The position numbers were made by a program, and so were the translations under genes. Positions 1 through 64,000 of a stretch of DNA of 64,000 nt are shown here, in pieces (position 1 is the first letter of the stretch; each line of letters starts with the position of its first letter). The stretch lies in contig OX597836.1 in NCBI GenBank assembly GCA_951406725.2, positions 33,914,001 through 33,978,000 of the forward strand. The letters run 5' to 3'. The notes below the pieces were generated by a model, which saw only the letters and a program-made list of their open reading frames with translations, did not search any database and was not told the origin of the DNA. The DNA is from Octopus vulgaris (taxonomy: Eukaryota).

Positions 1-95
1 ATATATATATATGAATATATGTAAATAAATGAATATATATACGTGTGTGTGTGTATATATATATACAGATAGATAGATAGATAGATGTACATATA

Positions 96-146
<51 letters not shown>

Positions 147-356
147 ATGTTTGTGTGTCTATGTTTGTTTCCAATATCGCTTGATAACCGATGTTGGTGT
201 GTTTACGTCCCCGTAATTAAGCTGTTCGGCAAAAGCGTAGGTTCGACTCCCAGAGTGGGCTGCGCATTGTGTTCTTGAGCAAAACACTTCATTTCACGCT
301 GCTCCAATACCCTTTTCCATCAGTGGGGGTGGGAATGTTGGCCTTTTCGCCCAGCC

Positions 357-697
357 AGTTAAGTAAGTTAAGTTAAGTTAAGTTTTTGGCTCAAAATGCA
401 AAAAGCAAGGCCATGTAGGGGGACATGGAGTTATGTACAGGGAGGGTGTTCATGCAAAGAGTTCAGACCATTTCTGGTCAAGAGAGACTTTGAACCGAGC
501 GGTCGTCGGCATCTTCACTATCCCGTCCGGCAGCTTATTCCACGGATCCGCAACCCGGACGGAGAAAGCCCCTCTCCTTCGATTGAGATGAAATCGTCGC
601 AGATAGAGTTTTTCGGAGTGACCCCGCAGCCGACGCTCTGGAGCAGGAGTGAAGAACAGCTCTTTCGAGAGGTTACACTTTCCACTTATGATGTAGT
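357..697 (-). mobile_element. 5'-truncated CR1-group LINE 3' end (ORF2 C-terminus, 3' UTR, (CTTAA)n-like tail)
   Basis: Minus-strand ORF 450-776 ends LRGHSEKL...RRGAFSVRVADPWNKLP...FKVSLD, the typical CR1/L2-group ORF2 C-terminal motif. A short tandem tail (agtta)n lies at 357-382. Confidence 0.8.
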
Positions 698-702
698 AGT
701 AC

Positions 703-790
703 CATTCGAAGGCTAAAACGATGCAAAGCGCATTGTGACTAGCGATGTTACAACATCTGAAAGTCTTGTCGGTCACGTGATCACGTGATA
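703..790 (+). mobile_element. SINE family B, 3' tail type 1 fragment
   Basis: Matches the tails at 39450-39537 and 54575-54661, ending in GGTCACGTGATCACGTGA. Confidence 0.75.
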
Positions 791-874
791 TTTATCTACT
801 ACTACTACTACTACTACTACATATACTCTCGCATTATACTTACATACATATAGTAGTAGTACAACTCCTTCCCG

Positions 875-1104
875 AGTCATACCCACTCAAAAGGGCCGGT
901 TTCCCGGTTTCATGACATATATTCCCCATCTGGACGGGACGCCAATCCCTCGCAGGATTACACACTTTTGCCAGCTGAGTGGACTGGAGCAACGTGAAAT
1001 AAAGTGTTTTATCTCAAAGACACAACACGTCGGCCAGTGCAAGAATCGAAACCACAATCTTTCGATCATGAGCTCAACACCCGTACCAATAAGCCACGCA
1101 CGTC
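875..1104 (-). mobile_element. tRNA-headed SINE family D carrying the GGAAACCGG-type tail
   Basis: Minus strand has A/B-box-like head (GGTTTCGATTC) and body TTTCACGTTGCTCCAGTCCACTCAGCTG, also seen at 48590-48810. Tail is similar to 63830-63905. Confidence 0.7.
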
Positions 1105-1220
1105 AACAAATTAATACGTGCATATATCCATAAGCACATTTTTATTAATATCATCGAATGCAGTATCCTTTGCGCGTTTATAATTGGTATTTAATTCCTT
1201 CAGTATTAATTTATTGTTAA

Positions 1221-1636
1221 GGCGGCGAGCTGGCAGAAACGTTAGCACGCCGGGTGAAATGCCTAGCAGTATTTCGTCTGCCATTACGTTCTGAGTTCAA
1301 ATTCCGCCGAGGTCGACTTTGCCTTTCATCTTTTCGGTGTCGATTAAATAAGTACCAGTTACGCACTGGGGTCGATGTAATCGACTCAATCCGTTTGTCT
1401 GTCCTTGTTTGTCCCTTCTGTGTTAAGCCCCTTGTGGGTAGTAAAGAAATAGGTATTTCGTCTGCCGTTACGTTCTGAGTTCAAATTCCATTGAGGTCAA
1501 CTTTGCCTTTCATCCTTTCGGAGTTGATTAAATAAGTACCAGTTACGCACTGGGGTCGATGTAATCGACTTAATCCGTTTGTCTCTCCTTGTTTGTCCCC
1601 TCTATGTTTAGCCCCTTGTGGGCAATACAGAAATAA
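1221..1636 (+). mobile_element. SINE family C with tandemly duplicated 3' module
   Basis: GGCGGCGAGCTGGCAGAA head, GAGTTCAAATTCC B box and GCCTTTCATCCTTTCGGGGTCGAT..AAGTACCAG core. The module repeats from about 1452. Confidence 0.85.
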
Positions 1637-1658
1637 ATATTAGTTTATTGTAGCTATA

Positions 1659-2140
1659 GTGGAGGTGCAATGGCCAAGTGGTTAGGGTAGCAGACTCGCG
1701 GTCGTAGGATAGCGGTTTCGATTCCCAGATCGGGCATTGTAAGTGTTTATTGAACGAAAACACCTAAAGCTACGCTCGCATGCCGACATGCACAAACATG
1801 TGCATGTCTCAACACACACACATATACCTACATAAGGAACGCACAAACACACACATTCTCATACATGTTGTACCTGTATTTCAAAGGGCCAACCTTAATG
1901 GTACACGTGTCTGTGGAGTGCTCATCCACTTGCACGTTAATAAATGAGCTGCGACGTCACTGGTGCCAAGCTGTATCGGCCCCTTTGCCTTTCCCTTAGA
2001 TAATACTGGTAGCGTGGAGAGGGGAGGCTGGTATGCATGGGCTACTGCTGGTCTTCCATAAGCGACCTTGCCCAGACTTGTGCCTCGGAGGGTAACTTTC
2101 TAGCTGCAATCCCATGGTCATTCATGACCGAAGGGGGTCA
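1659..2140 (+). mobile_element. Chimeric SINE family B copy interrupted by an inverted local insertion
   Basis: B head (TGGCCAAGTGG / GGTTTCGATTCC), foreign segment 1771-1867, then part of tail type 3, then a tail shared with 48590-48680. Confidence 0.7.
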
Positions 2141-2572
2141 GAACAGAACAGAACAGATATATAGATGGCACACGTATATGTGACTGTTTCCGTGTGTGTG
2201 TGCATGTGTCTGTGTGTGCATGTGCATGTATGCACCCGTGCCTTATGTAAATGCACGTGTTTGGGTTATGTGGGTGCGTGCTTGTGTGAAGCGTACCTCA
2301 TGTGTGTGCGTTTGTGTATAGAGAGCACATATCTGTGTGTGTGTTTTTGCCTTATGTGTGTGTATAGAAGTGCATGTGTTTGTTTGTGAGGGTGTGTCTT
2401 CTGTGTGGGCGTGCTTTATGTGTGTGTCTGTGTGTGCCTTATGTATGTTACCTTACGCATGTATGAGAATGTGTGTGTTTGTGCGTTCCTTATGTAGGTA
2501 TGTGTGTGTGTGTGTTGAGACGTGCACGTGTTTCTGTATGTTGGCATGCGAGCGTACCTTATGTGTGTGAGT

Positions 2573-3000
2573 GTGTCTATAAAGGCCACGGGTTTGTGTG
2601 TATATTTGTGTACGAATTTGTGTGTGCTTGTGTGAGTGTGTTTGTGTGCGTGTGTGGGTATGTGTGTACATATATATGTGTATGCGTGTATGTGAGAGTA
2701 TGTGTGTGAGTGTGTCTATAAAGGCCACGGGGTTTGTGTGTGTATTTGTGCACGAATTTGTATGTGCTTGTGTGAGTGTGTTTGTATGCGTGTGCGTGTG
2801 TGGGTGTATATATATATATATGTATGCATGTATGTGAGAGTATTTGTGTGTGTGTGTCTATAAAGGCCACGGGTTTGTGTGTGTATTTGTGTACGAATTT
2901 TTGTGCGCTTGTGTCTGTGTGTGTGTGTGCGCGCGCTCGTGTGCGTGTGTGGGTATGTGTGTACATATATATGTGTATGTGTGTATGTGAGAGTATGCGT
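2573..3000. repeat. ~140-bp tandem repeat x3 built on (TG)n
   Basis: The marker ATAAAGGCCACGGG..TTTGTGTG..CGAATTT recurs at about 2579, 2718 and 2860. Confidence 0.85.
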
Positions 3001-3179
3001 GTGTGTATGTGAGAGTATGCGTGTGTGTCTATGTGTCTGTGTGCGTATGTGTGTGTATGCGTGTGTCACTGTGTCCCGGCATGTGGATGTCCTCTCTAAA
3101 ATGACACGTAGACAGAGACACACGTCTATATAAATATATCTTGAAGATCAATCACCATTTATAGTTTATATGTGTGTAT

Positions 3180-3228
<49 letters not shown>

Positions 3229-3616
3229 ACACAGTATTCCCATGACATTATCTCTTACAGGTGACCAGACATGTCTGACGTGAGATAAAGAGACTAAAGT
3301 GGCCAACAATGAACGATCAGCAGACGCACGCTGTGGTAGGTCTCTATGTGCAAGTAAAATGTCAAAACGAGGCTGTAGACTCCATTTTTATCTCGACTGC
3401 ATTGTTAACGATTATTTTTGTTTCCGTTTCCTTCTGTGTTTCGTAGTAACTGTTTATCTTTGACAGAAGGAATTCAAGGCAACAGAAGTGTGTGTACGTG
3501 TGTGTGTGCGTACGTATGTGTATATATGCGTTTGTGTGGTTATGTTTATGTGTGTTTGTGTGGGTATGTTTATGTGTGCTTGTGTCTGCTTCTCTGTGTA
3601 GGTTCAATATATATGT

Positions 3617-3680
3617 CAGGGGTGGCCAAACCGCGGCTCGCGAACCACATGCGGCACTTTGATCGTTAATATGCGCCTCG
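3617..3680 (+). mobile_element. hAT (Charlie-like) terminal fragment
   Basis: CAGGGGTGGCCAAAC terminus followed by GCGGCTCGCG/ATGCGGC subterminal motifs. No right end found. Confidence 0.5.
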
Positions 3681-4683
3681 TAGAAATATGTCGGCTGAGC
3701 TCCTGTTTTCATCAAGGTTTATATAAAAGGTAAATAAGAAAAATTTCAAGCTTTATAATTATTTACTGGGTATGAATTGAGACCCCATTGGGTTAAAACC
3801 TAAGTTTAATGTAAATTACACACTTTTACACAGTAAATATATTTAAGAATTTAAATCCTAGTTTTAATGCTAAATCTGAGTGAGGCATTGTTCTTTAGTG
3901 TTGAGGAAAGGATTTGTAGGAGGCAGGGGGGATTAAAGAAATTTCCGGTCAGCAAGGGTTACTGAGAAATGTCAGAAGTTTGAGTTCACGGGTAACGGGG
4001 ATTAAAGGTTTGGGTGAGCCGGGGTCACAGGTGGCTTAATGAGTCTTGTCCCGAACAGGACGCCAGAGTTACACATTCACTGCTGAACAGACTGGAGGAG
4101 CAATGTGAAACGGAGTAAAAAAAAAAACACAACGCACCACCACCCAATCCGGGAATCGAAATTATATTCTCGCGTTCGTGAGTTCAGCACTCTAACCACT
4201 CGGCCAGGCGCTTTGAATTCTCATAATATGACTTCGAAAAAAAGAATGTATCGAGAATGTTACTGCAAACTTTAAAAATAAAGTTAATAGACTTTGTAAT
4301 GGAACAAGAATTCGAATAATGCATTTACCTGAAAGCGTGTCTGAAGTCCAAATTGCTACAGAATGGAAAACATGTTGTTCCTGAAATTAGACTGAGTCTC
4401 GTTCATTCCACTCCGTCATTCAACCTTACACAATTAAGTATTCCAGTTCGGTTTTCAATGCTATCTGTTGAATAAAATATGCCTTCTCCTCACCCCGATA
4501 TCTTTTATACCCTGTCGGGTATTATTAATACACGCACGCACGCGGTACAGGGACCGCAAATCTCTCTGGATTCAAACCCTACTGTCTTATTAATAATGGA
4601 AGGGCACTTTGGCAATGTAGTGCCTGGTGTAGTGAAAGAGAGGATGGTTATTTGTTATATTCGATCGGTCCTGACCTGTGGTT

Positions 4684-4826
4684 AAACAACAGCAACAACA
4701 ACAACAACAACAACAAAAACAAAACAGCAGTAACGACAACAACAATAGCAAAAACAACAACAGCAGCAGCAGCAGTAGCATCAACAACAACAACAGCAGC
4801 AGCAGCAGTAGCAGCAAAAACAACAA

Positions 4827-4858
<32 letters not shown>

Positions 4859-4945
4859 AAAGCAATAGCAACAAAACAAAAACAACAACAGCAACAACAG
4901 CAACAACAATAACAACAAAAACAAGAAACTCAACCACAGCAACAC
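4684..4945. repeat. Compound (AAC)n/(AGC)n microsatellite
   Basis: Seen directly in the sequence. Confidence 0.95.
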
Positions 4946-5086
4946 TAAATTATACATGGCTACCTTACACATATTGTAATACGTAATCTTTATCTTTTAC
5001 GTGTTTATAATTTTCACCTTAAAAGGTATTTTAATATGCTGGACACTGATAAATTGTTTAAAAAAATTTTTTTGAAAACATTTTAT

Positions 5087-5124
<38 letters not shown>

Positions 5125-5188
5125 CCCTTACACATAATCGTTTTACTCAGGGACTAGTAGACCTGACACCGTTCATTAATCGGTGTGC

Positions 5189-5236
5189 ATTCAAAGCAAT
5201 GATTAGTAAATTCACGAAACCGGTATGCTTTTGAAT
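5189..5236 (+). ncRNA. Degenerate minimal type I hammerhead ribozyme
   Basis: Stem I ATTCAAAGCA/TGCTTTTGAAT; core ATGATTA (two changes from CTGATGA); stem II GTAAATTCAC; GAA; palindromic stem III ACCGGT; GUA site. Confidence 0.55.
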
Positions 5237-5521
5237 CTCTTTAACAGTTCACAATAATGACTTATATTACTTTTATTCCTACCTCAGTTCATCTAATTGT
5301 ATATATATCTATCGTTATTTTCATAAAAAGCCTTTACTTGTTTTTGATTTCCAATGTGCATTTTCACTTATTTTTCTTCTTACTTTCCCTTTACATTTCC
5401 ACGTGTAGTTTCTATTTTCTTTTTGTAACATATTTCTATTATATATATAAATATAAATATAAATATAAATATAAATACATATATATGTTATTTATTTAAA
5501 GGTCAAAATACATGTATTAAA

Positions 5522-5574
5522 GCGCTACTAATAGTTTCATATCTGAAGAGAACTCAACCATATTCTTCAGGCGC
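5522..5574 (-). ncRNA. Minimal type I hammerhead ribozyme
   Basis: Minus strand reads GCGC CTGAAGA ATAT..ATAT GAA ACTA-T-TAGT A GCGC: intact core, three stems and a GUA site. Confidence 0.75.
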
Positions 5575-5859
5575 AAACCACATAACATAACTAACTAAAG
5601 AAATTGAATAATAGAAGACACGCGTAAAACGAAAAAAAGAAAAAAAAACTGTGAAGGCAACATATAGAAAATGAAGACAGTAAACAATGGAAAACGAAAA
5701 ACGGAAAAACGAAAAACAGAAACTAAAATATAAAAAATAAAAAAGTAAAAGGATAAAAGTGCTATCCTCCTTAGACATTAAATGATAAGGCTGGAAAGAT
5801 ACCAAGTCAGTCAGGAATAGGCGGAATTTTCCAATTCTTCGAAATATATAGTATATATA

Positions 5860-6105
5860 GATGCAGGAGTGTCTGCGTGGTAAGTTGCGTGCTTACCAAC
5901 CACATGGTTCCAGGTTCAGTCCCACTGCATGGCACCTTGGGCAAGTGTCTTCTACTATAACCTCAGGCCAACCAAAGCATTGTGAGTGGATTTAGTAGAC
6001 GGAAACTGAAAGAGACCCGTCGTATATATATATATATATGTATATGTTTGTGTGTCTGTGTTTGACTCCCCCACCTCTCAACGTCGTTTGACAACCGACT
6101 CGGCA
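5860..6105 (+). mobile_element. SINE family A (tRNA head, CORE-like segment), 3'-truncated
   Basis: GCAGGAGTG..GTGGTAAG head, GGTTCAGTCCC B-box-like, GGCACCTTGGGCAAGTG, internal (TA)/(TG) tract. Confidence 0.8.
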
Positions 6106-6149
6106 AAAAAAAAATGAACAAAAAAGCCTGGTGAAAGCAGTTTTATGTA

Positions 6150-7207
6150 CGAAGGTGAGTCAAAAAGTAATACCATTTTGTTTAGAACAGGTATAATTAC
6201 CAACGCAAGAACATGTATCATACATCAAAATGAAGCTGGTCTTCTGTGGATCACATCCCTACTTCTCAATATAGTTACCGTTTCTCTCAAAAGCAATGTT
6301 CCACTTTCAAATGAGAGCATGCATCCCTGCCCCGTAAAATTCTGTTGACTGTTCTTTGAGCCAATTCTTCGCTACAGTTTTCACTTCCTCGTCACTGAAA
6401 TAATGTTTGCCTCTCAAACCCTCTTTCATGGGGCCGAAGAGATGATTGTTTGAAGGTGCTAAATTTTTCCAGTGACGAGGAAGTGAAAACTATAGTGAAG
6501 AAGTGACTCAAAGAACAGTCAATAGAATTTTACGGAGCAGGATACATGCTCTCATTCGAAGGTGGAACATTACTATTGAGAGAAACGGTGACTATGTTGG
6601 GAAGTAGGACATGCATAAGATCTGGTCATCAAATCTAAGTAGAGACTTCAAACCTGAAATCTTCAAAGCCACAGTCGAACCAATTCTACTATATGGCTCA
6701 GAAACCTGGACGTTATCAAAGAAGCTTGAGAGGCGGTTGGATGGAACCTACACTCGCCTCCTTATGAGAGCTCAAAATCTCTCGTGGAAGCGCCATCCAA
6801 CCAAAATGCAAATATATGGGAAACTACCACCTGTCTCATCTCTTGCGAAAGGTAGAAGAGTCCAGTTTGCTGGACATTGTTGTAGAGCTGAAAACGAGGT
6901 AATTTCTACTCTTCTCCCCTGGAAGCCATCTACTCGCAATACCAGAGGGCGCACACTCTCCTACCCTGATGTAATCTCCAGGGATACAGGCATCCAGCAA
7001 CAGGACCTCCGTAATGCCATGATGGACCGTGAAGTTTGGGCGTAGCATGGTAAATTCCATTGTCTCGACCACGGTCGAACAATGATGATGATGATGGGAA
7101 GTATGGATGTGATCCACAGAGGACCATTTTGATGTATGACACATGTTTCTGTGTTGGTAATTATACGTGCCCTAAACAAAATGGTATTACTTTTTGACTC
7201 ACCCTCG
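6150..7207. mobile_element. Fold-back mariner derivative made of two inverted transposon 3' ends
   Basis: TIRs CGAAGGTGAGTCAAAAAGTAATACCATTTTGTTTAG at both ends, TA flanks. Both arms encode the transposase C-terminus (SDEEVKT..LKEQS.EFY..WNI..ERNG.Y) pointing outward. Confidence 0.85.
6609..7094 (+). mobile_element. 5'-truncated RTE-clade LINE nested in the mariner derivative
   Basis: ORF 6611-7045 has ILLYGSETW, FAGHC.R and AMMDREVW motifs; (GAT)n tail; TSD TGGGAAGTA at 6598-6606 and 7095-7103. Confidence 0.9.
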
Positions 7208-7491
7208 TACCAATCTATCTTTTGCTTAAGAATGTCATGACTAAAGCTATTTTTAAAAATTTTATTTATAGAAGCAGAAATACCAATTTCACTTGTTGGG
7301 TAGATATTTAACATAATCCCTAGAATAACCATGAAAAGTAATTTTGCAGAAAGATTTAATTAAAGATGAAAAATATAATCCCTAACAGGAACCACCCAGA
7401 CGACTGCATTAACCAAACGCATGATTTTTAATTTCGCAGTGAAAGGATTAAGACGATGGAGTGTGATCTAAGAAAAATTTAGCTGAATTTT

Positions 7492-7905
7492 GGCGGCGAG
7501 CTGGCAGAATCGTTAGCACGCCGGGCGAAATGCGTAGCCGTATTTCGTCTGCCGTTACGTTTTGAGTTCAAATTCCGCCGAGGTTGACTTTGCCTTTCAT
7601 CCTTTCGGGGTCGATTAAATAAGTACCAGTTACGCACTGGGGTCAATATAATCGACTTAATTCGTTTTTCTGTCCTTGTTTATCCTCTCTGTGTTTAGCC
7701 CCTTGTGGGTAGTAAAGAAATAAGTATTTCGTGTGTCTTTACGTTCTGAGTTCAAACTCCGCCGAGGTCGACTTTGCCTTTCATCCTTTCAGGGTCGATA
7801 AATTAAGTACCAGTTACGCACTGGGGTCGATGTAATCGACTTAATCCCTTTGTCCTTGTTTGTCCCCTCTATGTTTAGCCACTTGTGGGCAATAAAGAAA
7901 TAAGA
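7492..7905 (+). mobile_element. SINE family C with duplicated 3' module
   Basis: Colinear with 1221-1636. Confidence 0.85.
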
Positions 7906-7948
7906 AATTTAGTTGCTATTTCTAGCCGGTTGAAGCGACCATGAAAAT

Positions 7949-8253
7949 CATTGGCTCTCAATCATATTTGATCTATGAACCCCTTTGATTCTTATTTTGC
8001 TCTGAGGCTGACCTTCATAGCAATTCCATGTTTTAAAATATCCAATTATATGTTTTTAATTATATATTAATATATTAGTAGGAATTTCATAGGAAAATTG
8101 CAAAAAAATATTTTGTGCATTGAAGAAATATAAGCGATTAAGTTTTCATAAATTTCCCCAGCAAAATCTTATATGGACCCCCAAAAGTCACATGGAAGGC
8201 CAAAGGTCATATGGATACCCTAGGGTCACATGGACCCTGGTTGAGAACCACTG
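7949..8253. mobile_element. hAT (Charlie-like) MITE
   Basis: Right end GGTTGAGAACCACTG, decayed left end CATTGGCTCTCAATC, repeated ATGGACCC subterminal motifs. Confidence 0.6.
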
Positions 8254-8275
8254 AGGTAAACGATCTCTCACTGAT

Positions 8276-8666
8276 GGGATGGATGGAAGCACTCCGTCGG
8301 TTACGACGACGAGGGTTCCGGTTGATCCGAATCAACGGAACAGCCTGCTCGTGAAATTAACGTGTAAGTGGCTGAGCACTCCTAAGACACGTGTACCCTT
8401 AACGTAGTTCTCGGGGATATTCAGCGTGACACAGAGAGTGACAAGGCCGGCCCTTTGAAATACAGGTACAACAGAAACAGGAAGTAAGAGTGAGAGAAAG
8501 TTGTGATGAAAGAGTACAGCAGGGATCACCCCCCCCTACCGGAGCATCGTGGAGCTTTTAGGTGTTTTCGCTCAATACACACTCACAACGCCCGGTCTGG
8601 GAATCGAAACCGCGATCCTACGACCGCGAGTCAGCTGCCCTAACCACTGGGCCATTGCGCCTCCAC
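8276..8666 (-). mobile_element. Full-length SINE family B with tail type 3
   Basis: tRNA-like head at 8590-8666; tail ends GTAACCGACGGAGTGCTTCCATCC; TSD TCTCACTGAT on both sides. Confidence 0.9.
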
Positions 8667-8962
8667 TCTCACTGATACAGAGTATAGGTAAGAATCTATG
8701 GAGAAGTCTACGGAGGCCGATTATTCCGATAGAATGATAATTAACTCTATAGAATTTAATTAGCGCGATAGTGTAATTACCTCTATAGAGGCATAATGAA
8801 CGAGTGAATGAATGGGTGAATGAATAAATTAATTAGTTTTGTAATTATTTCATCGTCACTACCCTCTTCCCCCCTGTAAATGAATGCCAGATATCTATAT
8901 ATACGCACGTATTTACGCACATACAGGCATATATACATACATGTGTATATAAACCTAAACAC

Positions 8963-9308
<346 letters not shown>

Positions 9309-9319
9309 GCATTAACCCG

Positions 9320-10262
9320 TCTTTATGTTTGAGTTCAAATTCCACCGAGGTCGACTTCTCTCCTGCACTTTTTTTTCTGGGAGGATAAAAGAAGTACAAC
9401 TCAAGTACTGGGGTCGATGTACCCCTTAAAATCGCTGGCCTTGTCCCAAAATTTGAAACCATTAATTTTTAAAGGCGGTAAGCTGGGAGAATGGTTAGGG
9501 CGTCGGAGAAAATGCATAGCGGCATTTCGTCCCTCTCTATGATCTAAGTTTAAATTCTACCGAGGTTGACTTTGCCTTCTACCCTTTGGGGTCGATGAAA
9601 GTAATACTAGGGCCGATATAATCGACTAGACCCCTACCTTAGAAAATGTCAGGCCTTGTGCCTATAATAGAAAGGTTTCTTATTATTATTAAGGCACCGA
9701 GCAAGGCGGCGAGCTTGCAGAATTGTTAGCACGCCGGGCGACATGTTTAGTGGTATGTCGTCTGTCTTTATGTTCTGAGTTCAAATTCCGCCGAGGTCGA
9801 CTTTGCTATTCATCCTTTCGGGGTCGATGATATAAGTACCGGTTGAGTCCTAGGGTCGATATAATTATAATCGACTAGCTCCCTCGCCACTAATTTCAGT
9901 CATTGTACAGATAGCAGAAGGGATTATAATTATTACCAAGACGTTCTGAGTTCAAATTCCGCCGAGGTTGACTTGGCCTTTTATCCTTTCGGGTCTCGAT
10001 TAAATAAGTACCAGTTACCCGCTGGAGTCGATGTAATCGACTTAGTCCCCTTCCCACCAAGCTGCCCTTGTGGCAAAAAATTTGAAATCATTATTATTAC
10101 TATTACTATTATTATTAGATGCGACGAGCTGGCAGAATCGTTCAGAATCTGTGTTCAAATTCCGCCGAGGTCGACTTCGCCTTCCATCCTTTCGGGGTCA
10201 ATGGAATTATAACCAGTTGAACTCAAGGGTCGATATAATTCAGGCCTTGTGCCTCTACTAAA
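9320..10262 (+). mobile_element. Head-to-tail cluster of about five diverged SINE family C copies
   Basis: GTTCAAATTCC(G)CCGAGGT(C)GACTT-like motif recurs at about 9332, 9548, 9779, 9950 and 10153, separated by short (ATT)n. Confidence 0.8.
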
Positions 10263-10340
10263 AAGGTTTTTGCTGTTATAGTCACAGTGGTTGTTATTGT
10301 TGTTGCTGCTGCCGTTGTCGTCAGTTGTTCTGTTGTTGTT

Positions 10341-10371
<31 letters not shown>

Positions 10372-10505
10372 TTGTCAATGCATGGCTGTCAATGGCCAAT
10401 TTGTCGTTTCCCAGACTTCAAGGAGATATTATATAAACCACAAACTTGGCCTCTTTCTGCAATGATAAATATTTAAAATAAGACGCTTCTGGTAGGAATC
10501 TGCAT

Positions 10506-11337
<832 letters not shown>

Positions 11338-11842
11338 GCATATATGTCAGCCAACACAATGGGCTGGGTCTCTGCAGACCTTCAATACAATCGTGCTTTG
11401 AGAGTCCTAATGACATTTCTCTTTATTATTCTTATGCCACGCCTGCATATAATGGAGAAAAATGGGAAAAAGTGTTGTGAGCCTGTCTTTGCCGTAGCTC
11501 AGAGATCCAAACTCGGGCATCTAACGTATTGAACATGGCGTAACTGGGGCGTTGGTTGTAATCCGATAGATATGAAGAACATCGCATAAACTTCTGTGGA
11601 GGGTTAGGGTTTGGCTTAGTGGTTAGGGGATATTGGATTCATGACCGGTATTTTAATTTCATCGGCCCCAGAATGATGACAGCTAAATTGTGCACGATGG
11701 CTTTTCAGCTCAGCACGTAAAGAGTTGAAAACAAGTATAGTAAAGCATTGCGGTCGATTTTATCGAATAGGCCCGTTCTCCCTTAGACATTCTGTGCTTC
11801 TCCTTTCGAAGACATCACCATCTCTGTCTGTCTGTCTGTCTT

Positions 11843-11880
<38 letters not shown>

Positions 11881-12406
11881 CTGCTTCCATCCAATGTAGA
11901 CGGCTTTCTCTGTCTCTCACGCCGTTCTCAAAGCGTTCAAAATATTTTTTTCATTCGTAGAGGCTTAACAGCCCTTAATGTTCATCCTACTGTTATTCTC
12001 CTTGTCCTGTCTTTTACTGTTTTTATTTTGTATTGTTTTTACTGTCCTGTTTTTGTTACCATTTTTACCTCTCCGCAAAAAAATCTCATATGTTATTTAA
12101 TTTGCTTTTGCGGGAAGGACTGTTTCAACGAAGTCGTGCCTCGCCTTTACCTTCGAAACGCGGAGTAGATGAAACAGAGGCGGCTGAAGAAGGGGAATGT
12201 TCCTTGTGTTGTATGTCTTGTACTCTAGTTTTTCGTTGTTTAAGAAAAATGTCCATTTCCTTGGTTTTGTTTTTATGTTTTGGTTTCTCATTGTGTTCGA
12301 CGTTTTTTTGGTGTCCTGTACCCATATATGCATGTATATATACATATAGATGTAGGTACGTACATATATGTATGTATATATGCATATCTTTTATTCATTT
12401 TTTTGT

Positions 12407-12457
<51 letters not shown>

Positions 12458-12509
12458 CGTGTGGGTGGGTGTGCGTCACTGCGAGCCTGCGTGTGTGTGT
12501 ATGGGTGTG

Positions 12510-12720
12510 TGTATGTTTGTGTGTCTGTGTTTGTTCCCCCTAGCATTGCTTGACAACCGATGTTGGTGTGTTTACGTACCTGGTAACTTAGCGGCTCGGT
12601 AAAAGAGACAGATGGAATAAGTACTAGGCCTGCAAAAAGAATAAGTCCTGGGGGTCGATTTGCTCGACTAAAGGAGGAGGTGCTCCAGCTTGGCCGCAGC
12701 TAAATAACTGAAGCAAAAAT
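12510..12720 (+). mobile_element. SINE family A 3' module
   Basis: GCTTGACAACCGATG..AATAAGTACTAGG..GGTGCTCCAGC.TGGCCGCAG. Confidence 0.8.
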
Positions 12721-12746
12721 AAAGAAGAAAAGAAAGAAAAAAGAAT

Positions 12747-12783
<37 letters not shown>

Positions 12784-12789
12784 CGGTAA

Positions 12790-13078
12790 ACGTCGCCCAT
12801 TTCAAGCCTAGCCAGGCTCATGGACCCGGTTTCCCGGTTTCTGTAGCGTATGTGTTCGCCCCAGCTGGACAGGAAACCAGTCCATCGCAGTTTTACTCAA
12901 GAAACAGGAAGAGAGAGAGTGAGAGAAAGTTGTGGCGAAAGAGAGCAACAGGGGTCGCCACCACCCTCTGCCGGATCCACACGGAGCTTTAAGTGTTTAC
13001 GCTCAATAAACACTCACAAGGGCCGGTTTGGGAATCGAAACGGCGATCCTCCGATCACGAGGCCATTGCGCCTCCACA
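12790..13078 (-). mobile_element. SINE family B with tail type 2
   Basis: Reverse complement of 63660-63933. Confidence 0.85.
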
Positions 13079-13154
13079 CTATATATATATATATATATAT
13101 TTTATATATGTATATATATGTATATATAATGAATATAGAGACTGATATTTCAAT

Positions 13155-13217
13155 CACCTGAAGAATGACTGTAACTCGAATTTTTACGAATTGGACAGCC
13201 ATGAAACGATCGTAGTG
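13155..13217 (+). ncRNA. Minimal type I hammerhead ribozyme in a (TA)n-flanked cassette (~13130-13350)
   Basis: CAC CTGAAGA ATGACTGT..ACAGCCAT GAA ACGATCGT A GTG: intact core, 7/8-bp stem II, palindromic stem III, GUA site. Confidence 0.85.
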
Positions 13218-13614
13218 TTATACTAATTATCTTTTTTTAATAATTTTGATATATATTTAAAATAATATAAATTAATGAATCTTATGTATTGGCTTAAGTT
13301 TTTCATTGTATGATTTGCCTAATAGTGGTTTTATCTCTAATTTAATATAATATATGCATATATATAGATATACATTGATGCATACATACATACATGCATA
13401 CTTGTACCTTGTAATATTTGTACGACATAGCTCAAGAGAGATGGAGTGTGAGAAGTGCTCTGATTAGTTTCATGCATCAAAATACATCGGTTACACGGCA
13501 GGGGAATTCCTGCTGTCCTTGGTGCTGCTGCTGCTGTCTAAAAGTCTACATCAACACATAAATATATATATACATACATGCATACAAATATATATATATA
13601 TATATATTTATATA

Positions 13615-13938
13615 TACTCTTTTAGTTGTTTCAGTCATTTTAATCGAGCAAATCGACTTATTCTTTGTAAGCTTTATTCTATCGGTCACTTTTTGGCCGA
13701 ACGGGGACGTAAACACACCAGCATCGGTTGTCAAGCGATGTTGGGGGGACAAACACAGACATACAAACGCACACACACACACATATACTTACATATAAAT
13801 ATATAAGACGGGCTTCTTTCAGTTTCCGTCAATCAAATCCACAAGGTCGGCCCGATGCTATAGTAGAAGACAGTGGGACTGAACCCGGAACCATGTGGTT
13901 GGTAAGAAAGCTACCTACCACACAGCCACTCCTGCGCC
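13615..13938 (-). mobile_element. SINE family A with internal deletions
   Basis: Reverse complement of both A modules. Confidence 0.8.
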
Positions 13939-14186
13939 TATATATATATACACCGATTATAGTAAATTTCAATTAAGCATCAAAAAGTTTAAGAGGGCAG
14001 AAATCAAGCAAAACCTTCATGCATAACGATGTTCTCGGTGACTTTTGAATTATTTTCTGGTAATGTCATTAAACTTTGAAACGGGGAGAAAGTGAGAGAG
14101 AGTGAGGGGATTGTTGAGAGATGATGGTGATGATGGTGATGATAATAATAATAATAATAATAATAATGATAATAATGATAATAATG

Positions 14187-14238
<52 letters not shown>

Positions 14239-14240
14239 TG

Positions 14241-14379
<139 letters not shown>

Positions 14380-14500
14380 GAACAACAACATCAACAACAA
14401 CAATAGCAGCAGCAACAACAACATCAACAATAATAATACTAATAATAACAACAACAACAATAATAACAACAACGGCAACAAGAACAAGAACAACAACAAC

Positions 14501-14615
<115 letters not shown>

Positions 14616-14670
14616 TTAATAATAATAATAATAATAATAATAAAAATGATAATAAGTATAATAATAACAA

Positions 14671-14751
<81 letters not shown>

Positions 14752-14990
14752 TGATGATGATGATAATAATAATAAAAATAATAAAAATCCTTTCCAATGT
14801 AGGCACAAGGCCTGAAATTTGTGGGGAGGGAGTAGGTCGATCACATCGATCTCAGTATTTGGCTGGTATTTAATTTATCAACCCCCAAAAGTCCTGAAAT
14901 TTGGGTGGGAGGGGACTAGTCGATTATCGACCCCAGTATTTCACTGGCACTTAATTTATCGACCCCTTCGGCTGAATTTGAACTCAGAAC

Positions 14991-15112
<122 letters not shown>

Positions 15113-15330
15113 CCTTTCTTTATATGGGCAAAAGCCTGAAATTTGTAGGGAGGGGGTACGTCGATCATATCGACCCCAGTACGCAACTGGTACTTAATTT
15201 ATCGACTCCGAAAGAATGAAAGGGCAAATTCGACCTCGATGGAATTTGAACTCAGAACGTAAGGACCGACGAAACAGCGCTAAGCATTTTTGTCCCGCGT
15301 GCTAACGATTCCACTAAGCTCGCTGCCTAC

Positions 15331-15445
<115 letters not shown>

Positions 15446-15458
15446 CGATGATGATGAC

Positions 15459-15499
<41 letters not shown>

Positions 15500-15521
15500 C
15501 GATGATGATGACGATGATGAC

Positions 15522-15570
<49 letters not shown>

Positions 15571-15583
15571 TTGATGATGAAGG

Positions 15584-15657
<74 letters not shown>

Positions 15658-15670
15658 TTGATGATGAAGG

Positions 15671-15747
<77 letters not shown>

Positions 15748-16117
15748 TTGATGATGATGATGATGATGATGATGGTGATGATGAAGATGATGATGGTGAT
15801 GATGATGACGACGACGACAAAAATGTTTTGGAATTTTGGCGCCCAAGGCTAGCAATTTTTCGGAAGAGGGAGTAAGTTGATCACTTATCATCACCAGTGT
15901 TCAAATGGTACTTATTTTATCCTCCCAAACGATGAAAGGCAAAGTCGACCTAATTGTAATTTGAATTCAGTATGGAAAAAACCCCCAAAAAACAGAAAAA
16001 GGAAAAAAGAAAATGAGCCGGTAGGCCTTTTATCCTTTCGCGGTCAATAAACACTGCGGTCGATGTAATCGACTAGTCCTTTCTCCCCAAATTTTAGGAC
16101 TTGTGTCTATAGTAGGA

Positions 16118-16192
<75 letters not shown>

Positions 16193-16361
16193 TAAAATTT
16201 ATTTTTATAGCGTGCTTTCACTTCACTACCGAGTGCAGCTCTGTGTTCCTTGGGTATGTGCTGTGGTTTGCTGTGATGTTCTTATGGTTACTGTATTGAA
16301 CGTGTTTTGCGTAGGATGTGTGCAGTGCCCAGCAGTGCAATTTTCTGTATGTTGTTGTTGC

Positions 16362-16469
<108 letters not shown>

Positions 16470-16477
16470 CATCATAA

Positions 16478-16875
16478 GGCGGCGAGCTGGCAGAAACGTT
16501 AGCACGCCGGGCGAAATGCTTAGCGGTATTTCGTCTGCGTTACGTTGTGAGTTCAAATTCCGCCGAGGTCGACTTTGCCTTTCATCCTTTCGGGGTCGAT
16601 AAATTAAGTACCAGTTACACACTGGGGTCAATATAAATCGACTTAATCCGTTTTTCTGTCCTGGTTTGTCCTATCTGTGTTTAGCCCCTTGTGGGTAGTA
16701 ACGAAATAGGTATTTCATCTGTCTTTACTTTCTGAATTCAAATTCCGTCGAGGTCGACTTTGCCTTTCATCCTTTTCGGGGTCGATAAAGTATGTACCAG
16801 TTGTGTATTGGGGTCGATCTAATCGACTGACCCCCTTCCCCAAAATTTCGGGCATTGTGCCTAGAGTAGAAAAGA
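16478..16875 (+). mobile_element. SINE family C with duplicated 3' module
   Basis: Same head and core as 1221-1636, flanked by (ATT)n. Confidence 0.85.
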
Positions 16876-16986
16876 TTATTATTATTATTATTCGTGTAAT
16901 TTGTTTTTTGTTTGTTTTCGTTTTTGTTTATTATTATTTTGTTCATGTGTTTACATCCACTTACTATTATTATTATTATTATTATT

Positions 16987-17436
16987 GAGTGAAAGAGCAG
17001 TTCATGCCATCAAAGTGACACTGGGGTAAAATATACGAAGCCCAGTATACCCATCATGACTACCAGTCTGATAAGGGTACACCAGGCACATGCATCACAA
17101 CCATATGTGCGCGACATGGTGATCTCATATCAAGATAAACAGCACATGACCTTGCAGGTGGGGCCCAGTTAGAATTTTCTTCAGGTTGAGTAGCCCATCT
17201 CGCTCAAAAGGTCCCTGAATAAGGGTTGTTTAAGGATGTTGAAAGAACCACCCATGTTTCCGGAGGTGAATTATTCAAACCCCAAAGAATCCCTCTCAAC
17301 ACATGGCTATGATGCTCCCCCACTACTTCTGCTCGTGATCAGAGATGCACATAAAGTCAGCCGCTAAGGGACATGCTCAACTGGTTAAGGTCAAACAACT
17401 GACAAGCAAATCTGTGGTATTGAGCAGAATATTTGC
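16987..17436. mobile_element. Unclassified 450-bp non-coding insert within an (ATT)n tract
   Basis: Complex sequence with sharp (ATT)n boundaries on both sides and no ORF. Confidence 0.5.
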
Positions 17437-17453
17437 TTATTATTATTATTATT

Positions 17454-17504
<51 letters not shown>

Positions 17505-17734
17505 ATTAATATTCTTCTTCTTCTTCTTCTTCTTCTTCTTCTTCGTTATTGTTGTTGTTGTTGTTTTTGTTGTTGTTGTAGATGTTGTTGTTATTAATAT
17601 TCTTGTTGTTGTTGTTGTTGTTGTTGTTGTAGATGTTGTTATTAATATTCTTCTTCTTCTACTTCTTCTTCTTCTTCTTCTTCTTATTGTTGTTGTTGTT
17701 GTTGTTGTTATTATTATTATTATTATTGTTATTA

Positions 17735-17783
<49 letters not shown>

Positions 17784-17800
17784 CATCATCATCATCATCA

Positions 17801-18011
<211 letters not shown>

Positions 18012-18330
18012 GCTTCTGCAGTAGTATATTAGTAGTTACTGTCGTTAGCTAAAACGTCTTTCCTTATCCAGCGACTCTCATCTCATCTCACGAGAAGAGT
18101 AAGTGTTCTTGAATACCCCTAAATCCATCCCACTCTTCAGTCACGCTCTGATTCCAGTTTAGGAAATCTGTTGCATCAAGCCACCAATGATCATACAACA
18201 TTGTGAGAATAAAAACGCTCGAAGCAATAAATCATCTCTTGTATATATATAAAGGGATTTAAATACTACGTCCGTCTCTCTCTCTGCCTCTCTCCTCCCA
18301 TTTATATATATATATATATATATATACACC

Positions 18331-18775
18331 CAGCTGGAGAAATAACGAAAAACTGTACGTGGATTGAACTGTGATATCAAAATGAAACTTGGATTAGACA
18401 TATCTGCCAAAACTACTTTTAAGACGAAGAAAATTAATTGTAACTCAAAGCATTAAGCTAGATTTAGAAACTGAAATCAGAGATTTAGGATAAAGACAAG
18501 TAAGCCAGTATACAGGAATATTATGAAGCCGATAAGAAAAGAAAAAAAAGCGGGGGGGAAAAAAAGACTTACTGAAACGAAGTATAAAATTTAAGATAAG
18601 TATACTATAAAAGAGGATAATTTTTTAAAATAACGTATCCAATAGAATGCTGGCTATAAGATAATAGGCATAAATAAACTAGATATGCCAGCCATAAACC
18701 ATAGCTTCAATATAATAAATTGAATCTTGGGGTGAACTAATGAACTTAGATAGGGAAAAAATAGAAAACTACTTA
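18331..18775 (+). pseudogene. Decayed R4/Dong-like non-LTR reverse transcriptase fragment
   Basis: Frameshifted translation DIKMKLGLDISAKTTFK / IKLDLETEIRDL / KIIGINKLDMPAINHSFNIIN / ELMNLDR resembles DI.M.FGLDKCAK and NKI.AIN.LA.P...YSF.IINW of R4-clade RTs. Confidence 0.65.
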
Positions 18776-18815
18776 TGGTATTCCCAACCTACATACTTTA
18801 GTCTAAGCAGATATG

Positions 18816-18873
<58 letters not shown>

Positions 18874-18876
<3 letters not shown>

Positions 18877-19260
18877 GTAGCAGTGATTGTGTGGTAAGTA
18901 GCTTGCTTACCAACCACATGGTTCCGGGTTCAGTCCCACTGCGTGGCACCTTGGGCAAGTGTCTTCCACTATAGCCTCGGACTTAGCAAAGCCTTGTGAG
19001 TGGATTTGGTAGACGGAAACTGAAAGAAGCCCATCGTATATATGTGTATATATATATGTGTGTGTTTGTGTGTCTGTGTTTTTCCCCCTAAATATCGCTT
19101 GACAACCGATGGTGGTGTGTTTGCGTCCCTCGTAACTTAGGGGTTCGGCAAAAGAGACCGATAGAACAAGTACTAGGCTTACAAAGAATAAGTCCTGGGG
19201 TCGATTTGCTCCAGCATGGCCACAGTCAAAATGACTGAAACAAGTAAAAGAGTAAAAGAG
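18874..19260 (+). mobile_element. Near full-length SINE family A
   Basis: Head, CORE-like part, internal (TA)(TG), 3' module and (GTAAAAGA)n tail. Confidence 0.9.
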
Positions 19261-19309
19261 TATAAACCGGCAACCCCACCAAGCTTGCTTGGTGAGGCAA
19301 CTTGATAAA

Positions 19310-19617
19310 ATATCTTCTATTATAGCCTCGGGCCGGCAAAACCCTTGTGAGTGGATTCGGTAGCGGGAAACTGAAAGAAGCTCGTCGTGTAAATGCGCGC
19401 GTGTGTGTTTGTATTTGTCCCCCAACATTGCTTGACAGCCGATGTTGGTACATTTACACCCCCGTAACATAATGGTTCCGCGAAAGAGACTGATACAATA
19501 AGTACCAAGCTTTAAAAAAATAAGTACCGAGGTAGATTCGTTCGACTAAAATTCTCTTAGGCAGTGCCCCAGCATGGCCGCAGTCTAATGACTGAATCAG
19601 ATAAGCGATAAAAGATA
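19310..19617 (+). mobile_element. 5'-truncated SINE family A
   Basis: Diverged copy directly downstream of the previous one. Confidence 0.8.
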
Positions 19618-20124
19618 AATGATCTTTTGAATTTCTAAATAAAACCTAAATCAACAAAACATTGTGAGAGATATGCTGAGCAACAATCATACAACAATCT
19701 TTTCTAAATGCCATTGACCTGAAGATGATACACCTAAACATACACACCTAATTACAAAACTATACATGCATGAATAACTTCTAACTATCAGCACTTACCC
19801 AAATTTAATCACGGAAATTTCTCCATAGGCACAGGTGTGGCTGTGTGGTAAGAAGCATGCTTCTCAACCACATGGTTCCAGCTTCAGACCCATTGCGTGG
19901 CTCCTTGGACAAGTGTCTCCTACTATAGCCTCGGGCTGCTTCAGCCTATGGTCAAGAGACAATCCGACTTAAATTGCCCATAGATGCCATTGTAATATAG
20001 TCCTAGGCATTAAAGATTATATTTGTCTGTTTAAATAACCAAAGGCCTCGTCAGAGGATATACATAACTATAAATTTATAATAATAATGTTGATATATAA
20101 AAAACATGCTTCCCATACTATCCA

Positions 20125-20495
20125 AACGTTACCCCAACCGCAGAACGGGGCGCCACTGCATGGTGCCAAAGATTCCAACATCACCATCAAAATACAGGAC
20201 CAGATACTGCAACAGCTTGGGTTTCAGAGGACCACAGCTCTTTAACATCCTCCCTAAATGCCTGAGAGACTTGCATGGTGTGAATGTGGGCTTCTTTAAA
20301 ACTAAACTGGATCTCTTCTTGTCGGGGGTCCCAGATGAACCTACCTCACGACAGGAGACACAGATGCGGGTAGCGGCATCGAAGTCCCTTGTTGATCAAG
20401 TGCCACGTATCAGAGGTGGATTCACATATTAGTGTAGCTCATTCAGCGGTGGTGCCCCAGCTAAAACATTTTTAAGGATTTAAGGATTTAAGGAT
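20125..20495 (+). mobile_element. 5'-truncated CR1-group LINE 3' end
   Basis: ORF 20106-20432 (NSLGFRGPQLFNILPKCLR..FKTKLDLFLSGVPDEP); (TTTAAGGA)n tail; near-identical to 45736-46065. Confidence 0.85.
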
Positions 20496-20545
20496 ATCCA
20501 ATAAAAGCAAGAAAATAGATAATTAGACAGATATTCAAAATACAC

Positions 20546-20652
<107 letters not shown>

Positions 20653-21261
20653 TAAACACATATATACATATAAACATATAAAATATACAAATATACATAC
20701 ATAAACACACATAGGCAAATTGTACATATTAATCACATGTGCAATCTGTGCTTGTGCTTTCATTCGATAACCGGTGTTGGTTTGTTTACTCCTTTATAAC
20801 ATTAGCGGTTTGGCAAAAAAAGTCCGATACTATAAGACCCAGACTAAAGACCCAAAAACAAAAAGAAAACCCCCAAAAAATGATAAACAAAACAAAACAA
20901 AAAACCCCCAAAAGCCAAGCAAAAAAATGAAAACGAAAGTAAGTACAGGAGGCGATATATTCTCCAAGAAACCATCAACATTGTCCCCCCCCCCCACACA
21001 CACACCTCAGCATGGCCACGCAGAGCAATGACTGAAACACGTCAAAGATAAACGATGGAAGAAGATAATACTTCAGAAAGAATGTAATGGCGGTCCCATG
21101 CCAGCAGGATTTTGTGAAATGAAAAAGGAGGTATTGAAACTGCTTTGGGTGGTATATCTAGCGAGATGGTAGTCATGTGGTGTTTGTTAAAAGAAGTGAA
21201 GAAAGCTATCGCACTCCTCCATCACTCACACACACATACATACACACATACATACACACAC

Positions 21262-21315
<54 letters not shown>

Positions 21316-21525
21316 CGCAGGCATACAGATAGACAAGCACTCGTAGCATGCGTAAATACTTAAACACCCATTCATTGTTTGCGTACGCGTATGAGTGTAT
21401 GCGCGCGCGCACACACACACACACGTACACACACACACACACACACAAACATATATATATATACATAAGTACGCACAATTACACGCATATAATATATATA
21501 TAAATATACATACACATACATATAT

Positions 21526-21578
<53 letters not shown>

Positions 21579-21594
21579 TGAATCTATCTATCTC

Positions 21595-21656
<62 letters not shown>

Positions 21657-21770
21657 CATATGTGTATATACATACACGCACGCACACACACACATAAAAG
21701 TACTCACACTTATCCCTCTAAGCGAATATATGAATGTTTATATATTTTGTATATATACATGTGTGACCGT

Positions 21771-21805
<35 letters not shown>

Positions 21806-21877
21806 TATACATATATATATACACGCACACGCACATACATATATATATACATATGGACATATGAATAAAATTCTTTT

Positions 21878-21923
<46 letters not shown>

Positions 21924-22096
21924 CACATACATCCTTACATACACACACACGCACATATCAATGCATACATGTATGTAGTGTGTGCGTTGTTTATGCGCTT
22001 AGAAGCAGAGCAAAAAAAGAAACAAAAAGTTCCCATCATGGAAACAATAGACATATTCACACACACACACACACACACGCACACACACTCACACAA

Positions 22097-22129
<33 letters not shown>

Positions 22130-22469
22130 CACACGCACACACACTCACACAAACACGCACGCGCACACACACGCTCACAACGCCAAACCCCGTTCGTTCG
22201 TTCGTTCGGGTGGGTTTGTTTTGTGAGGACATCAACACAGCAGGATGTTTCTTGGTGGGGAATCGACAGAGAAGCGAGTTTCTATCATCAGCCATTGCAC
22301 CTATTCAATCCCAGATGTGCGATGCCGATCTGCAAGGTCTCTACCAAAGCTCTCCCACTGTTTACACTCTCGTGAATAACTGTATTGTATTATTGTGCCA
22401 TACACACGTCCATACACACACATGCATACATTGACCTATACATAAATATATGCGTGTGTGTATACACAC

Positions 22470-22500
<31 letters not shown>

Positions 22501-22533
22501 TAATTTATACACGCATATATATGTATGTGTTCG

Positions 22534-22604
<71 letters not shown>

Positions 22605-22625
22605 ATGTATGCATGTATACTCATG

Positions 22626-22673
<48 letters not shown>

Positions 22674-22730
22674 TATATATTGGAATGATACGGATGACAT
22701 GAATTGAATCAATATATGTGTATGCGTGTC

Positions 22731-22762
<32 letters not shown>

Positions 22763-22784
22763 TATCTATATATATATGTATATG

Positions 22785-22815
<31 letters not shown>

Positions 22816-23135
22816 GTCTGTATATATACATACATATACATGTGTATATATATATATATGCCTGTGTGCGCGCGCTAGTGTATGTATGTGTATGTATGTG
22901 TGGGTATATATATGTATGCATACATACATTTATATGAGTTTAAACACACAGATCTATCTATATATATGTATGTGTGTGTGTGTGTGTGTGTGTGTATGTA
23001 AACTTTTACGCACATTTGTATATCTGCATTTACGTGTTTACACATGCATATATACATAATTATACATATATGTATGTATGTATATATATAAAATATATGT
23101 TGCTAGGTTGGTGTGTATGTATGTATGTATGAGAA

Positions 23136-23174
<39 letters not shown>

Positions 23175-23177
23175 TAG

Positions 23178-23254
<77 letters not shown>

Positions 23255-23815
23255 TGTCTTGTTGTGTGAAAGGGGTGCCCGAAAAACCAAATGAAAGATC
23301 CTAAACGTACGCTATAGTGCAGGATAGGGTCGGCGTTGAGAAAAGTGAACCAGATGGGCCGAATGTTATTCCGATTAATGGAAGTCGTGTTGGTTTGTAA
23401 CTAAACAGAAGGCCATATGATTCGTGTTAAGTTTATGGGCAAAAGTTAACCATGTGGGCAAAGAACAAGAAAAAAAACCCAGAAAAGACGGATGGAGGGG
23501 TGGGCCTTCATTGAAATAATCAAGATACAAGGTAGGCTGGTAGAGGTATTGGCCTTTTAACAGCTGAACAGATCGGGTTTTTTTGTATATGTATGTATGT
23601 GTGTGTGTGTGTGTGTGTGCGTGTGTGTGTATCGATGCATGCACGCACATACGCATACTTGTATGTATGTATGTATGCGCGTATGCATGCATGTACGTTA
23701 TGCATGTATGTACGAATATATGTATGTACGTAGGTACGTATGCATGTAGGTGTTTGTACATGCCTGCGTACGTATGGTATGAAAGTATGTTACTATTTAC
23801 GTAACTTTTTATCTG

Positions 23816-23901
<86 letters not shown>

Positions 23902-23924
23902 TTATACATATATCTATCTGTCTG

Positions 23925-23993
<69 letters not shown>

Positions 23994-24103
23994 ACCGTAC
24001 GTTTAGGATCTTTCATTTGGTTTTTCGGGCACCCCTTTCACACAACAAGACATCTCTCTGTCTGTCTCTTTCTCTCTCTCTCTCATACATGCATACACAT
24101 CTA

Positions 24104-24185
<82 letters not shown>

Positions 24186-24372
24186 GCCTGTCTGTATGGA
24201 TCGGAGCGATCTCAAGATTAATCAGCCGAAATTGCGAGGATGATCTGGTTCTTGACTGAAGATTAGAGGCTTCGAATGACCCGTCCGTTTTTTTGTTTCG
24301 TCTATTTGAATGTTTTGCGTTCTTGTCCATTCTTGTGTTTTTATATATATTTTTTTTATACATATATATATA

Positions 24373-25586
24373 TGAGTAAAATGTAAGCAACGTTCTGAAA
24401 ATATGAAATTCACCACAATATATATTTCAACAATGCGGTAATTTTATTCATTAAAGTACGATACCGTTACAATCAACACGGTTTTTACCAGCGAATTGCA
24501 AGTTTGTTTATTCCGGTAACATAAAAATCTGGAGTACTGGAGCAGATGAACTCTTTGAACACACTTTCAGCATCGGTTTGATTTTTGAACTCCTTCTCTC
24601 GCAGGAAATCATCAAGGTGCTTGAAGAAGTAGTAGTCGGTAGGAGAAAGGTCCGAGGAATAAGCAGGATGGGGAAGAACTTTGTAGCCAACTTCCTTCAA
24701 CTTCTGGAGTGTCATTAGTGAAATGTGTGGTCGGGCATTGTCATGAAAAATGACTAGCCCACTTCTGTCGGCCAGTCTGGGACGGAGGAGTAGCATTTTT
24801 CGTTCATTTTGGCAATTTCATGGAAATATGTTTCTGCAGTAATGGTTTTCCCGGGTTTTAAGAAGTCATAGTGGATGAGTCCCGCAGTACACCACAAAAC
24901 GATCACCATAACCTTCTTATTGAAGAGCTCAGGTTTAGGGAAGGTTTTCGGTGCTTCATTTTGGTGCAACCACCGCGATGAAGGTTTTTTTATTATTGTA
25001 CAGAATCCACTTTTCATCGCAAGTTACAATACAGCCGAGAAATGAATCGGTCTGGTTACTGAGAAGCGATGAGCAAATTTCATATCTGCGCATTGTCTGA
25101 TTTTCATTCAAATCGCTTGGAACCCATTTGTTGAGCTTTTTTGATTTTTTGATCGCATGCAAATGGTTGCCGGTTCTCAAGTGGTTTTACGTGGATCTTT
25201 CTCAATAATTGGCCATCATCGATGAGAGATGAACGCCCACTGCTAAATCGTTTAGACCATTTTCGAGCTGACCACTCACTGGTCATTTCCTCACCAAACA
25301 TTTCGTTTTGTTTTCGCGAGCATCTTCATCTGCTTTAAGTCCTTTTTTCAAGTTGGATAGCAAAATTGCTCGATTATCGCGCTTTGACAGTTCCATTTCT
25401 GATGATTGTAACAATTGTGAAAAAAATACCAATGTTAAAGTCATTCATGCTCTTGGGTTAGTCTATAATTGTATTATCAGACAATTGCAAAACAAAAAAA
25501 ATGTATAAATGAATTTCAAAACCCTGCAAAAATCCGGTACATATTCTTCCCGCTTCAAAACGTTGCTTACTTTTTACTCAACCTGA
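24373..25586 (-). mobile_element. Near full-length decayed mariner transposon
   Basis: TIRs TGAGTAAAA.GTAAGCAACGTT.TGAA at both ends. Frameshifted transposase with WVP..L, IVTCDEKW, HDNARPH and HPAYSSDLSPTDY motifs. Confidence 0.92.
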
Positions 25587-25835
25587 TGGTTTTTATTGGT
25601 TTCTTGGCAATATAGTCGCCAAGCGCAATAGACTATATGAAACCAATGGTAGCTTTCTGATTATACTACTTAACAACATAAAATATAACTATTACAAGAA
25701 AAAATAAATATGTATATATGGTTCCAGATTCAGTTCCACTGCATGGCACATTGGGAAAATATGTTCTACTGTAGCCTTGGGCTGACCGAAGCCTTGTGTG
25801 TGGATTTGGTTAACAGAAACTGAAAGAATCCCATC

Positions 25836-25893
<58 letters not shown>

Positions 25894-26063
25894 AAATAGT
25901 GTACATTTAGACACAAAAGAAATCTACCCTTTAACATGTAATTTTTACATGTTTAAATGTACACTATTTTAAAATATGAATATGTTGTCTATTGACTATT
26001 TATACATGCTAGGCTACTGGTGGTGATATTTATAACGAACAATCGCTACCCTATATATGTATG

Positions 26064-26118
<55 letters not shown>

Positions 26119-26120
26119 GT

Positions 26121-26558
26121 AGGCGGAGACGTGGCTCTGTTGTAGGAAGCATGCTTCCCGACGACAAGGTTCGGGGATCAGTCCCACTGAGTGACACATT
26201 GGGCAAGTGTCCACTACTATATTCTCGGGCGGACCAAAGCCCTGTGAGTTATCGGAAATTGAAAGAAGCCTGTTGAATATGTGTGTGTGTGTGTGTGTAT
26301 GTGTGTGTGTGCGTGTGTGTGTGAGTGCACGCGTGCATGCGTGTATGCGTTTGCGTCTGTGTTTGCCTCCCACTACCGCTTGACAACCGGTGTTGGTGTG
26401 GTAACGTCGTCATAATCTAGCGGTTCGGCGAAAGTAAGCAGGAGAATAAGTACCAGACTTTAAAGAAACATGTATTGGAATCCATTCATTAGACTAAATA
26501 TTCTTCAAGGTGGTGCTCCAGCATGGCCGCAGTCTGGTGGCTGAAACAAGTAAAAGAA
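26121..26558 (+). mobile_element. Diverged full-length SINE family A
   Basis: Both modules with an internal (TG)n. Confidence 0.8.
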
Positions 26559-26745
26559 CTAAAAAAAATATTTTGGGGGTCTGCATTTTTCTGACTTATT
26601 GAGAACTCACCAATTATATATAATCATCTGTGAGGTCATAGATTTTCGTCGTTCCATCTATGACCATTCAGATGACTATTCAATTTCGCTGCAGATCTGC
26701 ATGGTTAGAAACATAGGAGTTTTATTATTCTACTTGCTTCCAATA

Positions 26746-26833
<88 letters not shown>

Positions 26834-28824
26834 CGTCTGTGTGTCTGTCTGTGTGTCTGTCTGTGTGTCTATCTGTGTGTCTATCTGTGTGTCTGTCTGT
26901 CTGTATGTATGTATTCATGTGTGTGTATACATATATATATATGTCTACATGCATGTAGGTTTTGTGTTTGTATACATGCATGTATGTATGTATGTGCAAC
27001 AATGTATGAATACGTATGAATGTCTTTGCGTATACATATACATTTATTTATTTCTATAAGTATATACATACATCGTACCATCATACACGCGCGCGCGCGC
27101 GCGCGCATGTGTGTGTGTGTGTGTGTGTTGTTTTCCTATCAGGTTTTAGTTCCTCTCTGAGACTAACGTTGCACCAAACAGGAAGTTGATGGAAACCAAC
27201 GTTGGGCGGAAAACCAATATTCCGCCTGGGATTTCGACTTTCACTATATCTATATGTTGCTCAGGACCCTTTTGGGGGCCCCATTTCTCCGTTCCAGCTG
27301 GTTTGCCACATGTATCCAATATCCATAACACTCCCACGTCATATTAGAAGCAATGCGTCGAGAAATCTTGAAATTTTAAAATTTATAATCGGGTTCGGTA
27401 TGGCTGTGGATAAGAAGTTTGGTTCCCAGCCAAATTGTGCTGAGTTCAGTCCCATTGCATAGAATCTTGGGCAAATGTCTTTTGCTATAGCTCGGAGGCC
27501 GACTAAAGCCTTGTGATTGGATCAAGTAGACGGAAACTGAAAGAAGCCCATCGTGTACATATACATGTTCACTTATAAGGTTATCTCAGTAGATTTTCTA
27601 TAGAATTTAGAGCCAGCACGACAAATTACGACGTTTCTTACGCGAACGCGTCCATATAAACAATGCGATTGAAGAAAAAAATCGGCGATGAGTGTACATG
27701 CATATTTCAAGTGTCGATTTTGCTTTTCATCCTTTCGGGGTCGATTAAATAAGTACCAGTTACGCACTGGGGTCGATATAATCGACTTAATCCGTTTGTA
27801 TGTCCTCTCTGTGTTTAGCCCCTTGTGGGTAGTAAAGAAATAGGTACGTGTGTGTATGTGTGTGTGTGTGTGTGAGTGTGTTTGCGCATATATGTGCGTG
27901 AATCTGTTCTGTACTTGTCTGTAAAATTTGAGACTGTACCTACATGAGTGTATATAATGTTGCGTAACTAGAAGAGTGTGTACGTGTATGTAAATATATA
28001 TGCGTATGCCTATACACATGCATAAATGTAAGCCTATGTATGCATGTATATATATGTGCATGTTTGTGCTTGTATATATATATATATATGTACATATATA
28101 TATATACATATATACACACTTGAGGTAACTCTATGTATATGTGTGTGTGCGTGTGTGCATTTGTTTGGATGCACTCATGTGCTTGTTTATATGTGAGAGA
28201 ATATGTGTGGATGTGTTCGTTGGGTCTGTCTGTGTGTGTGCGCGCGTGTATATAAATATAAGTATGTGTAAATATGTATGGATATACGTGGATGTGTCTA
28301 TATGTATGTATGTATTTATGCATGATGTATGTATGTATATATGTGTATGTGTGCTTGCGTATATTTAAGCGAGTGTGAATATGTTCGTGAAGCATGCGTA
28401 TATGCGTACACGTACAGAAGTCTATACTCATATGTATGTATCTGAGTATCAATGCATTTGTGTATGCGTGTGTCTGTGTGTATGTGTGTATGCGTGTGTG
28501 TGTGTGTGTATGTGTGCGTATCCGTGTTCGTGTGTGCGTGCGTGTAATTTCCTTCCCTGTGGGTTTCTGGAAGTAAAGAGTATAATTCTTGATCAAAATA
28601 TAGTCTGACATTATCACATCTCTCAATCTATTATCACATTATAAGATGTTGTTGTTGCTGTTGTTGTTGTTGTTGTTTACTGACATGTGTGTGCGTATAT
28701 ATATATATAATGCATTTGCATGTGGGTGCATTGTGTATGTGTGCGTGCGTGCGTGCGTATTTACAAATGCATACATATATATTCATGTGAATGTATATAT
28801 ATGTATACATGTATTTTGCACAAA

Positions 28825-28889
<65 letters not shown>

Positions 28890-29173
28890 GCACGTATGTA
28901 GCTGCACGAATATTATACACATACGTGTATAGATATACGTGTATAATACGCATAAATACATATCTGCTTATATATGTAACTATATCTATGTATGTTAATA
29001 TACATAAACACACACAAAAACACACACACACATACACACACACACACATATATATATGCATGTGTGAGTATTTCCATACGACCACGTTTATGCACACATA
29101 GTCATATATAAACTCCTACACATATATAACTATGTATATATTTTATGTAGAATTGTATACATATATCCATATA

Positions 29174-29226
<53 letters not shown>

Positions 29227-29429
29227 ATGTGCATATGCATGCATCAATGTATTTATGCATGTTTGCATGTACGCACGTATTTATTATATGCATGTACTGA
29301 GGCATGTACGAATATACATATAAGCATATACAGGCATGTCTGCGTATATATATATATATGTGTATATGTGTTAGTGTTGTGTGTCCGTGCGTGTGTCTAT
29401 GCGTGTGTATTTATATATATATGTTGTTA

Positions 29430-29467
<38 letters not shown>

Positions 29468-29700
29468 CATGTATATTTGCATGTATGTATTTGTGCATAT
29501 ATATATATATTTTTGTGTGTGTGTGTGTGTGTACGTATGCATGTAAGCAGGTAGGTTCGTGGTCGTGGGGGAGATTTTTATTAACTTCACAGTTTTTTAA
29601 CCTAATTCGACAAGACACTTGCCACGGCTGATTATATACTAAAACTGTTTTTATACGCTGTCATTATATACACTCACTTACATATGCACACATACAGAAG

Positions 29701-29750
<50 letters not shown>

Positions 29751-29866
29751 CACACACACACACACACACACACATACACACATGCACACTCACATTCACA
29801 TATACTCACACACACAATCATTTACGTATATATATATATATATATGCAATTACTAACACAAACACA

Positions 29867-29908
<42 letters not shown>

Positions 29909-30414
29909 TTTAAACAGATGTATACGCGCACCATAACGAGTATTCAGAAACACACACACAGACACACATACATATATGTACATTTATATATACATTTATA
30001 CACACGCAATTACACTAGCATATTCGTATGTTCAAATAATACATACACACATACCCACGCATGCGTGCATGCATAAATATATGCATATGCGTGATCTTAT
30101 ATGTAGTATTGGACAGTTAAAGTATATATTCATAAAATTTGGCTGAAGTCGTTGGTTGAGCGCTTGGCCCAATCGGATGTGCAAGGAGCCATGTAAGCGT
30201 TAATTTGTGGATTCGATTTTTCAGTCAATTATTTAGATATAAATGTCAGATTAAATTGGAGTATATATATATATTATCATTACAATATGTTATTATATAG
30301 TTATTATTGTTCATTATTAGTACAATAGTCGCTCTATCTTCTATAGTCGTTCTATCTCCGTTACTTGCAAAGCCTCCTGGTTTGTTAACAAATAATAAAT
30401 GTAATATTGGACAG

Positions 30415-30523
<109 letters not shown>

Positions 30524-31149
30524 TATATATATATATGTATATATGTATATATATACACGCACACATATATATATATAGATACATATATATACATACGTAT
30601 ATATACATACATATATATATAAATATATACATACGTACATATATATATATATGTATGTATGTTTATATATATATAGTTATATATTTGCGTACACACATGC
30701 ATACATATGCATATATATATGTGTGTGTGTGTGTGTGTGTTTCTGAGTGTATGTGTCTGCGTGCGTGTGTGTGTCTGTGAGTGTACACGTATACATATAC
30801 ACACGCAAGTGCATACATCTGCAGAAGCGCTCATACAGAACAGCCATTTTCACACACACACACACACACACACATACACACACACACACACACACATACA
30901 CACACAGAGTCATACAGGCATTCATGCTCGTGCAAACACCCGTAGATACACTTCTACACATACAAAATGCATACGCGTGTAGATTAACCGTTGGGGTATG
31001 AGTTATCATACACAACAATATATGGACCTCCGTTGGTGTCTACGATGCATTATCAGCTTTTCTATTAACTGAATTACCCTGGAAGTATTTTCCCCTCATG
31101 TGAGAAATTCCTCTCTTTCTTTTTTTCTTTACTGCTAAGCAGCTAACGA

Positions 31150-31425
31150 TATAGTAGTAGTAGTAGTCGTAGTCGTAGTAGTAGTAGTAGTAGTTAAAGC
31201 ATCAGCTGCAGCAGCAGCAGCAGCAGTAGTAGTTAAAGCAACAGCTGCAGCAGTAGTAGTAGTAGTTGTAGTAGTAATGGTAGTTCCAACAGCAGCAGCA
31301 GCAGCAGCTACATTAGTAGTAATAGTTGTAGTAGTAGTTGTAGTAGTAGTAGTAGTAGTAGTAATAGTAGTAGTAGTAGTAGTAGTGGTAGTTCCAACAA
31401 GAGCAGCAGCTGCTGCAGTAGTAGT

Positions 31426-31507
<82 letters not shown>

Positions 31508-31630
31508 ATAGTAGCAGTAGCAGTAGCAGTAGCAGTAGTAATGGCAGTTCCAACAGCAGCAGCAGCAGCTGCAGTAGTAGTAATAGTTGTAGTAGTAGTA
31601 GTTGTAGTAGTAGTAGTAGTAGTAGTAGTA
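31150..31630. repeat. Compound (TAG)n/(CAG)n microsatellite with repeated GTTCCAACA interruptions
   Basis: Seen directly in the sequence. Confidence 0.9.
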
Positions 31631-32279
31631 CTGGGGAATGCGCTCAAGCACGTACATCCACCAGGAGTAGGGGAATCACCTTCTGTTGGTGATGCCCTGC
31701 TGCTCCTTGCGGATGACACCTTTGCACCACTCAGACGACAACCCTCCAGCCCATGGGTCTTTTTTAGGATAGACGTTGCTGGTGAGGGTTTAACGAGGTC
31801 GGAATGCGAATCCTTCCTCAGCCTCTTCTACTCGCCTTTTACGTCACTCAGAGGAAATGTTGGGTCTGTTCCTTGACATGTAGGTCCCCATATAAGAAAT
31901 ATGTTTTTTAAACTATGAACAATCTTCTCACTTTTTAAGAAACATCGTAGAATATTGAATTTCCCTTAATTAGTATATGTCTCGATGTTATGTTGCGCTG
32001 ACGACTTCAAACGAGGATGAAATAGTCCTATACACGACAACCAACGACTAAAAATTACAAGAACTTTATTTTATTGTTTCGGGGGAGTCATTACGCCAAT
32101 AATAACACTCGCACTGGTTCATCATCACTTCTTTATTGTTAGTCAACTGGCTAAATGGAAAATTGTCTTGGAATTTAAAAATTATGGCGCCCGTCTTTAT
32201 AATAGCTGAAGGTATGGATAAGATGGGCGAGAGGATGGGGCAACGGAATTGTCATCGAAAATGTTTCTAAAACCTTTTA

Positions 32280-32441
32280 GGCGTAGGAGTGGCTGTGTGG
32301 TAAGTAGCTTGCTTACGAACCACATGGTTCCGGGTTCAGTCCCATTGCGTGGCACCTTGGGCAAGTGTCTTCTACTATAGCCTCGGGCCGACCAAAGCAT
32401 TGTGAGTGGATTTGGTAGACGGAAACTGAAAGAAGCTTGTA

Positions 32442-32484
<43 letters not shown>

Positions 32485-32716
32485 GTGTGTGTATATGTTT
32501 CTGTGTCTGTGTTTGTCCCCTCAACATCACTTGACAACCGATGCTGGTGTGTTTACGCCCCCGTAACTTAGCGGTTCGGCAAAAGAGACCGATAGAATAA
32601 GTACTAGGCTTCCAAAGAATAAGTCCTAGGGGTGGATTTGCTCGACGAAAAGCGGTGCTCCAGCATGGCCGCAGTCAAATGACTGAAACAAGTAAGAGAG
32701 TAAAATAGTAAAAGAG
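32280..32716 (+). mobile_element. Full-length SINE family A
   Basis: Best-preserved copy, with all modules and the 3' hairpin CAGTC-AAAT-GACTG. Confidence 0.9.
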
Positions 32717-32960
32717 TGTCCACTTTCAGTCACGTGGGGTTGGGGGGTGGGGGGTGTCCAGCTTACTCCCATAACATAATTCTATCTGCCTCTAATACAC
32801 CTAAGTACTTGTAACTGTCACCCTCATTCATAGCTCTGATTGATGTCTCATATGGGAGTTTAATCCCTTCTGACTTGGATCTTTCCCCGCTCTCCTAATT
32901 ACGAGCGTCGCAAACATATTTATTCCATCCCCAATGTCATCACACACAACTCTCTCTCTC

Positions 32961-33253
32961 TTTTACTCTTTTAGTTGTTTCAGTCATTTGACTGCGGCCA
33001 TGCTGGAGCACCGCCTTTAGTCGAGCAAATCGACCCCGGGACTTTTTCTTTGTAAGCCCAGTACTTATTCTATCGGTCTCTTTTGCCGAACCGCTAAGTG
33101 ACGGGGACGTAAACACACCAACACCAGTTGTGAAGCAATGCTAGAGGGACAAACACAGACACACAAACATATACACACACATACATACGTATATATATAC
33201 ATATATACGACAGGCTTCTTTCAGTTTCCGTCTACCAAATCCACTCACAACGC
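32961..33253 (-). mobile_element. 5'-truncated SINE family A, inverted relative to its neighbour
   Basis: Reverse complement of about 32400-32716. Confidence 0.9.
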
Positions 33254-33484
33254 TAACATTTGGCAAATAAATTCCGGTTATCCATAAACTGGTGGTGGTT
33301 TATTCTCTCACAACTGCTAAATTCGCAGCATGATTTAAGCCTCTCTCAGAGTTAACGCAACAGGCAAAAAGAGCGACAAGGAATAGCTTTGGTGCGAGCG
33401 GATCATCTCGGAATATTCCCAATATCATAATGGCTTCAGCTCACATTTCTTGGTCTCATGTGGGTATTGTTATGAAGTCGTCGT

Positions 33485-33868
33485 TTTCTTCTTCTTCTTC
33501 TTCTTCTTCTTCTTCTTCTTCTTCTTCTTCTTCTTCTTCTTCTTCTTCTTCTTCTTCTTCTTCTTCTTCTTCTTCTTCTTCTTCTTCTTCTTCTTCTCCT
33601 TCTTCTTCTTCTTCTTCTTCTTCTTCTTCTTCTTTTTCTTCTTCCTCCTCCTCCTCCTCCTCCTCCTCCCCTTCCTCTTCTTCTTCGTCGTCGTCGTCTT
33701 CCTTCTTCTTCTTCTTCTTCTTCTTCTTCTTCTCCTTCTCCTTCTTCTTCTTCTTCTTCTTCTTCTTCCTTCTTCTTCTTCTTCTTCTTCTTCTTCTTCT
33801 TCCTTCTTCTTCTTCTTCTTCTTCTTCTTTTTCTTCTTCTTCTTCTTCTTCTTCTTCTTCTTCTTCTT
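33485..33868. repeat. ~380-bp (TTC)n/(TCC)n polypyrimidine tract
   Basis: Seen directly in the sequence. Confidence 0.95.
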
Positions 33869-34151
33869 TATGTATGTATGTATATATATATATATATATA
33901 TATAATTATAAATGAGGGTGAGAAATTGATATTAATTTAATAATACCATTAATTTGACACCGAGTGGCTTAGCACAAAAACTAGGGAGAAAATACAAATT
34001 TATACATAAATTATTAGAGAGTTACCACTATGTGGATAGCTCTGGTGCTAAAAATAGCTCCGATAGTATAGCCACAGAGACGATGTTTCCAATTAGAAAT
34101 AACATTACATTTAACGGAAGGAAAGTGAAATATAACGAATAAATAGATTGA

Positions 34152-34228
34152 CCCTGAACAAATTGTTTCATTACTAATGCAAATGCAATTTTTACTTACA
34201 TAAACATCTATAAATCATCATCAGAGGT
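34152..34228 (-). ncRNA. Degenerate hammerhead-like motif in a (TA)n-flanked cassette (~33905-34240)
   Basis: Minus strand CCT CTGATGA [AT-rich ~48 nt] GAA ACAA-T-TTGT TC AGG. One extra nucleotide at the cleavage site and a weak stem II. Confidence 0.45.
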
Positions 34229-34239
34229 TTGTCTTAAAT

Positions 34240-34360
<121 letters not shown>

Positions 34361-34454
34361 ATTCAAAGAACAAACAATTAAAAAAACAGAGAGAAAAAAG
34401 AGAAAATTGAATGTGAGGACGTACTCAACAAACAATGTACAAAGACGTTAGGAT

Positions 34455-34893
34455 TGCCTACACGGATCCATACGACGGACCAACAACATCAGCAATGTCG
34501 ATGTTTGTCCTCCGACGACCCTCATGTACAAGTTGATGAATTTTCTCCGCATTTCTGGGGGTGACGCTGGTGGCAGATATTCCAGATCGCTCATCGTTTT
34601 TCAGGGACGCTCTTCCGCCTTTGAAGCGCCCGTGCTTCTCGAAACGCTGCGGGCGACCCACTGCCGCGTCGCGTTGGTTCTGTTCTAACTTTATATCCAT
34701 GACCACCTCGCAGACTAGAGCATACACGGATCACGGAAACACAAATTTCACAACTTGCGAAGTACACACACGGATGTCACACGGTACACTGCCTCGTGAA
34801 GGTCACTGCTGGCTAACACTGCACTCATAACCATGTGCTGCCATCTGTTGGTGCGCAACAGAACTACTCCGGGAACATTTTGATACCACCTAG
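34455..34893 (-). mobile_element. Mariner 5' fragment
   Basis: TIR-like TAC.AGGTGGTATCAAAA.GTTCCCGG; translation FKGGRASLKNDERSG..IHQLVHEGRRRT..IADVVG.SYGSV (N-terminal HTH region). Confidence 0.8.
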
Positions 34894-34959
34894 TATACAC
34901 TCACACATATATATATGAATATATGTATTTTAAATATACATGTATTTAAAAAAACATTT

Positions 34960-35266
34960 ATGCGCCCTTTTCAAGCCTAGCCAGTCTCATGGGCCCGGTT
35001 TCCCGGTTTCTGTGACGTATGTGTTCCCCCAAGCTGGACAGGACGCCAGTCCATCGCAGCGTTACTCAAGAAACAGGAAGAGAGAGTGTGAGAGAAAGTT
35101 GGGGCGAAAGAGTACAACAGGGGTCGCCACCACCCTCTGCCGGAGCCTCGTTGAGCTTTTAGGTGTTTTCACTCAGTAAACATACACAACGCCCGGTCTG
35201 GGAATCGAAACCACGATCCTCCGACCGCGAATCCGCTGCCCTAACCACTGGGTTATTGCGCCTCCA
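34960..35266 (-). mobile_element. Full-length SINE family B with tail type 2
   Basis: Reverse complement of 63660-63933. Confidence 0.9.
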
Positions 35267-35299
35267 GAAATATATATGTATGAGTGCATATATAACTAT

Positions 35300-35330
<31 letters not shown>

Positions 35331-35445
35331 CATATATACAACACACACACATATATATATGTGTGTGTGTGTGGGTGTATAGTTATATACATACATATAT
35401 ATGTACACACATATATATATATATACATATATATATGCATACACA

Positions 35446-35519
<74 letters not shown>

Positions 35520-35603
35520 TATACATGCATAGATACATACATACATACATATATATATGTATGTATACATATATATATATATACATACATATATATATAT
35601 ATG

Positions 35604-35645
<42 letters not shown>

Positions 35646-36017
35646 CATACATACATATATATGTATATATATATACATGCATATATATGTATATATATAC
35701 ATACATATATATGCATGCATACATATACATACACACACATCATATCCTGTTCGTCGGTGCTAACGAACGTGTAAAAAATGGAAGCTAAATATATATATAT
35801 ATTTTTATTAACACTGTTGTGCAAGCTGGGCTTCCTTCAAGGCTTGTGGAACATTGCTGGCAATAATGTTCGTTAATTATCGCGAAGACTTCTCTCAAAA
35901 ATGCAGATAAACCTGATAAAGTTAAAAAGAAATATTTTTTTTTATCCTTACAGATTATGACGAAGTTATTACACCTGAGAGATGTGAAATGTCTGAACGA
36001 AGTTACTTAGATATAGT

Positions 36018-36103
<86 letters not shown>

Positions 36104-36200
36104 TATAGAATCACCCAAAAGCTTATGTGTATAGAAACGCACTCATACACGTAAAACTTACACACATACACGTGTGTGTGTATACAGACACACACGTATG

Positions 36201-36291
<91 letters not shown>

Positions 36292-36407
36292 ATTAGGGTA
36301 GCCATATTGAAATGGCAAATACACGTCACGATATGCATTGTATGTATTTATATACATATATATGTGTGTTTGTGTTTGTATGTATATATATAAATGTATC
36401 TATGTTG

Positions 36408-36442
<35 letters not shown>

Positions 36443-36538
36443 ATACGACGGCCTTCTTTGTATGTATATATATATATATATATATATACATAGATATATA
36501 CATATGTATATATATGTATATATATGTATATATGTATG

Positions 36539-36622
<84 letters not shown>

Positions 36623-36718
36623 ATCCAAACATGAAAGCACAGAAAAACACAACAGCGCGAGGACGTGGAACAAATATAGTGTTATTGGACGCTCAAGAAA
36701 GGAAAGAAAGAAGGAAGA

Positions 36719-36751
36719 TTTAACGTTTCCAGCAGAGCTCTTCGTTAGAAA
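36719..36751 (-). ncRNA. Degenerate minimal hammerhead in a (TA)n-adjacent cassette (~36620-36825)
   Basis: Minus strand TTT CTAACGA A GAGC-TCT-GCTG GAA ACGT T AAA; one core change and one stem II change. Confidence 0.5.
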
Positions 36752-37009
36752 CATAGGGAAAGGAAAGATCCAAGGAAGGGAAGACAGAAGAAAAAAAAAT
36801 CGCCAACGGTACACATGCGGTCACTTGTCCTCCCAACGTCGCTTGACAACCGATGTTGGTTTATTTCCGTCCCCGTAACCTTGTGGTTCGGCAAAAGAAA
36901 CCGATGTGGCACATTACTGGCAATGATGAATAAGTACTAGGCTTACAAAGAATAAGTCTTGGAGTCGATTTTTTTCAGTTGCATGAACTAAAAGTCGGAG
37001 GTGGGGACG

Positions 37010-37242
37010 GGATAAACTACCTGCAACAATTTGCTGTAAAAGCAGGTACAAGTTTACCTTACTACCTGCGTTTATTGCAAGTTTTGAAGAGTGCAGTTCG
37101 ATTTTAACAGTTATTTTTTCAAAGCTATAATGGAAGTGACAAAAGAGCGTATTTGGCATATTTTGCTTTATGAGTTCAATGAAGGCAACAAAGCAACGAA
37201 AAGTGTGAGGAATATTAATGCAGTATATTGGGATCGGACAAT
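37010..37242 (+). mobile_element. Mariner 5' fragment
   Basis: MEVTKERIWHILLYEFNEGNKATKSVRNINAVYWD resembles the mariner transposase N-terminal HTH. Confidence 0.75.
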
Positions 37243-37319
37243 TGAACCGCGAGGAATTACTGTATCAGAATAAAATAAGGGTCAGTAATTAAATAAAATT
37301 TTAAAAATCACAGCAAGTA

Positions 37320-37493
37320 CCGTAATTTAACCTGTATAAAGAACCCTCGTGGATAAGGAACCCCCTAATTTCGTGGGGCTAAAATTTGGAAAAAAAAGTT
37401 TTGTAAGAGATACTATTCTTGTATAAGTAACCCCCATATTTTTTAAACCTAATTTTTAACAAAAAAGTACTCCATATACTCGTTAAAATACGG
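37320..37493. mobile_element. Tc2/pogo-like MITE
   Basis: TA|CCGTAATTTA ... TAAAATACGG|TA termini; repeated ATAA.GAACCC motifs. Confidence 0.7.
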
Positions 37494-37837
37494 TATATGT
37501 ATATCAAGAGGTACTGCAGAGAAAAAAAAAGATGGTAGAGATATATCGTCTGTTTTTACGAGCGGTTATAGAGGTCATATTGAAGCAGACGATATTTTTA
37601 CGCCATTCATTTTCTTCTTTAGGCATTCTTGATAAATAATTACTGTCTGTGAATATTTATTTATTTAATGGCGTAACTTCTGAAGAGGTAATAATTACGA
37701 AATTCTTCCGTTGAACTATATGTAAATGAGGATTTTATTAAATGTATCACTCTTGCGATTTTCATTTTATTTAATCATTATACGTACTGAGTAATTGTTT
37801 ACAGTCTGTTCATCAGAACCATGCGATGGTTATGCGT

Positions 37838-38278
37838 GGGATCTTTTCGGTTCGAACGGCAGTTTTTAACATAATTTCTAGGTAACTAAAAAATGCTAAA
37901 CTTCGTATACTGGTAGAATGTGTTTATAAAACTTCTTTTGTCTTGGCTTTATTGAGAAAATTCTATAGTTTGTAAGATATTTGTTGTTGTTTTTTCTTCA
38001 ATTTCTGCAATTTCAACCAATCAATGACGTCCATTGAGGTAATAAACATTCTGTGCCGTATGAATATGTAACTCGTTTAAGAAACAGATTGGGTTTATTT
38101 ACATTTGTGAAGAAAAATATATACCTTTCCCCCCACCCCTAACCCTAACTAACCCTAAATCTAACCCTAACCCTAAAACAGATTGAAATGCAATAGATCG
38201 ATACTAGGGTCATAATTATGGGTGACAATTTCATATGACACTGCTAGAAAAAACTGCCGTTCAAACCGAAAAGATCCC
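37838..38278. mobile_element. Unclassified MITE with ~30-bp TIRs, 6-bp TSD and internal (CCCTAA)n
   Basis: GGGATCTTTTCGGTTCGAACGGCAGTTTTT / AAAAACTGCCGTTCAAACCGAAAAGATCCC; TSD ATGCGT on both sides. Confidence 0.9.
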
Positions 38279-38691
38279 ATGCGTATTGTAATATGAAGGC
38301 ATTTTCCAGGTTTATGTATTGGAGTGTAAGTGTAATAGACTACGAAATAAATGGTCACATGTCTTACCCTGTAGAGGCACTGGTGGAACAAATCACACAC
38401 ACACGCGCGCGCAGACACACGCGTTTATGTATTAAATACATGTATACATATGTATAGATGTATTTATACATATATGTATATTTATATACATATATTAAAA
38501 CTATATACTTATACATATCTACGTGCAAATGAATATGTATACATATTTTATATGTGTGTCTGTGTGTGTGTGCGCGTGTGTATTATATTATATGCATGTA
38601 TATATTGATTGATTGATTCTAGTTTCAGCTCACGAGCTGTGGCCATGCTGGGGTACCGCCTATATATATATATATACATGTAACTGTATAC

Positions 38692-38952
38692 ATAGGGGAG
38701 AATTCACAAAAATAAAAACAACAAAAGAGAAGACAGGTGAAGAAGACAACAAACAGATATATTAGTATAACGCTCGGGAAGTGAAAAAGTCTTTAACGTT
38801 TCGAGCCTACGCTCTTTCTCAGAAAGGAACACAGAAAGAAACAAGGAGAGAAAATAATAAAAAATGCATTGTGGCTAGCGATCTATCATGGCAAATGCCG
38901 GACAGAAGGGTCACACAGGAGAGCTAGTAAGAAGGGGAGATAATAAAGTAGC
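38692..38952 (-). mobile_element. Short TA-flanked cassette family with a hammerhead-like motif (38791-38826)
   Basis: Homologous to 41205-41395 (-) and 50845-51090 (+). Confidence 0.75.
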
Positions 38953-39064
38953 GTATATATATCTGTTCTTATCTAATAGTAAAAAGAATCTTACAGTAAG
39001 ATGAAGAATTACTCAATGCATTTGGTGGAGTATAAATTTATTGTTCTTTAACAAGTATAGTATT

Positions 39065-39111
39065 GACAGTGACTGCGAAGTTTCAGCCAGCTAAGGCATC
39101 ATCAGATAGTC
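39065..39111 (-). ncRNA. Type I hammerhead motif within an inverted repeat (39046-39170)
   Basis: Minus strand GACTAT CTGATGA TGCC-TTAGCT-GGCT GAA ACT-TCGC-AGT C ACTGTC. The inverted arm carries palindromic ACTTCGAAGT C. Confidence 0.7.
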
Positions 39112-39250
39112 CGATGGTTGTTCAGCTGGCCGAAACTTCGAAGTCACTGTCGATACTATTCTTGTTAAAGATTAATACATATACGTATGTATGTATGCAT
39201 GTATGTATGTGTATGTGTGTATGCATGCATACTCATGAATATGTAGATAT

Positions 39251-39535
39251 GTGGAGGCGCAATGGCCCAGTGGTTAGGGCAGCGGACTCGCGGTCGGAGG
39301 ATCGCGGTTTCGATTCCCAGACCGGACATTGTGTGTGTTTATTGAGCGAAAACACCTAAAGCTCCACGAGGCTCCGGCAGGGGGTGGTGGCGATCCCTGC
39401 TGTAGTCATTCTTCTGTTGGCCTGCTAGCTTAGCCAGCGGAATGGCGTCATTTGAAGGCTAAAACAATGCGAAGCGCATTGTGACCAGCGATGTGTAACA
39501 ACATCGGATAGCCTGGTCGGTCACGTGATCATGTG

Positions 39536-39537
<2 letters not shown>
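39251..39537 (+). mobile_element. SINE family B with tail type 1
   Basis: A box TGGCCCAGTGG, B box GGTTTCGATTCC, CACGTGATCA end. Confidence 0.9.
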
Positions 39538-39566
<29 letters not shown>

Positions 39567-40354
39567 CATATATATGTATGTATATGTATGTACATGCATA
39601 CATATATACTTTATAACACCCGATACTGTAGTCAATACAGCGAAACAATGATATATACGTATGTGTGTGTGTATATATATATTTATACCTACACAGACAA
39701 ATATACACACATATTTATATATGTATATACAAATACACCAAAATAAAAAAAACATACAAGTATACATATACATAAAAACATGCACACACCGCACAACATT
39801 TGCACACACACACATACACATACAACCACACATACACATACACACATATACACTCGCACATAACTCAAATATAAAAATATATACACAAGTATACACTCAT
39901 ATATACATAATACACATACACATTTAAACCGCATATAGATATATTTACTTAGATTATATACACCCAGAATAGACATACATCTACTCTTAAAAAAAAAATT
40001 AACTACAAAAATAAAATACCTTTCCAAATACAACAAATATTATATTCGATGGAATTAGCAATATAGCTGGAGGATTTAGTCACGGTCTATCGGAGTATTG
40101 GCATTTGTCCAGATCTGATAAGAAACGGAACTGGTTCCTCTTTCCCGCATGTTGTTGTTGGAAAATAATTTTGGAGGAGGAATAGAAGAAAGTAAAATAT
40201 TGAGGAGTGCCGTGGCCGTCTGGTAAGAAGCTTGCTACCCAACCCAATGGTTCCGGGTTCAGTCCCGTTGCGTGGCACCTTGGGGGCATGCGTCTTCTAA
40301 AGCCTCGGGTCGACCAAAGCCTTGCGAGTGGATTTGGTAAACGGAAACTGAAGG

Positions 40355-40398
<44 letters not shown>

Positions 40399-40420
40399 GT
40401 GGAAAGGAACACACGAGTTG

Positions 40421-40515
40421 ATATATATGAAAAAACAAGTCAAAAATAGAAAATGCTAAGATAATTTTAGATTCACTATAAAATTATCTTAGCATTTTCT
40501 ATTTTTGACTTGTTT

Positions 40516-40528
<13 letters not shown>
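40421..40528. repeat. Perfect ~49-bp-arm inverted repeat with a 9-nt loop
   Basis: TGAAAAAACAAGTCAAAAATAGAAAATGCTAAGATAATTTTA and its exact reverse complement, extended by TA repeats. Confidence 0.95.
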
Positions 40529-40564
<36 letters not shown>

Positions 40565-40568
<4 letters not shown>

Positions 40569-41129
40569 GTTGTCCGGAAAGTTCGTGCCGATTTATAGCA
40601 GCTTACATTTCGACTTATTTTAGAACATGGTTGAGTCCATAAAATAGGATTTCACTACACCTCCATTTAGAGCACAGTTTAAGCTATCTTTTCGTGGAAG
40701 AAGGTTTATATTTCTATTACCTGTGTTAATTCTGTAACCCTTTAAAATGGAAGATAAGAAAGTTCATTTTCGGCACTTGATGCTTTGGAAACCAGACAAA
40801 AATTGCTGCAGATCCGCTAGGGTGTGTTACCCCACCCTCCATATTCCCCAGATATTGGTCCTTCGGATTTCCACTTATTCAGGTCTCTGCAGAATAGTCT
40901 TAATGGTAAAAATTTCAATTCCTTGGATAACGTAAAAAGATATCTTGATGAATTCTTTGCCATGAAACCACCTCAATTCTGGGAAGAGGGTATTTTCAAA
41001 TTAAAGGAAAGATGGAGATGCATTGCGCAACAAAAGGTTCATATTTGGTTGATTAAAAATGTAATGGCAAGTATTTATTGAACTTTTTCTTTCCTTTAGA
41101 AATCGGCACGAACTTTCCGGACAACCCAA
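40565..41129 (+). mobile_element. Internally deleted mariner with perfect TIRs
   Basis: TIR TTGGGTTGTCCGGAAAGTTCGTGCCGATTT at both ends within TA repeats. N-terminal MEDKKVHFRHLMLW is joined to C-terminal HPPYSPDIGPSDFHLFRSLQN..LKERW. Confidence 0.93.
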
Positions 41130-41204
41130 TATATATATATAAGGATAAAGTTGTTATTTTAAATAGCCACCAAATCAAGTGGCAGCATGGGAAGAAAATA
41201 TATA

Positions 41205-41395
41205 TATAGGGAGGGTTTACGAAAAAAAAAAACAAAAGACGAAGACAGGTGGTGTACAAAACAAACAGATGTATTAGTATAACGCTCTGGAATAGAAAAA
41301 GTCTTTTAAGTTTCGAGCCTACGCTCTTCTACAGAAAGGGACACAGAAAAAACAAGGAGAGAAAAAAATGTGTGTAGTGGCTAACGATCTATCGT
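41205..41395 (-). mobile_element. Short cassette with a hammerhead-like motif (41303-41338)
   Basis: Minus strand CTTT CTGTAGA A GAGC-GTAG-GCTC GAAACTTA AAAG. Confidence 0.75.
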
Positions 41396-41878
41396 CCCTT
41401 TTTGTATCATCTAACTGTCTGGATGTTTTGTTGTCGCCTGTTGCGTTCTTGTCCCATTTTTTTGTATTCTTATATATATATACGCGTATATATACACATA
41501 TACCTGTAGCTGTGTGGTAAGAAGCTGGCTTCCCAACCACATGGTTCCAGGTTCAGTTCCACTGCGTGACATCTTGGGCTGGTGTTTTTTTTACTATAGC
41601 CTTGGACCGACCAATATATATATATCTATGCATATATGCATATACACATACGTGCATGCTTACATACATATATACATGCAACTGGTAGTGGATTGTTTAC
41701 GTCCCGTAACTTAGCTGTTCGACAGTAGACATAGATGGAATAAGTACCATACTCAAACGAACAACCACCACTCACTTCCCGAAGTACCGGAGTCAATTTA
41801 TTCGACTAAAACTCTTGATGGCGGTTTCCCAGCATGGTTGCAGTTTAATGACTGAAAGAAGTAAAGGATAAAAAAATA

Positions 41879-42168
41879 CAGCAATACCTCAGTTTACGAG
41901 GATCCGCTTTACGAGGCCGCAGGTTTCCGAGTTGTATTTGATAATGAATACAAAAAGGTTAAGCAGCCATTTTGTGTATGTGGCAACGTCGCTACATGTT
42001 GCGACGCTAGTTCTGACTTGTCTACACAGCGACGAAGTAAAATGATGCCATAAAATTTCATAGCTACCACGGGAAATTATTGCTCTGCCTTACGAGTTTT
42101 CGCTTTACGAGTTGTCATTTTACGAGCGCACCCAGTGTACGAATTAACTCGTATATCGGGCATTAGTA
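41879..42168. mobile_element. Tigger/pogo-like MITE
   Basis: TA|CAGCAATACCTCAGTTTACGAG left end, decayed right end CTCGTATATCGGGCATTAG, repeated TTACGAG subterminal motifs. Confidence 0.7.
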
Positions 42169-42549
42169 TAATATAGTGCAATGAATAATGTAGTCTTGCG
42201 CGTGGGCAGAGCATCTTGCAGTGTTTAGCCACTGGTCAGTCCTGTCCAAGCTGATCTATGAATAAAAGCCTTTTACCAAATAGCCATCCCATCTTTTTTC
42301 TGTATCAGGGACTACATTGTCAAAGTGTCCTTCATTTTAAATGGTAATAGAGTATCTCTAGAGAGAAACTGGCTGTTTTCCAACATGTCGAGCGTTCTGC
42401 GTAGATTTTTCTCCGTTGTCTCGTCTTACGTAAAGCGGATCAACACAATGTTACGTAATATAGGTTAGATAGTGTTAAGCAATATAGCTAATTTATTATG
42501 TAATATACAAAAATATAATGTTATGTAATATAGTTTAGTGTTAAGTACT

Positions 42550-42765
42550 CTATTTACTCTTTTACTTGTTTCAGTCATTTGACTGTGGTCTTGCTGGAGC
42601 ACCGCCTTTAGTCGAGCAAATCGACCCTAGAACTTATTCTTTGTAAGCCTAGTACAGCCCGAGGCTATAGTAGAAGGCACTTGCCTAAGGTGCCACGCAG
42701 TCGGACTGAAAGTAGAACCATGTGATTGGTAAGCAACCTACTTACCACACAGCCACTCCTGCGCC
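42550..42765 (-). mobile_element. SINE family A with a large internal deletion
   Basis: 3' module end joined directly to the head/CORE part. Confidence 0.8.
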
Positions 42766-42835
42766 TGTCCATGATGTTTTTCTGTACTGTACATAATGTT
42801 TTTTCTTAATATAAACCCTTGTGGTTAATAAAGAA

Positions 42836-43842
<1,007 letters not shown>

Positions 43843-44315
43843 TCTCGTAGTCGTCATGAACTCTGCGAATGTCGTTAGACACGGTTGGCAAGACAAAAAC
43901 AACGCAAAAGAATAATAGCTCAAAATTCCTTTCATATACAGATGTCACCAAAACCTCTTGCTTAATTAACAGTCACCAGGAGAATGGAATGGTAAACAAT
44001 CAACGACACCACCACCAGCACTACCACCACCACCATCACCACCATCACCACAACAACAAGAACAAAAGTGACATCAACAAGAATGGGAGCAGGATTTCAT
44101 TGACTGCAAAATATGAGGTTATCTCTGTGACTTTATTATATATATTACGTCTAGGAAATTACATTTCTTCTTTGGTATGGACATTGATGGGAAAATGAGA
44201 TTTGCTATTAGCTAGACTTTGCCATTGTATAATGAGAAGACATGTATGTATGTATGCGTATATACATACATATACATACATACATATATACATACATATA
44301 TACATACATACATAT

Positions 44316-44371
<56 letters not shown>

Positions 44372-45077
44372 ATATTTATATGTAAATATATATATATATG
44401 TATGTATATATTTATATGTAAATATATATATATATATATATATATATTTACATAGAAATATATATATATACATAGATATATAGTCATATATATATATATG
44501 CGTGTGTGTGTGTGTGTATATATATATTTATGCGTGTCGTGTGTGTATGTATGTATTGTATATAATGCATATATCTATATGTATATATGTATATATGTAT
44601 ATATGTGTATATATATATATATATATAAACAATATACACACATATTGTTTGTGTTTAATTCAAGGATGTCTAGATAAGCATAGTTATTCATGTCATTCTG
44701 TACATGCACGTATATATGTGTGTATATATGCATATATACATACATGTATACATAATACATACATGATATATATATATATGTCTATATATATATATACATA
44801 GATACATACATATATATATATATATATATATTATATTAAATTCGAGATAAAACCACTATTAGGCAAATCATACAAAGAAAAACTTAAGCCAATACATAAG
44901 ATTAATTAATTTATATTATTTTAAATATATATCAAAATTATTTACTATAAAATTGGATTCAATCCTAAATCTGATTTTTCCCTGTAAGTTTGGATTTATT
45001 CCCTAATATTTTATTATGCATATATATATATATATATGAGTCAAAAATTGTGAAGCATGACTGTCAACACTACTACA

Positions 45078-45122
45078 TGAACCCGAAGATTGCAGAATTC
45101 AATGCATGAAAGTACTAGTTCA
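45078..45122 (+). ncRNA. Minimal type I hammerhead (U4C variant) in a TA-flanked cassette (~45038-45270)
   Basis: TGAAC CCGAAGA T TGCA-GAATTCAA-TGCA T GAA AGTACT A GTTCA: 5-bp stem I, palindromic stem III, CUA site. Confidence 0.7.
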
Positions 45123-45299
45123 ATCAGAATGAATATTTAACATTCTACTATTTCATTTTATTTTATTCAATTATAATATATTATCTTATAATATATCATT
45201 ATAAGATTGTAAATAAAACGTGAAAATCAGACAAGGTTGGAATTCTTTTTATTAATATATTCTTCTATACACAATCACACACACCCATATATATATATA

Positions 45300-45355
<56 letters not shown>

Positions 45356-45363
45356 AACGATAA

Positions 45364-45499
45364 ACGTCGCCCTTTTCAAGCCTAGCCAGGCTCAGGGTCC
45401 GGTTTCCCGGTTTCTGTGGCGTATGTGTTCCCCCCAGCTGGACGGGATGCCAGTCCATCGCAACGTTACTCAAGAAACAGGAAGAGAGAGTGAGAGAAA

Positions 45500-45550
<51 letters not shown>

Positions 45551-45693
45551 GTTATTATTATTGTTGCCGGAGCGTCGTGGAGTTATTTTTAGGTGTTTTC
45601 GCTCAATAAACACACACAACCCCCGATCTGGGAATCGAAACCGCGATCCTCCGACCACGAGTCCGCTGCCCCTACCACTGGGCCATTATATCT

Positions 45694-45697
<4 letters not shown>
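45364..45697 (-). mobile_element. SINE family B (tail 2) with its middle replaced by (TTA)n
   Basis: Colinear with 34960-35266 except at about 45502-45564. Confidence 0.85.
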
Positions 45698-45735
<38 letters not shown>

Positions 45736-45740
<5 letters not shown>

Positions 45741-46065
45741 CATCAAAATACAGGTCCAGATACTGCAACAGCTTGGGTTTCAGAGGACCACAGCTCTTTA
45801 ACATCCTCCCTAAATGCCTGAGAGACTTACATGTTGTGGATGTGGGTTTCTTTAAAACTAAACTGGATCTCTTCTTGTTGGGAGTCCCAGATGAACCTAC
45901 CTCACGACAGGAGACACGGATGCGGGCAGCAGCATCGAACTCCCTTGTTGATCAAGTGCCACGTATCAGAGGTGGATTCACAAACTAGTGTAGCTCATTC
46001 AGCGGTGGTGCCCCAGCATGGCCGCGGCCTTCGGGCTAAAACATTTTTAAGGATTTAAGGATTTA
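45736..46065 (+). mobile_element. 5'-truncated CR1-group LINE 3' end inserted in (TA)n
   Basis: ORF2 C-terminus, stop codon, 3' UTR hairpin GGCC-TTCG-GGCT and (TTTAAGGA)n tail. Confidence 0.88.
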
Positions 46066-46586
46066 TATATATGTATATATACATATATATATGTATATAT
46101 ACATATATATGTACATATGTATGTATATATACATATATATACATATATATGTATATATACATATATATACATATATATGTATATATGCATATATATATAC
46201 ATATATATGTATATATACATATATATATACATATATATATACATATATATGTATATATACATATACATATATATGTATTTATACATGTATATATATATAC
46301 ATGTACATATATATGTATATATACATATATATATACATATACATATGTATGTATATATACATATATATATATACATATATATGTATATATACATATATAT
46401 ATATATTATATATATATATACATACATGTATATATACATATATATATATATATTATATATATATACATACATGTATATATACATATATATACATACATAT
46501 ATATACATATATATACATACATATATATACATATATATACATACATGTATATATACATATATATACATACATATATATACATATAT

Positions 46587-46619
<33 letters not shown>

Positions 46620-46722
46620 CATATATATATACATACATGTATATATACATATATATACATACATGTATATATACATATATATACATGTATATATACATAT
46701 ATATACATACATGTATATATAC

Positions 46723-46775
<53 letters not shown>

Positions 46776-46922
46776 CATATATATACATGTATATACATGT
46801 ATATATATACATACATATATATATACATATATATACATACATATATATATACATATATATACATACATGTATACATACATGTATATATAGATATATATAT
46901 ACACCTATATATATACATATAT
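46066..46922. repeat. ~850-bp degenerate (TA)n/(TACA)n array
   Basis: Seen directly in the sequence. Confidence 0.95.
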
Positions 46923-46942
46923 CAAACTAAGGTTATAGAATA

Positions 46943-46998
<56 letters not shown>

Positions 46999-47777
46999 AT
47001 TATTATTTGGCAAAATTAACAGTGACACAAGGATCGAGAAATGTCGTGTGTGTGTGTGTGTGTGTGTGTACGCTTGTATGTCTGTACTTACGTATGTATG
47101 TATATATCTCTGCGTCTCTCTCTTTCTCTCTCTCTCTCTCTCTGTATATATATCTATATATATATAAACATATATGGATGTATATATGCGCTAGTGTATG
47201 ATCGTGGACGCGTTTGTGTATATATTTGACTATATATCTATGAATATATGTATTTATATGTAAATATAAATACATGCATTTGTGTGTGCGTGTGCGTGTA
47301 TGCATGCATGTGCGGGTGTGAGTGTGTACGAACATATGTATGAATTTGTGTATACACATACACAGGCACACATATATACACACATATTTCAGTAATCAGC
47401 AAAATATCTGTGAAAACGTATGAAGTTCAGTGATGCTCTTCTAATTAGAGTTTTAATGACAGAAATAGTTAGGCGTAGGATGTTGTCAGGTGGGGTGGTG
47501 GAGGTGGTAGTGCTGGTGGTGGTGGTGGTGGAGGTGGTAGTGCTGGTGGTGGTGGTGGTGGTGGTGTTAGTGAGTATGGGTTGCGGACGGGTGAGGAATT
47601 TTCTCCAGCTTCCCTCTTCCCTAAAAAATAAATGCCGAGATTAATTAGTGTACACAGAAGTAAATAAGCTTATTATTTGGGAAGTTCCAGCATCGAAGTC
47701 TTTAAAAAGCGCCAAAATAAAATAAAATAGAGGAGTAGACTGTATGTGTATGTGTGTGTGCATGTGTGTATATATAC

Positions 47778-47833
<56 letters not shown>

Positions 47834-48039
47834 GTATATGTATATACATATGTATGTATGCATGTATATATATATATATATATATATATCCACCCAGACC
47901 GGGTATCACCATTATCCAGCATCTTTAAGAGTACACCTGTTGGGTGGGACGAAGTTTTCTCATTTCTAATATAAACACAGCCAGAAACAAGATAGGAAAA
48001 CAACTAGACAATCACACACGAAAATTCTGAAGAAAAGAA

Positions 48040-48131
<92 letters not shown>

Positions 48132-48589
48132 GTATGTATATATATACGTATTTGAGTATAACTACGAAATCTTGGCTTGTAATTAAACGTGATATTGCAG
48201 CTAGAAGAAGACAATTACTTGCATCTCATTAAAAACTTACACCTATATTTAACTAATATTTTAATACGGTCTTACTTTCCTATGTATGTAGGCAGGCACG
48301 GTCACCTGGTTTAACGAGTTCGTTAGCAAGTATTTGGTTCTGGTTTCGATCCTTTCACTGTTCTGTTTGCAGCAAAAGCGACTTCAGCCTTGAACCGATT
48401 GATTGCCGAACATTGCGAGTGAAGCGAAATTGGGGGAATCAGTATTCGTGACACTTGAGGCAATGTATTGAAGCTCCTGTCAGTAAGACTGCGGCGAGCT
48501 GGCAGAAACGCCGGGCGAAATGCTTAGCGGTATTTCGTCTGCCGTTACGTTCTGAGTTCAAATTCTGGGCACCGAGGTCGCCTTTGCAA

Positions 48590-48810
48590 ACCGGCCTCCC
48601 TCTCCACGTCACCGATGTTGTCCAAGGGTCGAAAATTCAAGGGCCGATACAGCTTGGCACCTGGTGACGTCGCAACTCATTTCTACAGCTGAGTGGACTG
48701 GAGCAACGTGAAATAAATTGTCTTGCTCAAGAACACAACACGCAGCCCGGTCCAGGATTCGAGCTCACAACCTCACGATCGTAAGCTCGACAGTCTAACC
48801 ACTGAACTAA
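48590..48810 (-). mobile_element. SINE family D
   Basis: Head and body as 875-1104, but the tail is shared with 1945-2030. Confidence 0.7.
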
Positions 48811-48811
48811 A

Positions 48812-48850
<39 letters not shown>

Positions 48851-48883
48851 AAGATGCTTTGCAGCCTAAACGAATATATAAAA

Positions 48884-49502
48884 TCGCCGTGACCGACCAG
48901 GCTATCAGATGTTGCTGGTCAGATGTCGCTGGTCACAATACTCTTCGCATTCTTTTAGCCTTCAAAGGACGCCACCCCGCTGGCTAAGCGAGCAGGCCAA
49001 CAGAAGAAAGAGTGAAAGTTATGGCGAAAGTGTACAGCAGGGATCGCCACCACCTCCTGCCGGAGTCTCATGGATCCTTTCTTTAGGTGTTTTCGCTCAA
49101 TAAACACTTGCATCTCATTAAAAAACTTACACCTATATTTAACTAATATTTCAATACGGTTTTACTTTCCTATGTATGTAGGCAGGCACGGTCACCTGGT
49201 TTAACAAAATCACCGTGACCGACCAGGCTATCAGATGTTGCTGGTCACAATGCGCTTCGCATTCTTTTAGCCTTCAAAGGACGCCACCCGCTGGCTAAGC
49301 GAGCAGGCCAACAGAAGAAAGAGTGAGAGAAAGTTGTGGCGAAAGTGTACAGCAGGGATCACCACCATCCCCTGCCGGAGCCTCGTGGAGCTTTAGGTGT
49401 TTTCGCTCAATAAACACTGACAACGCCCGGTCTGGGAATCGAAACCGCGATCCTACGACCGCGAGTCCGCTGCCCTAACCACTGGGCTATTGCGTCTCCA
49501 CA
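48884..49502 (-). mobile_element. Two SINE family B (tail 1) copies separated by a duplicated local segment
   Basis: Partial copy 48884-49106, insert 49106-49205, full copy 49208-49502. Confidence 0.85.
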
Positions 49503-49540
49503 TATAAAATATATCTCTAATATATTCCACATTGATTCCC

Positions 49541-49585
49541 TCGCTGATGAATTGCTCCCACGTAACATGAAATTCGTGTCTACGA
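49541..49585 (+). ncRNA. Degenerate hammerhead-like motif
   Basis: TCG CTGATGA ATTGC-TCCCAC-GTAACAT GAA ATTCGTGT C TACGA; core and GUC site intact, stems imperfect. Confidence 0.4.
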
Positions 49586-49628
49586 ATAATAAATTCTCTC
49601 TCTCTCTCTGTACACACAAACACACACA

Positions 49629-49698
<70 letters not shown>

Positions 49699-49926
49699 TA
49701 AGATATACAGCAGTTTACAATGTTTACCAAAAAGAAAAACTTTAGTTGTCATCAAATGCAACCTCGGTGTTAGAAACACCCACATTGCTAGAAATAAGAG
49801 CTAAAATGATCTAATGCTGTAATATGCGTGTGAGTGTGTGGGTGTGTATGTCTGTGTATATGTGAGTGTATGTGCGTGTGCATGTGTGTATGTATATGTA
49901 CATACACGCTCGCACGCACGCACACA

Positions 49927-49962
<36 letters not shown>

Positions 49963-50381
49963 TCAAAGAAAAATATTTCGAAATAACTATGTAAAAAATT
50001 ATATTCAGAGAACAGAATGCCAGCAGCCTTTGGCGTAGACGTTGTTGTATGAAGCGTATTTTTTACACAAACGCAAAATACAAAATATAGGAACATTTCT
50101 TCCACAAAGGTTGTTGACATTCTGTTTGTTATCTGAATAAATTTTTTGAAATACTTGAAAAAAAAAAAATTTTTTTGAAATACTTGAAAAAAAAAAAAAA
50201 ATTTTTTTTAATATTACGACTGTGTGGCTGTGTGGTAAGAAGCTTGCCTCCCAGTCACATGATTCCAGGTTCAGTCCCAATGTGTGGCACCTTGGGCAAG
50301 TGTCTTCTACTATTGCCTCGGGCCGACTAAAAGCTTTTTAGTGGATTTGGTAGATGGAAACTAAAAGAAGCCTGTCGTATG

Positions 50382-50412
<31 letters not shown>

Positions 50413-50657
50413 GAGTGTATTTTTACTTTGTTAACAATTAACACGGAAAAAAAAAATAAATAGTTACCAGGGCAGCAAAAATCTCACAAGTAAAGGTGTT
50501 GTAACTCCTTGTTTATAAAGGTAGAAACTTCGTGTTTACGTTGAATATTTTGAATAATATGAATATACCATTCTTTTGAATAGTATCAGTGGAATTTTTG
50601 AAACATGTGTCGAAAATAAAAAATATTTGATTACACCTGCGTTAACTCCATTTTTTA

Positions 50658-50756
<99 letters not shown>

Positions 50757-50844
50757 TTTATGTATATATATATTATATGTTCCACATGCACATACACGCT
50801 CTTACATACTCACGCACGCACGCACACCTTCGTTTTGGGATCAC

Positions 50845-51090
50845 TACTACTTTATTATCTCCCCTTCTTCCTAGCTTTCCTGTGTGACCCTTCTGTCCGG
50901 CATTCGCCATGATAGATCGCTAGCCACTAAACCTTTTTCTATTTTCTCTCCCTGGTTATTTCTGTGTTCCTTTCTGTAGAAGAGCGTAGGCTTGAAGCGT
51001 AAAATCTTTCTCACTTCCCGAGCGTTAAACTAATACATCTGTTTCTGGTTTATACACCCGCCTTCGTCTTTTTTTTTGTAGATTCTCACT
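50845..51090 (+). mobile_element. Third copy of the cassette with a hammerhead-like motif (50970-51004)
   Basis: CTTT CTGTAGA A GAGC-GTAG-GCTT GAAGCGTA AAAT. Confidence 0.75.
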
Positions 51091-51292
51091 ATACACAGAC
51101 ACACACACACGCACGCACTCACACGCGCACACACACACATACACGCACACACACACACATATATATATACACATACACACACACATATATATCTATATAC
51201 ATACATACATCCACACACACACACACACACCCTCACACACACACACACACACATATATATATACATGCACATAGATTACATTATAATACATA

Positions 51293-51332
<40 letters not shown>

Positions 51333-51370
51333 AATCTATCTATCTATCTGTAAAAAATTATGTATGTATG

Positions 51371-51419
<49 letters not shown>

Positions 51420-51427
<8 letters not shown>

Positions 51428-51513
51428 GTTGTATACTGTCAATCTAACACGAACGTGACAGTAGGGGGGTACCTGTCACGTTCGTGTTAGATTGACAGTA
51501 TACAACCATTCTA
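51420..51513. repeat. Perfect ~42-bp-arm inverted repeat next to (TA)n
   Basis: ATAGAATGGTTGTATACTGTCAATCTAACACGAACGTGACAG, loop TAGGGGGGTAC, then the exact reverse complement. Confidence 0.95.
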
Positions 51514-51900
51514 TCGCCCCACCACCGTACATGTCTCTACGAGAGATTTAGAAATCTAGTATATATATATATATTAAGTGTACTGGTCGGTCAGTGAATG
51601 TGTGAGTGCATGTACATAATACCTACATCCATCCATCTATCCATCCATCCATCCATCCATCCATCCATTAATCCATCCGTTGTTGCGCACACTCTATTTT
51701 GGAGATAGCATATTTAACACTGATATTTGGTTTTGTATTTTGTGATCATGTTTTAAGACGGGAAAGACCTTTGATTGGTTCTTCGTATCTTAGTGAAAGC
51801 TCTCCAGCAGTGACTACCCTTCTTTTTTTAATATAAAGCCTACATTCTCCGATGTATTCCTCCATTTTTAAAAGTGCTTGAACGTGATTTGTGTTTCTGT

Positions 51901-52057
51901 GGGAGTGGGTGTGTGGTAAGCAGCTTGCTTACCAGCCACATGGTTCCGGGTTCAGTCCCACTGCGTGGTACTTTGGGCAAGTGTCTCCCACTATAGCCTC
52001 GGGCCGACCAAAGCGTTGTGAGTGGATTTGGTAGACGGAAACCGAAAGAAGCCCGTC

Positions 52058-52130
<73 letters not shown>

Positions 52131-52329
52131 CAATAGGTGAATGAATTATCCTATGTTTATCGTCAGCATGGAAAATTTGCCTTGTTGCCGAGAGAGGCTC
52201 CCTTTCTTTCCTGATGAGAAGATTGCATCATACACCCTTTATTCCTTTGGAATGAAACCATGTGGTCTTCGAAACATATGTCGAGAGTAAAGGAATTTTG
52301 TTAACATCTTCGTTCGACTCCATTCTTTC

Positions 52330-52363
<34 letters not shown>

Positions 52364-52581
52364 GCACGTTTGTATATATTTGTGCCTCTGTGTTTGTCCC
52401 ACCAACATTGCTTAACAACCGATGCTGGCGTGTTTATGCTTCGCTAACCTAACGGTTTGGCAAAACAGGCCGATAGAATAAGTACTACGCTTACAAGGAA
52501 TAACCCCTGGCGTCGATTTGCTCGACTAAAGGTGGTACTCCAGCATGGCCGCTGTCAAATGATTGAAACAAGTAAAAGAGA
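51901..52581 (+). mobile_element. SINE family A interrupted in its internal (TA)n by a hammerhead cassette (~52130-52335)
   Basis: 5' module 51901-52058; 3' module about 52380-52581. Confidence 0.88.
52201..52293 (+). ncRNA. Canonical type I hammerhead ribozyme with extended stem II
   Basis: CCTTTCTTTC CTGATGA GAAGATTGCAT..ATGTGGTCTTC GAA ACATATGT C GAGAGTAAAGG. 11-bp stem II (with G-U pairs), palindromic stem III, GUC site; predicted cleavage after 52282. Confidence 0.9.
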
Positions 52582-52754
52582 GTTTCAGTGACAAATCAGT
52601 CCTTTTTACACAAATCCACACACATAGATATATTCATTCATTCACACTCACACACACGCACGCACACACACAGATGGAAAGAGAAAGAGAGACAGAGAGA
52701 GGTGGCGGAGAGGGTGACAAAACCAGACAGATGGAGTGGAAGCTGACATTTAAT

Positions 52755-52840
<86 letters not shown>

Positions 52841-52911
52841 ATACGACTCTTTGAGATATTCTACCGAGCGGGAAAAATAAAAAAAAAATTGTTTAATTAA
52901 ATGTCGTTAAA

Positions 52912-53221
52912 TTTGTCCAAGCTTGGTCTCCTAAAAAGTTTGTCCAAGCTTGGTCTCCTAAAAAGTTTGTCCAAGCTTGGTCTCCTAAAAAGTTTGTCCA
53001 AGCTTGGTCTCATACAAAGTTTGTCCAAGCTTGGTCTCCTAAAAAGTTTGTCCAAGCTCGGTCTCCTAAAAAGTTTGTCCAAGCTTGGTCTCCTAAAAAG
53101 TTTGTCCAAGCTTGGTCTCCTAAAAAGTTTGTCCAAGCTTGGTCTCCTAAAAAGTTTGTCCAAGCTTGGTCTCCTAAAAAGGTTGTCCAAGCTTGGTCTC
53201 CTAAAGAGGTTGTCCAAGCTT
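52912..53221. repeat. 27-bp minisatellite, ~11.5 copies
   Basis: Unit TTTGTCCAAGCTTGGTCTCCTAAAAAG; copies are nearly identical with no spacers. Confidence 0.97.
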
Positions 53222-53559
53222 GTCCGAGCATGGAAGATAGTTGGATTGTCTCTCTAACTAAGGGAGGCTTTAGAACGCATCAAAGAAGCTACATACGTGA
53301 TGCATAGTTGCTAACTATGCATCTCTACGTACAGGGATGTGTAGAACAGAATGTGCACCAGGAAGCGGTCCAAAACGTCATGCGCATATTCACCAAAACA
53401 AGTTTTGTAGCACCTACTGCAAGAGGCGCCCATCATTGACACATCTGCACGAAACAATGTAATTCCCATGACGGTCTCTAGAGACACGTCCTTGCTTTAA
53501 ATGTTTAAGATAGTAAACAAGCAGTAGTATGGGGTCAAAAGTTGCAGCCGCCATGCATG

Positions 53560-53593
<34 letters not shown>

Positions 53594-53639
53594 TGTATGT
53601 ATGTATGTGTGTGTGTGTGTGTATATGTATGTATGTATG

Positions 53640-53675
<36 letters not shown>

Positions 53676-54373
53676 CGTACGTATGTATGTATGTATTTAT
53701 GTATGTATGTGTTTATGTGTGTGTGTGTATTTATGTGTGTGTATGTATGCATGTGTGTATGTACGTACGTATGTATGCATCTGTGTGCATGTATATATGT
53801 GTATATGTGTGTATGTATTCTATATATGCATGTGTGTATATGTATGTTTGTAATTATGCATGCGTGTGTATATATGTAATTGTGTATACAATTATGTATA
53901 TGTATGTATACCTATATATATATATATATATATATACATATATATGTATATATTATAATATAATATAATATATGTATATGTACGTATACATATATATGTA
54001 TATGTATATATTTATAATACAAAAAATATAATATAATATAATATATATATCTATATATATGTATGTATACATATGTATACATATACACACATATATATCA
54101 TATACATTTGCTAGATCAGGAACTGACCTAGGGTGAGACACGTAACAGCAACAGGAGTATCTGACTTCTTCCGCATTTGCAGAACGAACCTCTGATGTGT
54201 GGGTCACGCCGAATATGTGTCAAGGAAACCAGTTTGGTTTCAGTCATTCTTGAGATAAGAGTTAACGACAAGAGCGAAAAAAAACACAGAAGGGGTGCAT
54301 AGAGTGAGTCAGAGAAAGTGTGATGCAGTAGGGGAAACAGAGAGGGTGAGTATTATACATATATAATACATAA

Positions 54374-54661
54374 TAGGGCAGCGGACTCGCGGTCGTAGGA
54401 TCGCGGTTTCGATTCCTAGACCGGTCGTTGTGAGTGTTTATTGGGCAAAAAACACCTAAAGCTCCACGAAGCTCTGGCAGGGGGTGGTGGCGATCCCTGC
54501 TGTACTCTTTCGCCGCAACTTTCTCTCACTCTTTCTTCTGTTGGCCTGCTCGCTTAGCCAGCAGGATGACATCGTTTGAAGGCTAAAACAATGCGAAGCG
54601 CATTGTGACCAGCGATGTGTAGCAACATCTGATAGCCTGGTCGGTCACGTGATCACGTGAT
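54374..54661 (+). mobile_element. SINE family B with tail type 1 (first ~20 nt missing)
   Basis: Colinear with 39251-39537. Confidence 0.9.
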
Positions 54662-54710
54662 ATGAATATATCTGTGTATGTCTACATTTATGCATGTTTG
54701 TGTATGTACA

Positions 54711-54940
54711 GCGAGCTGACAGAAGCGTTAGCACGCCGGGCGAAATGCTTAGCGGTGTTTCGCCTGCCGTTACGTTCTGAGTTCAAATTCCGCCGAGGTC
54801 GACTTTACTTTTCATCCGTTCGGGGTCGATTAAATAAGTACCAGTTAAACTCTGGGGTCGATGTAATCGACTTAATCCCTTTGTCTATCCGTGTTTGTCC
54901 CCTCTATGTTTAGCCCCTTGTAGTCAAGAAAGAAAGAAAT
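54711..54940 (+). mobile_element. SINE family C monomer
   Basis: Head, B box and core as 1221-1450. Confidence 0.85.
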
Positions 54941-55308
54941 ATATATATAATATACATTATATATATAAATATATATGTATATATATATATATATATATTA
55001 ATATATATATAATATACATTATATATATAAATATATATGTATATATATATATATTCAAATTAAAATTCAGAAAACGGCATTAACATAATTTATTTATATA
55101 ATTTATTAACAGTTAATAAATTATATTAATGCTACAGTTCTATTTTCTGAATTTTAATTTGAATATTCATAAACCAAGATTCATACATTGCTTCCTAACC
55201 ATATGGTTCTAAGTTTGCTCCAACGTTGTGGCGCCTTCTGCAATAGATTCAGGCTGACTAAAGCCATGTGAGTGGATTTGGTAGACGGAAACTGAAAGAA
55301 TCCCGTCG

Positions 55309-55393
<85 letters not shown>

Positions 55394-55420
55394 CTCTCTA
55401 TATATATATACACACACACG

Positions 55421-55473
<53 letters not shown>

Positions 55474-56235
55474 CATACTTACACACACACACACATATAT
55501 ATATATATATGTATATATATATTATTTTAAAATAGGATAAAATCTTTATAAGAATTTATCAAGTAGCGTGAAAAACCTCATAAGAGAAAAAATCTAACCA
55601 ATTTTTTCACTTAAATATATTTATATTTATTATATAGGAGGCATTACTATACATAAATGCCACACGCTAGGAGGGACACTTAAAGTCAAAACTACCAAAA
55701 TAAATAAACACATCGTACCGAATGCAACTCTCGAAGCAAGTCATTTAACGAACGAACAAGCGAACGAACGAACGAACCAGCCGGCCAACCAACCAACCAA
55801 CCGACCAGCCAACCAACCAACCAACCAACCAACCAACCAACCAACCAACCAACCAACCAGCCAGCCGATTAGCCAACAACAATAACGAAATCGCTCCAAC
55901 ACATTTCTGCAGATATGAAACCTGAGCGATGAGCATCCATCTTTGTTCATTGGCCAAAAGCTTTCTTCCATCATTTTCTCCGACATCATTTATCTTTCAT
56001 TGTCGAAGTATGTGTGTGTGTGTGTGTGTGTGTGACGAGCAAATACGTTAATCGCATGGAATTAGATATAATCACCGGTTCAGTTCAGAAGATATCTTTC
56101 TTTTACCGCCCAAAATCTCTGTCCATAAAGCCACAATCCGATACCACAGTTGGACAGGATATTTCGGGTCGTAGACTTGGAGGAAAAAAAAAAACTATGA
56201 AATAAAAAGAAAAAAATGAAAAAAAAAGTATGTAA

Positions 56236-56812
<577 letters not shown>

Positions 56813-56998
56813 AAAAGAAAAAGAAAAATGTATATAAGCCATCAGATAAATCTACAAAACATTGTAACATGAGAATTTGAAGAATTCCGTTTTAAAGACT
56901 TCAAACCGAATAACAAGGCTTAAAGGATTATTTATTTATTTGTGTATTTATTTATATATTTATTGAACAGTAATAATGATGATGGTGATGATGACGAT

Positions 56999-57094
<96 letters not shown>

Positions 57095-57119
57095 AACAAC
57101 AATAATAATAATAATAATG

Positions 57120-57336
57120 GTTTCAAATTTTTTGCCACAAAGGCAGCAATTTTGGGGGAGGGGATGAGTCGATTACATTGACCCCCCAGTGTTTTACTGG
57201 TACTTATTTTATCGATCTCGAATGGACGGAAGGCAAAGTCGTCCTCGGCGAAATTTGAACTCAGAACGTAAAGTCGGACGAAATACCGCTAAGCATTCCA
57301 TCCGGTGCACTTAACGATTCTACCAGCTCGCCGCCT
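57120..57336 (-). mobile_element. SINE family C within (AAT)n arrays
   Basis: Reverse complement of the head and core. Confidence 0.8.
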
Positions 57337-57339
57337 TGT

Positions 57340-57404
<65 letters not shown>

Positions 57405-57414
57405 TATAACAATG

Positions 57415-57451
<37 letters not shown>

Positions 57452-57516
57452 TAATAATAATAATAATAAAAACAACAATAATAATAATAATAATGATAAT
57501 AATAGTAATAATAACG

Positions 57517-57575
<59 letters not shown>

Positions 57576-57786
57576 TATTATTATTATTATTACTTTGTTG
57601 TTGTTTAGCATACTTACTCACAGAATCAATATGGCGGAGTTTTTGTTTTTATTTTACGTAGCGAGCAAATCCTTTCGGTTGGTCAACTGGGAATACTCCT
57701 AGTTACTGACAATTACGCATAAACTAACACGCCCTTGCTGTAAAAAATGAATAAGATAAACATGAAAATACAAAATAATAATAATA

Positions 57787-57851
<65 letters not shown>

Positions 57852-57994
57852 AATTAAACAAATAAACAGCAACTAAGGATCAGTATCAAAGTGCTCCCGC
57901 ACACGTATATGTATATATATATATACGCACTCATCACAGCCCCTGAATGGGTAAAGCACAGAAACCTTCATGATGCGAACGGTTATATATGCTT

Positions 57995-58202
57995 ACTATT
58001 TTACTGGTTTCAGTCATTTGACTGCGGCCATGCTGGAGCACCGCCTTTAGTCGAGCAAAATCGACCTCAGGACTTATTCATTGTAAGCCTAGTACTTATT
58101 CGATCGGGCTCCTTTTACCGAACCGCTAAGTTACGGGGACGTAAACACATGAGCATCGGTTGTCAAGCGATGTTGGGGGGACAAATACAGAAACACAAAC
58201 AT

Positions 58203-58241
<39 letters not shown>

Positions 58242-58415
58242 CATATATGCGACGGGCTTCTTTCAGTTTCCATCTACCAAAACCACTCACAAGGCTTTGG
58301 TCGGCCCGAGGCTATAATAGAAGGCACTTGCCCAAGGTGCCACGCAGCGGGACTGAACCCGGAACCATGTAGGTCGAAGGCAAGCAACATACCACCCAGC
58401 CACTCCCACGCCTAC
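57995..58415 (-). mobile_element. Full-length SINE family A
   Basis: Reverse complement of 32280-32716. Confidence 0.9.
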
Positions 58416-58769
58416 TCGTTTAAAATTGATAAACGCTAATACATACATACATTCATACATACACACACACATACTTACATACGTACGTACATACATACAG
58501 ACAGACATACGTACGTACGTACATACATAAATATATACATGCATGAATACATGCGTGGCTGTGTGGTAAGAAGGTTAGTGCCTCATTTTTGTTATTGAAT
58601 TGTGAAAAATGGAAGAGGTTTCTTGCCTCGTGAATGAAATTATAAAAGAGCAATGTCCTCAGGTAAGCAGCAATCGGGTAAGCATTTGTCATTTCATATA
58701 ACATTATGTCTATGTCTAGCCCGTAGCTTTCCTTCTATGTAAGGCCTTTATGGCCAATATAATGAATAA

Positions 58770-58924
58770 AAGAAGCTTGCTTCCCAACCACATGGTCCTG
58801 GGTTCAGTCCCACTGCGTGACACCTTGGGCAAGTGTCTTCTACTATAGCTTCGGGCCGACCAAAGACTTGTGAGTGGTTTTGGCAGACAGAAACTGAAAG
58901 AAGCCCGTCGTACACACACACATG

Positions 58925-58977
<53 letters not shown>

Positions 58978-59420
58978 TATCATCATCATTGTTCGACCGT
59001 GGTCGAGACAATGGAATTTACTATGTTACGCCAGACTTCACGGTCCATCATACACACACACACACACATACACACACACATACACGCATATGTATGTATA
59101 TATGTATGTATGTACGTACGTACGTATGTATGTATGTGTATGTATGTATGTATGTATGTATGTATGTATGTATGTATGTATGTATGTATGTATGTATGTA
59201 TGTATGTAGTATTTGTGTTTATGTGTCTGTGTTTGTACACCCCCACCATCGGTTGACAGCCGATGCTGATGTGTTCAGGTCCCCGCAACTTAGAGGTTCC
59301 GCAAAAGAGACCGATAAAATAAGTACTAGGCTTACAAAAAGTAAGTCCTGGGGTCGATTTGTTCGACTAAACCCCTTCAAGGTGGTGCTCCAATATGGCT
59401 GTTGTCAGATCACTGAAACA
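58770..59420 (+). mobile_element. SINE family A with an RTE 3' stub in its internal microsatellite
   Basis: 5' module to 58911; 3' module from about 59215. Confidence 0.85.
58975..59051 (-). mobile_element. ~77-bp extreme 3' stub of the RTE LINE
   Basis: Reverse complement of about 7019-7094, including the TCGACC-AC-GGTCGA hairpin and (GAT)n tail. Confidence 0.9.
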
Positions 59421-61550
59421 TATGTATATAAACATATATATATATAAACATATATATATGTATATACACATATATACATCTATACACACACACATATATA
59501 TATAGATACATACACACACGCACACGCACATATATATGAATGTATGTGTGTGGGTGTACTTTAGAGTTTCCGTTTCTCCCCTACCACAGCTTGACAACCT
59601 ATATGCGTGTATTTACGTCTGCGGAACACTAGCAGTTCAGCAAAGTATATCGATAAAATAACAGTCTTAAGGCATGTATACTCGGGTGGACTTGTTTGAT
59701 TTAAACTCCTCAAAGCGGTGCCCCAGCATAGCCGCTGTCCAATGATCGAAACAAGTAAAAGATTAAAGATATACCACGACATTCTAGGAATAGAAGCTAT
59801 AACCTGGCCTGTCCTTATTGTTGTAACATAAAATAAAATAACTCTTGTTATTAGTTTATTGGCCCGGGTTTTGAAAAACACTATTGTAAAATCATATGTA
59901 AGTTTATATTTATATTTAAGAAAGAATATTTCGGTATTGTCATTATCAAATGCTCGGCCGTCTGTCTTGAATAGTTACGTAAACTTCGTTATGCTTCACA
60001 TAACTTTGTTTATGAACAATATGGCTGAAGGAAAATACCTCAGCGGAACGCTTTTTTTGTGCTTTGACGTGACTTAAACAATAAGGTATGAAAATAGATG
60101 GTGGGAAAGAGAGATCATGTCACCTCGAGCTCACTGAATGCTTTTAAAGTAGACAAAGACACAGTGTTTGTGTTACTCTGTAATTTATCATTATTCTTTT
60201 GTACGATTTTGTCCCCGCCCCTACAATCCTTCTGGCCACTGTAGCGTAAGGGATTACAAAGGAGGAAAAGATGGTTGGCGGGTACAAATTTTTTTAAATG
60301 TTGATTTATAGACCATAAGATAACAAGATGATGGTAATGAGTTCCCGAGAGCAGTAGTTTAAGGAAGGAAGCTTTTAGAATAAAAGGGATTATGACTAAC
60401 TGGACGCTTTGTAAGGAAACGAACATTTGGAAGGAGAAGCGGGTGACACGTTTAAAGGTTTTGGCACGGTATTATACCAGGCATTCATCAGAGCTATGAC
60501 CAGGGAAATACTTATAGAAAAGACAAAACGAGGATACATTTCAACGAAGAGCCAAAGATTGCAGGCTAGAAGGAAAACCTAATACGCAAATTAAGATACT
60601 CAGAGGAAGTACCAATCCTAATGTATCGGAAGACGTGTGAAGACTAAGAAAGCTTTTGGAAGGTTAAGAAACCCGATCTACAAAGTGGCAGGTTAACATC
60701 CAGCAACTCATAGTTTGGCTGTAAAACCTTATTTTCTCAGTTACACTTCAGGAACAGAGCATTAAAATCTGAAGATATACGCGGAGAAATGTGGTGTTCT
60801 CATTCTATAACAGGAATATCGTAACGAAACAGATGTAGAAATATTTCCATAAGAAAGGCTTTCTATATGACAAATATGAAGTGATCTTCTTATAACATGG
60901 TTTGGCTATGTAATAAACAAGCCACCAATTAACTTTGTCACTCTGGCGTTTAGCTATGTCTTTCAGAACACCACATTACATTGTAGAATACTTAAGTGAG
61001 CAAACCTCCTATATCAGTGAAGACGCGAGAAGAGGTTAATGCTTGCAAGAATGAAGGTCGAAAGATTCAACTGAAGTAGATGGCGGTAGACTAAATGATA
61101 AGAGAGTGCAAGATAATATAGTAAATTGATAAATATTTCATTTGTATAAGTGTACCAGACAGTAAAAAAAACAACAACAACAAAAAAAAACGAATTATTT
61201 AAGGAGTGTTATAGACAAAAAAAACCGTGACACAGTTGAGCTACTGGGATAAGCTACAGGGACTGAAGCTCTGCTCTCTTGAGAGAAAGCGCGAAAGATA
61301 TGCCGTGATACACATGGAAGATCCTAACTTTGATACATATGGATCATCCTAACTTTGAAATTGAAAGCTACACCAACAATCGTACTGCAGTGCAGTGCAT
61401 AATACCAAATATACTGTCATTTAATTTAGAAGACGTACCCAGCACTGTAACCTGTGACAGTTTGGGTTTCAAAGGGCCATAACTATTCAACATTCTGCTA
61501 AACAGCCTCAGAGATTTGTTCAGTGTAAATGTGGAGCTCTATAAAGACCA

Positions 61551-61668
61551 TTATTTACATTATTTACATTATTTACGTTTGACGGACATTTGTCCTCATC
61601 CTGTTTGTTGTTAACACAACGTTTCGGCTGATATACCCCAAGATTCCGAGTTCAATTCCAGGCAGTGA

Positions 61669-61746
<78 letters not shown>

Positions 61747-61820
61747 TAACAATAATAATAATAATAATAATGATGATGCTGCTGCTGCTGATGATGATGA
61801 TAATAATAATGATGATGATG

Positions 61821-61880
<60 letters not shown>

Positions 61881-61928
61881 GTGATGCTGCTGCTGATGAT
61901 GATGATGATAATAATAATGATGATGATG

Positions 61929-61995
<67 letters not shown>

Positions 61996-62210
61996 TAATA
62001 ATAACAATAACAATAACAATAACATCGAAAAATATCTTAGGAATGAGAACTCTGGTTCGAAATTTCCTGAAGAAACCTGATGAAGGCTGGAGGGTATATC
62101 AGCCGAAACGTTGTGTAAACAACAAACAAGATGAGGACAAATATCCGTCAAATGTAAATAATGTAAATAATGTAGATAATTCCTCATCTCTAAAATATAG
62201 AACTATATTA
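61551..62210 (+). mobile_element. Penelope-like non-autonomous element with inverted ~88-bp ends, internal (AAT)/(GAT) array and a hammerhead
   Basis: Arms at 61551-61638 and 62092-62179; 13-bp TSD TCTA(T/C)AAAGACCA at 61538-61550 and 62211-62223. Confidence 0.8.
62072..62117 (+). ncRNA. Minimal type I hammerhead ribozyme
   Basis: AAAC CTGATGA A GGCTG-GAGGGTATAT-CAGCC GAA ACGT T GTGT; 5-bp stem II, palindromic ACGT stem III, GUU site, stem I 3/4 paired. Confidence 0.75.
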
Positions 62211-62751
62211 TCTACAAAGACCACCTGGACAAATTTTTATCTGACATACTAGATTGAATCCAGATCGTGGCAAGAACAGCTCCAGCCAACTCGAAGCTTA
62301 ACCAGAAACAGTTCAGAAAAGAAACCCAGATACATTGAAAGATGGTTCTTCAGCAAGTAAAAGACAAATAAGTGAGACAACGCCAATGCACGCAACTTCT
62401 GTTTAATTTCAATTGATTTTTTTTATTAGAGTCGACGCGTATCGTCTGCTGTTCTCAGATTTTAAGCAACCCTTCTGAGGAATGCATTCGTTGCTTAATC
62501 TCATTTAATCGAAGTTGTATTTTTCGACTGCTAATATAAAATATGCACGGCCCGAACATAATTTCATTTCGCTTACAAAGGCTTGGAGTGATAAAGTGAG
62601 CGATGACAAATTACTGATGAGTCTTTAATAAAGGCCGAAACTAATCGGATCGATATTTACCTCAGGCTACTGTGGTTTCTGTAGCGAATTGTCTACAGGT
62701 TATATTTTCACTGACAGACTAAATAGATGTTTACCAAACATGTCGTATATG

Positions 62752-62849
62752 ACTTTCTTCTACACATTTACAGTATATTTATGTAGCTATATCACATATA
62801 TATTATTACTGCATATACGCTATATACATTATATTACTATCTAACTATA

Positions 62850-62938
<89 letters not shown>

Positions 62939-63046
62939 GTGTGTGTGTGTATAGTTAGATAGTAATATAATGTATATAGCGTATATGCAGTAATATATAT
63001 ATGTGATATAGCTACATAAATATACTGTAAATGTGTAGAAGAAAGT
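62752..63046. repeat. ~295-bp near-perfect palindrome
   Basis: ~98-bp arms (62752-62850 and 62949-63046) around a self-complementary (CA)n(TA)n(TG)n centre. Confidence 0.95.
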
Positions 63047-63104
63047 ATATATATATTTATATATATATATACGTACATACACTTATACATACGCTATTTC
63101 ACTT

Positions 63105-63156
<52 letters not shown>

Positions 63157-63209
63157 CACTTTCTATGTATATATATATATGATGTAGCATATAACAATAA
63201 CTATAGTTA

Positions 63210-63270
<61 letters not shown>

Positions 63271-63521
63271 ATGTATGTGTGTGTGTTTGTGTGTGTGTAT
63301 GTGTGTGTGTGTTATTGAGCTTTACAACTGTATAGACATCCATAAAACTTATGGAAAGTAATAAAGCAAAGCGAAGTAATAGATACCGAGTAATAAAAGT
63401 TAATAAAGCAGAAATATTATACGGAAGGAGAGAGGGGTAGAAAAAAATGAGAAAAAGTGGAAGGAGGAGGAAGAGAGAAGAAAGGTTTAGGCTGCGGTTT
63501 TGAAGTATTTGCACCTTTACT

Positions 63522-63556
<35 letters not shown>

Positions 63557-63563
63557 CATACAT

Positions 63564-63656
<93 letters not shown>

Positions 63657-63659
63657 TGT

Positions 63660-63933
63660 GTGGAGGAGCAATGGCACAGTGGTTAGGGTAGCGGACTCGC
63701 GGTCGGAGGATCGCTGTTTCGAAAACACCTAAAGCTCCACGAGGCTCCGGCAGGAGGGGGGATGTGGTGACCCCTGTTGTAATCTTTCGCCCCAACTTTC
63801 TCTCACACTCTCTCTTCCTGTTTCTTGAGTAACGCTGCGATGGACTGGCGTCCTGTCCAGCTGGGGGGAACACATATGCCACAGAAACCGGGAAACCGGG
63901 CCCGTGAGCCTGGCTAGGCTTGAAAAAGGCGCA
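63660..63933 (+). mobile_element. SINE family B with tail type 2 and a small deletion after the B box
   Basis: Head TGGCACAGTGG; tail GCGATGGACTGGCGTCCTGTCCAG..GAAACCGGGAAACCGGG. Confidence 0.9.
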
Positions 63934-64000
63934 TAAATAAATAAATAAATAATATATATATATACATATATATATATATATTTATATATATGCACACTTG

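Follow-up and report, generated by a model that had tools for sequence, protein, structure and literature searches.

The window analysed here, 64,000 nt of the Octopus vulgaris genome, contains a short cassette in which a hammerhead-like motif is followed by an AT-rich flank that recurs in the opposite orientation. This locus raises the question of whether the motif is a hammerhead ribozyme belonging to a dispersed element, and if so to which kind of element, or whether a chance fold happens to lie beside low-complexity DNA.

Structure of the hammerhead motif

An intact hammerhead motif had been proposed at 13155–13217 by the initial annotation, with cleavage after 13214. The motif was found to have full type I hammerhead topology and to comprise the following parts:

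13155–13217, + strand: the whole type I hammerhead motif, in which helix I is short, helix II long and helix III palindromic; the cut is predicted at 13214/13215
13155–13157 and 13215–13217, + strand: helix I, three Watson-Crick pairs
13158–13164, + strand: CUGAAGA box
13165–13172 and 13195–13202, + strand: helix II, 7 of 8 pairs, with one A·C mismatch and an A-U closing pair
Between the helix II strands, + strand: loop II, 22 nt, with five further pairs possible
13203–13206, + strand: GAAA box
13206–13213, + strand: perfect 8-nt self-complementary palindrome, forming an 8-bp intermolecular helix III in the dimer (duplex −10.0 kcal/mol)
Up to the predicted cut after 13214, + strand: GUA triplet, followed by the 3′ strand of helix I

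The conserved core (C3 U4 G5 A6 N7 G8 A9, G12 A13 A14 A15.1, U16.1 H17) was canonical throughout. The three helices surround this core, the structure being open at helix I, and helix III comprises 2 bp in the monomer and 8 bp in the dimer. Cleavage is predicted after 13214, in agreement with the initial annotation. The description as intact is limited to the core nucleotides; a search of the window against Rfam gave no hammerhead at gathering score and, of the 29 matches listed with E ≤ 10, none was a hammerhead; the motif exemplifies a ribozyme class that goes undetected by Rfam. A loose hammerhead descriptor matched the window twice (at 13158 and 52211) and gave any match in 1 of 200 block-shuffled windows, and a stricter palindromic descriptor matched none of the 200, both descriptors having been composed post hoc with the motif already known.

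Ten open codons (MNIETDISIT; 13129–13161, + strand) terminate at a UGA within the ribozyme core. This peptide may resemble the C-terminus of an endonuclease, and the frame is possibly the end of the parent reading frame, or else due to chance. The frame in a second cassette of the window (52129–52333; see below) likewise stops at the core UGA.

Folding as monomer and dimer

In computed folding of the monomer, the hammerhead fold reached −3.3 kcal/mol compared to −6.5 kcal/mol for an unrelated minimum, and the strand folded worse than 191 of 200 shuffles. The homodimer minimum of −24.0 kcal/mol contained helix II twice as well as the 8-bp intermolecular helix III, with pair probabilities of 0.6–0.87 for helix II, 0.91–1.0 for helix III and only 0.15 for helix I; the complete double hammerhead reached −21.4 kcal/mol. 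The energy gain of the dimer was unexceptional, being equally large in 23 of 200 shuffles. By these folds, the motif has the build of a dimer-dependent, probably slow ribozyme. This compares to minimal hammerheads of Penelope-like elements (PLEs), for which single motifs were reported to be uncleaved and dimers to cleave at a low level (PMC4209133). A lone genomic copy of the hammerhead probably does nothing, and a negative cleavage result would probably be obtained with the monomer in vitro.

A repeated segment with a common 3′ end

The cassette and the repeat that it contains were delimited as follows:

13128–13355, + strand: copy 1 cassette, about 228 nt between TA-rich tracts, read as a putative 5′-truncated PLE 3′ terminal region (pLTR or 3′ UTR)
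13239–13355, + strand: segment B, the AT-rich 3′ part common to both copies, ending at the common terminus
44826–44942, − strand: copy 2 of segment B, without ribozyme, its 3′ end abutting a perfect (TA)n run

The antisense recurrence of the 3′ flank about 31 kb away, as first reported, was confirmed and found to be 2–5 nt longer at each end: 13239–13355 is the reverse complement of 44826–44942 at 114 of 117 positions (97.4% identity, three substitutions, E = 3.9e-53), and the gap between the copies is 31,470 nt. Pairwise alignment excluded low complexity as the explanation of this match, since its score of 198 bits is far above the maximum of 47.3 obtained in 500 dinucleotide shuffles; segment B has a GC content of 16%, and each of its 16-mers is present at most twice in the window. 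The divergence of 2.6% between the two copies points to a young family with mappable ends.

The two copies are joined to different sequence, as had also been claimed. At 13239, following a T7 run, the homology breaks off abruptly; upstream of this breakpoint the loci are unrelated to each other. If a 13-nt gap is allowed, 7 of 8 bases of 13219–13226 match 44951–44944 upstream of the breakpoint, which is probably due to chance. The two copies share their 3′-terminal base (13355/44826), which lies beside TA-rich sequence, and their 5′ starts differ (n = 2). Thus, a fixed 3′ end with variable 5′ truncation, the criterion used for PLEs, was seen in both copies of segment B. The proposed position beside (TA)n in both copies was correct for copy 2, which abuts a perfect run, but copy 1 abuts an imperfect TA-rich stretch (alternation 0.67) with the nearest perfect (TA)5 located 207 nt away. 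As background, a (TA)5 run is found no more than 30 nt away from 17% of random positions in the window. Insertion into (TA)n is the trait looked for in PLEs of the Hydra, Neptune and Naiad types.

The intact ribozyme was present only in copy 1, where it is contiguous with segment B without any microsatellite between them, and the ribozyme part of copy 1 is single-copy in the window. The 5′ end of copy 2 was considered as a mark of the cleavage site and rejected; because this break lies 24 nt downstream of the predicted cleavage site, it was not set by cleavage. The earlier interpretation, which preferred a dispersed mobile family to a chance fold, remains the best reading of the shared 3′ end and the differing 5′ ends, but since copy 2 lacks the ribozyme, the comparison demonstrates a dispersed 3′ end and not a mobile ribozyme. 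That the ribozyme travels with the repeat is supported indirectly, by a sister motif at 45050–45120 and by a second hammerhead family with two copies in the window.

No copies outside the window were found by the nucleotide, protein and supplement k-mer searches tried. A 21-mer of segment B matched four loci among bacterial and archaeal genomes, none of which extended past the seed, consistent with chance. To detect spurious translations of further copies, antisense frames free of stops were taken from B (in two length ranges) and from the ribozyme; these gave no match in protein searches, which is weak evidence. Five k-mers from the window had no match in the supplement of PMC8557442, in which line breaks could hide a match, and window k-mers had none in the supplements of PMC13282606 and PMC8967140, the text of which is too small for repeat libraries. 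Likewise, no publication naming the family was found in literature on octopus hammerheads or Penelope twin priming, with subscription journals, Repbase and Dfam outside the scope of the search.

Segment C and the organization of locus 2

At the second locus, a further segment is joined to the repeat:

44943–45012, no strand assigned: segment C, 70 nt with no other copy in the window; one side meets the 5′ end of copy 2 without a gap, and (TA)n follows on the other side

TA tracts flank B and C together on both sides, not B alone, and the other three cassettes in the window are also flanked on both sides. We infer, with slightly better than even chances, that locus 2 consists of B inverted head-to-head with the element's own further 3′ tail, C. 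The other reading, with chances slightly below even, is that B is a plainly truncated insertion and C is older neighbouring DNA. Inverted 5′-truncated copies and optional tails are standard features of PLEs, and one family of the Hydra clade has an inverted 5′-truncated copy comparable to locus 2 (PMC8557442). Segment C has no second copy in the window, and its 70 nt exceed the 30–40-nt tails described for PLEs.

Two other origins of C were considered and rejected, namely a diverged ribozyme part (175–432 of 500 shuffles) and similarity to the end of the neighbouring segment 45038–45265 (57–212 of 500 shuffles). The + strand of C carries TATAAAA and a splice-donor-like GTAAGT, words that are common in AT-rich DNA; PLE terminal repeats can contain a promoter and an intron.

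Other hammerheads in the window

Three additional hammerhead-derived regions were identified, one of them close to copy 2:

45050–45120, + strand: decayed sister hammerhead, at the start of the unique segment 45038–45265, 38 nt beyond C
52129–52333, + strand: second cassette with a type I hammerhead, unrelated to the first and flanked by perfect (TA)n runs
52206–52287, + strand: motif of the second cassette, with 5 bp in helix I and 11 bp in helix II, G-C as the closing pair, a palindrome in helix III and a GUC site
50410–50663, + strand: decayed paralogue of the second cassette, CUGANGA box lost

The remnant at 45050–45120 contains the same 8-nt helix II 5′ strand and the same CATGAAA as copy 1, together with a different palindrome. 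Across the core box and helix II strand, 13 of 15 bases match copy 1, which was reached in none of 300 shuffles in a post hoc test; a plain local alignment was non-significant (34 of 500 shuffles), and the DNA following the remnant is unlike B (187 of 500 shuffles). The core of the remnant is changed at C3 and A9, and a C3G change was reported to abolish cleavage in the anole ribozyme (PMC11167929). As in copy 1, the remnant has an A-U closing pair and no bulge, which suggests that the A-U pair is a lineage trait and not a private mutation.

The motif of the second cassette folds better than that at 13155–13217, and its homodimer minimum is the double hammerhead. Its paralogue shares the 3′ half and the 3′ terminus beside (TA)n (0 of 500 shuffles), and the palindrome of the paralogue differs by one change with G·U pairing kept. 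This second family shows continuity from ribozyme to element end in both copies and has a layout like that of the first cassette. The distance from hammerhead to 3′ end is 148 nt in the second cassette and 221 nt in the first.

Comparison with known Penelope-like elements

PLE hammerheads have been described as having a short helix I, a long helix II, a palindromic loop III and an AU-rich 3′ flank (PMC4209133). The cassette agrees with the minimal type I hammerheads of PLEs (Cervera and de la Pena, 2014; PMC4209133) in its CUGAAGA and GAAA boxes, 3-bp helix I, 7–8-bp helix II, dimer-suited palindromic helix III and AU-rich 3′ flank. Those hammerheads mostly occur, as here, as single dispersed motifs from truncated elements, of which thousands were reported in many animal genomes (PMC4209133). 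The cassette differs from them in a 22-nt loop II, in that no linked frame was found, and in the absence of two features with more than 80% consensus among PLE hammerheads, the bulged base after A9 and the G10.1-C11.1 pair (here A10.1-U11.1). An A-U closing pair without the bulge is seen in a shrimp PLE row in Fig. S3 of the same paper, representing a minority of the published rows.

According to our hand counts from Craig et al. (2021; PMC8557442), 26 of the 27 Hydra-clade families listed target (TA)n and 11 of 25 hammerheads read CATGAAAC, a frequent junction that is also read in the present cassette. A position 87–210 nt from the 3′ end was counted for 23 of 24 Hydra-clade hammerheads, with the remaining one at 425 nt and one family, given with a 5′ position only, omitted, compared to 221 nt in the present cassette. 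A hammerhead-bearing octopus PLE has thus already been published, since Hydra-1_Obim of Octopus bimaculoides is among these elements, which have (TA)n targets and a hammerhead about 100–200 nt from a fixed 3′ end (PMC8557442). However, the ribozyme sequence of Hydra-1_Obim differs from 13155–13217, and helix III in the clade usually has 3–4 bp with a 1–3-nt loop, compared to the perfect 8-nt palindrome found here. The hallmarks given for the Hydra clade are the reverse transcriptase motifs RWK/DKT, a CxCX5C linker and no CCHH. The putative PLE has Hydra-like features but may also belong to Neptune or Nematis.

Similarity was also seen to the Poseidon PLE of Anolis (Frangieh et al., 2024; PMC11167929), which has an AT-rich target, defined start sites of reverse transcription, ribozyme-spanning insertions derived from uncleaved RNA, and a helix II that begins with AUG; the corresponding AUG at the start of helix II in the octopus motif opens 16 codons only. 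Compared to Poseidon, a second start site is hypothetical in the present case, and the putative tail would measure about 70 nt. In the same work, insertion of the anole PLE was found to use mainly uncleaved RNA as its substrate, and PLE hammerheads, described as protein-assisted, were dispensable for insertion in vitro (PMC11167929).

Origin of the cassette

On the sequence features described above, we consider the cassette to be, probably, a dead 5′-truncated 3′-end fragment of an EN+ Penelope-like retrotransposon that inserts into (TA)n microsatellites. The kind of element, left unnamed in the initial annotation, would most likely be the known terminal-repeat hammerhead of PLEs. The motif and the repeat are real and of an ordinary kind, most likely a truncated PLE tail as is well described in invertebrate genomes. 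A source element elsewhere in the genome would be transcribed as a tandem or partial-tandem RNA, a GIY-YIG endonuclease would nick TA-rich DNA, and the reverse transcriptase would start at a fixed site near the RNA's 3′ end, giving the common terminus at 13355/44826. Synthesis would stop prematurely, so that only about 228 nt were copied at locus 1 and 117 nt at locus 2. The ribozyme may cut as a double hammerhead in which two copies are paired via the palindrome, possibly with the assistance of protein. Because copy 1 spans the cleavage site, its template would have been uncleaved RNA. PLEs preferentially insert beside earlier PLE copies, and the remnant at 45050 near copy 2 fits this tendency.

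No remnant of a telomerase-like PLE reverse transcriptase or GIY-YIG endonuclease was detected by Pfam in 238 of 267 filtered frames, which gave only mariner and spurious matches; the other 29 frames were left out since they were judged to be mostly microsatellite-derived. A missing PLE frame is expected for a truncated end of 228 nt.

The absence of coding sequence attached to the cassette would suit a short non-autonomous hammerhead element of about 230–300 nt, SINE-like or a solo non-LTR retrozyme, that relies on PLE or LINE enzymes acting in trans, perhaps with a circular RNA intermediate, and of which copy 2 would be a truncated or permuted unit. Metazoan non-LTR retrozymes resemble the cassette in being short non-coding units of low GC content with a type I hammerhead (PMC7229834; bioRxiv 10.64898/2026.07.22.740005), the unit size lies inside the retrozyme range, solo monomers are common, and retrozymes appear to be derived from pLTRs. 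However, tandem units define retrozymes, and there is no tandem array at this locus; the two copies are not unit-length, helix I has 3 bp compared to the canonical 6 bp, and helix II has 7 of 8 bp compared to the canonical 4 bp (PMC4209133). In addition, no tRNA gene was detected in the window by ARAGORN, and a short PLE truncation yields an identical picture, so that we regard such an element as unlikely. Still less probable is an independent origin of B, as a small repeat in its own right or through local inverted duplication, with the ribozyme part being a separate fragment that happens to adjoin B where TA-rich DNA at locus 1 attracts insertions. The sharp end of homology at the T7 run, the single-copy state of both C and the ribozyme part, and the lack of a B-like sequence after the sister remnant would be accounted for in this way, but the uninterrupted junction between ribozyme and B, the ribozyme-to-end continuity in both copies of the second family, and the expectation of a 100–200-nt AU-rich stretch after a PLE ribozyme (PMC4209133, PMC8557442) argue against it. 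A chance fold combined with a low-complexity alignment is very improbable: the low GC content of B, the poor folding of the monomer and the missing Rfam match are in its favour, but its alignment part is refuted by the shuffling results, the palindromic motif did not occur in shuffled windows, and a sister remnant and a second hammerhead family lie in the same window.

A more far-reaching form of the preferred PLE reading seems doubtful. It holds that the cassette belongs to a family that targets (TA)n, has been active recently and has yet to be described; its reverse transcriptase would start at either of two sites separated by about 70 nt, double the known tail length, and would leave head-to-head inverted micro-insertions of less than 200 nt (B reversed plus C). 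The coding region of the family may also have been lost, and the family may have spread as solo hammerhead elements without tandem arrays, with RNAs cleaving only by trans pairing. If this is true, then with 3–4 hammerhead-derived fragments in 64 kb a very large natural collection of PLE ribozyme variants may exist in the host, in which the function of PLE hammerheads could be examined. A single cassette matters little alone; a young family could add data if the source element is found.

Genomic setting

PLEs were reported to make up 6.83% of the O. vulgaris genome, in 190 families (PMC13282606). The window has the repeat-rich character of animal DNA and a GC content of 23–43%, is microsatellite-rich and 31% masked, and contains about 15 kb of dispersed repeats; no host gene was detected in its 64 kb. 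Remnants of mariner transposase were found at 24488–25325 (− strand) and 37088–37270 (+ strand) (Transposase_1, HTH_48; Pfam). A 145-codon frame at 6608–7042 (+ strand) has 226 database relatives that are up to 93% identical, and we take it to be the C-terminus of an RTE-type LINE protein. A 280-nt direct repeat (20182–20461 and 45738–46017; 95% identical) contains open frames that are presumably LINE-like. SINE-like repeats, for which ARAGORN found no tRNA, were abundant (e.g., 5847–6021, 12535–13077, and 32278–32690), with up to 17 overlapping matches, and they often end at TA or CA microsatellites. Finally, units of about 27 nt are repeated in tandem at 52909–53208, and this array is open in several frames.

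Follow-up and report, generated by a model that had tools for sequence, protein, structure and literature searches.

A hammerhead motif beside an octopus SINE promoter is very probably a passenger in a truncated, part-inverted copy of a Penelope-like retroelement

The analyzed window, a stretch of 64,000 nucleotides from Octopus vulgaris, contains a hammerhead motif downstream of a SINE head. The cassette that carries it occupies the (TA)n stretch of an older SINE and is very probably a pLTR, cut down and partly inverted, from a Penelope-like retroelement of Hydra-like type; the hammerhead is likely silent at this place. The family of this element comprises about 1,800 copies; that one of them lies inside the (TA)n of a SINE is expected, and the locus is ordinary. 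Hammerheads in Penelope pLTRs, targeting of (TA)n, inverted stubs and one-sided tails are already in print. The case nevertheless carries a caution: that a hammerhead follows a Pol III head does not in itself make it a SINE ribozyme. Two side results, addressed to retroelement specialists, are the strict pairing of a short and a long end within insertions, where the tail is four times as long as those published, and the targeting of (TA)n by a family that lacks the linker cysteines.

The motif occupies 52201..52293 on the forward strand and has CUGANGA, GAAA and NUH in the order of a type I hammerhead core. The boxes are CTGATGA at 52211-52217 and GAAA at 52271-52274, the cut triplet is GTC with C17 at 52282, and the predicted cut falls after C52282. 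Three helices surround the core, with the open ends in stem I. Stem I joins 52201-52210 with 52283-52293 (5 bp, a bulged T at 52288 and another 5 bp), stem II joins 52218-52228 with 52260-52270 (11 bp, including four G.U or U.G pairs), and stem III is provided by the palindrome ACATATGT at 52274-52281. The exact core and GUC site, the bulged stem I of about 10 bp, the 11-bp stem II and the palindromic stem III had all been proposed in the original prediction, and the sequence bears them out. The 31-nt loop of stem II proposed there has the right length but is not open, since it contains an inner hairpin of 8 bp (52238-52245 with 52249-52256). Judged by its sequence, this is a genuine type I motif, of the kind with a palindromic stem III that is expected to work as a dimer.

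The type I hammerheads of Penelope-like elements, as presented in the available parts of PMC4209133, are alike in several respects. They reside in pLTRs, where most occur alone, in truncated copies, or in oppositely oriented pairs, and they have a long helix II, a small palindromic helix III and G10.1-C11.1, dimers being expected. Compared with them, the octopus motif has a longer stem I (10 bp) and a longer stem II (11 bp plus the inner hairpin), and it lacks the extra base between positions 9 and 10.1.

A type I descriptor applied to both strands matched once in the 64-kb window, compared with no match in 100 block-wise shuffles of the dinucleotide type; it detected no second complete hammerhead in the window. 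The Rfam scan, named earlier as a check, returned no hammerhead, with 0 matches at the gathering score and none for this class among 102 matches up to E 10. An Rfam match is not a defining feature of the type I hammerhead class. The folding energy of the motif is not unusual (z -1.12). Another repeat, with two copies in the window at 50974-51010 (+) and about 41334 (-), shows a small hammerhead-like layout with the variant core CTGTAGA instead of CTGANGA, and resembles a further Penelope-type end.

Conserved copies, the absence of which had been regarded as an argument against a ribozyme, are numerous: a 28-base hammerhead key has 1,779 genome matches at no more than one mismatch, while a control key has 0. 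Among 82 copies, the variable cells number 8 of 491 in the CUGAnGA box, 39 of 814 in stem I and 92 of 729 in the internal loop. The core is intact in 70 of the 82, with the caveat that the 3' half of the motif served as the search key. In a set of 12 rows that includes a subfamily and two sister families besides the family itself (the three families being about 70-77% alike), the core is constant, and N7, H17 and the stems vary. Across families, 94% of stem cells are paired. Three of 18 pairs have changed on both sides over three families and are thus compensatory, and the covariation score was equalled by one of 500 shuffles; because the independent lineages are few, the covariation is support and not proof. 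Of 30 5' ends of copies, one falls at the predicted cut, ambiguously, and cleavage as the process that sets these ends was rejected for want of clustering there.

This lack of a cleavage footprint, together with the Rfam result and the unremarkable folding energy, is what one would expect of a chance or non-functional look-alike within a repeat. Against this, none of the 100 shuffles yielded the motif, and its core is invariant while the neutral positions N7 and H17 and the stems vary over three families. Its position in the pLTR is, moreover, the site of the Hydra-clade hammerheads described in the available parts of PMC8557442. We therefore assign this explanation only the slightest probability and treat the motif as a genuine type I hammerhead.

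Predictions of folding differ between the monomer and the dimer. In the bare motif, stems I and II are predicted with probabilities of 0.7-0.98, and stem III of the monomer is limited to 2 bp with a predicted probability of 0.01. Stem III extends to 8 bp in the predicted dimer, and the unconstrained minimum for two strands is a double hammerhead (-54.6 vs. 2 x -23.6). The predicted gain from the palindrome in the dimer is -7.4 kcal/mol, compared with -5.9 kcal/mol for most scrambles, a difference of about 1.5, and one of 25 distinct scrambles outdid the native palindrome. In transcripts that extend beyond the bare motif stem I is predicted to be absent (probability at most 0.06, and 0.01 in the native pLTR), and no hammerhead fold is predicted in transcripts of SINE length. 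The predicted loss of stem I in longer contexts agrees with a hammerhead that works with protein assistance, as the available text of PMC11167929 describes it. In a tandem transcript of the parent element, two hammerheads 3.2 kb apart would pair through the palindrome and complete stem III, and the hammerhead would then cut the RNA of the parent element as a dimer or with the help of a protein. A lone hammerhead with a stem III of 2 bp would cut poorly or not at all.

The composition of the cassette was revealed by its copies. A genome search with the cassette gave 1,813 candidates, of which 40 were scored; in many candidates query bases 51-210 match on one strand and bases 3-52 on the other strand, 110 bases on. 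Thus, 52176-52335 corresponds to the sense portion of a longer repeat, whose far end is present, inverted, at 52128-52177. The inverted arm (52128..52177, reverse strand) represents the last 50 pLTR bases, 331-380 of a 380-base reference, with the "long" end outward, and it matches the opposite strand of other copies 110 bases downstream of the sense arm. The sense arm (52176..52335, forward strand) is a 5'-truncated pLTR that begins at position 61 and runs to the "short" end near 229; it overlaps the inverted arm by 2 bases. Its 160 bases recur at 98-99% identity in dispersed copies, where 110 further bases follow; it is 99.4% identical to the closest other copies (1 of 160 differs), and its end coincides with that of the terminal pLTR in the full-length copy L057. 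The original prediction had described a cassette at 52130..52335 in sense orientation. This description holds for the hammerhead part and fails for the first 50 bases, which are inverted, so that no all-sense cassette exists. On these matches, the hammerhead of the cassette can be identified as a passenger of the pLTR of a Penelope-like element and not as a part of the SINE.

At least 12 loci combine an inverted tail with a sense hammerhead at a similar length, which raises the question of whether the 208-base cassette is a non-autonomous unit, retrozyme-like or MITE-like, that moves as it is. The junction of the arms differs at each locus, however, and that of the window is unique in the 2.8-Gb genome; the truncation points of copies are spread evenly, and no tandem 208-base array occurs among the loci fetched. 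A unit of this kind is extremely improbable. The metazoan non-LTR retrozymes, in the available text of bioRxiv 10.64898/2026.07.22.740005, likewise have a hammerhead derived from a pLTR. They are tandem non-coding hammerhead units, whereas the octopus cassette has a single truncated arm and a protein-coding parent.

The host SINE is abundant, with at least 20 related heads in the window. Its 5' half (51900..52058) and its 3' half (52385..52583) are both on the forward strand, and its internal (TA)n flanks the insert on both sides, the left part at 52059..52127 being the target site and the right part lying at 52333..52360. Compared with the majority base in 37 copies, the 5' half differs at 9 of 157 columns; the 3' half, compared in this way with 33 copies, differs at 24 of 194. 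Overall, 33 of 351 SINE columns (about 9%) depart from the family majority, and the insert departs from its nearest copies at 1 of 160; hence the insert is likely younger. The SINE head contains an A-box-like stretch (51906-51916) and a B-box-like stretch (51949-51959), which we take to be such from the Pol III consensus, and one of the nine columns off the majority, 51909, falls into the former. ARAGORN found no tRNA gene in the window. Between the SINE head and the hammerhead lies a T4 run (52127..52130, forward strand), a likely Pol III stop, as T4 runs act as Pol III terminators; the earlier remark that T-runs upstream may terminate Pol III agrees with this.

Nesting of the insert in a SINE is likely no commoner than chance. 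A SINE half faces the insertion across the microsatellite in 12 of 89 insertions (both halves in 3), compared with 25 of 280 (TA)n arrays, of which 6 of 85 come from the window and 19 of 195 from flanks (Fisher p 0.23); 170 of 178 ends were in view, and the distance rules differ slightly. Among the 12 nested cases, a single hammerhead is in sense in five and antisense in three, three have one each way, and one has none. The junction between the SINE and the insert was found once in the genome. A composite of SINE and hammerhead amplified as one was rejected because of this junction and the chance rate of nesting. The functional tie between hammerhead and SINE suggested by the original prediction is likewise not supported, given the pLTR origin, the one-off junction and the chance-level nesting.

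The same observations bear on a working SINE-ribozyme chimera, in which Pol III would transcribe from the SINE head through the T4 run and the hammerhead would cut in trans with a transcript of the family. The hammerhead does stand in sense behind a Pol III-type head with its core intact, a second T4 run at 52296-52299 right after the motif would provide a neat end, and there is a precedent in the schistosome SINE-like hammerheads, where the available text of PMC6765202 places a type I hammerhead near a Pol III-type promoter. Still, with a unique junction, nesting at the chance rate and five sense against three antisense nested single hammerheads, together with the upstream T4 run, the A-box-like change at 51909, a SINE diverged by about 9% and no hammerhead fold predicted in transcripts of SINE length, a chimera is very unlikely. 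The schistosome elements, in which SINE and hammerhead are amplified together, and the retrozymes amplify as units, often in tandem, in the available descriptions; the octopus combination, with its unique junction and chance-level nesting, is a single nested accident and not tandem. Our literature search found no relevant octopus SINE with a hammerhead.

The preferred explanation, a pLTR stub inserted into the (TA)n of an older SINE, involves several steps. The enzyme of the element would cut both strands of (TA)n, and reverse transcription would be primed twice, at the long site, where the copy would break off after 50 bases, and at the short site (about 160 bases). The two cDNAs would then be joined head to head across the 2-base overlap. 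Transcription from the SINE promoter would end at the T4 run. Because the T4 run is upstream and there is no dimer partner in cis, the copy at this locus is likely silent. Two other features lie nearby in the window: a perfect hairpin at 51421-51513, whose arms measure about 43 bases each and whose loop has 8, adjoins (TA)n and is probably a fold-back insertion of another element, and a tandem array at 52914-53222 consists of about 11 copies of a 27-base unit.

The parent element is visible in the longer copies. Upstream of the pLTR they contain an ORF with the RT motifs QFDIS, YRDD and NFLD, which ends in a C-terminal nuclease of the GIY-YIG type according to motifs and alignment; a CCHH-type nuclease was rejected by alignment. 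Copy L057 is a full pLTR-ORF-pLTR unit of 3.2 kb, whose two hammerheads are separated by 3,205 bases. A stop and frame breaks interrupt its ORF, and no fully intact ORF was found among the copies read. Pfam gave nothing above the cut-off for the ORF (RVT_1 at E 0.017 only) or for nine relatives, and a PDB sequence search with the ORF gave no match. Look-alikes from the Atlas provide a lead: the nuclease part scores 0.94-0.96 to clusters named GIY-YIG, with Pfam on 11% of members, and the RT part 0.93-0.97, with RVT_1 on 12-13% of members. The nearest named protein relative, at 53%, comes from Octopus sinensis. Full-length relatives are 27-36% identical and have the Hydra motifs in common; of 209 pattern matches from a metagenome scan, none was confirmed as a relative. 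As far as sequence goes, the pLTR-ORF-pLTR layout, the combination of RT and GIY-YIG, and the inverted truncated copies make this a Penelope-like element as defined in the available parts of PMC4209133 and PMC8557442. Two features of EN+ Penelope-like elements, a hammerhead in the pLTR and an optional tail at one end, are present as well.

Within this group, the closest resemblance is to the Hydra clade as described in the available parts of PMC8557442 (e.g., Hydra-1_Obim and Penelope-13_HM). The shared features are a single ORF with RT and C-terminal GIY-YIG, DKT in place of DKG, the absence of CCHH, CxxC and CxH at the C terminus, a hammerhead behind the ORF, a (TA)n target and an inverted 5'-truncated copy. 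The octopus family differs in that it is without CxCX5C, reads RWL for RWK in L057 (the relatives P0003-P0008 have RWK), and is 3.2 kb long, compared with "generally <3 kb" for the clade. The CxCX5C linker between RT and EN was found in 0 of 21 distinct open copies of the family; it is present in 6 of 6 aligned relatives and in seven Hydra rows of the PMC8557442 supplement. The linker region here is an Asn/Ser-rich stretch of about 130 residues (L016, L023, L044, L058 and others), and Asn-rich inserts between RT and EN also occur in Adineta Pen, according to the available text of PMC3846280. Because the CxCX5C linker is absent, we call the element Hydra-like and do not file it in the Hydra clade. 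Identity with Hydra-1_Obim was rejected, as the hammerhead sequence and the protein differ by eye.

Some further observations concern individual copies. On the reverse strand of L057 (3963-4014), a pyrimidine-rich stretch with CAG at its end directly follows the long end; it is about 40 bases upstream of the ORF start and may be the splice acceptor of a 5' intron. Among the listed contigs of sequencing runs, none showed an intron-like joint over the pLTR and the ORF start, and none bridged the junction of the window, results that for contigs say nothing about expression. At L052:191-2119, a 643-residue open frame beside a family copy encodes what appears by eye to be an unrelated LINE-type reverse transcriptase.

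The ends of insertions were studied in 90 loci (L061-L150), taken from the first 100 listed exact matches to the key, where adjacent matches share a locus and three places were omitted. Two sites account for most of the 141 pLTR 3' ends: 62 are at the short site (near 229 of 380) and 71 at the long site (373-380), the remainder being elsewhere (7) or at a locus edge (1). The spacing of the two sites is about 150 nt, which is the length of the tail, in three sister families. A TA run follows 118 of 133 ends, compared with 7% in flanks and 12% in the window. Contigs from several sequencing runs agree with the existence of two ends, as both termini of the family appear in them as loose ends with TA next to them. 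Both ends were in view in 47 two-armed insertions, after three duplicate loci had been dropped. All 44 of these that have both ends at the two sites pair a short with a long end, the other three have one broken end, and no short+short or long+long insertion occurs among the 47. The copy in the window obeys this pairing, with the long end on the left and the short end on the right. In 34 of the 44, the long arm extends beyond the short site, an indication of two templates or of strand displacement.

Comparable behavior is described, in the available parts of the respective papers, for PAc, the Poseidon of Anolis (PMC11167929), and for the tail of Adineta Pen (PMC3846280). In both there are two start sites of reverse transcription and an optional tail, both strands are cut, the targets are AT-rich, and these texts give no sign of cleaved RNA as a template. 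In contrast, the tail here is about 150 nt in three sister families and not 30-40 nt, it lies upstream of the ORF start and not inside the ORF, and the short+long pairing is counted (44/44). A tail at one end, of 30-40 bp, is known from the accessible parts of PMC8557442 and PMC3846280; a literature search of weak reach found no count of short+long pairing and no tail of 150 nt.

In the text available to us, PMC11167929 links the tail with a pair of start sites for reverse transcription, with the cutting of both strands and with a predicted dimer, and PMC3846280 favors self-priming on an antisense template. Double priming, as we infer it here, competes with the self-priming model. One tentative explanation, to which we give somewhat less than even weight, is that an asymmetric enzyme dimer primes the two cut strands at two fixed RNA sites about 150 nt apart and finds (TA)n without a zinc-finger linker. 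Alternatively, targeting of (TA)n by a linker-less family may reflect mobilization in trans by a finger-bearing family. If the enzyme of the family itself inserts the copies, linker-less targeting would count against the linker hypothesis put forward in the available part of PMC8557442, which credits the zinc-finger linker with the choice of (TA)n. If the explanation by an asymmetric dimer is true, the family is a natural experiment on Penelope-like insertion.

The window also contains a relative of the cassette, which belongs to sister family B. The original prediction placed it at about 50560-50660 and considered it decayed; in fact it spans 50403-50665 and is a young truncated stub. Its inverted long-end arm (50403..50565, reverse strand) is 98-99% identical to many copies, and its sense short-end arm (50570..50665, forward strand), with only the 3' half of a hammerhead, is 97-98% identical. 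The two-armed layout is supported by alignment scores of 87 and 83, compared with a shuffle maximum of 62. The CUGA box is missing because the copy is truncated and not because it has decayed. As had been proposed, a SINE A head precedes the relative (50224-50377), but no SINE 3' half follows it. Complete hammerheads of family B occur in L216-L218, L222 and L226. In sister family C, 8 of 9 two-armed insertions pair a short with a long end, and one is apparently short+short; the second arm of this exception enters foreign sequence without a TA run. At first look, there are 2,600 candidates of family B (L216-L227) and 1,472 of family C (L196-L215), both families being young and having the same hammerhead plan. 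In the dimer, the stem III palindrome of both includes G.U wobbles; family C has GUA as its cut triplet.

What the first reader, a model, noticed from the sequence alone, without database searches (positions are those of the whole stretch)
61551..62210. Complete TSD-bounded hammerhead element with inverted ends
Seen: a 660-bp insert splits an old LINE reading frame with a 13-bp TSD. It has ~88-bp inverted arms ending in (ATGTAAATA)n, a hammerhead at 62072-62117 of which the left arm copies only the 3' half, an internal (AAT)/(GAT) array with a duplicated unit, and B-box-like motifs (GAGTTCAATTCC at about 61648, GGTTCGAAAT at about 62054). This gives exact boundaries for one member of the system and shows that it carries its own microsatellite.
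Basis: partly seen in the sequence, partly recalled or inferred. Interest (0 to 1): 0.75.

Follow-up and report, generated by a model that had tools for sequence, protein, structure and literature searches.

The report
tRNA-headed retroposon with Penelope-type hammerhead end
This is one damaged copy of a very abundant short jumping element in an octopus-like genome; it seems to join a tRNA-derived start to the ribozyme-bearing end of Penelope-like retroelements, which would make it a short parasite of an enzyme class not usually known to carry such passengers.

Summary
The insert is real. It spans 61551-62210, splits the 3' end of an old LINE frame, and has a 12/13 target-site duplication and 89-nt inverted arms. 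The arms are not fixed TIRs. A 30-nt tail lies outside the right arm only, and related copies vary in arm length and tail presence, which is the published Penelope-like (PLE) insertion signature.

The hammerhead is a PLE-type minimal type I motif. In this copy 2 of 5 helix I pairs are broken against the family majority, and the left arm is antisense to it, so it is probably dead. The family is very abundant. Its AAT run is native and expanded here.

Three sister elements from another genome share the hammerhead end and begin with a tRNA-like A box and B box. This copy keeps only the B-box half, so it is 5'-truncated rather than complete.

Best reading: a tRNA-headed, non-autonomous retroposon mobilised by PLE enzymes (0.65). 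No autonomous partner was found, and neither cleavage nor Pol III transcription is shown. The insertion anatomy is known. The tRNA-head plus PLE-end pairing was not found in 10 literature searches; schistosome SMalpha is closest.

The parts
61224..61550 (+). Host element, left piece: decayed 3' end of a LINE ORF2 (frameshift near 61310, one stop)
   Evidence: tblastn with P0004/P0007/P0008, E 1e-19 to 1e-23; these carry RVT_1 and AP-endonuclease Pfams
61538..61550 (+). Left target-site duplication (13 bp, one mismatch to the right copy)
61551..61638 (-). Inverted, 5'-truncated copy of the 3' arm, without tail; holds only the 3' half of the hammerhead
61639..61672 (+). Remnant of the presumed tRNA-like head: B box at 61650-61658; the A-box half is absent (inferred 5' truncation)
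   Evidence: B box; aligns to the B-box halves of the L006, L003 and L008 heads, reached by 3, 5 and 47 of 2000 shuffles; family-native per RNA loose ends
61673..62023 (+). (AAT)n array with GAT/GCT blocks and a 108-bp internal duplication (61772-61879 / 61880-61987); expanded from a short family-native run
   Evidence: table 7
62024..62071 (+). Family body upstream of the ribozyme, with a one-mismatch B-box-like word at 62055
   Evidence: covered in all four runs
62072..62117 (+). Minimal type I hammerhead: helix I 62072-76/62113-17, core 62077-83, extra base 62084, helix II 62085-90/62099-104, core 62105-08, 4-nt palindrome 62108-11, predicted cut after 62112. Two helix I pairs are broken in this copy
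   Evidence: family majority differs at 62074 (94-99% of DNA depth) and 62117 (98-99%) and restores pairing
62118..62180 (+). A/C-rich region and three 9-nt units; tail-less copies end here (loose ends at 62165, 62174)
   Evidence: table 7
62181..62207 (+). One-sided tail; its first 9 nt pair with 62129-62137; the family sequence ends at about 62204-62207
   Evidence: fold z -2.8, 1 of 200 shuffles as stable; DNA depth falls more than 100-fold between bins 62186-96 and 62208-18
62208..62210 (+). About 3 nt of unknown origin between tail and TSD
   Evidence: inferred from where family depth ends
62211..62223 (+). Right target-site duplication
   Evidence: a 691-nt contig of run X1 covers 62178-62330 with 2 differences (table 8; X1 may be the source sample)
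62211..62308 (+). Host element, right piece: the LINE frame continues

Best explanation
A dead copy of a high-copy, non-autonomous retroposon of octopods. The full element would be about 300-370 nt: a tRNA-derived head with A and B boxes, a family-specific body (here with a short AAT run), and a Penelope-type 3' module (minimal hammerhead, A/C-rich stem-loop, optional 30-nt tail). Steps: (1, inferred) Pol III transcribes master copies from the internal promoter. (2, inferred from PMC11167929) A PLE RT/GIY-YIG protein binds the 3' module in trans, nicks AT-rich DNA on both strands and starts reverse transcription at one of two sites, giving tailed and tail-less ends. (3, shown as anatomy) Both target ends carry a copy, head to head: a long direct copy with tail and a short inverted one without; a 13-bp stagger is duplicated. 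(4, shown for sister families, inferred here) Either copy can be 5'-truncated; this one lost the A box. (5, shown) After insertion the arms diverged (5 of 89), helix I broke and the AAT run expanded and duplicated. The hammerhead can work at best as a dimer in master transcripts. In read-through RNA the arms form dsRNA that sequesters it and is probably edited by ADAR.
For: PLE signature in this copy: inverted truncated arm, one-sided 30-nt tail and TSD, as described in PMC3846280 and PMC8557442; hammerhead shape as in PMC4209133. Variable arms: 4 of the 15 joints shown (81 in all) switch strand, each at different places. 17 of 99 spurious ORFs over related copies hold an antisense arm upstream of the direct one, with inner ends about 62038-62112; shuffled proteins gave none. 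Two end classes: 41 tailed and 23 not fully tailed of 64 classifiable (98 examined), and loose-end clusters at 62165/62174 and 62204. tRNA head: 3 of 3 sister elements with a head match have a strict A box at nt 8-9, a B box at nt 63-73 and the hammerhead at nt 211-225. L003 and L008 heads match real tRNAs better than 200 of 200 shuffles. Three further copies (P0031, P0082, P0096) run antisense to the same 5' end (L003 5867) and join direct copies that start at three different points, so the 5' end is fixed and the element short. L006 repeats the whole layout with a perfect 12-bp TSD.
Against: The A-box half was never seen for this window's own family; the link rests on a 20-40 nt alignment to sister heads (3, 5 and 47 of 2000 shuffles). 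Rfam and ARAGORN do not call any head a tRNA, and the L006 head was matched by 24 of 200 shuffles. No PLE RT sharing the arm was found. Covariation over 8 sequences did not beat the shuffles (91/500 for the score), although helix II is 90.5% paired with 2 compensated pairs. RNA-seq shows no pile-up of ends at the cut site (table 6). Core CpG sites decay like non-core ones (8-14% in X7 DNA), so individual copies are not under selection. A frame is open through the body and stops at the hammerhead's TGA, as a PLE ORF end might. Two other sister matches (L005 and the copy at L008 1075-1240) show no head, and no clear TSD was found for L003 or L008.
Confidence: 0.65

Rival explanations
1. A 5'-truncated end of an autonomous PLE: the body is the last codons of the ORF or the pLTR, the B-box word is chance, and there is no separate non-autonomous family.
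For: All insertion hallmarks fit equally. A frame runs open through the array and stops at the hammerhead. N-rich (AAT/AAC) inserts occur in rotifer PLE ORFs (PMC3846280). Exact B-box words occur 15 times in the window. Earlier agents read similar shark elements this way (unchecked notes).
Against: Sister elements with the homologous end have fixed tRNA-like 5' ends 210-224 nt above the core and mutually unalignable bodies apart from the head. The remnant aligns to their B-box halves. Searches for longer proteins with either frame found nothing (weak tests). All 99 phmmer hits are at most 366 aa.
Confidence: 0.17
2. A monomer of a non-LTR retrozyme that spreads through self-cleaved circular RNA from tandem arrays.
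For: Type I hammerhead. Some sister copies hold 2-3 direct units of about 41 codons (P0011, P0012, P0042, P0107). Retrozymes are argued to derive from PLE pLTRs.
Against: One unit only here. The tandem units are 5'-truncated partial tandems that begin just above the core, not at the cut site. Retrozymes are reported to lack promoters. No ends at the cut site.
Confidence: 0.08
3. An ordinary LINE-mobilised tRNA SINE whose inversion arose by twin priming; the hammerhead is a passenger.
For: tRNA-like heads; TSDs of 12-13 bp; many LINEs nearby; 9-nt repeats near the 3' end resemble SINE tails.
Against: Both arms carry the same 3' end (a duplication), whereas twin priming inverts a non-overlapping 5' part (own knowledge). 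There are two discrete 3' ends 30-40 nt apart. The core is kept across families whose ends are only 66-70% alike.
Confidence: 0.07
4. A MITE or foldback DNA transposon with fixed TIRs.
For: 89-nt inverted arms and a TSD; mariner transposase fragments elsewhere in the window.
Against: The right arm is not terminal; arm length varies; TSDs of 12 and 13; many copies have one arm or direct tandems; the mariner pieces share no sequence with the arm.
Confidence: 0.02

Closest known systems
EN+ Penelope-like element insertions (pLTR, inverted 5'-truncated copy, tail; PMC3846280, PMC8557442, PMC11167929)
   Same: Head-to-head inverted copy, 30-nt tail at one end only, short TSD, two discrete 3' ends about 80-125 nt below the hammerhead core, partial tandems in relatives.
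   Different: No ORF; the body is short and, in sister families, starts with a tRNA-like A/B-box head.
Minimal hammerheads of metazoan PLEs (PMC4209133)
   Same: Type I, short helix I, long helix II, extra base between positions 9 and 10.1, G10.1-C11.1 pair, palindromic helix III; pairs on opposite strands 100-700 bp apart are described there.
   Different: Octopus is not named in the two parts read; this copy's helix I is broken; activity untested.
Schistosoma SMalpha / Sjalpha SINE-like retroposons (seen through the review PMC6765202 and PMC8490949; originals not read)
   Same: A Pol III-type promoter followed by a type I hammerhead in a short non-coding retroposon.
   Different: Described as tandem-repeated with an active ribozyme. 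The passages read do not mention inverted arms, a tail or a PLE partner. Unrelated host group; no sequence comparison was made.
Metazoan non-LTR retrozymes (PMC7761336; 10.64898/2026.07.22.740005)
   Same: Non-autonomous, type I hammerhead, proposed PLE dependence.
   Different: Defined by full tandem units and circular RNA, and said to lack promoters; here dispersed, tRNA-headed, with inverted arms.
Octopus tRNA-derived SINEs (Ohshima and Okada 1994, seen only as a citation; family names OK and OR1 recalled, OR2 named in PMC4758252; tRNA-Core and tRNA-Deu in PMC8967140)
   Same: tRNA-derived, very abundant in octopus genomes.
   Different: Assumed LINE-dependent; no hammerhead in the passages read. 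This family may already be one of them, or sit among the 893 unclassified recently active SINE families of PMC13282606; their sequences could not be compared.

Membership tests
Penelope-like element insertion | Inverted 5'-truncated copy adjoining the 5' end, variable in length | tested here: met
Penelope-like element insertion | 30-40 bp tail at only one end, optional among copies | tested here: met
   62181-62207; 41 tailed and 23 not of 64 classifiable
Penelope-like element insertion | Minimal type I hammerhead in the terminal repeat | tested here: met
   intact in the family majority, damaged in this copy
Penelope-like element insertion | Short TSD of variable length | tested here: met
   13 bp (12/13) here, 12 bp at L006; none clear at L003 or L008
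Autonomous PLE | ORF with PLE RT and GIY-YIG endonuclease | tested here: not met
   none in the insert; no RT or GIY-YIG among 114 of 216 window frames scanned
PLE-mobilised non-autonomous element | An autonomous partner shares the 3' module | tested here: inconclusive
   not found; no host genome held
tRNA-derived SINE | Head with internal A and B boxes | tested here: inconclusive
   met in 3 sister elements; this copy has the B box only
tRNA-derived SINE | Short (under 700 bp), non-coding, high copy | tested here: met
   sister units 273-371 nt; 26,436-33,327 contigs laid per DNA run (not a copy number)
tRNA-derived SINE | Transcribed by Pol III | not testable with these tools
   the RNA run shows equal depth in both directions and no common start
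tRNA-derived SINE | Depends on a LINE RT (SINEBase definition, PMC3531059) | tested here: inconclusive
   the anatomy points to a PLE instead; no partner of either kind was identified
Non-LTR retrozyme | Tandem full units, each with a hammerhead | tested here: not met
   single unit here; relatives show truncated partial tandems
Non-LTR retrozyme | Circular RNA and self-cleavage | not testable with these tools
   no end pile-up in one RNA run, which is a weak test
MITE / TIR transposon | Fixed terminal inverted repeats and constant TSD | tested here: not met

The most novel reading that the evidence does not exclude
Cephalopod genomes hold a radiation of tRNA-headed SINE families whose partner enzyme is a Penelope-like RT/GIY-YIG protein rather than a LINE. 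Because PLE insertion lays down inverted arms, many copies are ready-made hairpins and may supply a real share of the exceptional A-to-I hyper-editing substrate of octopus RNA.
Probability: 0.5. Interest if true: 0.72.

Novelty: new variant of a known kind. Interest (0 to 1): 0.55.

Why it matters
SINEs are defined as LINE-dependent (PMC3531059), and known PLE passengers are retrozymes or pLTR derivatives without a described promoter. A tRNA head on a PLE end would add a host-parasite pairing among retroelements and could reclassify part of the large unclassified SINE load of octopus genomes. A template of about 350 nt with very many natural insertions is also a compact way to study open questions in PLE biology: how inverted arms and the tail form, and what the hammerhead does. 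The hairpin copies may help explain octopus hyper-editing (PMC5625713). This single copy is decayed and matters only as an example.

Tried and rejected
No host genome is held, and no second copy lies in the window. Rfam found no hammerhead or tRNA; ARAGORN found no tRNA in the window or in L003, L006 and L008. The metagenome scan gave 2 chance matches in prokaryote-type coding DNA. Exact pattern scans of bacterial genomes and viral contigs gave none; protein-based viral scans gave none. Protein searches for a longer ORF holding either frame gave nothing significant (the first was swamped by low complexity). The Atlas gave no usable hit for P0011. Of 22 RT matches in G001, 10 were fetched: 9 had no hammerhead-like word and the tenth a weak one. 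The 99 'proteins' are treated as spurious ORFs over repeats, not genes; P0052 was dropped as an unrelated Cys-rich protein. Covariation was not significant against shuffles. The ATG inside the hammerhead core was rejected as an ORF start: it stops after 25 codons and its middle base varies. The second B-box-like word was rejected (one mismatch, no A box). Supplements: that of PMC8557442 lists only Naiad families in the two Octopus rows shown (of 4 occurrences) and lacks two arm motifs; that of PMC13282606 was listed but not read, and its TE library is on Zenodo, out of reach; the bioRxiv supplement is closed. Any of these, Repbase or Dfam could already hold this family.

Full report
OBSERVATION. 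The insert occupies 61551-62210. Its arms are 61550-61638 and 62092-62180 (89 nt, 94%), with five mismatches. The flanks 61538-61550 and 62211-62223 match at 12 of 13 bases; chance is about 0.0014 over 800 placements. The host is the decayed 3' end of a LINE ORF2: full-length relatives carry RVT_1 and AP-endonuclease domains. The left flank aligns up to residue 940 of P0008 and the right flank resumes at residue 939 (right side E 0.022 only). A paralog at window 20094-20432 shows the same two-residue overlap. One contig of run X1 crosses the right junction with 2 differences; X1 may be the source sample. The array (61673-62023) has a 108-bp duplication.

HOST. No genome is held. The best protein-level match to the arm (P0010, 84%) is a UniRef entry from Octopus bimaculoides; it was the only named one among 30 looked up. 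Of 24 runs listed, 20 hold part of the stretch, from 14 studies. I laid 4 of them.

HAMMERHEAD. The motif is type I with a 6-bp helix II, one extra base before it, a 4-nt palindrome as helix III and a predicted cut after 62112. It is the only one of 3 descriptor hits in the window with both features, which 0 of 100 shuffles produced. This is the shape of PLE minimal hammerheads in PMC4209133 (parts 1-2 of 4 read), where monomers did not cleave and dimers cleaved weakly, and where pairs on opposite strands 100-700 bp apart are noted. Rfam does not detect it. Helix I has 3 of 5 pairs here. In three DNA runs 94-99% of depth carries other letters at 62074 and 62117 that restore both pairs (that table showed about 40 rows and withheld 47). 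The left arm lacks the 5' core, and in a plus-strand transcript it pairs with the right arm (-164.8 kcal/mol for the whole insert). So this copy is probably inactive (inference). Core CpG positions vary at 8-14%, like CpGs outside the core. An 8-sequence alignment keeps helix II 90.5% paired with two compensated pairs, but no measure beats its shuffles. RNA reads show no pile-up of ends, as also reported for the anole PLE (PMC11167929, parts 1-2 of 4).

FAMILY STRUCTURE. Each DNA run laid 26,436-33,327 contigs on 321 bases; this shows abundance, not a copy number. Depth continues through 62181-62207 at 25-38% of the arm's level and then falls more than 100-fold. Loose ends cluster at 62165/62174 and at 62204. 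The 30 nt outside the right arm are therefore a family tail present on some ends only; its first 9 nt pair with 62129-62137 (z -2.8). Of 81 joints, 15 were shown; 4 switch strand, at 62011/62098, 62058/62124, 62085/62140 and 62086/62118 (their geometry is not given). A phmmer search with one arm frame returned 99 short spurious ORFs over related repeats. Twenty hit the arm on both strands: in 17 the antisense part lies upstream with inner ends from about 62038 to 62112 (alignment ends, imprecise), and in 3 it is a weak downstream hit; shuffled proteins gave none. By eye only 3 of the 17 (P0016, P0038, P0094) are of this window's own type; most belong to a sister family. Of 98 examined, 41 have the tail, 23 lack a full tail, 25 end too soon and 9 had no core match. 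An inverted truncated copy, a one-sided 30-40 bp tail and a short TSD are the PLE signature (PMC8557442, passages; PMC3846280, passages and Discussion; PMC8969392, passages). PMC11167929 ties the tail to two reverse-transcription start sites. RNA reads of other copies show the 61645-61680 segment followed by a short AAT run (table 7), so the microsatellite is native and expanded here.

THE HEAD. A sister-family protein query found L003, animal-like DNA (microsatellites, LINE pieces, GC 31-44%) inside a record labelled as a bacterial MAG, handle G001. Its element matches the arm at 69% over 157 nt. A search of G001 gave four more matches. Three elements (L003 5868-6222, L006 1663-1935, L008 1771-1401) start with a strict A box at nt 8-9, have a B box at nt 63-73 and the hammerhead core at nt 211-225; their bodies do not align. 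L006 has an inverted arm and a perfect 12-bp TSD; L008 has an inverted arm and no clear TSD; L003 has neither. L005 and a second L008 copy show no head. Against 35 of the 49 tRNAs of G001, the L003 and L008 heads score above 200 of 200 shuffles, while L006 is matched by 24 of 200. Rfam and ARAGORN call none a tRNA. Four spurious ORFs read the L003-type head in antisense; three run to L003 position 5867 and then join direct copies starting at 6037, 6085 and 6094, which shows a fixed 5' end. Window 61640-61667 aligns to the B-box half of the three heads (3, 5 and 47 of 2000 shuffles). I infer that this copy lost about 50-60 nt including the A box. This step was not observed for the window's own family.

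MECHANISM. Shown: boundaries, arms, tail, variability, decay, and A/B-box heads in sister families. Inferred: Pol III transcription of master copies; recognition of the 3' module by a PLE RT/GIY-YIG protein in trans; copying onto both target ends from two start sites; dimer-only cleavage, if any. Not found: the partner. Confidence is about 0.9 that the insertion was made by PLE machinery and 0.65 for the full tRNA-headed model.

EDITING. In RNA run X22 there are 20 A>G and 19 T>C places against 4 and 5 in DNA run X7 of the same species label, while other change types are similar. Five listed places reach 14-21% in RNA and 0.1-0.9% in DNA. One C>G place behaves the same way (13% vs 0.6%) and no matched DNA exists, so a few highly expressed copies or individual differences could explain part of it. 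PMC5625713 (passages) reports octopus as extreme in hyper-editing and lizard Penelope as heavily edited.

COMPARISON. It works like a PLE insertion and meets all four insertion features tested. It is not an autonomous PLE, not a MITE and not a tandem retrozyme by the tests above. Membership among SINEs is open, since Pol III use is untested and the definition names a LINE partner (PMC3531059, passages). The closest known case is schistosome SMalpha, a Pol III promoter plus hammerhead (review PMC6765202 and PMC8490949, passages). Retrozymes: PMC7761336 passages, and the 2026 preprint part 1 of 5 plus passages, where 'tRNA', 'promoter' and 'Octopus' do not occur. Octopus repeat papers: PMC13282606 part 1 of 3 and passages, with no 'ribozyme'; PMC8967140, PMC4758252 and PMC10886601 passages. 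Ten searches found no description of a tRNA-headed, PLE-ended element in cephalopods. The library lacks most subscription papers, including Ohshima and Okada 1994, so the family may already be named without this link.

VERDICT. The feature is real. The insertion pattern and ribozyme type are known; the head-end pairing is a new variant with moderate support. Interest 0.55.

Noticed in passing
window 62610-62650: A second, sequence-unrelated hammerhead-like word (core at 62614, 6-bp hairpin, GAAA) in a stretch with no match to the arm. It failed my descriptor because of an extra base at the helix II base, and the fold z-score is 0.18. Possibly a decayed end of another PLE family.
   Followed up: partly
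window 62804-62995: A 96-nt, 94% palindrome with no spacer, built around (CA)n(TA)n(TG)n.
   Followed up: no
window 61551-61638: The three arm differences where the left arm seems to carry the derived base are A>G, A>G and T>C on the element's sense strand, the direction expected from an edited template; too few to test.
   Followed up: no
window 62054-62075: About 90-100 contigs per DNA run carry a different sequence upstream of helix I (loose ends at 62075): a subfamily with the same ribozyme and another body.
   Followed up: no
G001 contigs C16 and C52 (L003-L008, L053-L060): A record labelled as a bacterial MAG holds long stretches of animal-like DNA with LINE fragments and microsatellites on contigs that also carry bacterial-type tRNAs: likely host contamination or chimeric assembly.
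   Followed up: partly
P0031, P0082, P0096: Copies in which the inverted partner is full length to the 5' end and the direct copy is the truncated one, so either arm can be the long one. L006 carries the tail on the inverted arm.
   Followed up: partly
window 24488-25325, 37088-37270: Mariner-type transposase fragments (PF01359, PF17906), unrelated to the arm.
   Followed up: no
window 1671, 4206, 8654, 11612, 13694, 32148, 39263, 45685, 49489, 63672: Ten strict A-box matches, probably heads of other tRNA-derived SINEs; not examined.
   Followed up: no
window 20094-20432 and 45593-45988: Two younger 3' fragments of the same LINE group as the host element.
   Followed up: partly
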